A stretch of DNA of 39,563 nt from assembly GCA_038213805.1 (NCBI GenBank), contig JBBQSO010000048.1, positions 1 to 39,563 of the forward strand, written 5' to 3'. The notes below the pieces were generated by a model. It was given only the letters and a program-made list of their open reading frames with translations. It did no database searches and had not been told where the DNA came from. The position numbers and the translations under genes were made by a program. Of the stretch, positions 1-39,563 are shown piece by piece (position 1 is the stretch's first letter; every line of letters starts with the position of its first letter). The stretch is from Planctomycetota bacterium (GTDB lineage: Bacteria > Planctomycetota > UBA11346).

Positions 1-90
1 CTTCGCTTTCCAAGCCTATCGCCTTCAACCCTGCGGCCTGGTCTCACCACCAGCCGCTCAGGGGTGCAAACGCACCCAAGTGAGAACATC

Positions 91-444
91 GTGGAACTCT
101 ACGTAGGCAATCTTCCCTGGTCCGTCACCGATGAGAGCCTCAGCGCCCTCTTCGCCAAGCACGGCGCCGTCACCCGCGCCAAGGTCGTCATGGACCGCGA
201 GAGCGGCCGCAGCCGCGGCTTCGGCTTCGTGACCATGACCAATGATGCCGAAGGCACCGCGGCGATCGCCGCGACCAACGGCAGCCAGCTCGATGGCCGC
301 GCGGTCAACGTGCGCCAGGCTGAAGAGCGCGCCAGCGGCGGCGGCGGCGGCCATGGCGGCGGCGGCGGCGGCGGTGGTGGCTACGGCGGCGGCTCGGGCG
401 GCGGCGGCGGCGGCGGGTACGGCGGTGGCCGTCGCGATCGCTGA
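91..444 (+). CDS. RNA-binding protein (RRM/RNP-1) with Gly-rich C-terminal tail
   Basis: RNP-2 LYVGNL, RNP-1 RGFGFVTM and a poly-Gly/Tyr tail. GTG at 91 is preferred over the ORF-track start at 64. Confidence 0.93.
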   Translation: MELYVGNLPWSVTDESLSALFAKHGAVTRAKVVMDRESGRSRGFGFVTMTNDAEGTAAIAATNGSQLDGRAVNVRQAEERASGGGGGHGGGGGGGGGYGGGSGGGGGGGYGGGRRDR

Positions 445-482
445 ATCTGTCTGACGTCCGCCACGCGGCGGATGCATGCACC

Positions 483-520
483 AATCGTTGGCGGGGACAT
501 CCCCGCCAACGATTTTTTTT
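483..520 (+). terminator. Rho-independent terminator of the RRM gene
   Basis: Perfect stem AATCGTTGGCGGGG / CCCCGCCAACGATT with ACAT loop, followed by a T run. Confidence 0.9.
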
Positions 521-632
521 GATCAGTTAGGACACTGGCATCGCTCGACTCACGCGAGCGGAACCGGCGTCGAGTTCCCAGCCACAGCGCGCGACGCAAC
601 CCATGCGGCGTCGCACGCGTTCTTCCGCAACC

Positions 633-1097
633 CTACTTCCCGTGGCAGCTGCGCTCCTGCCCGGCCCAGGTGTCGAGCGCCACGCCCGTCTCAAGGAAGC
701 TCTTCAGGCTCGACAGCACGCGCGGCCAGCCGCCGGAAATGCTCGTGGCCATGTCAGATCCTTCCACCAACTGGTCATGGGTGACGCTCAGGCGGACCAT
801 GCCCTGGATGTCGTCGATCGCGAAGGTGACGCGCGAATGCTTGACCTCATCGCCGAAATCGTCCGGCAGCACCCAGGACAGCACCAGGCGCTTGGGCGGC
901 ACACTCTCGCGCACCAGACCGGTGCAGACGGTGGTGCCGTTCGGCGTGCGGTGCTCCCAGCGAGAACCCGCCTGCCAGTCCGAGAAGTTGGCGTTGCCCC
1001 AGTACTTGCTGGCGAACTCCGGCGTGGTGATCGCCGTCCACACCTTCTCGGGCGTGGACTTGATGTAGGTGGTGTAGTGGAATTCGGTGGTGTTCAT
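633..1097 (-). CDS. SRPBCC/AHSA1 (START-like) domain protein
   Basis: YTTYIKSTPEKVWTAIT...PPKRLVLSW...GWPRVLSSLKSFLETG. Its start overlaps the ArsR stop (ATGA). Confidence 0.9.
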   Translation of the reverse strand: MNTTEFHYTTYIKSTPEKVWTAITTPEFASKYWGNANFSDWQAGSRWEHRTPNGTTVCTGLVRESVPPKRLVLSWVLPDDFGDEVKHSRVTFAIDDIQGMVRLSVTHDQLVEGSDMATSISGGWPRVLSSLKSFLETGVALDTWAGQERSCHGK

Positions 1098-1417
1098 GGC
1101 CGGTCTCCTTCGAGGACTTGTTTGAGGTGGTGCAACGCTGCGAGGTGATCGGCCTGGAAGCGGCCGATCCAGCGCAAGGCGATGTCGTGGATCGGGACGG
1201 GATTGAGGTGGTGGAACTTTTCGCGCCCGCGGCGCACGCTCACCACCAGGTTGGCTTCTTCCAGGATGGCGAGGTGCTTCGACACCGCCTGACGGCTCAT
1301 GTCGTGCCCTTCGCAGAGCTGGCCAAGGGCCAGCCCTCCCTCGTCACGCAGACGATCGAGAATGAGCCGTCGGCTGGCATCCGCGAGCGCCTTGAAGACG
1401 AGGTCGTCCGTGGTCAT
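1094..1417 (-). CDS. ArsR/SmtB family transcriptional regulator
   Basis: VFKALADASRRLILDRL...MSRQAVSKHLAILEEANLV...GREKFHHLNPVPI. ATG at 1417, probably leaderless. Confidence 0.92.
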   Translation of the reverse strand: MTTDDLVFKALADASRRLILDRLRDEGGLALGQLCEGHDMSRQAVSKHLAILEEANLVVSVRRGREKFHHLNPVPIHDIALRWIGRFQADHLAALHHLKQVLEGDRP

Positions 1418-1422
1418 GGGGG

Positions 1423-1451
1423 CTTTATGCAACCATTTGGTTGCCTGTCAA
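1423..1451 (-). promoter_or_regulatory. Promoter and palindromic operator of the ArsR-SRPBCC operon
   Basis: TTGACA on the minus strand (1446-1451). The palindrome GCAACCA-TT-TGGTTGC (1429-1444) fills the spacer. The -10 box is weak. Confidence 0.7.
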
Positions 1452-1623
1452 TCACGAGTTCGAGGCCCGCCCCATCAACCCTATGATCGCGACCGCACGG
1501 CACGGGCATCCGCGCAGGCGGAAACGGCCCTTCCGGGGCCCCTACCTCGATATTCACAGACACCTTCCCAGGCCCTATTCCATTCTTCCCATGCTCGCTC
1601 CCCGACCACCGGAACGCCGTGCC

Positions 1624-2958
1624 ATGCCTGCTCATCGACCCCTTGGATTCGCATTACTGGTGCGCACCTGCTTCGTGCTCGTCACGTCCAGCGTCTGCTT
1701 GGCCGCCGTCGAGCCGCCCCCTGCTGCGAACGATCCCGCCACCATCGTCCCCCTCAGCAAGGCCACCTTCTTCCTCTTCGAGGACTTCGAGTCGACGGAG
1801 CCCGGCAAGATCCCCAAGGCCTTCACCCCGGTCGGTTCCGTGGCCGTGGTGGATGACGTGGCCCACACCGGCCGACATGCCCTGCGCCTGAACGCCGCCG
1901 TCAACGGCGCGCGGCAGATCGTCTGGAAGGGCCCGCAGCTGACCGCCATGGGCGGCGAGCACTGGGGCCGCCTCTTCTACCGCGTGCAGCTGCCCTCGCC
2001 CCTGCCCGCCGGCGGCGGCATCCACACCACCATCGTGGTCGGAGCCGGTCTGAGTCCGCTTGCCAAGGACAAGTACGAAGTGCGCCTGATGGGCACCAGC
2101 ACCCGCGCCGATGGCGCGTTCACCTACCTGTACAATGTGCAGCCCTCGCAGGGCCGGGCGGAATTCGGCAAGGGTTCAGGACAGGTCAACCACTACAGCG
2201 ACAACTGGACCCTGGCGGAGTGGTACGTCGATTACGCGACGCAGACCTACCGCTTCTTCATCGACGGCAAGGAGCTCACCGACCTCGCCATCCACAAGGG
2301 CGCGAACGCCTTCGCCGGCGTCGAGATCCCGCAGGTGTTCGATTCGCTCGCCTTCGGCTGGCAGAACTACCAGGCGGCCGCCGGCAGCGGCTTCACCACC
2401 TGGATCGACGACATCGCGCTGACCAAGGAGCGCATCGGCGGCCAGAAGCAGATCAAGCAGGACGAGCCGATGCGTTTTGCGCCGGCGTTCACCCCGCCCG
2501 CCACCGATCCGAAGGTGGCCAAGGTCGAGGACGCGATCGCCAAGGGCCACGTCGGCCACGGTATCAAGGATCTGGAGAAGCTCAGCACCGACAAGGACGC
2601 GAAGGTCGCCGACTGCGCCAAGGCCAGCCTGGCGGTGATCCAGACCTGGAAGGAGCAGAACGACGCCGAATACACGCGCCTGAAAGACTCAGGCGACGTC
2701 TACACCGCCGCCGAGCTCGCCGCCGGAATGGCGACCAGCTACGCGGGCCACGACGCCGCCAAGGACTACCAAGAGCAGGCCGCCACCCTCAAGAAGGACC
2801 CCGCCTATCCCGCCGGCAAGGAATTCCAGAAACTGGCCGAATTTCCTGCCGATCAGCTCAAGGACCCGCGTTTCGTGAAGATGCTCAGGGCGTTCGCGAA
2901 GAAATATCCGATGGGGTATTATTTCGATCTGGCGCAGGCGCTGCTGCCCGACAAGTGA
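1624..2958 (+). CDS. Secreted hypothetical protein: N-terminal beta-sandwich (ConA/Cip1-like) domain plus helical C-terminal domain
   Basis: Signal-peptide-like N-terminus; FEDFES...AHTGRHAL...WIDDIAL pattern of lectin/lyase-like folds; GC3-biased codons. Confidence 0.6.
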   Translation: MPAHRPLGFALLVRTCFVLVTSSVCLAAVEPPPAANDPATIVPLSKATFFLFEDFESTEPGKIPKAFTPVGSVAVVDDVAHTGRHALRLNAAVNGARQIVWKGPQLTAMGGEHWGRLFYRVQLPSPLPAGGGIHTTIVVGAGLSPLAKDKYEVRLMGTSTRADGAFTYLYNVQPSQGRAEFGKGSGQVNHYSDNWTLAEWYVDYATQTYRFFIDGKELTDLAIHKGANAFAGVEIPQVFDSLAFGWQNYQAAAGSGFTTWIDDIALTKERIGGQKQIKQDEPMRFAPAFTPPATDPKVAKVEDAIAKGHVGHGIKDLEKLSTDKDAKVADCAKASLAVIQTWKEQNDAEYTRLKDSGDVYTAAELAAGMATSYAGHDAAKDYQEQAATLKKDPAYPAGKEFQKLAEFPADQLKDPRFVKMLRAFAKKYPMGYYFDLAQALLPDK

Positions 2959-3018
2959 CGCGGCCGGTACGGCGATGGCGTGGAGCGGCCGGGCGCGGTC
3001 AGCGAGGGGCCGGGTCTG

Positions 3019-3966
3019 CTAATCGCCCCACTTCCAGGAATCCATGATGGTCTTCATCGGGACCTGCACGTCGATGCTCTCGATGGCGCACGCCATGAGC
3101 AGGTACAGCTGGCCCTTGGTGACCGCGGCCAGGACCATTTGCGGCTGATCCATGGTCTTCGCATCGGTCCTGCCGACGACGCAGTCGACGCCATCGAGTT
3201 TCGCGTACTCGTACTGCACGATGTTCAGCGTGTCGCCGGCGAAACTGAACAGGAGGACGTCCAGCCGGTCGCTGAGCGATCGCGCGACGTCCGCCACGTC
3301 GACTTTGATGATGCCGCTGTGGATCCTGGCGATGGGCGCCAGGATGGCCTTGGTCTTGGCCCGGTCGGGCCTGCCCGAGAACCAGCCACCCGGGATCCCA
3401 TGCTGGAAGCCCGCGAACTTCCCCACGGGGCAACCGGCTTCGCCGCTGATGCCCTCCAGGAACAGCGAGGTGTGCGGCGAGATCCGCCCGGGGGCCACGA
3501 CGCTGGCGAGGAAGGCGTGCCACGCATCGAGGGTGTGACCGTCGGCCTTCCCCGCATGGCAGAAGGTCAAGGTGAACATCTTGCCTCCGACCTCCTTGAA
3601 CGATGCGTTCTCAACCATGACCAGGGTCTTGTCGTCATTTTCCGCGTGGAACGACATCATGGGAATGGCGTTGAACACCTGGTCGTCGACGCTGGTCACC
3701 CGCATGCCGAGCTTGGCCGACGCTTCGGCGAAGCCCTCCATGGCCCCCTTCCGCTCCAGGAGGACATGGTGCGGATTGTCGATGCTGGTGATGGCCAGCA
3801 CCGACCTGCCATCCGCACTCGTGTACTTCTCGGTGTGCGGGTCCGTGCCGGTCACTTCTTTGGCCCATCCCGACGGCGCCGCGTAGTCCAGCACCCCATC
3901 GGCGGCTTCGGCGGCCTGGGCGCCCAGGAGCGCGATCAGCAGGAACTGGAGTGCGTGCGTGCGCAT
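3019..3966 (-). CDS. Secreted hypothetical protein, possibly two PsbP/DcrB-like repeats
   Basis: Start MRTHALQFLLIALLGAQAAEA looks like a signal peptide. The upstream extension to 4410 in the ORF track looks non-coding. Confidence 0.65.
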   Translation of the reverse strand: MRTHALQFLLIALLGAQAAEAADGVLDYAAPSGWAKEVTGTDPHTEKYTSADGRSVLAITSIDNPHHVLLERKGAMEGFAEASAKLGMRVTSVDDQVFNAIPMMSFHAENDDKTLVMVENASFKEVGGKMFTLTFCHAGKADGHTLDAWHAFLASVVAPGRISPHTSLFLEGISGEAGCPVGKFAGFQHGIPGGWFSGRPDRAKTKAILAPIARIHSGIIKVDVADVARSLSDRLDVLLFSFAGDTLNIVQYEYAKLDGVDCVVGRTDAKTMDQPQMVLAAVTKGQLYLLMACAIESIDVQVPMKTIMDSWKWGD

Positions 3967-4216
3967 ATCCCGAGCGATGCGAAGGTGACGAGGACCGCAG
4001 CCGATCCGGCGAGCATGCGCGACGACCGTCATTGGCAATTGGAAAGGGGCGCTGCTCAGCGGCGCTGGAGCTGCGCGAGCAGGGGCTGCGGCTGAGTGGC
4101 GTCGGACGGTCTCAGATGAAGGCAGCGGCTCCGCCGCGCTCTGGACAGCATTTCGCGGAAGGACCAAAACGCGTGAGCACGGCGTCGCGGCATGCCACTT
4201 GTGCGGATAGTCGGAG

Positions 4217-4383
4217 CGCAGATTCACAATGTAAGTGCAACAGCGCCCAAAACCAGAAGCCAGGGCCATCGAGCGGCATGGAATCGGCCCCAGCCAGGAG
4301 GGCGGAGCCCGATGACCTATCAGCAACTGACACTCGAGGAGCGACGCATCATGGTATCCTGAAAAAAACAGAATTTCTTCTGA
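4217..4383 (+). mobile_element. IS30-family remnant: left end plus truncated transposase N-terminus (4312-4362)
   Basis: End-like sequence GATTCACAATGTAAGTGCAACA, then AGGAGG and ATG at 4312 encoding MTYQQLTLEERRIMVS*KKQNFF*, which resembles the IS30 HTH start (YxQLTxEER). Confidence 0.65.
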
Positions 4384-4444
4384 ATGCGCGTCCTTTCCCT
4401 GAATTTCCATAGGCTACCCATGGGAACCGGATATTGATCCGATC

Positions 4445-7400
4445 TTATCCAATGGAGAAATCCGTGGTGGAATTGAGCATATTTTGAGCGCTTGGATCCT
4501 GCGATTCAATCAAAGCATCCCAGGCGTCGAGTGCTCGGCCACGGACCATTGTGTCATTCACTTGCTCCGCCTTTGCGGCCAGTGCAAGCAGGGCATTCAC
4601 GGCCAGCTCGGCATTTGATTCGCGCCGCCACTTCTCCTTTGGTGTCTGAGGATTCAGCGCGATAATATGATTGACCATGGTCAAAACTTCCGCTGATATG
4701 CTGACGATATCGCCCGATTTGCAACAAACCTCAAGCATATCGTGCGGATCATTGCGCGCTGCCGCACTCATTGCCATCCGTGGAAAGAATCCCGGAATGT
4801 CTAATAGGTGATCCGATTTATTCCGGAACATTCGCACCATAGCTTCGCCAACGGCCGCACTCGCGTCATTGGCAAATTTTATAGCGAGCTCTCGCATCCA
4901 TACGGCCGGAAATTTGTCTTCCACTAGGCCATCTGCCAGAGTCGAAGCAGCCGCTTCTCGGGCAGATTCAGAAATGTTCAATGCGACGAGGAGTCTGTCC
5001 TCTGTTATTTGGTCCCACGCGCGGAGAATGAGAGCCGATCGACCACCGCGACGAGAGATGCGATCGTCTCGCCCGATGAGAGCCAGCAGCGCCTCGATGG
5101 CCCGAGAGCGCTGGTCTGCCATCGCTTCGGTGGCGCGAGCCAGCACGAGAAGAGAATGGCCAATGTCATCTTCTGCTGCAACCTGGTCATCCATCGCCAC
5201 CGTCAGCAGCAGTGTATATGCACGATGTGGATCGGCTGACCTCGCGCGAATGGCAAGCATGCCCGCACTCGCACGTCGCCCAATGTCTTCGTGAGCGGTC
5301 AGGTCTCCGGCAATATTGAGACACCGCGGCCGTAGTGATTCGTGCTGCGAGGCAAGGCCTCCCAGTGCTTCGACGGCGCGACACGCGCGCTCGTTCAATC
5401 TGTAATTGATAAGTTCATCGTCTTCCTTCAGTGAAATTCCCGGAACTGCTTTACCGCGAGCGAGATCTTCCAGGCGCTTAACAACTGCCTCGCTCCACTC
5501 GTGCTTGGGCCGCAGGCGAGCCGCCTCGATGAGAGCGGGAGCGAGCTTTTCGCTCGCCAATATCCTAGGAATGAGAAGAATTTTCTCGACCGAGGCATCG
5601 TCAAGCGGCTCCCACGAGCCTCGGGGCGGCGGGCGATCCGGCGGAGTGATTTTGATAAGTCCGTCGATGACCGCTTCCAGCACTGCTTCCGGCAATGGAG
5701 GGACGGAAGCAAGGAACCGCTCCATTCCATCCATGAATTTATTGGGGTTTTTCGGAACAATATACCGCAACTGGCCGATGCGTGTACCCACATCGCCGGC
5801 AAGAACTATGTGCTCAGGACCTTCAGGAAACGTCCGCACTGCCGGAGATGCTGCATTCATCAACTTATCGATCCACTCGGGTACCGTAAGGGACAAAGCG
5901 GTCGAATCGTCGATATCGGATCTGACCCAACCCCCTCGGAATTGGATGCCATCTTCGTCCCGTGGCTTTTTATTTCCGAATCGCAATGTCAACGCCGCGA
6001 AGAGCTCGGTGGTTGTCGATGACCAGCGTCGCTGATCCATAGACGCGAGAAGCCGGAAGCAGATTTCGTTTGCCGCATCCAGGTCTTCGGTGGTTGGCGG
6101 ATTCGGACTCGTCGGGAGCGATCCCGGATGCGTCGGGTAGGCTGCCACCCACCGCTCAAGCGCGTGATGCATGGTGTCATCAAGGCGCGGGCAAATGGCA
6201 CGCAAGAAAAGTCGCGCATACTTGCTGTTTACAAAGTTTTGTCCTACCCCCAGCCGGCTGAGGGACGGGTCTGCCAAGAACCATGCGGCAGCCGCTGACA
6301 GGACACCGCTGGGAGCGGCATCGGCATCCAGCGCCGCTCCGACACGCAGCAAGAGCCAGTCATCAAGCGGGCGATGAGCCTCGGGGAGTTCAGACACAAG
6401 ATTTTCCCAGGTGATCTCAGCGGTGCCGAGAGCATGGGCCAGCACCTGGCTCAAGATGTCGACTACGACCACGATCACTGCGTCACTGCGCTTAGAGCCG
6501 TGCACGGTGCGATGGATTTGCCACAAGTGTTCCACATCGAACCGCGCCCAACGCGCGCGCAGCAATCGCCAGGTCTGCAGGCCAGTAATCCGAATGGAGT
6601 GAGGGAGGTTTTCCGGCCAACCGTGAAGCCAATCTGGAGGAGATCTTTCTATCAACTCCTCATTTTCCGCTAGGTCTATATGGTGGCTCAGGAGTCTGAG
6701 CGCGCGCATGGCATTAGCTTCCAGCAACTTTTCCCACTTGATATAATGATCGCGCAGGTGCTTGCCATCCGCATAGTGCTTCACGCGCAGCTCGAAAAGG
6801 CTTTCGCTGTCCTCGGAAGGATCCTGCAGGAAGACGATATCCGCCTGGGTAAGAACCGTGGGATCGTTCTGAAGCCATGCTCCGAGACAGGCAGCAACCA
6901 GATCTCCACGACTTCTCCCAACCGCAGCCAAGAGTCGGAGAAGGGAATTGCGTACTTCAGGACGTGCCGTTGGCCAAGCCTGCGTGATCCAAGGCTGAAG
7001 CGCGTCCATCCAGGCAACGCGATTATAGATGACCATCGCGAAAACCACGCCTTGATACTGCGGTTCCTCAAGCCACCCGACTATCTGGCGCACCCAACTC
7101 GGATCTGGCGCGTCGATCGCGGCGATTCCGAGCAGCATGGAACGCTTGAGCATAGGACGGATATCGCCACTCCTCAGGATATCGTTGCACAACGCGGAAC
7201 CCTGACGGCCGAGGTTGGCGAAAAGCAGTACTGCGAGACGGAGTCGGCGCGCATGATGGAGGCTTTGCTCTTGGCGGCTTCCGAGCCGGGCACGCAGATC
7301 AGCGAAGGACTGGACCTCGCTCCACTGGCGCGCAAGCCAGACATCGACCAGCACCTGGTGGAACGGACGAACCTGATCGCGTCCATCGACGAAGAGCACT

Positions 7401-8974
7401 CCGGAGGTGATAAGCGCATCTACCACGGATGACGGCTGTAGCCGGAGCCGATCGAGAGAGAGAAGGCCCGTACGCTCGACGCCATTCACGAGGGTATCCA
7501 TTATCTGGTCAGCCACGGAGCCATGAGGCTCTCTGAGACGTTCCCACCAACGCACGACAAGATCGAGGATGGTGCGCGTACGGGAATAATTCCCACCACG
7601 TCTCACCAGTTGCGCGAGCAAATGCAAGACAATGGGCCGGCGGGTGAGCGGCACCAGATCGGGATGCAACGTCGTGATGGCAATGCCGATTTCGCTCAGG
7701 ACCGCTGTGGCCTGGGATTCGGTAAGCACGCCGATCGGAACCTTCAAATAACGATCCGCAGAATCGGGGCACAGAACACGCCGTAGCTGCGTGTCGTGAT
7801 CCACGTCGATCGTGCGACACCCGACTATGACGACGATGTTGAGGGCCCTGGCGAGCTGGATCCACATCATGATCGGGATGAGGTGGTGTTGGGCGCGCTC
7901 CCCGGCGAGGGTCAGTTGGTCTAATTGGTCAATGATCAGACAGGCTCGGTATTCACCGGCGTAGGCCCTCAGCGAGCGGACAGGGTCACTGGATGATGTC
8001 CAGCTTGCGGCTTCTTCGGCACGCATGACGAGGAGCGGTATCTTGGCATCTTTGAGGCGCGAGATGGTTTGAAGGATTACCTCGGTCTTTCCGACGCCTG
8101 CAGGACCATGCACGATGATGGTTTGCGCACGTTCCGTGTCGCGCGCTGCATTCGCTACGACCTCGGATTCTGGCCTGGAAATGGACGTCAGGAGTCGCAC
8201 CGCACCAACAGACTGTAGAAACGCCGCAACCGTCGCATCCAAGACGACACCCATGCGGTCATTGGAAACGCGCGCGAGTAGGGGCACGTGGGATACTGCG
8301 AGGTGGTGGCGGACCATCTCGGTGGTCAGCGTCGTGGAAAGCGAGCTCCGAGCTAGGGCGAGAAGGGAGCTGATGAGCAAATCGGGGGCTGATGAAAGCG
8401 CGGTTGCGAGCACACGAATCTGCTCTTGCAGCGTCCTATGATCGACGACTTGGGCGCGCATGCGGCGTACGAGTCCATACGCCTCGACGACGTCTTCGGG
8501 GCGATTGGGATTCAAGCCGAACCCGTCAAAAACTTGCGCAATAAATCCTCCAACCTTCCCATCCGTTGCTGCCCATTGAGCTGGGCTTTCGACAGCATGC
8601 GCGGTCGCGATGACCGCTGTCAGCGATGGCGCGCTTTCATTGGAAGAAAAACGGAATTCCCCGGCAACCTTCTCGTCGCTCCTGGTGAGTTGCACCCGTG
8701 CGTAGGCAAGGACGCTCCTGCTTTTCGTCCCATTTTTCAACTGACGCTGCTTTTTGAGATCGGCCATGGTCCATGGCTCGGTGCTCTTGGTCTTATACTG
8801 GATAGCAATCCGCTCACGGCCGCGCGTAATCCAACAATCGACGCCCAGTCCATCCTGAAGCGACCCTTCCCAGAGAAGCGATTGTTCTTGTTCGTCGGCA
8901 ACCAGAAGGAGATGCCAGATGACACCGTCCTCCTCGTACCAGTTGCCAAGCTTATCGAAGATTCCTCCACTCAT
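4445..8974 (-). CDS. Large STAND/NACHT-like NTPase with N-terminal PD-(D/E)xK-type nuclease and long helical C-terminus (Avs/NLR-like defence candidate)
   Basis: N-terminal GGIFDKLGNWYE...GVDCW...AIQYK; Walker A GPAGVGKT (8084-8107); Walker B LIIDQLD; sensor VGCRT; RRPIVL; RPFHQVLVD. GGAGGA RBS lies before ATG 8974. GC is lower than the flanks. Confidence 0.8.
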   Translation of the reverse strand: MSGGIFDKLGNWYEEDGVIWHLLLVADEQEQSLLWEGSLQDGLGVDCWITRGRERIAIQYKTKSTEPWTMADLKKQRQLKNGTKSRSVLAYARVQLTRSDEKVAGEFRFSSNESAPSLTAVIATAHAVESPAQWAATDGKVGGFIAQVFDGFGLNPNRPEDVVEAYGLVRRMRAQVVDHRTLQEQIRVLATALSSAPDLLISSLLALARSSLSTTLTTEMVRHHLAVSHVPLLARVSNDRMGVVLDATVAAFLQSVGAVRLLTSISRPESEVVANAARDTERAQTIIVHGPAGVGKTEVILQTISRLKDAKIPLLVMRAEEAASWTSSSDPVRSLRAYAGEYRACLIIDQLDQLTLAGERAQHHLIPIMMWIQLARALNIVVIVGCRTIDVDHDTQLRRVLCPDSADRYLKVPIGVLTESQATAVLSEIGIAITTLHPDLVPLTRRPIVLHLLAQLVRRGGNYSRTRTILDLVVRWWERLREPHGSVADQIMDTLVNGVERTGLLSLDRLRLQPSSVVDALITSGVLFVDGRDQVRPFHQVLVDVWLARQWSEVQSFADLRARLGSRQEQSLHHARRLRLAVLLFANLGRQGSALCNDILRSGDIRPMLKRSMLLGIAAIDAPDPSWVRQIVGWLEEPQYQGVVFAMVIYNRVAWMDALQPWITQAWPTARPEVRNSLLRLLAAVGRSRGDLVAACLGAWLQNDPTVLTQADIVFLQDPSEDSESLFELRVKHYADGKHLRDHYIKWEKLLEANAMRALRLLSHHIDLAENEELIERSPPDWLHGWPENLPHSIRITGLQTWRLLRARWARFDVEHLWQIHRTVHGSKRSDAVIVVVVDILSQVLAHALGTAEITWENLVSELPEAHRPLDDWLLLRVGAALDADAAPSGVLSAAAAWFLADPSLSRLGVGQNFVNSKYARLFLRAICPRLDDTMHHALERWVAAYPTHPGSLPTSPNPPTTEDLDAANEICFRLLASMDQRRWSSTTTELFAALTLRFGNKKPRDEDGIQFRGGWVRSDIDDSTALSLTVPEWIDKLMNAASPAVRTFPEGPEHIVLAGDVGTRIGQLRYIVPKNPNKFMDGMERFLASVPPLPEAVLEAVIDGLIKITPPDRPPPRGSWEPLDDASVEKILLIPRILASEKLAPALIEAARLRPKHEWSEAVVKRLEDLARGKAVPGISLKEDDELINYRLNERACRAVEALGGLASQHESLRPRCLNIAGDLTAHEDIGRRASAGMLAIRARSADPHRAYTLLLTVAMDDQVAAEDDIGHSLLVLARATEAMADQRSRAIEALLALIGRDDRISRRGGRSALILRAWDQITEDRLLVALNISESAREAAASTLADGLVEDKFPAVWMRELAIKFANDASAAVGEAMVRMFRNKSDHLLDIPGFFPRMAMSAAARNDPHDMLEVCCKSGDIVSISAEVLTMVNHIIALNPQTPKEKWRRESNAELAVNALLALAAKAEQVNDTMVRGRALDAWDALIESQDPSAQNMLNSTTDFSIG

Positions 8975-9054
8975 GGGATATCCTCCAGGGCCGTAGCGAT
9001 ACCGTGCCAAGGAATGAGACGATCGACACCGAGGGGGCGTACGTCGTCACCTCC

Positions 9055-10158
9055 TTAGATGACGAATCCAGGTGCGATGGCGGATCCGCCCTGTCCCGCG
9101 GCGATACCTCGCAGTTTCCGGATGGGTCCGGCATCGCTCCTATCTGGCGTCAATGAAGCTTTGATCTCCACTGGTATCAAGCCGCTTCCGCTCTCCAGGA
9201 CCACATCGATTTCAAGGCCATCGTTTGACCGCCACACCCAGAGGTTGTCGCGCCGTCCGCGATGGAGGCGAGTCTTGAGAATCTCCGATACACACCAGGT
9301 CTCAACGAGTGCGCCCCAATTGGGATGTGTGGTGACCTGTTGGAGGTCACTGATGTGCAGAAGTCGACAGGCGAGTCCGGAGTCGAGGAAGTAGAGTTTC
9401 GGTGCTTTGGTAATGCGCTTACCGAAGTTGCGATCATGAGGACGCAACAACCGGATGACGTAGCACGCCTCGAGGACGCCCAGCCACGCTGAAACCGTGT
9501 TGTGCTGAATGCCGATGGCTTGGCCGAGGCCGGACAGGTTGACCGCCTGCCCCGTGTAGGTGGCACAGAGTTGGATGAACCGACTGAACGCCAGGCGATC
9601 CCGGATTTCCAAAAGCTGTCGGACATCGCGGTCGATGAATGCGGCAATATACTGATCCAGCCAGCCATTGGGCTCGGGCGCAGTTTCATCGTAGAGACGG
9701 GGATACCCGCCGCGAAAGACCGCTTCGGCGAGGGTTCGTGGGCGACGGGTACTGGTGGTTAATTCGGCATGGGAAAATGGCAGCAACTCGAGGCGGATGA
9801 CACGTCCGGCCAGCGATTGAGCGAGGTTGCGTCCCAATTGGAGCTGATGCGATCCCGTTAGGATCCAACGTCCGCGTGAGCGATCGGCATCAACCCGGGC
9901 CTGGATGTAGGACATGAGCTCGGGAACGTGTTGCACTTCATCGAGAATCGCACCGTCTGGAAAGCGCGCGAGGAATTGCACAGGGTCTTGCGTCGCCTCT
10001 GCCCGCTCAAATGGATGTTCCAGGTTGACGTAGCGCAAATCCGGTGCAGCCGCCTCCGCGAGGACGGTTTTGCCGGATTGGCGCGGACCGGTAATGGCGA
10101 TTACCGGATAGGAGGCTCGGTGCCTGGGAACGAGGGGGGTGAGGGTGCGTGGAAGCAT
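9055..10158 (-). CDS. AAA+ ATPase with DUF4143 domain (AAA_14-DUF4143), probably truncated by a premature stop; original end 8971
   Basis: ITGPRQSGKT, ILDEVQ, ILTGS, GGYP, KAPKLYFLDSGL, GALVET, EIDVV...PVEIKAS. The frame continues after TAA as GGDD...LIPW. Confidence 0.9.
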   Translation of the reverse strand: MLPRTLTPLVPRHRASYPVIAITGPRQSGKTVLAEAAAPDLRYVNLEHPFERAEATQDPVQFLARFPDGAILDEVQHVPELMSYIQARVDADRSRGRWILTGSHQLQLGRNLAQSLAGRVIRLELLPFSHAELTTSTRRPRTLAEAVFRGGYPRLYDETAPEPNGWLDQYIAAFIDRDVRQLLEIRDRLAFSRFIQLCATYTGQAVNLSGLGQAIGIQHNTVSAWLGVLEACYVIRLLRPHDRNFGKRITKAPKLYFLDSGLACRLLHISDLQQVTTHPNWGALVETWCVSEILKTRLHRGRRDNLWVWRSNDGLEIDVVLESGSGLIPVEIKASLTPDRSDAGPIRKLRGIAAGQGGSAIAPGFVI

Positions 10159-10164
10159 CTCGGC

Positions 10165-10197
10165 AATATGGTAATCCTATTGACAATTTGCATAGGA
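10165..10197 (-). promoter_or_regulatory. Putative promoter with overlapping inverted repeat upstream of the AAA/DUF4143 gene
   Basis: Minus strand reads ATGCAA-17 nt-CATATT a few nt before the ATG. Inverted repeat TCCTAT-N11-ATAGGA at 10175-10197. Confidence 0.4.
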
Positions 10198-10567
10198 AAT
10201 CCCTGAAAAGTCGTAACTTATTGCAATTACTACTTTAATGTAATTCTAAATTAGCGCATATGCTTTTGCGGCGAGGTAAAGGGCTTTGTGGAACTGAACC
10301 ATTGGCTTGGCGACGCGCCGCTCAACCTGCCTGACGGCGGGCAAGCCAGCAATCTCTTATCCGAATCTGTGGATACCTAGCGGTGGGCGCCCTCCCGGTA
10401 CCTAAAATGGACGCCATCGCACGCTCAGAGCCAACTTGCCACCGCTCTCCGAGGCCATCCCTCGGCGAACATTCCAGGCATGACCCGCGCGCCGTGAGAT
10501 ACCCAATGATTCGCACCTGAGATGCCTCGGGCGATTACCCAGGCTGGGCGAATATGATCACAACGCC

Positions 10568-10589
10568 TGGGGAACACTTTGGGGAACAC
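10568..10589. repeat. Tandem direct repeat TGGGGAACAC x2 (possible integrase arm-type sites)
   Basis: Exact 10-mers at 10568-10577 and 10580-10589, about 60 bp beyond the tRNA 3' end. Confidence 0.5.
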
Positions 10590-10608
10590 ACCGTCAACCC
10601 TAGAAACG

Positions 10609-10641
10609 AAAAAACCCCTGTAAGCCATTGGCCTACAGGGG
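10609..10641 (-). terminator. Hairpin/terminator downstream of tRNA-Val
   Basis: CCCCTGTA-AGCCATTGGCC-TACAGGGG stem, followed on the minus strand by T6. Confidence 0.75.
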
Positions 10642-10649
10642 CTTATCTT

Positions 10650-10726
10650 TGGTACCCGATAGTGGACTTGAACCACTGACCCCCACCATGTCAAGGTGGT
10701 GCTCTAGCCAACTGAGCTAATCGAGT
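10650..10726 (-). tRNA. tRNA-Val(GAC)
   Basis: Reverse complement folds as ACTCGAT-TA-GCTC AGTTGGCTA GAGC-A-CCACC TTGACAT GGTGG-GGGTC-AGTGG TTCAAGT CCACT-ATCGGGT-A-CCA. Confidence 0.97.
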
Positions 10727-10746
10727 ATATCGGCGATGCGGCGCAG

Positions 10747-10774
10747 AGGATGGCGTGTCGAGCGCCGCCGTCAA
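10747..10774 (-). promoter_or_regulatory. Putative sigma70 promoter of tRNA-Val
   Basis: TTGACG-16 nt-CATCCT followed by a GC-rich discriminator, about 20 nt upstream of the tRNA. Confidence 0.55.
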
Positions 10775-10915
10775 GGCGTTCGCGCAGCTGGCGGGGCGAA
10801 AGCTATAAAATGTTGATGTAACACATGTTAATAGATGGGCCAGCTTCCAGCTCGTGGCTCCAAGGGCGCGCGTTTGCAGGCGCGCATTCCAGCAGCGGGG
10901 CGGACGCGACGCGCC

Positions 10916-11368
10916 TCACCCCGCCTTCACCAGCACCACCCCACCGAGCAGCATCCCCGCACCCGCCAGCTTCGCGAGACTGAACTCGTGCACCGGCAGG
11001 CCCATCAGACCCCAGTGGTCGATCAGCAGCGTGCCGAGGAGCTGGCCCGCGACCACACAGGCGATCATGGTCGCGGCGCCCAGGCGGGGGGCGACGATGA
11101 TAACCATCGACACGAACAGCGCGCCCATCAGGCCGCCCAACCAAGACCACCACGGCGCCTGGGCGAGGCCGCTCAGCGGAGGCAGCGGCACGCGCATGCC
11201 GGCGCAGGTGATGAGCAGCAGCACCAGACCGACCACGAACGACGCCACCGCTGCCCACAGGGTGTGACCGGTCCACAGCTTGAGCTGGGTGTTCATGCCG
11301 GTCTGCATGGCGAGCAGCACGCCGCCAATGAGCGAGGCCGCGAGGCAGAGGACGATCTTGGGATCCAT
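10916..11368 (-). CDS. DMT family transporter (YdcZ/DUF606-like)
   Basis: QTGMNTQL, SFVVG, PWWSWLGGLMGA, GQLLGTLLIDHWG; hydrophobic throughout. Confidence 0.9.
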   Translation of the reverse strand: MDPKIVLCLAASLIGGVLLAMQTGMNTQLKLWTGHTLWAAVASFVVGLVLLLITCAGMRVPLPPLSGLAQAPWWSWLGGLMGALFVSMVIIVAPRLGAATMIACVVAGQLLGTLLIDHWGLMGLPVHEFSLAKLAGAGMLLGGVVLVKAG

Positions 11369-11734
11369 CAAGGCACCGGAGGGAAAGAAGTGGACGGCAG
11401 GAGGGCCAGAGCACGGGCGACAGGGAGAGCAGGAGAACGGAGACCGGCGACTACGGACAACCTCCATGCAGGCCCGGTTCCTTCAAGAGCCATAGGCCAG
11501 ATTCCGCCCTCACGCTGAGGCCCTGCACCGGTAAATCGCGTGTTTCCGCACCATGCGGGCCACTTCGCGCAGCGCAATTCACCGCTCGCCCTCCTTCCCT
11601 CGTGCTTCCCCTGCCTTCTCTTCCGCCCTGCCTCCTTCCCGCGTCCTCCAAGGTTGAGCAGACTTCCACGCCACGTGGCACCTGTCCTTGCCCTGCCGTC
11701 ACCGCCCGGTGTCATCCGCGTCCCGGAGGCCGCC

Positions 11735-12163
11735 ATGTCCCATCCCGTCCAGAATTATGCCAACCACCGCCGGATCCCGCCAGTGCACCTCGCGGCAGGC
11801 GTGATCCTGCTGATCGAGCTGGGGTGGCATTGCTGGCACATCTTCCACGGCGACAACGTGCACTTCCTGGGCGCGGCGGCCAACCTGGCGGTGCTCAGCA
11901 TCTGGCACGCCTCGCGGCGCAACGCGCAGATCATGCAGGATCGCATCATCCGCCTGGAGATGCAGGTGCGCCTGGCACGCCTGCTGCCGGTGGAACGCCA
12001 CGCCGAAATCGCGCGCCTGACCCTGCCGCAGCTGGTCGGCCTGCGCTTTGCCGGCGACACGGAGCTGCCCGCACTGGTCCAGAAGACGCTGGCCGAGAAT
12101 CTCGGCAGCAACGCGATCAAACGCCTGGTCACCGACTGGCAGCCCGACTGGCTGCGCGTGTGA
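11735..12163 (+). CDS. DUF6526-like small membrane protein
   Basis: QNYANHRR...QDRIIRLEM...QLVGLRFAGDTEL...WQPDWLRV; GGAGG RBS. Confidence 0.75.
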   Translation: MSHPVQNYANHRRIPPVHLAAGVILLIELGWHCWHIFHGDNVHFLGAAANLAVLSIWHASRRNAQIMQDRIIRLEMQVRLARLLPVERHAEIARLTLPQLVGLRFAGDTELPALVQKTLAENLGSNAIKRLVTDWQPDWLRV

Positions 12164-12236
12164 GCGGCGTCGACGGCACAGCGGCGGATCGCACATGACC
12201 AAGGGACTGAAGGCCGAAGGCCGCGGGAGAGCCGGA

Positions 12237-14084
12237 ATGGCCGACGACAAGGACAAGAAGAAACGCCCGATCCGCTGGTCGGCCGCCTGGGGCGAGGCGC
12301 GCGTGCTGCTCGCGGCCCACCGCGGGCGGCTGGCCTTCGGGCTCGGAGTGCTGGTCATCGACCGCGCGCTGGGCTTCGCCCTGCCGGCCAGTTCGAAGGT
12401 GCTGATGGACTATGTGGTCCGCGACCACCGCAATGATTTGCTGCTGCCGCTCGCCATCGGCGTCGGCGCCGCGGCGGTGCTGGGCGCGGGCACCTCGTAC
12501 GCGCTCTCGCAGGTGCTGGGGGTGGCCGCGCAGAAGGCCATCACCGACATGCGCAAGACCGTCCAGGCCCACATCCTGCGCCTGCCGGTGCGCTACTTCG
12601 ACGAGCACCAGTCCGGAGCGCTGATCTCGCGCATCATGACCGACGCGGAAGGCGTGCGCAATCTGGTCGGCAATGGCATCGTGCTGCTGGTCGGCGGCCT
12701 GTTCTCGGCACTGGTCGCCACCAGCGTGCTGTTCTACCTGAACTGGCACCTGACGGCTTTCATCCTGGTCGCCCTGGCGGTGTTCGGCGGCTGCATGGCC
12801 ATGGCCTTCACCCGCCTGCGCCCGCTGTTCCGCGAACGCGGCAAGATCAACGCGGAAGTCACCGCTCGCCTGGCCGAGACCCTCGGCGGCATCCGCATCG
12901 TCAAGGCCTACACCGCCGAGCCGCGCGAGCGCACGGTGTTCGCCAGCGGCGTCGACCGGCTGTTCGCCAACGTGCGCAACTCGATCACCGGGGTGTCCGC
13001 GGTCACCGCGGTCTCGACCATGATCATCGGCGCGATCGGCGTGGTGATGATCGTCTTCGGCGGCAACGCCATGCTCGCCGGCACCATGTCCACCGGCGAC
13101 TTCATCTTCTACCTGGCGCTGGTCGCGATGGTCGCCGCGCCGATGATCCAAATCACCTCGATCGGCACGCAGATCACCGAGGCCTTCGCCGGTCTCGACC
13201 GCATCAGCGAGATCCGCCAGCTCGCCACCGAGGACGCTGGCGACGAGGCGCGCGCGCCCTGTCCGACGGTGGAGGGGACGATCGCGTTCCGCGAGGTCGG
13301 CTTCTCGTACCAGGAAGGCGTGCCGGTTCTCAAGGGCGTCTCGTTCGACACCCCGGCGGGAACCACCACCGCGCTGGTCGGCTCGAGCGGTTCGGGCAAG
13401 AGCACGCTGGTCAGCCTGATCATGGCCTTCAACCGCGCGCAGTCCGGCAGCGTGACCATCGACGGGCGCGAGCTGGCGGGGCTGCGCCTGCGCGACTACC
13501 GCAGCAAACTGGGCGTGGTCATGCAGGACAACTTCCTGTTTGACGGCTCGGTCGCCGAGAACATCAGCTTCGGGAAGCCCGAGGCGACGCGCGACGAGGT
13601 CCTGGCAGCGGCGCGCATCGCCAACTGCGACGAGTTCGTACGCGGCTTCGAAAAGGGCTACGACACCGTGGTCGGCGAGCGCGGCGTGCGTTTGTCCGGC
13701 GGCCAGCGGCAGCGCATCGCCATCGCGCGCGCCCTGCTCGCCGACCCGCGCATCCTGATCCTGGACGAGGCGACCTCAGCGCTGGACAGCGAGAGCGAGG
13801 CGGCCATCCAGGCCGGCCTGCAGGCGCTGCGCAAGGGCCGCACTACCTTCGTCATCGCCCACCGCCTGTCGACCATCCGCGAGGCCGACCAGATCCTGGT
13901 GCTGGAGGCCGGGGCGATCGTCGAGCGCGGCACCCACGAGCAGCTGATGGCCAACGAGGGGCGCTACCGCCAGCTCCACGACCGCCAATACCGCTTTGAG
14001 CGGGAGCGCTACCTCAACCCGGGAGAAGAGCCTGCGGCAGAGGGACGTGGAGCGCGACACGGCCCGACGTCGCAGCAAGCGTGA
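12237..14084 (+). CDS. ABC transporter fused permease/ATP-binding protein (MsbA-like exporter)
   Basis: TM domain plus GSSGSGKS, LSGGQRQR, ILILDEATS, IAHRLST. Alternative start at 12195. Confidence 0.95.
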   Translation: MADDKDKKKRPIRWSAAWGEARVLLAAHRGRLAFGLGVLVIDRALGFALPASSKVLMDYVVRDHRNDLLLPLAIGVGAAAVLGAGTSYALSQVLGVAAQKAITDMRKTVQAHILRLPVRYFDEHQSGALISRIMTDAEGVRNLVGNGIVLLVGGLFSALVATSVLFYLNWHLTAFILVALAVFGGCMAMAFTRLRPLFRERGKINAEVTARLAETLGGIRIVKAYTAEPRERTVFASGVDRLFANVRNSITGVSAVTAVSTMIIGAIGVVMIVFGGNAMLAGTMSTGDFIFYLALVAMVAAPMIQITSIGTQITEAFAGLDRISEIRQLATEDAGDEARAPCPTVEGTIAFREVGFSYQEGVPVLKGVSFDTPAGTTTALVGSSGSGKSTLVSLIMAFNRAQSGSVTIDGRELAGLRLRDYRSKLGVVMQDNFLFDGSVAENISFGKPEATRDEVLAAARIANCDEFVRGFEKGYDTVVGERGVRLSGGQRQRIAIARALLADPRILILDEATSALDSESEAAIQAGLQALRKGRTTFVIAHRLSTIREADQILVLEAGAIVERGTHEQLMANEGRYRQLHDRQYRFERERYLNPGEEPAAEGRGARHGPTSQQA

Positions 14085-14193
14085 AACCGGACGCGTCGCA
14101 CTGACCTTGACCCCGGCCCGGGCATCCATGCCTTGTGCGGGCTGTCGCAGACGCCAAGAATGGGCGTTAAGGTCCACCCCCGGGAGCACCACC

Positions 14194-15180
14194 ATGCGCC
14201 ATTTGCACGCCCGCCCCCTGGTCCTGAGCACCGCGGTGGCCCTCGCCACCCTGCTGATCGGCGGCCGGGCCGAGGCGCTGGTGCCCCTCGAAAACGTCAC
14301 CTGGGCCGACGGCATCGCCCAGCCCACCCCGGTCGGCGTGGCCCGGCGCGTCCAACTCTACTTCATCATCGATTGCAGCGAAGAGCCCGGCAAGCAGCTC
14401 TACTACGGCGCGCAGGGCAACATCAAGCAGCCGCGCTGGGAGAACAAATACGAGATTCTCCATTTCCTGGTCAGCAGCGGCGGCGGCACCATGCCGGCGC
14501 GCAACGACGCCGACACCGAATGGGCCGACCGCGGCACCGACTCCACCACCGGCCTGCTGCGCGCCATCGCCGGCGATGCCATCGGGGCGTACATCCTGGT
14601 CGACGGCAGCGGCCGCATCGCCGAGGTCGGGCGTCTGAACGTCGATGACGCGAACAAGAAGGCCGAGAAGCTTTTCAAGGGCACCCAACCGCTGGTCGAC
14701 GACGAATCCCAGCTGCCGCTGGCGACCAAGCCGCTGTTCAAGTGGCTCAAGCTCGGCGACACCCACAGCTACCAGAAGTCGCTCGGCAAGTACGGGCCCG
14801 CGGGCATGCAGTTCCAGCAATTCGTCGCCAAGGGCACCACGCGCCTGCTCGAATCGGACGCCGCACTGCTCAGCGATCCCGCGACCACTCCCGACGCCAA
14901 GCTGATCGCCCTGCAGCGCGCGACCGCGGTCGCCCAGGAGGCGCCGCCAAGCAAGTCATTCACCGCCGTGCTCAAGGGTCTCAAGACCGACAAGACCCTC
15001 AAGCATGAGCAGGAGGCCTGGGAGGTGCTCAAGCAGTACCTAGCCGAGGCGCGCAAGACCCCGCTCAAGAAGATCAGCGACAAGCAGCACGAGTGGTTCC
15101 CGCTCTTCGACACGAAGTACAAGGGCACCTACGCCGCCGAGATCGTCGACAAGATCAAGAGCGCGTCGCGCTACGAGTGA
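14194..15180 (+). CDS. Secreted hypothetical protein
   Basis: Signal-peptide-like start MRHLHARPLVLSTAVALATLLIGGRAEA; GGGAG RBS; GC3-biased codons. Confidence 0.75.
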   Translation: MRHLHARPLVLSTAVALATLLIGGRAEALVPLENVTWADGIAQPTPVGVARRVQLYFIIDCSEEPGKQLYYGAQGNIKQPRWENKYEILHFLVSSGGGTMPARNDADTEWADRGTDSTTGLLRAIAGDAIGAYILVDGSGRIAEVGRLNVDDANKKAEKLFKGTQPLVDDESQLPLATKPLFKWLKLGDTHSYQKSLGKYGPAGMQFQQFVAKGTTRLLESDAALLSDPATTPDAKLIALQRATAVAQEAPPSKSFTAVLKGLKTDKTLKHEQEAWEVLKQYLAEARKTPLKKISDKQHEWFPLFDTKYKGTYAAEIVDKIKSASRYE

Positions 15181-15295
15181 GCGGGGGCTGGGCAGCCCCG
15201 TTCGCGGTGCTCGCGACGCGCAGCGCCCGGCCTGGTTTTCCCGGAAGGGTGGATGGGGCCGCCTCCCAAAAGTGACATTCCGGCTCAGTCGCCAA

Positions 15296-16138
15296 TCACG
15301 GCTTCGCGCCCTTGACCACCTCGAGCAGCGCTGCGAAATCATGCTCGCCGCGACCCTGCGCCTCGGCCTCGGCGTAAGCGCGCTCAACCGTCGCGGTCTG
15401 GTCGAGACGCAGGCCGAGAGAGCCGGCCAGCGCCAGCGCCAGGCGAAGGTCCTTGTGCATGTGCTTCACCGAGAACTGCGGGCTGTAGTCGCCGGCCAGA
15501 TACTTCGGCTTCTTGAGATCGACCAGCGGCGAGCGCCCGACATTGAAATCGAAGGCCGCAAAGAAGGTCTCGGACGGGATGCCGGCGCGGGTGGCGAGGG
15601 TCAGGGCTTCGCACTGCGCCTGGTTGAGGTTGGCGATGAGCAGGTTGAAGGCGAGCTTGATCGCCATCGCCTGGCCGATGGCGCCGATCGGCAGCACCGC
15701 CTTGGCGAGGCGCGCGTAGACCGGGGCGACCTTGGCGAGGACCGCCTCATCCCCGCCCACGAAAAAGACGTTCTGGCGCTGCTCGGCTGCCGGCTTGCTG
15801 CCGGTGAAGGGCATGTCGAGGAAAGCCGCGCCGCGACCTGCAACCAGGGCCGCGTAGGCGTGGGTGTCCTCGACCCCGACGGTGCTGTGCTGCGCAACCA
15901 CCATGCCCGGGGTCAGCACGGGGGCGATGCGCGCCAGCACCTCAGCCACCGCCGGCGGGTCGGCGACCACGATCGCCACCAGTTCCGCGCCCGTGACCGC
16001 CGCGACCAGGTCGGCCGTGGCCCCCGGCGCCTGCGGCTTGAAGGTGCGGTTCCAGGTCCGCACCGCGTGCCCGTCCTTTGCCAGATGGGCGGCCCACACG
16101 CCGCCGATGATGCCCAGGCCGAGGACGGTGATGCGCAT
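15296..16138 (-). CDS. NAD(P)-dependent oxidoreductase, 3-hydroxyisobutyrate dehydrogenase/6PGD family
   Basis: VLGLGIIG, WNRT, FLDMPFTGS, KLAFN, FSVKHMHKDLRLA; AGGAG RBS. Confidence 0.92.
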   Translation of the reverse strand: MRITVLGLGIIGGVWAAHLAKDGHAVRTWNRTFKPQAPGATADLVAAVTGAELVAIVVADPPAVAEVLARIAPVLTPGMVVAQHSTVGVEDTHAYAALVAGRGAAFLDMPFTGSKPAAEQRQNVFFVGGDEAVLAKVAPVYARLAKAVLPIGAIGQAMAIKLAFNLLIANLNQAQCEALTLATRAGIPSETFFAAFDFNVGRSPLVDLKKPKYLAGDYSPQFSVKHMHKDLRLALALAGSLGLRLDQTATVERAYAEAEAQGRGEHDFAALLEVVKGAKP

Positions 16139-16304
16139 GGCTGACTCCTGTGCGCGGAAGCGTAATGACCTCGGGCCCGAAGACACGTGGCGCTGCCCAC
16201 ACGTCGCCAGAGCCGGAAGCCCTTGTCCGGCGTCATAAACCGCTGCAGAGGTCGACACCCTATCCATTTGCCCGTCGGCCGTCCGCCCGCATCCTGGCCG
16301 CGCC

Positions 16305-16946
16305 ATGGCTGAGGGACCGTACCCGTTTTTCATCGATTTGGAGGCCACCGGATTCGGGCCCGAGTCCCACCCCATCGAGGTCGCCTGGAGCGACGGCACG
16401 GGCGAGATCACGCGCTATCTTATCAACCCCGCCAGCGTGCCAGGCTGGGATGCCTGGGATGCGGATGCGGAACTGGTGCACGGACTCGAGCGCACGCGGC
16501 TGATCCGCAATGGCTGGCCTGCGGATTTCGTTGCTGAGCGGGTGGCCGAGGCGCTCGGCGGGCATCGCATCTACAGTGATGCCCCCGATTACGATGAGCG
16601 TTGGCTGGGCCGGTTGTTCACCGCCGTTGGCAGGCCACTGCCGGTGCGTCTCCACCACGTCGACGAGTTGCTGCTCGCGACCATGCGCCGACCCAGCGAG
16701 TTCATCTGGCAGGTGGTGGCGCGCATCGACGCACTTAAGCAGCAGGTCAAGGCGCTGAGCTCAGGCAAGCACTCCGCCGGCTATGACGTCGGCTATCTGG
16801 TGCAGCTCTGGCGCCTGGCCAACGGCCACCAGGTGAAGATGAATCACGGCATCGGGCCACTGCCGGACACCACCAAGACCGGGACCTTCGAACGGGTCAA
16901 GATGCGGGAGCGCGCTGCGCGCCAGACCCTGGATCCGAGTCCCTAG
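16305..16946 (+). CDS. DEDD/DnaQ-like 3'-5' exonuclease-family protein
   Basis: ExoI FIDLEATG, PIEVAW, VHG, SDAPDYDERWL, ExoIII HSAGYDV. Confidence 0.75.
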   Translation: MAEGPYPFFIDLEATGFGPESHPIEVAWSDGTGEITRYLINPASVPGWDAWDADAELVHGLERTRLIRNGWPADFVAERVAEALGGHRIYSDAPDYDERWLGRLFTAVGRPLPVRLHHVDELLLATMRRPSEFIWQVVARIDALKQQVKALSSGKHSAGYDVGYLVQLWRLANGHQVKMNHGIGPLPDTTKTGTFERVKMRERAARQTLDPSP

Positions 16947-17086
16947 TTCTCAGGGACAGCCGGCGCGGACCGCGCGCCAGGTGCCAGGGCCCCGAGGCGC
17001 AACGTCGCATCAGCGAGCGGACGCGAGCTGCGGGTTTCGCGTGCTGGCGGGCAGCGATTCAGCATTCCTGAATTCCCATGCGTGAT

Positions 17087-17623
17087 TCAGGTCGCGGCAA
17101 CCCCATAGCGCTCACGCAGCACGCCCAGGTGATGCGCTGCGTGCCCGGCGGCGATGTAGGCGAGGGCGCGCGGAGTAAGCTCAGCCGCGTTGACCGTGCC
17201 GCGCTTGAGCCATGCGGCGGCGGGCATATGGCGGAACAGCGTGAGCGTGGCCTGGCGCACCTGGCCGAACTCGCGCAGCAGGGCGGCCATGGGCAGCGCG
17301 TCGTGGCCGGCGGCGGCCACGTAGGCGTCTTCGTCGAACCCGGGCAGCGGCGCACGTTCGCCGCGCGCAATGCACAGCGCGCGCATCGTGAAGATGCGCT
17401 CGGCGTCGCTGAGGTGGCCGATGATCTGGCGGACGCTCCATTTGCCTGGGGCATAGCGGTGACCGGCGGCGGCCTCGTCGAGGCGGCCGAGGACGACCTC
17501 GAACTCGACCGCCTGGTCGCGCAGGAAGGCGATGACGTCGTCGCCGGCGACGGCGGCGATGTAGCGGACATGGTAGGGCGCGTGTTCGCTCGCCTCGGGT
17601 CGGGCTAGGGCGGGATTCGTCAT
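17087..17623 (-). CDS. DinB family protein
   Basis: RYAPGKWSVRQIIGHLSDAERIF, LPGFDEDAY, GHAAHH. Alternative start at 17635. Confidence 0.9.
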   Translation of the reverse strand: MTNPALARPEASEHAPYHVRYIAAVAGDDVIAFLRDQAVEFEVVLGRLDEAAAGHRYAPGKWSVRQIIGHLSDAERIFTMRALCIARGERAPLPGFDEDAYVAAAGHDALPMAALLREFGQVRQATLTLFRHMPAAAWLKRGTVNAAELTPRALAYIAAGHAAHHLGVLRERYGVAAT

Positions 17624-17853
17624 GGCGGTGAGCATGCCGGCTGGCAGCGGGGATCCCAGCGCCTTGCCAGGGTGACCACCGGCCTGCGGCGGACAGCACC
17701 CACGTTGGCCGTATGGCAGTCCTTTTTTGGTGGGCGGTAAAACCTACACTCGCGCGCCAAGCGCCCCTGCCGCAACAGCGGCTGGTCGTTCCCGTATGGC
17801 CTTGACCGGATCAACGGCCTGATACCCGCTGCCATCTCCCCAAGGATTCCCCG

Positions 17854-18582
17854 ATGCATGTGCGCCGCTCCTGGCTCGGACTCGCCCTGCTCGCCTGGGC
17901 CCCGCTGTCCGCGGTCGAAGACGGCGCCGCCGCCGCCGCGCCCGCGCCCGTGCCGGCCCCGTACCTGCAGGGCGTCCACCACCGTGGCGGAATCGGCACC
18001 TATTTCATGGGTCGCGAGATCGCCCAGGTGATGGGGCACGAGGGCGCGGACTGGCTCGACCGCCCGCAGCGCGAGGCCGAAGAGAACCCCAAGGCCTTGG
18101 TCGCCGCGCTCGACCTCAAGGCCACCGACGTGGTCGCCGACATCGGCACCGGCACCGGCTACTACGCCTTCCGCATGGCGCCGCAGGTCGCCAAGGTCCT
18201 GGCCGAGGACATCCAGCCGGAGATGCTCGACCTTTTAGCGAAGAAGGCCGCGAGCCTGGGTGTGGGCAACGTCGTGCCGGTGCTCGGCACCATTACCGAT
18301 CCGAAGCTGCCGCCCGGCGGCGTCGACGTGGTGCTGCTGGTCGATGTCTATCACGAATTCGATCACCCTGCGGAGATGATGACCGCGATCCGCGCCGCCC
18401 TGCGCCCCGGCGGCCACGTCGTGCAGGTCGAGTTCCGCGGCGAAGATGCCGACGTGCCCATCCTCACCCTGCACAAGATGAGCGAAAAACAGGCACGCAG
18501 CGAGATGGAGAGCTTCGGCCTGACCTGGGAGCGAACCATTGAATCGCTGCCGTGGCAGCACGTGCTGATCTACCGGAAGTAG
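17854..18582 (+). CDS. Class I SAM-dependent methyltransferase with N-terminal signal-like segment
   Basis: MGREIAQVMGH, VADIGTGTGY, DIQPEML, VDVYHEF, LPWQH. Confidence 0.9.
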   Translation: MHVRRSWLGLALLAWAPLSAVEDGAAAAAPAPVPAPYLQGVHHRGGIGTYFMGREIAQVMGHEGADWLDRPQREAEENPKALVAALDLKATDVVADIGTGTGYYAFRMAPQVAKVLAEDIQPEMLDLLAKKAASLGVGNVVPVLGTITDPKLPPGGVDVVLLVDVYHEFDHPAEMMTAIRAALRPGGHVVQVEFRGEDADVPILTLHKMSEKQARSEMESFGLTWERTIESLPWQHVLIYRK

Positions 18583-18615
18583 GGCGGCGGCTGCCGGAAA
18601 CGCCGATGCCGCGCG

Positions 18616-19407
18616 TCAGCCAGGGGCGGAGGGTGCGGCAACGTCTACCGGCGGGGATGTCAGGACGTTGTTGTCCTCGTGGGATTCCGGCACCAGGTTG
18701 TCCTGATCGATGGTGATGGTGTAGATGTGTGTCCCTGGCTCGATGTGCGGCAGGATAGCGGTCTGCACGATGTTCGACGAATTGACGGTCAGCGCCGGCA
18801 GTGACCCGATGAAAACCGGCACGCCGTCGGCCAACACGGAGTACGGGACGCCGGTGAGGGTCCCTGCGGAGGTGCTGGTCGGCTGGTAGTTGACCACGAA
18901 AGTCAGCTGGACGGTGTCACTCGTAGGTGGGGCCGGTGAAACCCCGACCGTCTGGCTGCCGAAGAGCAAATCGCCGTTGGCGTACACCAGGGTGATGTTG
19001 GCGGTGTTGTTGGCCTCGTCCGATTCCGCGACCACGTGCCCGGGATCGAGGACTACGCTGTAGGTGTGGGTGCCCGGCAAGCTCGGCGCCGGGATCGTCG
19101 CGGTCAGTGGCACGACCGCGTTCGGACCGAAGCTGGTGACCGTGCTGGTGAAGATCGCCGTCGTCGGGCTCGCCGAGGAGAGGTCGAAGACGCTGTACGG
19201 CATCCCCGAGAAGTCCTGGAAGAAGTTGTTGACCACCGTGAAGCTGAGGGTCTCGGCGTCGCCGGTGCCCGGCTGGGCGATGCTGGCGACCGGCGTGACG
19301 GTGAAGGCGAAGTCCGGCTGCTGGGTCTGGGTCTGACCGCAGCCAGCGACCAGGAAGGCCAGGACGGCGTAGATGGAAAGCAACGCAAGGGGCAGGGACC
19401 GGAGCAT
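18616..19407 (-). CDS. Lipoprotein with two CARDB-like Ig domains
   Basis: Lipobox LVAGC; repeated motifs PGTHTYSVVLDPGHVVAESDEANN and PGTHIYTITIDQDNLVPESHEDNN. Confidence 0.8.
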   Translation of the reverse strand: MLRSLPLALLSIYAVLAFLVAGCGQTQTQQPDFAFTVTPVASIAQPGTGDAETLSFTVVNNFFQDFSGMPYSVFDLSSASPTTAIFTSTVTSFGPNAVVPLTATIPAPSLPGTHTYSVVLDPGHVVAESDEANNTANITLVYANGDLLFGSQTVGVSPAPPTSDTVQLTFVVNYQPTSTSAGTLTGVPYSVLADGVPVFIGSLPALTVNSSNIVQTAILPHIEPGTHIYTITIDQDNLVPESHEDNNVLTSPPVDVAAPSAPG

Positions 19408-19718
19408 GGAGCGTGACCTTATCGGGATGATGCCGGGCTGAGGCGGGTGCGGCAGCGCGCCACGGGTCTGAAAAGACCTCGCACGCGTGTCGGGAAGGCC
19501 GACACGCTACGTTCGCGAGCGGAAAAGCACCGGGCAATCTCCGACAGTCAGCCGGTCGACCGGTGTCCCTCCACGGTTTCCTCGACGGCGTACCAAGCGA
19601 TTGTCTTGGCCGGCCGGGGTGGCTAGGGTCGCGCGCGCAGGATTGCGGTCCACCCGCGTTCCTGCCTTTTGTGCCACCCCGGGCGCACGCCCGCCTGACC
19701 CTTTCAGGGAACACCCCC

Positions 19719-20903
19719 ATGTCGCACCATACCTTCCGCGCCACCTTCGCCGTCGGCGCCGCCCTGGTCGGCAGCCTGCTGGTCGCTGGCTGTGCCGTCC
19801 GCAACGCCAGCGCCGACGCCCAGATCTGGGGCACCCTGCCGGATGGTGGCACCGCGCACCTCTTCACACTGACCAACCAGAACGGCATGACGGCGCGCAT
19901 CAGCGACTACGGCGGCATCGTGGTGTCGCTCACCGCGCCCGACCGCAAGGGTGCCTTCGCCGACGTGGTGTGCGGCTACAACAGCCTCGAGGAATACGTG
20001 CGCCCCGGTCACACGCCGTACTTCGGCGCCATCGTCGGCCGCTACGGCAACCGCATCGCCGCCGGCCGCTTCGAGCTCGAGGGCAAGACTTACAGCCTGG
20101 CGCTGAACAACAAACCGGCTGGCATCCCGTGCTCGCTGCATGGTGGGCTGGTCGGCTTCGACAAGAAGCTGTGGCAGGCCACGCCGGTGACCATCGAGCA
20201 CGAGCAGGGCCTGGAGCTGCACTACCGCTCGCCCGACGGCGAGGAGGGCTTCCCCGGCACTCTCGACGTCACCGTCACCTACCGTTTGACCGCGGACAAC
20301 GCCCTGCGCATCGACTACCGCGCGACCACTGACAAGGCCACCCCGGTCAACCTCACCAACCACTCGTACTTCAACCTCGCCGGCGAAGGTGCGGGCGAAA
20401 TCCTCGGCCACCGCCTGACGCTCGCTGCCAGCAAAGTCCTGGTCATCGACCAGGGCATGATCCCGACCGGCGACCTGCACGCGGTCGCCGGCACGCCCTT
20501 CGACTTCACCAGCGCGCACGCCATCGGCGAGCGCATCGGCGCCGACGACGACCAGCTGCACTTCGGCAACGGCTACGACAACTGCTGGGTCATCGACCGC
20601 AGCGACGCCAGCCTGGTGAAGGCCGCGCGCGTGGTCGAACCTGATTCGGGCCGCGTCCTCGAGGTGTTGACCACCGAACCCGGCGTGCAGCTGTACACCT
20701 CGAACTTCATGCCCAAGACCGACGACCCGGCGACCCAGCAGCTGGTCGGCAAGAGCGGCAAGCACTACAACTTCCGCACCGCCTTCTGCCTTGAGACCCA
20801 GCACTACCCCGACTCGCCCAACAAGCCCGCCTTCCCGTCGTGCATCCTCGCGCCGGGGAAGGTGCTGAACTCGACGACGGTGTACCGCTTCACGACGGAG
20901 TGA
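19719..20903 (+). CDS. galM: Aldose 1-epimerase (galactose mutarotase)
   Basis: YFGAIVGRYGNRI, LHGG, EEGFPG, NLTNHSYFNL, GYDNCW, FCLETQHYPDSPN; possible lipobox LVAGC. Confidence 0.95.
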   Translation: MSHHTFRATFAVGAALVGSLLVAGCAVRNASADAQIWGTLPDGGTAHLFTLTNQNGMTARISDYGGIVVSLTAPDRKGAFADVVCGYNSLEEYVRPGHTPYFGAIVGRYGNRIAAGRFELEGKTYSLALNNKPAGIPCSLHGGLVGFDKKLWQATPVTIEHEQGLELHYRSPDGEEGFPGTLDVTVTYRLTADNALRIDYRATTDKATPVNLTNHSYFNLAGEGAGEILGHRLTLAASKVLVIDQGMIPTGDLHAVAGTPFDFTSAHAIGERIGADDDQLHFGNGYDNCWVIDRSDASLVKAARVVEPDSGRVLEVLTTEPGVQLYTSNFMPKTDDPATQQLVGKSGKHYNFRTAFCLETQHYPDSPNKPAFPSCILAPGKVLNSTTVYRFTTE

Positions 20904-20966
20904 GTTGCATTGCCCTGCGGCCTGGAAATGCGCAGGAAATCCATGCTACGGCGGACTGTCCGCCCA

Positions 20967-21052
20967 GAGCGCCAACGGCGCGACCAGGCAGCAGCCCAGG
21001 GCGAAGCCCTGGGTAGGGCAGGAATAATGTGCCGAGCCCTGTAGGGGCGGCC
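20967..21052. repeat. Left REP-like arm flanking the RAYT gene
   Basis: GAGCGCCAACGGCGCGACCAG, CCCAGGGCGAAGCCCTGGG and GAGCCCTGTAGGGGCG; inverted copy at 21608-21694. Confidence 0.85.
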
Positions 21053-21150
21053 CTGATTCTGCACATTCGACATCGGTGGCGCCGATTCCCACACCGACGC
21101 TGGTTTCTGCCAACCTGGAGTCTTCACACCGCGTGTAAGACTTTCCGGAC

Positions 21151-21603
21151 ATGCCGCAGTCACTCGCTCGTTTGTATGTCCACTTGGTCTTCAGCACCAA
21201 GCATCGACAGCCGCACATCATCGACAATGTCCGCGAGCGGCTCCATGGGTACATGAGCAAGGTGCTCGACAATCTCGCGTGCCCGGTGCTCAGCATCAAT
21301 TCGGTCTCCGATCATGTGCACATCTTCTTCGAGCTGAGCCGGACCATTTCCACCAGCCAGGCAGTTGAGGCGGTCAAGAAGTCCTCTTCCAAATGGATGA
21401 AGGAACAACCTGGCGGCAACGGGGAGTTTTCTTGGCAGTCAGGTTACGGTGCATTCTCGACTTCGGAGTCCCAGGTCCAGACGGTGCGCGCCTACATCGC
21501 TCGACAGCAGGAACACCATGCCGCTACCACCTTCCAGGATGAGTTCCGATCCATGCTCGGACGCCATCATCTCCCGTATGACGAACGCTACATCTGGGGC
21601 TGA
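21151..21603 (+). mobile_element. tnpA: IS200/IS605-superfamily Y1 (HUH) transposase, REP-associated tyrosine transposase (RAYT) type
   Basis: HLVFSTKHR, HUH motif DHVHI, FSWQSGYGAFS, catalytic YIARQQEHH; no tnpB; flanked by inverted palindromic arms. Confidence 0.9.
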
Positions 21604-21607
21604 ATAC

Positions 21608-21694
21608 GGTCGCCCCTTCAGGGCTCAGATCAAATTTCCCCGTGAACCCAGGGCGCTGCCCTGGGCTGCTGCACTGGTCGCGCCGTTGGCGCTC
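21608..21694. repeat. Right REP-like arm flanking the RAYT gene
   Basis: 21674-21694 is the exact reverse complement of 20967-20987, and 21658-21672 of 20988-21002. Confidence 0.85.
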
Positions 21695-21760
21695 CAGACA
21701 TGCCGACTAGTCGTTCGCCGTCCCATGCTCACGTGGCGTAATCATCCGCCGCATCAGCCA

Positions 21761-22963
21761 TCAGCGCCCCAGCCCAGCCAGAGCCGCATTCTGGAAATCG
21801 CGGCGGATGTCGGAACCATCCGAATTCGGGAAATTTGCGCGGCTGACCATCAGCACGTACGCAACCTGCCGCGCCGGGTCTATCCACACCTGCGTGCCGA
21901 AGGCACCGCCGTGGCCGAAGCTGCCGGACGAGAGCGCGGCGCTGACGCCCTGCGGCTGGCGCACCACGCACCAGCCCAGTCCCCAGCCGTTACCCGGGGT
22001 GAACCCGGTGACCAGCGCGCCGCTCTGCACCGAGGTCATTTGCGCCACCGCCTGCTCGCTGAGGTAGCGCTTCCCGCCCAGGCTGCCCTTGCCCAGGATC
22101 ATGCGGCAGAAACGCGCGTAGTCGGTGGCGGTCGAGAACAGCCCGCCATTCGCCGCCGGCACGCGCCCAGGGCGGGTGGGATCGAAGTCGGGGGAGAAGC
22201 TGGCGGGAGCCAAGCCCCCGCCGACGAAACGGTAAGGCTTGGCGAGGCGCGCCTGCTGCTCGGCGGTGGGCGTGAAGCACGTGTCACGCATGCCCAGGGG
22301 CGTGAACAGGCGCTCGGCGAGGAAGTCCGGGAAGTTCTTCCCGGAAACCACCTCGACGATGCGCCCGAGCGCATTGATGCCCGACTGGCAGTACTGCCAG
22401 CGCGTGCCCGGCACGAACTGCAGCGGCAGCGGCGCCACCAGGGTGACCAGCTCCGCGAGGGTATGCGCCTTCAGGCGCGGCTCGCCGTTCACCTCGGCCA
22501 GGCCCGAGCTGTGGGTCAGCAGGTGACGCAGGGTGATCGCGTCGCCGGCGCCCTCCGCGGTCTTCATGCCGGCCAGCTCTGGCAGGTACTTGGCTACCGG
22601 ATCGTCGACCGACAGCCGGCCCTCGTCCTGCAGCATCAGCACCGCAGTGGCGGTGATCGGCTTGGTCATCGAAGCGATCCAGAAGAGCGTATCTGACGCC
22701 ATCGGCCGGCCCGCTTCGCGATCGGCGAAGCCGACCGCGCCAAGGTGGGCGAAGCCGTCCGGCGTGACCACCGCCGTGACCGCGCCGGCGACTTCGTTGC
22801 GCGCCACCGCCGCGTCCATCGCCGCGGTGACCACCGGCAATTCGCCACCGCTGCCGACACGTGCACCACCGGAGCAGGCCGTGACCACCGCAAGCACCGT
22901 CAGTGCCGCGCCACAGGCGAGGCCGGTCAGGAGACGGGAAGAGGCGGATCGCGTGGGACGCAT
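21761..22963 (-). CDS. Serine hydrolase, beta-lactamase (class C/esterase VIII) family
   Basis: FWIASMTK (SxxK), LLTHSSG, WQYCQ, GGLFST, FGHGGAFGT; lipobox-like VTAC. Confidence 0.92.
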   Translation of the reverse strand: MRPTRSASSRLLTGLACGAALTVLAVVTACSGGARVGSGGELPVVTAAMDAAVARNEVAGAVTAVVTPDGFAHLGAVGFADREAGRPMASDTLFWIASMTKPITATAVLMLQDEGRLSVDDPVAKYLPELAGMKTAEGAGDAITLRHLLTHSSGLAEVNGEPRLKAHTLAELVTLVAPLPLQFVPGTRWQYCQSGINALGRIVEVVSGKNFPDFLAERLFTPLGMRDTCFTPTAEQQARLAKPYRFVGGGLAPASFSPDFDPTRPGRVPAANGGLFSTATDYARFCRMILGKGSLGGKRYLSEQAVAQMTSVQSGALVTGFTPGNGWGLGWCVVRQPQGVSAALSSGSFGHGGAFGTQVWIDPARQVAYVLMVSRANFPNSDGSDIRRDFQNAALAGLGR

Positions 22964-23058
22964 GGGGAAATCCTTGGGATGGAAATGGTGGGAGTTGCGA
23001 GACGCGAACGCTCGTAGCTGACGTCGCCGCGCCGCCCCCTCGAACAGCGAATGCCTCG

Positions 23059-24759
23059 CTAGAGACCCGGCGCCTTCGGCTTGATCGGCGCCGTGAACGC
23101 CTCATAGCCGTGCACCTTGACCTTGCGCTTGTAGACCGCGTTGTTGCAGGTCGCGTAGATGATGTCGAGGTCGGGACCACCAAAGGTGAGGTTCGAGACG
23201 TGGCCGTTCGGCGTCGGCACGATGCAGTTCACCCGCCCGGCCTGGTCACAGATCTGGATGCCCATGTTGGTGCAGACGTAGAGCCGGCCGTCACGGTCGA
23301 CGCGCATGCCGTCGCCCCACGCCTCGTCCGAGTTCTCGGGGCGGTGCAGATCGTAGTAGCGCTGTTTGTGCGCGAGCGATCCGTCGGCCTGGACCTGGTA
23401 GCTGAAGACCCAATGGCTGCGGCTGTCGACCACGTAAAGCAGGCTCTGGTCGGGGGAGAGCGTCACGCCATTCGAGAATTTCAGGCCCGTGTCGACGATC
23501 CGCTTCTCGCCCTTCGCGCTGATGTACCAGACGTTGCTGGGCTTGGTGCCGTCCCAGCCCGGTTCGGTGACGTACATGCCGCCGTCGTGGGCGACCACGA
23601 TGTCGTTGCCGCGGAAGCCGTCCGCGAGCACCGTGGCGGTGCCGTCGGCGGCATAGGCCACCACCTGCTTGGTCGCGCCGAGCACCGCGTAGAGCCGGCC
23701 ATCGGGACCATAGGCCATGCCGTCGGCGTTCTGGTTGTCCTTGCGCAGCTCCACCGGTTTGCCGTCGGCGCCAAGCCGGTAGGTGATGGCCTTGGGCACA
23801 TCGTTGAACACCACGTCGCCCTTGGCGTCGACCGCAGGGCCCTCGGTGAAGCCATAGCCGTCGCCGACCAGCTGCCAGCCCTCGCCGGGGATGAGGATGT
23901 CCTTGAGCTGGTTCGAGCCGAGCCCGGTCTTCACCGGCGTCGGCCAGTCCTTCCACAGGAAGCGCATCGCCTCGGGAAAGACCTTCGTGGCGTGGTCGCC
24001 GTTGTGGCCGCCCTCGCCCCAGGCGTGCTCGACCTCGTAGCCGGCGAAGATCAGGGCGCGCTCCATGGCCTGGTTGGCCATCCACCAGTCGCCAGCGTAA
24101 ATATTGAGGTCGCCGCTGCCGTCCTGCAGGAAGACGCGCAGCGGCTTGGGCTCGACCTTGCGTAGCAAAGTCGCGTACTCGTTGCCGCCACGCAGGCCGA
24201 CGTAGGTGCCGATCGAACTGAACACGCGGGTGAAGGCGTCGGGACGTTCCCACGCGGCGGTGAAGGCACACACCGCGCCGCTGCTCGAGCCGCCGATGGC
24301 GCGATCGTTGCCGCTGGTCGAAAGGTTGAGGTGCTGGTCGGCGACCACGTGCGGGATGAGCTCGTCGAGCACGAAGCGCGCGTAACCGTCGCCCAGGCCG
24401 TCGTACTCGTAGCTGCGGTTCCAGCGGTCAAGGGCCGCGTCCGAGGGCGCCTTGACGTGGCCATGCATGATGAAGATGCCGACCGTGACCGGCATCTCCT
24501 TCGCGGCGATCAGCTGGTCGAAGACCTCAGGCGCGTGGAACTGGACGCCGTCCTGGTTGACGTAGACGCACGCGGGCTTGGCAGGGTCGTACTGCTGCGG
24601 CACGTAGACCCAATAGTCGCGGGTGGTGCCGGGGAAGATCCTGCTGCCCTCAAATACGTGCTTGGTGACCGTACCCTTGGGCACCTCGGGCGCGGTTTCC
24701 GCAATCACGGCACCGACGGCGAGCAGGGGAATCAGCGGGATCAGGCGCAGGAAGGGCAT
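23059..24759 (-). CDS. Esterase (Fes-like alpha/beta hydrolase) fused to SMP-30/gluconolactonase beta-propeller
   Basis: RDYWVYVP, GGSSSGA nucleophile elbow; FTEGPA, NGVTLSPD, DGMRVDRDGRLYV, SNLTFGG. Confidence 0.9.
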   Translation of the reverse strand: MPFLRLIPLIPLLAVGAVIAETAPEVPKGTVTKHVFEGSRIFPGTTRDYWVYVPQQYDPAKPACVYVNQDGVQFHAPEVFDQLIAAKEMPVTVGIFIMHGHVKAPSDAALDRWNRSYEYDGLGDGYARFVLDELIPHVVADQHLNLSTSGNDRAIGGSSSGAVCAFTAAWERPDAFTRVFSSIGTYVGLRGGNEYATLLRKVEPKPLRVFLQDGSGDLNIYAGDWWMANQAMERALIFAGYEVEHAWGEGGHNGDHATKVFPEAMRFLWKDWPTPVKTGLGSNQLKDILIPGEGWQLVGDGYGFTEGPAVDAKGDVVFNDVPKAITYRLGADGKPVELRKDNQNADGMAYGPDGRLYAVLGATKQVVAYAADGTATVLADGFRGNDIVVAHDGGMYVTEPGWDGTKPSNVWYISAKGEKRIVDTGLKFSNGVTLSPDQSLLYVVDSRSHWVFSYQVQADGSLAHKQRYYDLHRPENSDEAWGDGMRVDRDGRLYVCTNMGIQICDQAGRVNCIVPTPNGHVSNLTFGGPDLDIIYATCNNAVYKRKVKVHGYEAFTAPIKPKAPGL

Positions 24760-25037
24760 GAGGATGGGTCTCCGAGGGAGAAGAGGTACGACGCCGGAGA
24801 GGGAGCGCTGAGGGTGGGGAGACGCGGGGCTTGGGACTCGTGCCTTGAGACCGGGCCTGATGAAGCGGGCGTGGAGTGGCAAGAGTCGGAATTCCGCCAT
24901 ACGCTGCTGCGTGTCTTGCAATGCGGCCTCGAGGGCGCAAGCGCCGCACGGTGGAGTTGCTGAAGGATGTCCCAACCACCGCACGGGCGCGTGGACTTGG
25001 CGGCGGAAGGGCCTACGACCCGGTGAGGAGACGCCGC

Positions 25038-25586
25038 ATGCAGCCGTGGAGGATGCCCAGCCGGGACGAGTACTACATGGGCATCGCGGTGGCCGTGCGC
25101 GAGAAGGCCAACTGCCTGGGCAGCCGCGTCGGCGCGGTGATCGTGCGCGACAACCGTGTCATTTCCACCGGCTACAACGGCGTCCCCGAGGGCATGCAGA
25201 ACTGCCTGGACGGCGGTTGCCACCGCTGCAGCAACACCGCCATCTACAAGTCGGGCGAGGCCTACGACCTGTGCATCTGCGTGCACGCCGAGCAGAACGC
25301 GTTGATCACCGCGGCGCGCTTCGGCATCGCGGTGTTCGGTGCGACGCTGTACACCACCATGAAACCGTGCTTCAACTGCGCCAAGGAGATCCTCCAGGCC
25401 GGCATCGTGCAGGTCTGCTACATGCACGAGTGGCGGCCCGGCGATGACACCAAGCGTGCCGAGCACGAAAAGATCATCGGCGCCATCAAGCTGATCCGGA
25501 AGATCGACTACCCGGACCCGCGGCCGGAGTGGATCCGTGCGATCAGCCTGCCGCAGACGGGGGATGGCGCCGACGTGCCGATGTGA
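25038..25586 (+). CDS. comEB: dCMP deaminase (ComEB family)
   Basis: VGAVIV, STGYNG, HAEQNA, PCFNC; GAGGAG RBS. Confidence 0.9.
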   Translation: MQPWRMPSRDEYYMGIAVAVREKANCLGSRVGAVIVRDNRVISTGYNGVPEGMQNCLDGGCHRCSNTAIYKSGEAYDLCICVHAEQNALITAARFGIAVFGATLYTTMKPCFNCAKEILQAGIVQVCYMHEWRPGDDTKRAEHEKIIGAIKLIRKIDYPDPRPEWIRAISLPQTGDGADVPM

Positions 25587-25612
25587 AAGCGGCGCCGGCC
25601 TCGGCCCTACGC

Positions 25613-27142
25613 TCAGACCCCGACCCGATCCAGCACCCGGAATCCGATCCCCTCGCTGATGTCTTCCAGGGTCACCGTCGCGCGCGCTTCCAGATCGGCG
25701 ATGGTACGCGCCACTTTCAGGATGCGGTCGTAGGCGCGCGCGCTCAGCCCGAGTTCTTCCACCGCCCTATTCAGCAGGGCCAGGCCGGCGGGATCCGCGG
25801 CGAGGTGACGGCGCAGACCGCGCGCGTCCAGGGTGGCATTGGGGCATCCCTGACGGGCCAGCATGCGCTCGCGCGCCGCGACCACGCGCACGCGTGCGAC
25901 CGCGGTGGTCTCGCCACCCCCGCCGGCGAGCAAATCGGGGCGCTGCGCGGGTACCTCCAGGTGCAGGTCGATGCGGTCGAGCAACGGTCCGCTGATGCGC
26001 CCGCGATAACGGTGGATGGCATCGCGGTTGTCGACGCAGCGCCGCGTCGGGTGGCCCAGGTAGCCGCACGGGCAGGGATTCATCGCCGCGACCAGCATGA
26101 CGCGGCTGGGAAAGGTCAGGCGCCCGCCGCCGCGGCTGATGGTCAGCCGCCCGTCCTCGAGCGGCTGGCGCAGGTTTTCGAGCACGGTGCGCGGAAATTC
26201 CGGCAGTTCATCCAGGAACAGCACGCCGTGGTGGGCGAGACTGACCTCGCCCGGGCGCGGCACCGAACCACCGCCGATCAACCCGACCGCTGAAACATTG
26301 TGATGCGGGGCGCGGAATGGCCGGCTGCGCAGCAGCCCGCCGCCCGCCGGCATCAGCCCCGAGACCGAGTGCACGCGCGTGACGTCGAGAGCTTCCTCGA
26401 GGGTGAGCTCTGGCAGCAAGCCGGGCAGGCGACGCGCGAGCATGGTCTTGCCTGATCCTGGAGGTCCCATCATCAGCAAGTTGTGCCCGCCCGCGGCTGC
26501 AACCACCAGCGCGCGCTTGGCGTGTTCCTGGCCGCGCACGTCGCTGAGGTCGGGGCCGTCGCCGTCGAGCCGCACCGCCGCTGCTTCCGGGCGCACGCAC
26601 GGCGCTGCCGCCAGCCCGTTGCGCACCCACTCGCAAACCTCGGCGAGGTTGCCGGGCGCGAGCACGCGCAGTCCCTCGACCACCGCCGCCTCCTGGGCAT
26701 TCCCTGCCGCAACCACGATATGGCGCATCCCGGCCTCACGCGCCGCCAGCGCGCAGGCCAGCACCCCGCGCACCGGCCGCAGCGCGCCATCGAGCGCGAG
26801 TTCGGCCAGGAACAGCGCATCGCGCGGCGGCGGCGGCAGCTTGTTCTCCGGCACCGTACAGGCGAAGCCCAACGCCACCGCCAGATCGAAGGCCGGCCCC
26901 TCCTTGCGGCGGTCCGCCGGCGCAAGGTTGACCACCAGATGGTCCCCCGGTCGGTGCGTCAGCCCGCTCGAGAACAGCGCCGGCGTCACCCGCTCGATCG
27001 ACTCGCGCACCGCCGCGTCAGGCAGACCCACGACGGTAGTGCGTCCGACCCCGGTCGACGGCTCGCTGCGGCTGACCTCGACCTGCACCAGATAGCCTTC
27101 GACGCCTTCGACGGTGGCGGCGTGGAGTTGGACGAGTTCCAT
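25613..27142 (-). CDS. comM: YifB/ComM family Mg-chelatase-like AAA ATPase
   Basis: VGLPDAAVRES, VNLAPAD, GPPGSGKT, PFRAPHH, LFLDELPEF, AAMNPCPCG, SGPLLDRID, LSARAYDRILKVARTIADL. Confidence 0.95.
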   Translation of the reverse strand: MELVQLHAATVEGVEGYLVQVEVSRSEPSTGVGRTTVVGLPDAAVRESIERVTPALFSSGLTHRPGDHLVVNLAPADRRKEGPAFDLAVALGFACTVPENKLPPPPRDALFLAELALDGALRPVRGVLACALAAREAGMRHIVVAAGNAQEAAVVEGLRVLAPGNLAEVCEWVRNGLAAAPCVRPEAAAVRLDGDGPDLSDVRGQEHAKRALVVAAAGGHNLLMMGPPGSGKTMLARRLPGLLPELTLEEALDVTRVHSVSGLMPAGGGLLRSRPFRAPHHNVSAVGLIGGGSVPRPGEVSLAHHGVLFLDELPEFPRTVLENLRQPLEDGRLTISRGGGRLTFPSRVMLVAAMNPCPCGYLGHPTRRCVDNRDAIHRYRGRISGPLLDRIDLHLEVPAQRPDLLAGGGGETTAVARVRVVAARERMLARQGCPNATLDARGLRRHLAADPAGLALLNRAVEELGLSARAYDRILKVARTIADLEARATVTLEDISEGIGFRVLDRVGV

Positions 27143-27512
27143 GGGAACAGCATGGGGGCGCAAGGACTGGTGGAATGATGGCCAGTCAAAAGTGTTCGCT
27201 ACTTCACCCGAACAGCGCGTGTGGCGTTGCGATGACCCTCGGTCATGGACTCACCCTCTGCAAAGACTCGATCACCCGGAGGACCGTGTACGCACCGTCA
27301 GGGCAAACCCTCCCCACCCGGTGCAGGGGACATCCGCTAGCGGCGGTGGTATGACTGCGACGGTGGACGTCATGGCATCCGCAACCAGACCGACCTGGTG
27401 CAGGTGATCGCAACCAGCGGCGACGGCTTGGCGTCCGAACGCGACCTCGTGTGCATCATCGACCTCTATCCTGACCTGCGAGCGCATCCACGCGCGTACG
27501 CGACATACGACC

Positions 27513-27998
27513 TCAGCTCTTGCCGTGAGCCCCCTGCCCCCCACACGCCGCTGGGCACCATTTGCGGATCAACAGCTTCACCAGGGCCACGAATTCCAAG
27601 TAGTCGTGCGGCTTGCGGCAATAGTCGCTGGCGCCGATGGCGGTGCACACGCAGCGGTCGGTCACCGACATCGAGTTGGTGAGCATCACCACCGGGATGC
27701 CGCTGACCTTCTCGTTGTGCTTGATGATGCGCAGGATGTCGCGGCCGCTGACGGCGGGCATGTTGAGGTCGAGGATGAGGAGGTCGGGCAGTTGTCGGGG
27801 ATGGTTCTCGTCCCACTCGTCTCCGAGCAGTTCCTGGAGCACCGCCGGGCCGCTGGAAAAGGTCCGCAGACGGCCCTGGAAGTGGACGTTGCGGCAGGCC
27901 TCCTCGGCGAGCAGCAGGTCGGCATTGCTGTCGTCGACCACCCAGACGAGGCATTCCCGGGTTTCAGGTATGACCGCATCGCTCATATCGGGCAGCAT
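27513..27998 (-). CDS. Single-domain response regulator (CheY/Rcp1-like)
   Basis: VVDD, PDLLILDLNMP, PVVMLTNS, RKP. Confidence 0.88.
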   Translation of the reverse strand: MLPDMSDAVIPETRECLVWVVDDSNADLLLAEEACRNVHFQGRLRTFSSGPAVLQELLGDEWDENHPRQLPDLLILDLNMPAVSGRDILRIIKHNEKVSGIPVVMLTNSMSVTDRCVCTAIGASDYCRKPHDYLEFVALVKLLIRKWCPAACGGQGAHGKS

Positions 27999-28209
27999 GG
28001 CTTCGCTCCTGCAAGGTGGGCTGGTCTGTCAGCAGCCTCAGCCATGCCAATGGCGGGCTCTATTCTGCGGCTTTCACTGCGCTTCTCCACTTCGGATTGC
28101 ACGGTTCGGGTCTGCACAGACGTGCAGTAGGCCACTGGTGGCCTGCTGGCCGGTTTTCACGACCGCGCATATCCATTGTCGCCTGGCCCATCCCAAGCAC
28201 CATGGCGGC

Positions 28210-29997
28210 ATGCGTACCCGTGCCCTTCTGCCCGCTTTGCTCATGGCCTGCGGGCTGACCTCCGGCCTGGCCGGTGCGGCGGTTCCGATGCTGACTGTCG
28301 AGGCCAAGCCCTTCTACCTCGAGACCGATGTCGGTGCGACGCCCAAGGATCAGCGCAAGACCGCGGCCTTCTACCTGCAGCACATCGCCGAGACCGGCAA
28401 CTTCTTCCTGCAGGTCTTCCAGCTCAAGAACACCTGCTTCGAGGACTACGCGCGCCTCCTCGACCCGACCGGCAAGGAGCTGGACCGCCGCGTGCGCATC
28501 TGCATCTTCTCGAGTTACGAAGATTTTCTCAAGGACTTCCAGACGCGCTACGCGACCAAGACGCGGCCCGGCGCCTACTTCGGCATCACGCGGCCCAAGG
28601 ATTCGGCGGGCGCGATCTCCGGCCCATGGCGGCGCGAAGTGGTGGCGCAGACCGAGGGCCACAGCGACGAGCAGGTGCTGCGCGATCTCTACCACGAGAT
28701 GGGCCACCTGTTCATGCGCACCTTCATGGTCTACAATGCCGAGGTGCCGAGCTGGATCGAAGAGGGCACGGCCGAACTCTTCCAGCTGCGCAAGGGCAAC
28801 GGTGCCAAGCCCGAGCACGACCGCGACCAGTACGCCGGCTGGATGGTCGAGATTGTCGGCGAAAGCAGCGCGATCCCGTGGAAGGAATTCACCGCCGTCC
28901 GCAACATGGACAACCTCGACTTCACCTTCAAGGACCCGCTGCGCAGCATCATCCAGTACGACCAGGCGTGGTCGGTGCTGGAGTTCATGATCGGCAGCCC
29001 CGAGCGCCAGAACGCCTTCACCGCGCTGCTGCGCGCCTTCAAGGACGCCGGCGAGAAGGCGGGGCAGGCGGCGGCGGCGGCCGGGCTGCGCGATCAGGCC
29101 CTGATCGCGAAGGTCCAGTACGCGCTCTACCCGGTCCAGGACGAGCTCTTCAAGAAATGCTATGGCAACGACCTGCTCGCGGTCGAAGTGCTGTGGAAGG
29201 AATGGGTACGCAAGAGCTACGACAAAGAGGTCAAACGCAACCCGATCCTGCGTTACCACCGCGGCGAATGGCACCTGGCGATGCGCGCGCGCTTCGGACC
29301 AGCGGCCACGCGCGAGGCCGAGCTCGACAAGGCGCTCGCGCTGTTCGAGGAGAGCGCCAAGGAATCACCCAAGCTGGCCGAAGGGTATGTCGGTCTCGGT
29401 CGCGTTGCGCTCGAGCGCCGCGACCTGGCGACCGCCAACATGCTCTTCGACCAGGCGGTCGCCCTCGGACCCGACAACTTCGACGTGCTGCTCTATGGCG
29501 GCTACGCCAAGCTGCGCAGCGGCGACTTCCCGAAGGCCGTCGAGTCCCTCACCAAGGCGGTCAAGGCGCTACCCAACCACTACGAGGCGAATCTCTTCCT
29601 CGCCAACGCCCAGCTCGCCGCGGGCGGCGACGCGCACGATGCGCTGGCGCTGCTGGCGCGCGCCCGCGCGCTGCGCCGCCAGGGTGGCGAGATCGAGTGC
29701 GGCCTGCTCGAGGGCGTCGCCCAGCTGCGCCTCGGCCAGGCCGGACTCGCCTTCATGGCGCTGAACGATGCGGCACCCTCGGCCCTGCCCAGCGTGCCGC
29801 TGCTGCGCGCCGTGGCGCGCGCCGGCATGGGCGAAGCGCAGGACGCGCTCGCCATCCTCGCCGCAGCCAAGGCCGGCGGCAACGCCTGGACCGAGGCTCT
29901 GGCCGGACTGATCCGCGACAACAAGCCCCTGCCGGCGATCACCTTTAGCGCTAGCGGCCTGCCGTACCCGGTCGGGCTGGGGTTCACGCTCAACTAG
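28210..29997 (+). CDS. Secreted zincin-like (DUF1570-type) domain protein with C-terminal TPRs
   Basis: Signal peptide; LYHEMGHLF followed by PSWIEEGTAE and YDQAWS; TPR-like repeats (EGYVGLGRVAL, ALGPDN, ALPNHYEANLFLA). Confidence 0.8.
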   Translation: MRTRALLPALLMACGLTSGLAGAAVPMLTVEAKPFYLETDVGATPKDQRKTAAFYLQHIAETGNFFLQVFQLKNTCFEDYARLLDPTGKELDRRVRICIFSSYEDFLKDFQTRYATKTRPGAYFGITRPKDSAGAISGPWRREVVAQTEGHSDEQVLRDLYHEMGHLFMRTFMVYNAEVPSWIEEGTAELFQLRKGNGAKPEHDRDQYAGWMVEIVGESSAIPWKEFTAVRNMDNLDFTFKDPLRSIIQYDQAWSVLEFMIGSPERQNAFTALLRAFKDAGEKAGQAAAAAGLRDQALIAKVQYALYPVQDELFKKCYGNDLLAVEVLWKEWVRKSYDKEVKRNPILRYHRGEWHLAMRARFGPAATREAELDKALALFEESAKESPKLAEGYVGLGRVALERRDLATANMLFDQAVALGPDNFDVLLYGGYAKLRSGDFPKAVESLTKAVKALPNHYEANLFLANAQLAAGGDAHDALALLARARALRRQGGEIECGLLEGVAQLRLGQAGLAFMALNDAAPSALPSVPLLRAVARAGMGEAQDALAILAAAKAGGNAWTEALAGLIRDNKPLPAITFSASGLPYPVGLGFTLN

Positions 29998-30042
29998 CTG
30001 GTGGGCCGCGAGCTCGTTCCGAAGCACTTCCGGGAAAGCAGA

Positions 30043-30198
30043 GGGAGGATCGAACAAGAGGCGCGGAGACGCAGAGAACGGATGAGGGGAAGGACGCAGG
30101 AGGCCTGCAGGGAACCCAGAATCGTGGGAGCGCTCCCGCCTGTCCTTCCTACTCCTCCTCCGGCCTCCACATCTCCGCGCCTCCCATTTGATCCTTCT
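30043..30198. repeat. Intergenic long imperfect inverted repeat
   Basis: GAGGCGCGGAGA (30058-30069) pairs with TCTCCGCGCCTC (30172-30183), extended by AGGATC/GATCCT; central GGGAGCGCTCCC palindrome. Confidence 0.6.
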
Positions 30199-30424
30199 CA
30201 AATCGCCTCCGATCGACCGCCCGAGCCAGTGGGAGTTACAGCGGACCACGCGCCGACCTTGCACAAGCGGCGGGCCGCGCGCGAGCGCGGGACCCGGCGT
30301 GCCAAATCGTTTTCCCAAGAACATGGCCGACGCGCGGCAGATGCTGCGGCGCTGCGCGGCATCAACGCCGCCGCCCTGCGCACGTCCCACCTGCGCGTAG
30401 CCCCCATCCGCCGCCGAGCCACCC

Positions 30425-31894
30425 ATGCCCACCCGCACTGCAGCACTCCCGTCCTTCGCTCTGGCATTCGCCGTGGGCGCCGCCGCCTGGGGCGCCGAGC
30501 CGGACCACCAGGCTCCCGCGTTGAAGTCACTGCCGACCCCGCCCGCGGAGAGCCATGCATCCGCCGCGGCCTTCCCAGCGCTGGGGCCTGAAGAGGACCC
30601 CGCCCTGCTCGGCACCGGCGTCCAACGCACCATGACGCTGCTCGCCACCAGCACCGCCACGCATCGCAACCACGTGCGCGTGCTGTTCTACGGGCAGTCG
30701 ATCACCGAACAGGACTGGAGCCACCAGGTCGCCGACGACCTGCGCCAGCGCTTCCCGCTTGCCGATCTGGAGATCGAGAACCGCGCCATCGGCGGCTTCG
30801 CCTCACAGCTGCTCATCAACCCGGCCGAGCACGACGTCTACCCGTTCTATCCGGACCTGGTGATCTTCCACGTCTTCGGCGCGAACGGGCAGTACGAGCA
30901 GATCATCAAGAGCATCCGCAGCCGCACCACCGCCGAGGTGCTGATGCAGACCGACCGCGTCGGCAGCGCGTGGCCGCAGGACCATCCCGACGAAAAGGCC
31001 GACAAGGGCCTGTGGTGGGACTGGATGATGAACAACCGCTTCCTGCCCGACATCGCCAAGAAATACGGCTGCGCCCTGCAGCCGGTACGCGGCGGCTGGC
31101 TGCGCTACCTCAAGGACAACCACTACGAACCGTCGCAGCTGCTGCTGCCCGACGGCACGCACCTCAACCCGCAAGGCAACTTCGTGCTCGCGCAGCTCAC
31201 CGAGCGCTACCTGGTCCACCGCCCCGAGCTGCCGGAGGCTGCGTGGAAGGACTTGGTGCAGACCCACGCAGTCACCACGGCGGACTGGAAGGACGGCGTG
31301 CTGACCGTGGAATTCACCGGCAACCGCGTCGACCTGATCCCGCGGTCGGGCGCCCACGGCGGCGGCGCGCAGGTCGCCATCGACGGCAGGAAGCCGAGTG
31401 GCATTCCCGAAGCCTACCGCATCACCCGCCCCACGCCCGGTCCATGGAGCCCGCTGTTCCTGAGCCGGGTCGACCACACCGCGCCGCTGGTGCCGGAGGA
31501 GTGGACCATCACCGTGCACGACGTCGCCGCCGACGGCAAGAGCTGGGCCTTCGACGTGCGTGGCTCGCTCACCGGCGTCGACGGTTCCGGACGCAGCGAC
31601 CAGCCGTTCACCAGTCCGTCGGGCCGCGTCGCCATCGCTCCCGGCGCGTGGTTCCGCGGCTTCTACAAGCCGCTGCCCGAGGGCTACACGCTCCACTGGC
31701 AGGTGCTGCCGATGTCGATCGACGCCTACCAGATGCCTGCCGAGAACGCGGCGGGTGACGGCCTGGAACACGCCACCACCATCGTCCAGGGCCTGCCCCC
31801 TGGCGCCCACGTCCTGACCCTGCGCGCCGACCGTGCGGCCTCGCCGCCCGACCTTCGCGCGATCAGGATCTACCAACCGCCGGTCGCTCCATAG
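30425..31894 (+). CDS. Secreted SGNH/GDSL-like hydrolase
   Basis: Block I FYGQSIT, block II NRAIGG, PDLVIF, block V DGTHLN; signal peptide. Confidence 0.8.
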   Translation: MPTRTAALPSFALAFAVGAAAWGAEPDHQAPALKSLPTPPAESHASAAAFPALGPEEDPALLGTGVQRTMTLLATSTATHRNHVRVLFYGQSITEQDWSHQVADDLRQRFPLADLEIENRAIGGFASQLLINPAEHDVYPFYPDLVIFHVFGANGQYEQIIKSIRSRTTAEVLMQTDRVGSAWPQDHPDEKADKGLWWDWMMNNRFLPDIAKKYGCALQPVRGGWLRYLKDNHYEPSQLLLPDGTHLNPQGNFVLAQLTERYLVHRPELPEAAWKDLVQTHAVTTADWKDGVLTVEFTGNRVDLIPRSGAHGGGAQVAIDGRKPSGIPEAYRITRPTPGPWSPLFLSRVDHTAPLVPEEWTITVHDVAADGKSWAFDVRGSLTGVDGSGRSDQPFTSPSGRVAIAPGAWFRGFYKPLPEGYTLHWQVLPMSIDAYQMPAENAAGDGLEHATTIVQGLPPGAHVLTLRADRAASPPDLRAIRIYQPPVAP

Positions 31895-31919
31895 CGGGCG
31901 CCTCGCGATTCCAGGCGCG

Positions 31920-32336
31920 TCAGACGTCGGAATTCAGCGCCTGTTGGACCATACGCAGGACGCAGTCGCAGAAATCCGCGTAGAGGAGCGGCTTGTGGAA
32001 GAACGCCATGGCACCGAGCGCGATCGCGCGGTCCTGGTCGCACTGGCGACTGGAAGAGGAGAAGATCACGCGGCGGATCGCTGCCGTCCGCTCATTGCAG
32101 TGCAGCGCCTCGAGCAGCTGGAAGCCATCGCCCATCGGCATGTTCAGATCGATGATCATCAGATCGGGCGTGCACGCCGTCTCGTAGGGCGGCAAGCGGT
32201 AGAGGAAGCGCAGCGCGGTGGGCGCGTTCGGCACCGCCCGGATGCGGAAACGCGGCCGCAGCATGGCCAGCGATTCCTCGATCAACCCGATGTCCGCGGG
32301 GCTGTCTTCCACGATCAGGATTTCGGTCTTGGACAT
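31920..32336 (-). CDS. Single-domain response regulator (CheY/Rcp1-like)
   Basis: ILIVED, PDLMIIDLNMP, IFSSS, HKP. Confidence 0.9.
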   Translation of the reverse strand: MSKTEILIVEDSPADIGLIEESLAMLRPRFRIRAVPNAPTALRFLYRLPPYETACTPDLMIIDLNMPMGDGFQLLEALHCNERTAAIRRVIFSSSSRQCDQDRAIALGAMAFFHKPLLYADFCDCVLRMVQQALNSDV

Positions 32337-32478
32337 GGTGTGCCCGCCGCGTTCACCTACCAGTGTGATAGGATGACGCGTCCTTCAAGATTGCAGTTTG
32401 CAGGAACGTGCCGGTGCACCGTTACCGACTGGCGGTCGGTATCAGGGTACCACGATACAACGGTACCCGGGCTTGCGC

Positions 32479-34131
32479 CTATTTGACCAGGATGCGCTGG
32501 AAATCGCCGCGCATGGTGAGCTTCGGATGCGCGGCCACGGCGCGGATCTGGTAGGTCCTGCCCGGCTGGAGTCCGACGATGGGGAGCGCGAACGCGCCAA
32601 CGTGATCCTGCGCGGTCAGCGGAGTGGCGATCCATAGTTCGTTGTTGAGCGCCTCGGTGAAACCGAGGTACTCCTGGTACTCGAAGCCGACCTGCACCGT
32701 CGCCGCATCGCCAAGGTCCAGCAGGGTGCCATGGGCGATCACCGCGCCCGGCGCGCCGGTCTCGGCCTTCTGGGTGTCGACCGCGGGCGGCTTGAGCGCA
32801 GGCTGCACGTGGGTGATCTTCAGCACCAGCGGATTCGGCCACTTGGCGTCGGTGTGGAAGCGCTGCGTGCGCACGGCCGACACGTTAAGGCCTTGCGCGG
32901 TCTGGCTGAAGCGGCAGGCGGTGTCGGCGCCCGCCTGGTATTCCAGTGTGGCGCTGGTCTGCCCGAGCACGCTGGCCACGGTCTGCGCGGTGGCCGCCAC
33001 CGAATGCAGCACGAACTCGCGGCGCTGGCCCATCGCCCAGTCGCTGATGCCGGTGAGGAAGGCGTACACGGTGTCGGAGTCGGCTTGCTTCGTGAACCAG
33101 ATGCCCTCCTCATTGGTGACGATCCACGGGCGGGTGTGGTGGATGGCCTCGCCGTTGGCCGCGTGCCATAGGGCGATCTCGCGTAGGCGGCCCTCCTGCT
33201 CGATGGGCAGCTCGCCGTCCGGCTTGGGACCGACATTCAGCAGCAGGCTGCCACCCTTCGCGCGCGTCTCGATGAGCAGTCCGATCAGGCGCGTGCCCGA
33301 CTTGTAGGTCTCGTCGGTCGGCTTCCACGGCCACTGCGTGCCCATGGTCACGCACGATTCCCAGGCGCCGGCCAGGGCGCGCCCGGGCAGATGCTGCTCC
33401 GGCGTGGTGATCGCGCCGCGCGTCACCAGCAGGTCGGGATTGACGCTCCAGCCGGTGTCGCGGCACGGCTCCTTGGGCTCGCCGTCGATGAACAGCACCT
33501 CGACCTTGCCGTATTTCGTCATCAGCTCGCGCGTCTGGTCGTTGACCAGCTTCGCCAGCGCCGCGGTGGTGGCGGCGTCCATGGGCGGCGCCGGGCGGGT
33601 GATGGTCAAGCCATGACGATCGAGGAATGAGAAGTCCTCCGGCGAATAATAGATGCCCACGCCCAGGCCGAGGCGGCGCGCAGCCGCGGCGTAGTCCGCG
33701 ACCAGGTCGCGCGCGTACGGGGTGTGCATGATGGTGAAGTCGGTGGTCGCGCTGTCCCACATGCAGAAGCCGCTGTGGTGCTTCGCGGTCAGCACCACGT
33801 AGCGCATGCCGGCGAGCTTGGCCAGGCCGAGCAGTTCATCAGCATCGAAGCGTTTGGGGTTGAAGGTCTGCGGCAGCTCGTGGAAGTACCAGTCGAGCCA
33901 CTCACGCGACGCCCCGACCGCGACGTGGCTGATGTCGCCGCCGAGCTGCCCGTCGAAGCTCCAGTGGATGAACATCCCGAAGCCGGCGTCCTGCAGCCAC
34001 GCCAGGCGTTCGGGCTTGTTGCCGTGCGCGCTCTGGTCGGCGTTCTGGCCCGCCTCGATGGCGTCGGCCGCGCCGAGCCGCGCGCAGGCGCCGATCAGGA
34101 ACAGCGAAGCGAGCAGGGGCCGGAGGATCAT
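32479..34131 (-). CDS. Alpha-L-fucosidase (GH29) with C-terminal beta-sandwich/Fn3-like domain
   Basis: FGMFIHW, AGMRYVVLTAKHHSGF, GIYYS, LFIDG, WESC, LLLNVGP, NGEAI; signal peptide. Confidence 0.92.
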   Translation of the reverse strand: MILRPLLASLFLIGACARLGAADAIEAGQNADQSAHGNKPERLAWLQDAGFGMFIHWSFDGQLGGDISHVAVGASREWLDWYFHELPQTFNPKRFDADELLGLAKLAGMRYVVLTAKHHSGFCMWDSATTDFTIMHTPYARDLVADYAAAARRLGLGVGIYYSPEDFSFLDRHGLTITRPAPPMDAATTAALAKLVNDQTRELMTKYGKVEVLFIDGEPKEPCRDTGWSVNPDLLVTRGAITTPEQHLPGRALAGAWESCVTMGTQWPWKPTDETYKSGTRLIGLLIETRAKGGSLLLNVGPKPDGELPIEQEGRLREIALWHAANGEAIHHTRPWIVTNEEGIWFTKQADSDTVYAFLTGISDWAMGQRREFVLHSVAATAQTVASVLGQTSATLEYQAGADTACRFSQTAQGLNVSAVRTQRFHTDAKWPNPLVLKITHVQPALKPPAVDTQKAETGAPGAVIAHGTLLDLGDAATVQVGFEYQEYLGFTEALNNELWIATPLTAQDHVGAFALPIVGLQPGRTYQIRAVAAHPKLTMRGDFQRILVK

Positions 34132-34345
34132 GGCGCATTTCCCGGGAAGAGGATGCGGGAGACGATGGCATTCCGCGCCCCGCCCGCAACGGCGCCGGTC
34201 GACCGGACCAGTCATGCTAAGGTGTACCCGTTCCCTCCTGCACCGACGATTTCCGGACACAGCGTGCTGGTGCCAGCGGTCCGTGGCGCAGCGCGCGCCG
34301 GCAGGTCCTCCACTGCGCAGCGCCCCGCGCGCGCGGCGGCGCGCT

Positions 34346-35167
34346 TCACGCCAGCGCGCGCGCGCGGCGGCGGTACTCCAGCGGCGCGCAGCCGTGGGCG
34401 CGGCGGAAGAGGCGCGCGAAGTAGCCGGGATCGTCCAGCCCGACCGCGCGCGCCACCACTCCGACCCCCTCGTCGCCGTCGGCGAGGCGGCGCGCGGCGC
34501 GCGCTAGGCGCAGGTCGCGCAGCAGGGCGGGGAAGGTCAGGCCGAAGACCTCGCGCACCAGGTGCCCGCAGCGCGAGGCCGACAGGCCAAGGTGCTGGGC
34601 GAGGTCGTCCAGACGCAGTGGCTTGGCCAGGCGCGCCTCGAGGAAACGCAGCATGCGCCCACCGCGGTCGACGCGCGCGCCGGGTGCGAGGTGGCGCTCC
34701 AGGCGCGCGGCGATCTGCCGCGCCAGGCCCTGGATGAGCCGGTGCCGGTCTGCGACCCAGCCCGATTCAGGCGGCGCGACCAGCCCGGCCCGCGGCGGCG
34801 GCCCGGATCCGCACCACATCGGCCCGGCGGTGACGAGCCCCAAGTAGCGCCCGCGCAGCAGTACCGGCACCACGATTTCGGTGTGGCCGAACGGGCAGGC
34901 GTGGACGCGCCCATCGGGGAGGTGGACCAGCTCGCGCAACACCGTGCCGGCGCAGAACGCGACGCAGCCGCGCAGGCCTTCCGGCCGCGCCTTCACCGCC
35001 AGGCACGCCGGGTCGAGATGCCAGGTGAGCGCTCGCGGCAGGCCGCCGAGGTCGAGGAAGTCGCGGAAGATGACGCGCAGGCCGAGCACCCGCCCGGCGC
35101 CCTCGAGGAGTGCCGTCAGATCGCTGCCGAGCGTGGACGTTCTCGTAGCGGATTTGTCCGCAGGCAT
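34346..35167 (-). CDS. AraC family regulator with PocR-like sensor domain
   Basis: PACLAVK...GCVAFC...HACPFGHTEIVVPV sensor; C-terminal HTH VARAVGLDDPGYFARLFRRAHGCAPLEYR. Only the last ~273 codons of the 1112-aa ORF are real. Confidence 0.88.
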   Translation of the reverse strand: MPADKSATRTSTLGSDLTALLEGAGRVLGLRVIFRDFLDLGGLPRALTWHLDPACLAVKARPEGLRGCVAFCAGTVLRELVHLPDGRVHACPFGHTEIVVPVLLRGRYLGLVTAGPMWCGSGPPPRAGLVAPPESGWVADRHRLIQGLARQIAARLERHLAPGARVDRGGRMLRFLEARLAKPLRLDDLAQHLGLSASRCGHLVREVFGLTFPALLRDLRLARAARRLADGDEGVGVVARAVGLDDPGYFARLFRRAHGCAPLEYRRRARALA

Positions 35168-35233
35168 GGCGGAAGTGTCCAGGCCGGATCTGCCGGGCCA
35201 GCCTATAATCGCCCCGGACCCCCTGGAAAGCCC

Positions 35234-37624
35234 ATGCACGAGCACCGCGCCCACACCCTCGCCCTTCTGCTGTCCCTCGCCCTCGCCGTGGGCTGGACGG
35301 CCGCCGCGGGAGAAACCGCAGCTGGTGCGGACGCTGGCCCCCGCCAGTTCAGCGGCATCTACCCGCACCTGGCGCGCTTCAACGGCGGCGGCGAGTGCGG
35401 CATCGGCGCGCTGGTGCCGTGGGCGGACCGCCTGTGGCTGGTCACCTACCCACCGCACGCCACCCACGGCAGCGCGGACAAGCTCACCGCGATCGATGCC
35501 GGGCTGCAGGCGACCGAGCGGCCGGAGAGCGTCGGCGGCACCCACGCCTGCCGGTTGCTCCACCGCGAGTCCAACCAGCTGTTCATCGGCCCCTACGCCA
35601 TCGCCGCCGACGGCACGGTGCGCGCCATCGACCTGCACCAGCTGGTCGGACGCATGACCGCGGTGGCGCGCCACCTCACCGACCCCGCCAACAAGGTCTA
35701 CTACTACGACATGGAGGGCGCGGTCTACGAGGTCGACGTCCACTCCCTGGCGGTGACGCGGCTGTTCGCCAAGCCGGTGCCGGGCTGGCACGGCAAGGGC
35801 GCCTACACCGCCCAGGGCCATCTGGTGATCGCCAACAACGGCGACGTGCCATCCGGCGACGCGCAGGTGCACAGCCTGGCACCGCTGCCCGCAGCCAGCG
35901 CCGAGGACGCAGGGGTGCTCGCTGAATGGGACGGCCACGACTGGCACATCGTCGCGCGCCGCCAGTTCACCGACGTCACCGGCCCCGGCGGCATCGCCGG
36001 CGCCCCCGACGACGCCGCACCCCTGTGGGCGATCGGCTGGGATAAGCGGTCGGTGCTGCTCGCGCTGCGCGACGGCGGCGCGTGGTCGATGTTCCGCCTG
36101 CCCAAGGCCAGCCACGCCTTCGACCCGCACCACGGCTGGTTCACCGAGTGGCCGCGCATCCGCGAGGTCGGCGACGGCCACCTGTTGATGGCGATGCACG
36201 GCATGCTCTACGAGTTCCCGCGCGGCTTCCGCGCCGGCGCCACCGCGGGCATCGTGCCGCTGTCCTCGCACCTCCGCTACCTGACCGACTTCTGCGCCTG
36301 GAACGGCCACCTGGTGCTGGCCAGCGACGATGCCTCGATCATGCAGAACCCGCTCGCCGGGGCCTCGCAGTCGAACCTGTGGTTCGGCACCTGGGACGCC
36401 CTGCGCGGCTTCGGTCCGCGCACCGGCTGGGGCGGCCCGTGGCAGCGCGACGCGGTTGCGGCTGGCGCGTGGTCCGACCCGTTCCTGGTCGGCGGCTTCC
36501 CGCGCCGCGTCCTGCACCTGGTCAACCACGGCGACGCGCCGGTGGTCGTCACTGTGCAGGCCGACGGCGCCGGCGACGGACGCTGGGCCGACTGGCGCGC
36601 TGTAGCCGTGCCTGCTCACGGCTATGTGCCGACCATCCTGCCGGCCGCCCTGGCCGCGCCCTGGCTGCGCTTGGCGAGCGACCGCGCGGCCACCCTCACC
36701 GCCTACTTCCATCTCGGTGACGACGCGCCGCGCAGCAGCGACGAGGCGGCCTTTGCTGGCGTGGCAGAGGTCGGCGACGCCACTGCGACGGGCGGCCTGG
36801 TACGCCCCGGCGCGCAAGACGGCCTGCTGCAGTGGCTGCCGCGCGGCCCCGGCGGCACCAGCGGCTACCACGAGATCGACGGCGCCATGCATGCGCACAC
36901 CCCGGCCGCGGATCGCAGCGCCGAGGTCGAGAAGCTGTGCGCCGTGAGGACCGATTTCAGCGTCGATGCGGCTTCGGTGGTGATGACCCAGGACGGGCAG
37001 CGCTGGCGCCTGCCGCGCGGCGACGCGCGCTTCGACCACGCCGGCGCGCTGGGCTGGCCGCGCGGCATCCGCGAGGTCTGCTCCGAACGCTTTCTGATGG
37101 ACATCCACGGCAGCTTCTACGAGATGCCGCGCGAGCACGGCCTGCCGCTCATCCGCCCGGTGTGCAGCCACCACAAGGCGATCGCCGACTACTGCAGCTG
37201 GCGCGGCCTGCTGGTGCTGTCCGGCGTCCGCGCTGACGCCGCTGCGGACGCGCACGTGGTGCGCTTCGGCGCCGCTGGTGCGCTGTGGTTCGGCATGGTC
37301 GACGACCTCTGGCGCCTCGGCAAACCGGTCGGCCGCGGTGGCCCGTGGCTGGACAGTGCGGTGGCCGCCGGCGCTCCCTCGGACCCCTACCTGATGACCG
37401 GCTACGACCGCAAGACCCTGACCCTGCGCCACGACCAGCCCGCGCCACTCGCCATCACCGTCGAGGTCGACATCGACCACCACGGCTGGGTCACCTACGG
37501 CGTGCTCAGCGTGCCCGCCGGCCAGCCCCTGGTGCTGACCTTCCCCGAGGGCTACAGCGCCCACTGGATCCGCTGCACAGCCGCGCAGGACTGCAAGGCC
37601 AGCGCGCAGCTCGTCTACGAGTGA
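35234..37624 (+). CDS. Secreted conserved hypothetical protein (~796 aa) with internal duplication
   Basis: Signal peptide; SGIYPHLA...ECGIGALVPWADRLW; duplicated W/H-rich module; strong GC3 bias. Confidence 0.85.
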   Translation: MHEHRAHTLALLLSLALAVGWTAAAGETAAGADAGPRQFSGIYPHLARFNGGGECGIGALVPWADRLWLVTYPPHATHGSADKLTAIDAGLQATERPESVGGTHACRLLHRESNQLFIGPYAIAADGTVRAIDLHQLVGRMTAVARHLTDPANKVYYYDMEGAVYEVDVHSLAVTRLFAKPVPGWHGKGAYTAQGHLVIANNGDVPSGDAQVHSLAPLPAASAEDAGVLAEWDGHDWHIVARRQFTDVTGPGGIAGAPDDAAPLWAIGWDKRSVLLALRDGGAWSMFRLPKASHAFDPHHGWFTEWPRIREVGDGHLLMAMHGMLYEFPRGFRAGATAGIVPLSSHLRYLTDFCAWNGHLVLASDDASIMQNPLAGASQSNLWFGTWDALRGFGPRTGWGGPWQRDAVAAGAWSDPFLVGGFPRRVLHLVNHGDAPVVVTVQADGAGDGRWADWRAVAVPAHGYVPTILPAALAAPWLRLASDRAATLTAYFHLGDDAPRSSDEAAFAGVAEVGDATATGGLVRPGAQDGLLQWLPRGPGGTSGYHEIDGAMHAHTPAADRSAEVEKLCAVRTDFSVDAASVVMTQDGQRWRLPRGDARFDHAGALGWPRGIREVCSERFLMDIHGSFYEMPREHGLPLIRPVCSHHKAIADYCSWRGLLVLSGVRADAAADAHVVRFGAAGALWFGMVDDLWRLGKPVGRGGPWLDSAVAAGAPSDPYLMTGYDRKTLTLRHDQPAPLAITVEVDIDHHGWVTYGVLSVPAGQPLVLTFPEGYSAHWIRCTAAQDCKASAQLVYE

Positions 37625-37742
37625 CGCCAGGCGCTGGCGGCCCCTGCATCCAGGGCAATGCCCTGCTCGGTACCCACAACGCACAGTGGGGTCCGAAGAG
37701 AGGCGCGGAATCTGAAAAAAAAATGGTGGGGATCCGGTAGGA

Positions 37743-37979
37743 ACGAGCTCGCGGAGCGGGCGAAAGCAATGAGGCTAGGGCGTGAGCCCTGGAAATCGGA
37801 AGCACGGATGTCAGAGCCCGCGGAGCGGGCGATACCATTTCATGCGGGGGAACCTCGCAGGGCCAAAATTGCTGTGCGGGAAATCTTGTCGCCCGCTCCG
37901 TGGGCTTGCACCCTCTTCCGTCGCGGGTCCCAGGGCTCACGCCCTAGCCTCATTGCTTTCGCCTGCTCCGCTGGCTCGT
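37743..37979. repeat. REPIN-like inverted-repeat element without a transposase gene
   Basis: 37759-37792 is a perfect inverted match of 37930-37963. Inner pair 37815-37832 / 37889-37906. Confidence 0.85.
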
Positions 37980-38067
37980 CGATCCCCTGCCGACGACATG
38001 CGCGATTCCATGGGGCATCCCATTTCGGAAGTTGTGGGTAGTGCCTAGCGCCTACTGCACGTGTTCC

Positions 38068-38096
38068 TTGACCTCCCCCTGATTCCGCCTACAAAT
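38068..38096 (+). promoter_or_regulatory. Putative sigma70 promoter of the leu leader/leuA
   Basis: TTGACC (38068-38073) and TACAAAT (38090-38096), about 10 nt before the leader ATG. Confidence 0.5.
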
Positions 38097-38105
38097 CCAC
38101 TGATC

Positions 38106-38168
38106 ATGCGCCCCCTGCAGACCAACCTGCTGCTCGTCGAGCGACTTACGGCGGGGTCCCTCGCGTAG
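38106..38168 (+). promoter_or_regulatory. Leucine-rich leader peptide (attenuator) MRPLQTNLLLVERLTAGSLA
   Basis: 20 codons with 6 Leu, including CTG CTG CTC, directly upstream of leuA. The hairpin GGGGTCCCTCG...CGAGAGGAACCCC overlaps the stop. Confidence 0.75.
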
Positions 38169-38282
38169 TCGAGAGGAACCCCGTTCGCGGCCGGTAGAGC
38201 CTGCGCTCCCGGCCGCCATGACCAGATCACCACACCATCCTCATCCCGACGAGCGTGGCCCATGGCCGCGCCAGGAAATCCC

Positions 38283-39563
38283 ATGACGTCCCCTGCCATC
38301 CCCGATCCCAACCGCGTCCTGATCTTCGATACCACCCTGCGCGACGGCGAGCAGTCGCCCGGCGCGTCGATGAACCTGCCCGAAAAGCTGGAGATCGCCC
38401 GCACCCTCGAAGCGCTGGGTGTCGACATCATCGAGGCCGGCTTCCCGGTCGCCTCGCCGGACGACTTCGCCGCCGTCAAGGCGATCGCCGAGCAGACCAC
38501 GCGGGCGCGCATCTGCGCGTTGGCCCGCGCGCTGACCGGGGACATCGACCGCGCCGCCGAAGCGGTGCGCCCGGCCGGCGCGCGCGCGCGCATCCACATC
38601 TTCCTGGCGACCAGCGCCATCCACCGTCAGTTCAAGCTCAACAAGGTCAAGGAGGAGATCGTCAAGCAGGCGCGCGACAGCGTGGCCTACGCGCGCACAC
38701 TGTGCGACGACATCGAGTTCTCGCCCGAGGACGCCTCGCGCACCGAGCCCGAATTCCTCGCCGAGGTGGTGCAGGCGGTGATCGCGGCTGGCGCGCGCAC
38801 CGTCAATATCCCCGACACCGTCGGCTACGCCTACCCGAACGACTACGCCGACCTCATCACCTACCTGCGCGCGCACGTCGCGAACATCGCTCAGGCGGTG
38901 ATCTCGGTGCACTGCCACAACGACCTGGGCCTGGCGGTCGCCAACTCGCTGGCCGCGGTGCGCGCCGGCGCGCGCCAGGTCGAATGCACCATCAACGGCA
39001 TCGGCGAGCGCGCCGGTAACTGCTCGCTCGAAGAGGTGGTCATGGCCATGCGCGTGCGCAAGGACATGTTCGCCGGCATTACCACCGGCATCACCTCCAG
39101 CCACCTCTACGGCGCTTCGCGCCTGGTGCAGTCGATCACCGGGCTGACCGTACAGCGCAACAAGGCGGTCGTCGGCGACAACGCCTTCGCCCACGAGTCC
39201 GGCATCCACCAGCACGGCATGATGAAGAACCCCGAGTGCTACGAGATCATGACGCCGCAGTCGGTCGGCGTCCCCGACACCAACCTGGTGCTGGGCAAGC
39301 ACTCCGGTCGCGCCGCGCTGGGCGCGCGGTTGACCAAGCTGGGCATGCCGGTCGGTGACGACGACCTGGGCAAGGTCTTCGAGGCCTTCAAGCGCCTCGC
39401 CGACCGCAAGAAGGAGATCTACGACGGCGATCTCATCGCCCTGATCGAGGAAGTCGTGCGCGGCACCACGCTGAGCGTGTGGAAGTTGGATTACCTCCAT
39501 ACTTCGGCCGGCACCGAGGCCATCGCCACCGCCACCGTGCGCCTGAGCAAGGACGGCACCACC
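38283..39563 (+). CDS. leuA: 2-isopropylmalate synthase (partial, runs off window end)
   Basis: Translated by hand: [79 protein letters not shown]. Missing from the ORF track because there is no stop in the window. Confidence 0.97.

Follow-up and report, generated by a model that had tools for sequence, protein, structure and literature searches.

The closest described relative of the system analysed here is SeAvs7 of Salmonella enterica (Lee et al., Nature 2026, PMC13581612; bioRxiv 10.64898/2026.01.04.697583; PDB 9N00, 9N01 and 9YIX), which forms tetramers and degrades DNA on sensing the major capsid protein of a phage. As a one-gene system, SeAvs7 relies on EF-Tu borrowed from the host and works alone in E. 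coli; its K292, D358 and R395 make ATP/Mg contacts and H545 is the winged-helix histidine (PMC13581612). The bilobed Avs7 sensor is shared with the SIR2 protein Dsr1, and SIR2 (Dsr1-like) fusions are a hallmark of it (PMC13581612). Lee et al. assembled a set of 3,272 Avs7 sequences, and neither their text nor seven of their supplements mention a DUF4143 ATPase partner. The terminase- and portal-sensing proteins Avs3 and Avs4, with Cap4 or Mrr heads, follow the same tripartite logic (PMC13581612). A precedent for an Avs sensor working with additional effector genes is Avs2-trypsin-MBL, although that system, as described in the accessible part of its report (bioRxiv 10.64898/2026.08.25.746987), has other partner proteins, another sensor and a terminase trigger. 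AAA_14 + DUF4143 ATPases are catalogued separately as the defence candidate PDC-S01 (COG1373).

We analysed a gene in a Planctomycetota contig (JBBQSO010000048.1), the whole 39,563-nucleotide stretch of which is called the window. Its product is a predicted tripartite antiviral STAND protein with a Cap4-like head, an NTPase and a putative helical tail, resembling SeAvs7 in length (1509 against 1523 amino acids) and in its order of Cap4-type nuclease, STAND NTPase and large sensor. Full-length relatives share 28–50% identity with it. Across an alignment of 49 family members (18–50% identity), G10, E14, E36, G44 and Q59 of the nuclease head and G290, G293, G295, K296, D349, Q350, D352, R387, H539 and Q540 of the NTPase and winged-helix domain are invariant, and at least 90% of members retain K8, D46, K61 and C386. 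Because they persist at such divergence, the motifs are no chance strings; every one that the first-pass annotation had quoted lies where it was placed and is conserved in relatives, and the gene is intact.

Table. Features of the locus, in window coordinates.
Feature	Coordinates	Strand	Remarks
Avs7-like antiviral STAND gene	4445..8974	-	1509 codons + stop; stop-free frame, full-length relatives, family profile matches SeAvs7
Open frame containing the gene	4445..9010	-	ATG at 8974 is the start used by relatives, giving 1509 amino acids
Cap4-like PD-(D/E)xK nuclease head	8255..8974	-	Residues 1 to ~240 (E14, D46, Q59, K61)
Head motif GGIFDKLGNWYE	8933..8968	-	Residues 3–14
GVDCW	8831..8845	-	Contains D46
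QYK	8792..8800	-	Residues 59–61; gives D-x12-QxK
STAND NTPase + winged-helix domain	7175..8254	-	Residues ~241–600 (K296/T297, D349, R387, H539)
GPAGVGKT	8084..8107	-	Residues 290–297
IIDQLD	7919..7936	-	Residues 347–352
GCRT	7811..7822	-	Residues 385–388
PFHQ	7355..7366	-	Residues 537–540
C-terminal sensor region	4448..7174	-	Residues 601–1509; no named family
GGAGGA Shine-Dalgarno-like hexamer	8981..8986	-	7 nt ahead of sensor-gene ATG; read from sequence
Partner gene as read in the window, AAA_14 + DUF4143 ATPase	9055..10158	-	367 codons ending TAA
In-frame TAA in partner gene	9055..9057	-	Tyr in 9/10 relatives, Asn in one
Continuation of partner frame	8971..9054	-	27 sense codons, then TGA; GGDDVRPLGVDRLIPWHGIATALEDIP followed by the stop matches relatives' C-termini
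Low-GC foreign segment with only the two genes	4200..10650	.	GC 0.52–0.62, flanks 0.64–0.70
Terminator-like hairpin	10612..10644	-	15 pairs + T run; just after tRNA, upstream of operon
tRNA-Val (GAC) bounding variable site	10650..10726	-	ARAGORN; Rfam tRNA 62.8 bits

The N terminus had been described as Mrr/Cap4-like, and profile alignment agrees: from residue 46 the head aligns collinearly with the experimentally validated Cap4 domain of SeAvs7, with D46 and Q59-x-K61 in register with its catalytic residues. A language-model search pointed to PF14130 Cap4_nuclease in 16 of 30 named clusters (score 0.91), and the Pfam model itself matched neither the window's protein at E ≤ 0.1 nor any of 27 clade members at E ≤ 0.01. 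The adjoining NTPase has K296/T297 as Walker A and D349 as Walker B, and matches Pfam AAA at 9.8e-6 and nSTAND5 at 1.6e-4 (21.9 bits, under the cut-off of 34). Among the 27 clade members, nSTAND5 matched 23 at E ≤ 0.01 (best 3.6e-9), NACHT 10 and nSTAND1 seven. Those nSTAND5 matches, together with the collinearity of the Walker A, Walker B, sensor arginine and winged-helix histidine with SeAvs7 K292, D358, R395 and H545, point to the STAND class that the annotation had proposed; H539-Q540 falls on the SeAvs7 ‘GHQ’ stretch holding His545.

Comparison of family profiles with the PDB placed the protein more closely. SeAvs7 (9n00/9n01/9yix) was the only match of the 49-member profile (E 3.3e-58), with 172 bits over head and NTPase (residues 49–640 against 46–640, the catalytic and nucleotide-binding positions being in register over 46–640) and 30 bits over a collinear C-terminal stretch (991–1509 against 995–1519). 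A profile of the gene's own clade (27 sequences) matched at E 1.5e-39 (46–553 against 46–573), with 8.9 bits for the sensor C-lobe, and a sister-clade profile at E 1.7e-47. SeAvs7 lay beyond the reach of the single window protein, a 9-sequence profile and two single relatives. As judged from these profiles, the gene forms part of a separate clade within the superfamily of Salmonella Avs7, the match being strong for nuclease and NTPase and weak for the sensor, which is only marginally similar. Avs3 and Avs4 chains are present in the PDB, and no such chain was matched by the family profiles at E ≤ 1. Identity with Avs4 was rejected: NCBIfam NF041815 scored 16.8 bits, over the P-loop only, against a cut-off of 1500, and the Avs4 model matched 0 of 20 relatives.

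Searches of Pfam, NCBIfam and PADLOC assigned the tail (residues ~600–1509) to no family at E ≤ 0.1. The first-pass annotation's claim of an unrecognised sensor is nevertheless weaker than it first seemed, because the family belongs to the Avs7 superfamily (Nature 2026) and is thus no longer uncharted. The tail had also been called rich in Leu, Ala and Trp. Compared with nine host ORFs of the window, this is correct for Leu (12.2% against 9.9%) and Trp (2.8% against 1.4%) and not for Ala (12.9% against 12.7%). Its helical nature is suggested only indirectly: 10 of 20 relatives have HEAT-type Pfam matches in the part that aligns with it, and family profiles gave weak matches to HEAT proteins. 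PADLOC PDC-M54A partially matched 15 of the 20 relatives scanned (9e-7 to 2e-28); the window's protein had neither a PDC-M54A nor a HEAT-type Pfam match at E ≤ 0.1.

These observations bear on what the tail may sense. The sensor-only profile found no SeAvs7 match in the PDB at E ≤ 1, residues 640–990 had no SeAvs7 match with the 49-member profile, and a sequence search with a sensor-only profile, limited by word matching, retrieved only ~1500-residue STAND proteins or pieces of them, with no SIR2 (Dsr1-like) fusion among them. Because the sensor link is thin and no SIR2 fusions were found, a capsid trigger for the clade is a guess. With the same architecture and output, the tail could well sense something else, either another conserved phage protein or a state generated by, or reported through, the DUF4143 ATPase, so that the Avs7 trigger would not be transferable; we give this a substantial chance, if somewhat below even. 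The sensor is the least SeAvs7-like part of the protein, and in the 2026 study 13 different phage proteins are recognised by different Avs families whose helical tails are similar. Against this, SeAvs7 is the only solved relative and its C-terminal match is collinear, and conservation within the clade is no lower in the tail than in the enzymatic domains (majority-residue fraction 0.42–0.46 against 0.43–0.48), which would suit a conserved ligand like a capsid fold. The earlier guess that the ligand could differ from terminase and portal fits, since SeAvs7, the closest relative to have been characterised, responds to the major capsid protein.

The annotation's NLR-like architecture holds, but the gene is not stand-alone: it lies second in a conserved two-gene operon, which the annotation had missed. 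The upstream gene matches Pfam DUF4143 (2.8e-46), AAA_14 (5e-25) and PADLOC PDC-S01 (PDLC04790, 1.1e-98), and its product bears an intact D-x12-ExK nuclease-type motif, DUF4143 being classed, in the accessible part of the literature, as a PD-(D/E)xK domain. By tblastn, all 11 near-clade loci that could be assessed have a homologue immediately upstream in the same orientation, with 46–77% identity for the partner against 26–52% for the sensor protein. In all ten other loci the partner stop overlaps the sensor start, as ATGA or GTGA in nine and TGATG in one, and the pairs occur across different genomic neighbourhoods and bacterial families. The sister clade, whose ~1550-residue proteins (for example P0046 and P0086), with their partial PDC-M54A matches, are homologous over their full length including the tail (1477 columns aligned, hhalign E 1e-164) and share the head motifs, differs in that none of its four assessable loci has a DUF4143 partner within the flanks. 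On a 62-row tree, a branch with support of 100 separates the near clade from the rest, the eight partner-positive loci placed are spread over the near clade, and one change of state suffices to explain partner presence and absence. On this genomic evidence, the near-clade sensor and its AAA_14/DUF4143 ATPase form a predicted system of two genes where one is usual, unlike SeAvs7 with its host EF-Tu.

The PDC-S01 ATPase-nuclease and the Avs might instead each be a single-gene defence, acting independently and travelling together as a mini defence island. PDC-S01 is very common and, in the accessible parts of its sources, is catalogued as a stand-alone candidate without validated function, whereas the subfamily here is coupled to an Avs-type sensor; of 8000 candidates scored, at least 7481 fall in the partner family at E ≤ 1e-20, and SeAvs7 is autonomous. 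We consider independence improbable given the fixed order, orientation and start/stop overlap across varied neighbourhoods and families and the single origin on the tree; the window's genome holds only two DUF4143 genes, and a 4-nt overlap kept over 26–52% protein divergence is unusual for independent neighbours. In another study, as far as its accessible part reports, a representative of PDC-S01 failed to protect against T4, T5 or T7.

The gene thus probably encodes the larger component of an anti-phage module of two genes, a DUF4143 ATPase plus a Cap4/STAND/sensor protein with Avs7-like action. We infer the trigger, the oligomerisation, the DNase activity and the contact between the two proteins; that the large protein would bind a phage protein, oligomerise and switch on a DNase, as first proposed, is drawn from homology with SeAvs7. 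By that homology, the sensor protein would most likely idle as an autoinhibited ADP-bound monomer until its tail binds a conserved phage protein, the foremost candidate being the HK97-fold major capsid protein. The Cap4 heads would then be joined through ATP-dependent oligomerisation, degrade DNA and abort infection. The partner ATPase and the sensor would share one message, with their translation coupled, and the ATPase would act with the sensor as cofactor, regulator or second effector. More tentatively, and in our view less likely than not, the ATPase may be an obligate subunit, either a dedicated structural cofactor in the role that borrowed EF-Tu has for SeAvs7 or a second ATP-driven nuclease switched on by the activated sensor; because SeAvs7 works alone in E. 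coli, the superfamily as a whole does not require such a partner. An obligate subunit would make this the first two-component Avs with an AAA+ partner and offer a first functional foothold for PDC-S01/COG1373, among the commonest uncharacterised defence-candidate families in prokaryotes.

In the window, the in-frame TAA (9057–9055) cuts the partner 28 codons short, despite a conserved 27-codon continuation whose TGA (8973–8971) overlaps the sensor ATG (8974–8972) as ATGA. The module could accordingly be decaying here, the premature stop killing operon function or uncoupling translation of the sensor, a reading that we regard as rather unlikely. The Logan contig of run X1 (depth 9), a separate assembly, has G at 9055 on the forward strand, that is TAC (Tyr), and contigs of run X2 break at the site, suggesting that the TAA reflects polymorphism or a faulty assembly consensus; X1 is possibly the source sample, in which case its TAC would lend no independent support. 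All 1509 codons of the sensor frame are intact, and its ATG has its own GGAGGA upstream.

The pair is inserted in a low-GC variable site next to tRNA-Val and is of foreign origin. GC3 is 0.62 for the sensor gene and 0.66 for the partner gene, against 0.80–0.91 for host genes; conservation with same-genus genomes resumes at 10640, and the same flanks in two of these genomes enclose other DNA of 2.1–2.5 kb. The sensor gene is patchily distributed: among other genomes, 7 of 400 from the phylum carry it, as do 3 of 47 from the order and 1 of 10 from the genus. A non-immune role, for example as a regulator or housekeeping NTPase, is conceivable in that defence and non-defence STAND clades are interspersed (PMC13581612), but we think it very improbable for a patchily distributed low-GC insertion whose product has a nuclease head with conserved catalytic residues. 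Further relatives carry the death-type heads Mrr_cat_2, TIR and PNP_UDP_1, and one relative adjoins Hachiman genes.

We assigned the start of the large sensor gene from the starts of its relatives, to the ATG at 8974 of a slightly longer open frame, giving a product of 1,509 residues (Table). Every motif quoted in the first-pass annotation was found in this protein where it had been placed. Across a 49-member family alignment (18–50% identity), G10, E14, E36, G44, Q59, the Walker A glycines, K296, D349, Q350, D352, R387, H539 and Q540 are invariant, and K8, D46, K61 and C386 are conserved in at least 90% of members, indicating that these motifs reflect functional constraint rather than chance. 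Family databases recognized little of the protein: Pfam returned AAA (9.8e-6) and nSTAND5 (1.6e-4, under its cut-off), PADLOC gave no match below 1e-3, and residues 1–270 and 400–1509 were left uncovered by Pfam, NCBIfam and PADLOC. Avs4 identity was ruled out, as the NCBIfam Avs4 model scored 16.8 bits against a cut-off of 1,500 and matched 0 of 20 sampled relatives. In a language-model search with residues 1–240, 16 of 30 named matches were Cap4_nuclease clusters (score 0.91), which we treat as a lead only.

Table. Features of the sensor protein and of the surrounding DNA
Feature	Position	Strand	Remarks
Sensor gene frame	4445..9010	-	Open reading frame
GGIFDKLGNWYE	sensor residues 3-14		Motif read in the sequence
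D46	sensor residue 46		Motif of the nuclease head
QYK	sensor residues 59-61		
GPAGVGKT	sensor residues 290-297		Walker A
IIDQLD	sensor residues 347-352		
GCRT	sensor residues 385-388		
PFHQ	sensor residues 537-540		
Partner gene	9055..10158	-	
tRNA-Val(GAC)	10650-10726		Low-GC segment abuts the tRNA and its terminator-like hairpin
ORF	3019-4410	-	Signal-peptide-like stretch; no Pfam family; host-like GC
IS200-like Y1 transposase	21151-21603	+	Pfam Y1_Tnp 1.8e-26; GC3 0.74; local GC dip
RRM_1 RNA-recognition-motif protein	1-444	+	2.2e-20; cut by the left window edge

The structural match came from profile searches. Searched against the PDB, the 49-sequence profile retrieved 9n00, 9n01 and 9yix (1,523 aa) far above all other entries (E 3.3e-58), with 172 bits over 49–640 versus 46–640 and 30 bits over 991–1509 versus 995–1519. 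As reported in PMC13581612, these entries are the apo and complexed forms of Salmonella enterica Avs7 (SeAvs7), in which a Cap4 nuclease at the N-terminus is followed by a STAND NTPase and by a bilobed TPR sensor shared with Dsr1. The same report describes how this sensor wraps around the HK97-fold major capsid protein, whose binding relieves autoinhibition. In the presence of ATP, SeAvs7 forms an asymmetric tetramer that includes EF-Tu; dsDNA is degraded by the tetrameric Cap4 domains, and defence is lost on nuclease inactivation. SeAvs7 was also reached by a profile of the window protein's own branch (the near clade; E 1.5e-39, 46–553 versus 46–573, the tail contributing just 8.9 bits) and by one of its sister clade of relatives of about 1,550 aa (E 1.7e-47). 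It was not found in PDB searches with the single sensor sequence, a 9-sequence profile or two single relatives.

Profile alignments place D46 and QxK, read by the first-pass annotation as an Mrr/Cap4-like signature, in register with the SeAvs7 Cap4 nuclease residues, and its NTPase and WHD-like motifs (Walker A, D349, R387 and H539) likewise align with their SeAvs7 counterparts. Together with the profile matches, this register indicates that the head and NTPase are homologous to a validated Cap4–STAND pair, and, judged by its sequence, the sensor protein belongs to the Avs7 superfamily as one of its divergent members. The mechanism first proposed for it, in which recognition of a phage protein leads to oligomerization and activates a DNase, would by analogy be the one demonstrated in SeAvs7. 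For the tail, homology to the SeAvs7 capsid sensor is plausible but thin. A 10-sequence profile of the sensor region did not reach SeAvs7 at E ≤ 1 and gave just weak HEAT or designed-repeat matches (E 0.004–0.02), a language-model search with the tail returned unnamed and HEAT clusters (0.89–0.92), and self-comparison of the tail profile revealed no significant internal repeats (best pair 1080–1240 versus 1240–1400, probability 29%, E 6e-4). Because similarity to the SeAvs7 sensor is confined to the C-lobe, the major capsid protein can be put forward only as a best guess at the trigger, and a somewhat doubtful one.

When 5.8 billion proteins were searched through a word index, the sensor protein matched 11 others, 8 of them with at least 78% query coverage at 28–50% identity. 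An exhaustive search with residues 1–600 returned 1,042 clusters at E ≤ 1e-3, of which 412 reached 1e-10 and 33 reached 1e-30; most are 1,450–1,580 aa long and align from their first residues. Further scans yielded little: the first metagenome scan gave 176 pattern matches with no relative among them, the first scan of genome contigs, in which P-loop patterns were saturated, gave 4 weak loci, and viral contigs gave one 13-residue match that is not meaningful. Among 20 sampled relatives, 15 partially matched the PADLOC candidate PDC-M54A and 10 carried HEAT-type Pfam matches at about residues 1200–1450. A FastTree phylogeny of 62 sequences separated the near clade (35 rows, window included) from the sister clade (27 rows) with support of 100, and the profiles of the two clades align across 1,477 columns (E 1e-164), indicating that the C-terminal region is homologous in both. 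Three relatives at greater distance within the phylum (L066, 7963–12687; L067, 4279–8766; L068, 5781–10658) have the same chassis but bear Mrr_cat_2, TIR and PNP_UDP_1 heads in place of the Cap4-like one, as expected from the modularity of Avs proteins; 16 relatives align only from about residue 150, and their N-terminal heads match no Pfam family. At another sister-clade locus (L019), the relative adjoins genes for HamA (3.1e-48) and a DEAD-box helicase (9830–12438), which form a Hachiman-type pair.

Given that single-gene Avs sensors are already well mapped, the large gene alone would extend the Avs7 superfamily in an ordinary, if divergent, way; what is new, and worth testing, is an invariant and apparently translationally coupled partner. 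Directly upstream of the sensor gene and on the same strand lies a gene for an AAA_14+DUF4143 ATPase (Pfam AAA_14 5e-25, DUF4143 2.8e-46; PADLOC PDC-S01 1.1e-98), one of only two DUF4143 genes in the window's genome. DUF4143 is catalogued among PD-(D/E)xK domains, and a D318...E331-x-K333 pattern is invariant in 4 of 4 aligned partners; the partner's Walker A motif reads GPRQSGKT, and the PDB yielded no relative of the partner protein. Using tblastn with both proteins against the retrievable loci, we found the two genes arranged in the same order and on the same strand at all 11 near-clade loci that retain the upstream side (window, L006, L016, L017, L018, L020, L027, L028, L029, L030 and L031, of which L030 and L031 are near-identical and both counted); L025 and L032, whose contig ends cut the upstream side, were left out. 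These loci have unrelated surroundings and span at least 3 bacterial families plus metagenomes, and the partners are 46–77% identical, versus 26–52% for the sensor proteins. In contrast, no partner gene lies up to 3–8 kb upstream at any of the four assessable sister-clade loci (L019, L066, L067 and L068; L001 and L069 are cut and were left out). A single change of state on the 62-sequence tree accounts for this distribution. Matching contig sizes hint that six further sensor and partner pairs in the protein database each share a contig. At L029, roughly 2.5 kb beyond the sensor gene on its downstream side, another DUF4143 ATPase gene begins (13945–14220; 50% identical over 92 residues) at the edge of the retrieved sequence, possibly a second tandem module.

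In the 10 other near-clade loci, the partner frame extends 27–28 codons past the point at which the window's partner stops, and its TGA overlaps the sensor start (ATGA or GTGA in 9, TGATG in 1), a sequence signature of translational coupling. The window's partner ends at TAA (9057–9055, minus strand), a codon that is Tyr in 9 of 10 relatives and Asn in the other, and beyond it 27 conserved codons lead to a TGA overlapping the sensor ATG. We compared contigs of three public sequencing runs with window 8700–10300. The one contig that spans the stop site, at depth 9 in run X1 (which may be the source sample), carries G at 9055 (plus strand), giving TAC, and contigs of run X2 break at 9056 and 8918; the stop is thus a variant or a consensus error rather than evidence of a settled pseudogene.

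The coupled DUF4143 ATPase distinguishes the near clade from described Avs systems, and may serve as a cofactor, a regulator or a second nuclease. Neither a DUF4143 partner nor a two-gene arrangement is mentioned in the text and smaller supplements of the Avs7 paper (PMC13581612), and the portions of the literature on DUF4143, COG1373 and PDC-M54/PDC-S01 that we searched held no report of the pairing. According to one survey, PDC-S01 ranks as the fourth most common prokaryotic defence candidate; the single representative tested in another study did not protect against T4, T5 or T7. Because this clade hard-wires PDC-S01 to a sensor whose logic is known, it opens a direct route to the role of this ATPase-nuclease, and the pair raises the question of whether some Avs receptors need a dedicated partner rather than a borrowed host factor.

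The pair sits in a low-GC island, with GC falling from 0.64–0.70 in the flanks to 0.52–0.62 between about 4200 and 10650, and GC3 is 0.62 and 0.66 in the two genes versus 0.80–0.91 in 23 other window ORFs, four exceptions aside. Two same-genus genomes retain both flanks (the window as far as 2958, and again from 10640 onwards), but the intervening DNA is unrelated and measures 2.5 and 2.1 kb, versus 7.7 kb in the window. Because the ORF at 3019–4410 is also absent from this site in both genomes, the variable region exceeds the low-GC segment. We found no integrase and no attachment-site or flanking repeats in the island, no sigma-70-like promoter in 3900–10800 (0 sites versus 2.5 expected) and no Rfam match besides the tRNA. 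Among other sampled genomes, the sensor gene is present in 7 of 400 at the level of the phylum, 3 of 47 within the order and 1 of 10 within the genus. At the right window end, ORFs 37658–38041 (+) and 38241–39500 (-) have GC3 as low as the defence pair (0.63 and 0.66) and no Pfam family, and are possibly a second foreign segment.

Follow-up and report, generated by a model that had tools for sequence, protein, structure and literature searches.

A candidate Avs7-like STAND gene preceded by a truncated DUF4143 gene in a tRNA-side islet of an uncultured planctomycete

Two adjacent genes in a contig of a Planctomycetota bacterium raise the question whether a large protein of nuclease-STAND-sensor layout and an AAA_14-DUF4143 protein work together against phages or only travel together, and to which lineage the large protein belongs. 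In the window (the whole stretch of 39,563 nucleotides that was analysed) both genes are oriented in the same direction on the minus strand, gene 1 at 9055-10158 and gene 2 at 4445-8974. Their composition is foreign: the GC content in 1-kb windows is 0.56-0.60 over 4001-10500 versus 0.64-0.70 over 501-4000 and 10501-14000, and gene 1 and gene 2 have GC3 values of 0.655 and 0.619, compared with 0.80-0.91 in five flanking ORFs. A tRNA-Val gene (anticodon GAC; 10650-10726, minus strand; identified by ARAGORN and by the Rfam tRNA model at 62.8 bits) points with its 3' end toward the two genes and is directly followed by a terminator-like hairpin and a T run (10612-10644, minus strand; a 15-pair stem that matches the consensus only). 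The sequence-only reading described two co-oriented genes of lower GC content adjoining a tRNA gene, and coordinates, GC content, GC3 and both tRNA searches all agree with that description. Taking the evidence below together, we give a probability of roughly 0.55 to the reading that this ~6.2-kb islet beside tRNA-Val is a horizontally acquired two-gene cassette, inherited as a unit, in which gene 2 would belong to the Avs7 lineage as a divergent member and gene 1 would be an accessory.

Between the hairpin and gene 1 lies a leader (10159-10611, minus strand) that reads as AT-rich just upstream of the ATG, with a GC content of 0.527 across 10159-10649. It contains no sigma-70-type sites, and neither a promoter nor a terminator of the operon was found. 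With up to 3 mismatches allowed, the 3' end of tRNA-Val has no second copy in the window, a search for an att site or a tRNA-derived direct repeat returned none, and the islet holds no integrase. The ORF at 3019-4410, directly downstream, was considered as a third operon gene and rejected: its true start is likely at ~3966, ahead of a segment that resembles a signal peptide, and the ORF has a GC3 of 0.80 and falls in no Pfam family.

Gene 2 encodes 1509 residues when started at its ATG (the ORF call extends the start to a TTG at 9010); a GGAGGA hexamer 6 nt upstream of the ATG (8981-8986, minus strand) reads as a putative Shine-Dalgarno sequence, and the stop is a TAA (4445-4447, minus strand). 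Four parts can be distinguished in the protein, all encoded on the minus strand. Residues 1-115 (8630-8974) form a predicted Cap4-like PD-(D/E)xK nuclease core with the catalytic pattern E14, E36, D46 and Q59-x-K61 conserved across the gene 2 alignments (Q59 in 55 of 55 rows, D46 and K61 in at least 90%); D46, Q59 and K61 are the GVD...IQYK motif noted before, and AF2 places the catalytic residues on a helix-strand-strand-strand arrangement as in the restriction-endonuclease fold. A helical linker (residues 116-265, 8180-8629; AF2 helices at 116-259) leads to a STAND NTPase module (residues 266-560, 7295-8179), delimited by invariant columns and fold matches, with the Walker A motif GPAGVGKT at residues 290-297 (its G and K positions invariant) and with K296/T297, a Walker B-like D349/D352, R387 and the winged-helix H539 invariant or near-invariant. 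The remainder (residues 561-1509, 4448-7294) is modelled as an all-alpha solenoid (AF2, pLDDT 89.1) and is the presumed sensor.

The model of residues 1-640 (AF2, pLDDT 91.4) found Avs3 (7e-13) and Avs4 (2.2e-10) as its best PDB fold matches, and the NTPase module matched Avs3, Avs4, NLRP3 and Apaf-1, in line with the effector-STAND-sensor layout proposed earlier. For the solenoid, Foldseek returned only generic HEAT/karyopherin-type folds (TMq 0.15-0.28), and the SeAvs7 chain of 9n00 was absent among the 50 matches listed (PDB copy to 2026-04-08). A PDB sequence-profile search with the N-terminal 240 residues returned only chance-level matches to 14-3-3 proteins.

We observed no significant named match for gene 2 in Pfam, PADLOC or NCBIfam. 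The AVAST Avs1-5 models of PADLOC and NCBIfam all stay below their cut-offs; NCBIfam Avs4 reached 16.8 bits versus a cut-off of 1500, and PADLOC Avs4 an E-value of 0.0069 over residues 285-333 (the P-loop) only. Gene 2 resembles Avs3 and Avs4 (AVAST types 3 and 4; PDB 8dgc and 8dgf), phage-protein sensors built as nuclease, STAND and helical sensor, but differs in lacking membership in their sequence models; only parts of the structures superpose, which keeps the TM-scores to both low (0.27-0.30). A family-level link to Pfam nSTAND_NTPase5 (PF25199) is likely, judging from the precomputed annotation on 7 of 11 gene 2 homologs; the model scored 21.9 bits on gene 2, below its gathering threshold of 34 bits, and 20.6-32.9 bits on six relatives scanned. 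Pfam Cap4_nuclease (PF14130) matched the N-terminal domains of 3 of 32 relatives (best 2.5e-5), not that of gene 2 itself. PADLOC PDC-M54A, the large component in a multi-gene candidate that is itself untested, matched the NTPase region in 9 of 10 relatives scanned (2.5e-24 at best, in L048; 3.1e-7 in L001, the clade member discussed below), but these matches cover the NTPase part only and gene 2 itself has none at an E-value of 0.1.

A closer counterpart was found in Avs7, the single-gene system of Salmonella enterica (SeAvs7) that senses the phage major capsid protein and recruits and incorporates EF-Tu (Lee et al., Nature 2026; PMC13581612; structures 9n00, 9n01 and 9yix). Gene 2 and SeAvs7 are of nearly equal size (1509 and 1523 residues) and share the order of a Cap4-type PD-(D/E)xK nuclease, a helical linker, a STAND NTPase and a long alpha-helical sensor. 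A profile built from the clade of gene 2 only (25 rows) matched 9n00_A at an E-value of 4.5e-36 (residues 46-550 against 46-571), which provides the effector-NTPase homology, and a wider profile (43 rows, the window's protein first) at 1.5e-56, with residues 47-631 at 160 bits; the match is collinear from residue 46 to ~630. From residue 46 onward the nuclease is aligned with the Cap4 strands of SeAvs7, and the linker is collinear with SeAvs7 residues 46-250. The STAND residues described for SeAvs7 (Thr291, Lys292, Asp358, Arg395 and His545; PMC13581612) lie in segments that align with the corresponding residues of gene 2, so that the Walker A lysine, the Walker B aspartate, the arginine and the winged-helix histidine, and with them the STAND core of Avs7, are all retained.

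The sensor is the more demanding part of the comparison, since a bilobed sensor domain is the feature that delimits the Avs7 family (PMC13581612). The clade-only profile reached only 7.9 bits on the SeAvs7 sensor. With the wider relatives, gene 2 residues 968-1493 (the last ~525 profile positions) matched SeAvs7 987-1521 at 37 bits (i-E 5.7e-9), extending the collinearity from ~970 to the C-terminus. There is also a transitive link: a full-length alignment joins the clade profile to a second group of relatives (hhalign probability 100, E 7e-95, 1418 columns), and this group matched the SeAvs7 sensor at 52.9 bits. For the N-terminal sensor lobe (residues ~630-970) we found no match in SeAvs7, and the gene 2 protein alone had no match to PDB sequences at an E-value of 1e-3 or below; this, like the weak score of the clade profile on the sensor, counts against our reading. 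Gene 2 is therefore a very distant relative, and the gap at ~630-970 suggests that its trigger may differ. The novelty that had been implied for the large protein is nevertheless not upheld, as the profile matches cover SeAvs7 from nuclease to winged helix and, once the wider relatives are included, the C-terminal sensor as well; the full-length match to a described single-gene Avs type that would speak against novelty is largely present, except for the mid-sensor segment.

The Avs7 family is further characterised by many alternative N-terminal effectors and by signs of horizontal transfer (PMC13581612), and both recur among the relatives of gene 2, in which we found TIR (L038), PNP_UDP_1 (L023) and LmuA-like (L027) domains in place of the nuclease; PADLOC LmuA scored 6.8e-8 on L027 and 0.049 on gene 2. 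This effector swapping, the homology to SeAvs7, the conserved catalytic residues of the nuclease, the foreign composition with its tRNA-side position and the occurrence of relatives on plasmids make it very improbable that the locus is not immune at all and that gene 2 is a STAND-type regulator or housekeeping ATPase next to an unrelated ATPase gene. What can be said for such a role is that STAND clades with and without a defence role are intermingled (Lee et al. 2026, PMC13581612) and that the defence role of both proteins is deduced from sequence.

Gene 1 (9055-10158, minus strand, ATG start) encodes 367 residues with an AAA_14 ATPase (Pfam, 5e-25) and a DUF4143 domain of PD-(D/E)xK type (2.8e-46). 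With these matches, the observation does not depend on chance-level pattern matches. Its P-loop GPRQSGKT covers residues 24-31, with the G and K positions invariant, and the EID...VEIK motif corresponds to E316, D318, E331 and K333. The three acidic residues are invariant in 11 of 11 alignment rows and the lysine is kept in 9 (arginine in P0028 and asparagine in L001, the latter a point against our reading). A P-loop and a PD-(D/E)xK-like motif had been noted in each gene, and the invariant or near-invariant columns in both alignments bear this out. The PADLOC model of PDC-S01 (PDLC04790) matched gene 1 at 1.1e-98 (residues 1-351 against 11-384 of 422); there was no match to the PADLOC PDC-M54 models, and a PDB profile search gave no solved relative. 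PDC-S01 is a single-gene phage defence candidate with the same ATPase and PD-(D/E)xK architecture, proposed from its embedding in other systems and itself never tested (PMC12988326). Among prokaryotic defence candidates the family reportedly ranks fourth in frequency. Gene 1 shares the AAA_14 and DUF4143 architecture of PDC-S01, but differs in being in an operon with an Avs7-like gene and in being 28 residues short.

The shortness of gene 1 is due to a TAA at 9057-9055, which ends the protein at residue 367, so that about 28 conserved residues of a full-length intact PDC-S01 protein are missing; its homologs are 386-447 residues long, most of them 395-400. Beyond the TAA the frame continues for 28 codons (8971-9054, minus strand) to a TGA at 8973-8971 that overlaps the ATG of gene 2 (8974-8972) as ATGA, as the sequence-only reading had described for the read-through stop. 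The tail still aligns with the C-termini of the homologs, with G370, R374, P383, W384 and I387 invariant in 11 rows, and at the position of the TAA ten homologs have tyrosine (seven), asparagine (two) or serine (one), with the codon TAC in L001. The in-frame tail with all its conserved residues and the single third-position change that separates TAA from that TAC could mean that the stop is an assembly or sequencing error, or is read through, and that gene 1 is a full-length protein of 395 residues. We consider this unlikely, as gene 2 itself ends in TAA and the codon is thus a stop in this cassette, no recoding signal counts in its support, the 367-residue form from the same contig is present in the protein collection, and a recent nonsense mutation would look the same. 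With gene 1 truncated, the cassette of the window may be half-decayed.

The arrangement of the two genes is conserved in L001, the one other clade member in which adjacency was inspected directly: the TGA of its gene 1 homolog (57-58% identity) overlaps the GTG of its gene 2 homolog (32%) by the same 4 nt, in line with the proposal that the genes form one operon. Three further cassettes were inferred, indirectly, from homologs of gene 1 and gene 2 on contigs of exactly equal length (99431, 9523 and 11200) from the same source. Across the five cassettes the pairwise identities of both genes are correlated (r = 0.985, for 10 pairs that fall into two groups). For four other clade members (P0005, P0006, P0011 and P0012) no gene 1 match on an equal-size contig is present among the 120 homologs listed. 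When the short contigs with the closest gene 1 homologs were searched for pieces of the gene 2 N-terminus, none scored, probably because the candidate list was flooded by P-loop words. In 1.31 Mb of DNA from 69 loci there are only two DUF4143 matches, each immediately upstream of the STAND gene and in the same orientation; one belongs to L038, the TIR-bearing relative, and is very distant (25% identity). The pairs of L001 and L038 stand isolated between non-defence genes (e.g. a PMT glycosyltransferase and a DUF4175 gene), and not in large defence islands. The recurrence of a DUF4143 gene upstream of the large gene holds within the clade of the window and is not supported in general, with a partner in 2 of the 64 assessable genomic relatives. 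ORF clustering within 4 kb across the 69 loci showed shared neighbours in seven Pseudomonas/Xanthomonas loci only, and these are the housekeeping genes guaB and guaA.

These data bear on whether the genes are coupled at all. The islet could hold two independent defence genes, a stand-alone PDC-S01, of a kind that often lies within or next to defence loci, and a self-sufficient Avs7-like gene, with the overlap reflecting compaction of a mini-island and not cooperation. Such co-travel is possible, if somewhat doubtful: the Avs7 system as described consists of one gene, 62 of the 64 relatives have no DUF4143 neighbour, a relative of gene 2 on an Isosphaeraceae plasmid stands alone beside repA, PDC-S01 was defined by embedding in other systems, and in the window gene 1 is truncated next to an intact gene 2. 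In addition, homologs of gene 1 are very numerous (6569 matches among 8000 candidates scored; 250 plasmid records) and had no STAND neighbour in the three plasmid contexts inspected; DUF4143 genes are mostly solitary. Co-travel alone, however, fits less well with a 4-nt overlap that is kept at 57% and 32% identity, with the co-divergence of the cassettes, with the isolated pairs and with the second, very distant DUF4143 gene upstream of the TIR-bearing relative.

At the other extreme, the DUF4143 protein could be required as a co-effector, loader or regulator of a two-component system, the cassette of the window then being inactive through the TAA. The conserved operon with its translational-coupling geometry would suit this, as would the strongly conserved C-terminal tail that gene 1 has lost and the higher conservation of gene 1 than of gene 2 (identities to the window's genes of 78/47, 77/49, 57/32 and 56/32%). 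Nevertheless, an obligate pair is distinctly unlikely, as most relatives function, or at any rate occur, without gene 1, SeAvs7 alone is enough for defence in E. coli (PMC13581612), and gene 2 keeps an open frame of 1509 codons next to a broken gene 1. A complex prediction for the L001 pair (gene 1 with gene 2 residues 1-600) scored 0.00, without controls and with the sensor outside the 1000-residue limit, and speaks neither for nor against binding. Functional coupling of the two genes is unproven. We found no DUF4143 partner of an Avs protein described in the literature, which agrees with the earlier statement that no Avs system is known to have been described with an AAA_14-DUF4143 partner.

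In our preferred reading of the islet as an acquired cassette with an Avs7-lineage gene 2, and by analogy with Salmonella Avs7, the C-terminal alpha-solenoid of gene 2 would bind a conserved phage protein, which would lift autoinhibition and allow ADP to be swapped for ATP. Oligomerisation of the NTPase modules would follow and unite the Cap4-like PD-(D/E)xK domains at the N-termini, and the joined nuclease domains would cut double-stranded DNA and thereby abort the infection. Gene 1 would have been fixed directly upstream of gene 2 in this clade; the 4-nt overlap of stop and start implies co-transcription with gene 2 and probably translational coupling as well. Most likely it serves as an accessory or second module and not as an obligatory subunit, since most Avs7-like relatives lack it and since it has lost 28 C-terminal residues here while gene 2 is intact with its own putative ribosome-binding site.

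Avs7 was characterised only in 2026, and the locus extends this lineage to a very divergent clade, here in uncultured bacteria, with a sensor so divergent that it may respond to a different trigger. While SeAvs7 is a single-gene system, the clade of gene 2 has a DUF4143 gene joined to it in an operon, and this overlapping operon is the more useful lead. Should the two genes only travel together, the locus would be a small defence islet of an ordinary kind. We suggest tentatively that in one Avs7-like lineage a PDC-S01-type gene might have become a working partner, for instance as a second DNA-directed effector or as a regulator licensed by the STAND protein. This would provide the first functional context for the PDC-S01 family and the first two-component variant of Avs7, and a cassette in which the fixed neighbour is a sensor of known mechanism would be a tractable place to study the role of PDC-S01.

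The AAA_14-DUF4143 gene (gene 1, 9055-10158 on the reverse strand, 367 aa) and the long ORF of the nuclease-STAND-sensor protein (gene 2, 4445-8974, co-oriented with gene 1, 1509 aa counted from the ATG) indeed form a pair of lower GC content beside a tRNA gene, as the sequence-only reading had stated. The tRNA-Val(GAC) gene (10650-10726) is encoded on the same strand, with a terminator-like hairpin just after it. Gene 1 and gene 2 are foreign in composition: the GC content of the region is 0.56-0.60, against 0.64-0.70 in windows on both sides, and GC3 is 0.655 for gene 1 and 0.619 for gene 2, against 0.80-0.91 in five flanking ORFs. Neither an integrase nor a second copy of the tRNA-Val end was found. 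An ORF downstream of gene 2 (3019-4410, reverse strand) was considered as a third operon gene and rejected, because its true start probably lies near 3966, at a signal-peptide-like segment; gene 1 and gene 2 are thus the sole genes of the islet, which measures about 6.2 kb.

Some of the surrounding genes deserve mention in their own right. The ORF at 3019-4410 has no Pfam family and its N-terminal 148 codons are non-coding in appearance, and the signal-peptide-like start (MRTHALQFLLIALLGAQAAEA) suggests that its product, of about 315 aa, is secreted. An ORF that is open at the 5' end of the window (1-444, forward strand) encodes an RNA-recognition motif (RRM_1, 2.2e-20), which is uncommon in bacteria. 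On the reverse strand, at 633-1432, an ArsR/HTH_20-type small regulator (1094-1432) and then an AHSA1/SRPBCC-type protein (633-1097) seem to make up a regulatory unit of two genes that has no connection with the gene 1/gene 2 finding.

The effector-STAND-sensor architecture proposed for gene 2 was borne out by conserved columns and by fold. Against named libraries the protein gave only sub-threshold matches, to AAA, to nSTAND_NTPase5 (21.9 bits, cut-off 34), to LmuA (0.049) and to Avs4, the last limited to the P-loop; the name 'nSTAND5' did not occur in the literature searched. When residues 1-1200 were used as query in an exhaustive HMMER search, 890 cluster representatives scored E <= 1e-3 and 76 of them E <= 1e-30; most have about 1500 aa, and the roughly 25 with E < 1e-100, together with their cluster members, make up the window's clade. 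In the 69 genomic loci with gene 2 relatives, 61 of the open frames have 1,299-1,773 codons. The P-loop and PD-(D/E)xK-like motifs that had been noticed in each of the two genes correspond to conserved columns in the homolog alignments, which for gene 2 comprise a nuclease pattern (E14, E36, D46 and Q59xK61), the NTPase residues (Walker A G290-K296, a Walker B-like IDQLD with D349 and D352, and R387) and a winged-helix His (H539). The AlphaFold2 models are confident (pLDDT 91.4 for residues 1-640 and 89.1 for residues 600-1509). The N-terminal model has as its top PDB fold matches Avs3 (7e-13) and Avs4 (2.2e-10); NLRP3, Apaf-1 and others rank below these two. The C-terminal part is modelled as an all-alpha solenoid with generic matches only (karyopherins, CAND1 and SF3B1, TMq 0.15-0.28). 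In five loci (L017, L028, L046, L047 and L049, from about position 10000 in each) the large gene is broken up into a pair of adjoining ORFs, which group with C-terminal parts of the family; frameshifts, pseudogenes or assembly errors could explain this.

The novelty of gene 2 had been overestimated, as it appears to fall in a lineage, Avs7, that has already been described and mechanistically solved. The single strong PDB match in profile searches was chain 9n00_A (1523 aa; entries 9n00/9n01/9yix), with E-values of 1.3e-42 for the first alignment, 4.5e-36 for the window's clade alone (25 rows; residues 46-550 against 46-571) and 1.5e-56 for a wider profile of 43 rows with the window's C-terminal part first. 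The latter aligned in two segments, 47-631 at 160 bits and 968-1493 against 987-1521 at 37 bits (i-E 5.7e-9). As single queries, the window's own protein and the homolog P0180 matched no PDB sequence at E <= 1e-3, and the homolog P0015 matched 9n00_A at E 9.6e-17. A second group of relatives (21 rows) matched the same chain at E 1.3e-41, including its sensor region (52.9 bits), and this group aligns with the clade profile over its full length (hhalign probability 100, E 7e-95, 1418 columns). The identifiers 9n00, 9n01 and 9yix are named in Lee et al., Nature 2026 (PMC13581612), which describes SeAvs7 of Salmonella enterica as a 1523-residue Cap4 nuclease-STAND-TPR sensor protein whose trigger is the phage major capsid protein and which incorporates EF-Tu and cuts DNA as a tetramer. 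In the same paper the Avs7 family is reported to use no fewer than 20 alternative effectors at the N-terminus and to have undergone horizontal transfer extensively. Similar effector swapping was found among the gene 2 relatives, with a TIR domain in L038, a PNP_UDP_1 phosphorylase in a Rhizobiales protein of about 1743 aa (L023:8708-13939) and an LmuA/Cap4-like domain in Salegentibacter (L027:9200-13777), and one relative is plasmid-borne. Because of the profile matches, the link through the second group, the effector swapping and the plasmid-borne relative, gene 2 is best classified by sequence as a protein of the Avs7 lineage, and a highly diverged one; for about residues 630-970, in the middle of the sensor, no match in SeAvs7 was found.

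The partner, too, was less novel than had been thought. Gene 1 matches the Pfam families AAA_14 (5e-25) and DUF4143 (2.8e-46) and the PADLOC single-gene candidate PDC-S01 (1.1e-98), which is listed as one of 145 untested candidates (10.1101/2024.01.29.577857) and reported to rank fourth in frequency among prokaryotic defences (PMC12988326). DUF4143 is described as a PD-(D/E)xK family of unknown function (PMC3424549), and a DUF4143-related REase has been named as an effector domain (10.64898/2026.10.19.760177); in the accessible text of the literature mentioning DUF4143 no description of its pairing with a STAND or Avs protein was found. All 11 sequences aligned share the Walker A motif (residues 24-31) together with E316, D318 and E331 of the PD-(D/E)xK type, and nine of them keep K333. 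In the intact cassette of L001, a Thermoanaerobaculia MAG contig, the gene 1 homolog (1651-2847) has Asn at the ExK Lys (EIN, not EIK), and the homolog P0028 has Arg, so that nuclease activity may not be kept universally in this type of partner.

Moreover, gene 1 is truncated in the window, stopping at a TAA after 367 aa where homologs mostly have 395-400 aa. When it is read through, 28 further codons align with the conserved C-termini of the homologs (G370, R374, P383, W384 and I387 being invariant), and the frame closes with a TGA that overlaps the gene 2 ATG, as had been claimed. The TAA looks like a one-base nonsense change, since the residue at this position is Tyr in 7 of 10 homologs (Asn in two, Ser in one) and the codon in L001 is TAC; gene 2 itself ends in TAA, so this codon is not reassigned. 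The change would take away a constrained segment and uncouple termination of gene 1 from the start of gene 2. Sequence inspection revealed a GGAGGA that precedes the ATG of gene 2 by 6 nt and that, we infer, could serve gene 2 independently. Directly after the premature TAA (9047-9054, reverse strand) lies another strong Shine-Dalgarno-like string, GGAGGTGA, which encodes the conserved Gly-Gly of the tail and, at about 70 nt from the ATG, is too distant to serve gene 2.

That the two genes form one operon is supported by L001, the only member of the window's clade in the genome collection: a gene 1 homolog (57-58% identical) ends in a TGA overlapping the GTG start of a gene 2 homolog (32% identical), the same geometry as the read-through frame in the window. 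Among the metagenomic clade members, three gene 1 homologs match gene 2 homologs in source and exact contig size (99431, 9523, 11200); for P0005, P0006, P0011 and P0012, none of the 120 listed gene 1 homologs gives such a match. For five cassettes the pairwise identities of both genes correlate with r = 0.985 (10 non-independent pairs, in two groups), gene 1 being the more conserved in every pair.

Over the genomic relatives as a whole, recurrence of a DUF4143 gene upstream was limited. The gene 1 HMM, searched through every ORF in the 69 loci (1.31 Mb), gave matches in L001 and L038 only. With five loci set aside for having under 1 kb of DNA upstream, this makes just 2 of 64 assessable loci. 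L038, a Planctomycetota MAG contig, provides another and very distant case of the pairing (7114-12998): an AAA_14-DUF4143 gene (25% identical to gene 1), itself preceded by a DUF4175 protein gene, is separated by 171 nt from a co-oriented TIR_2-bearing relative of 1494 aa downstream. Both pairs are isolated, beside non-defence genes. No neighbour is conserved among the other Avs7-like relatives, save in seven Pseudomonas/Xanthomonas loci (L056, L058, L060, L061, L062, L064 and L066, about 5400-13810 each), where a relative of about 1540 aa lies directly downstream of guaB and guaA, which suggests a shared insertion spot. We counted against a general link that gene 1 homologs are abundant (6569 matches among 8000 candidates scored; 250 plasmid records) and that none of three plasmid contexts inspected had a STAND neighbour.

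On present evidence gene 1 and gene 2 may simply be two co-travelling defence genes. What is new appears to be the clade-specific, probably translationally coupled Avs7-like/PDC-S01 cassette, and the function of DUF4143 ATPases could well be tested at this locus.
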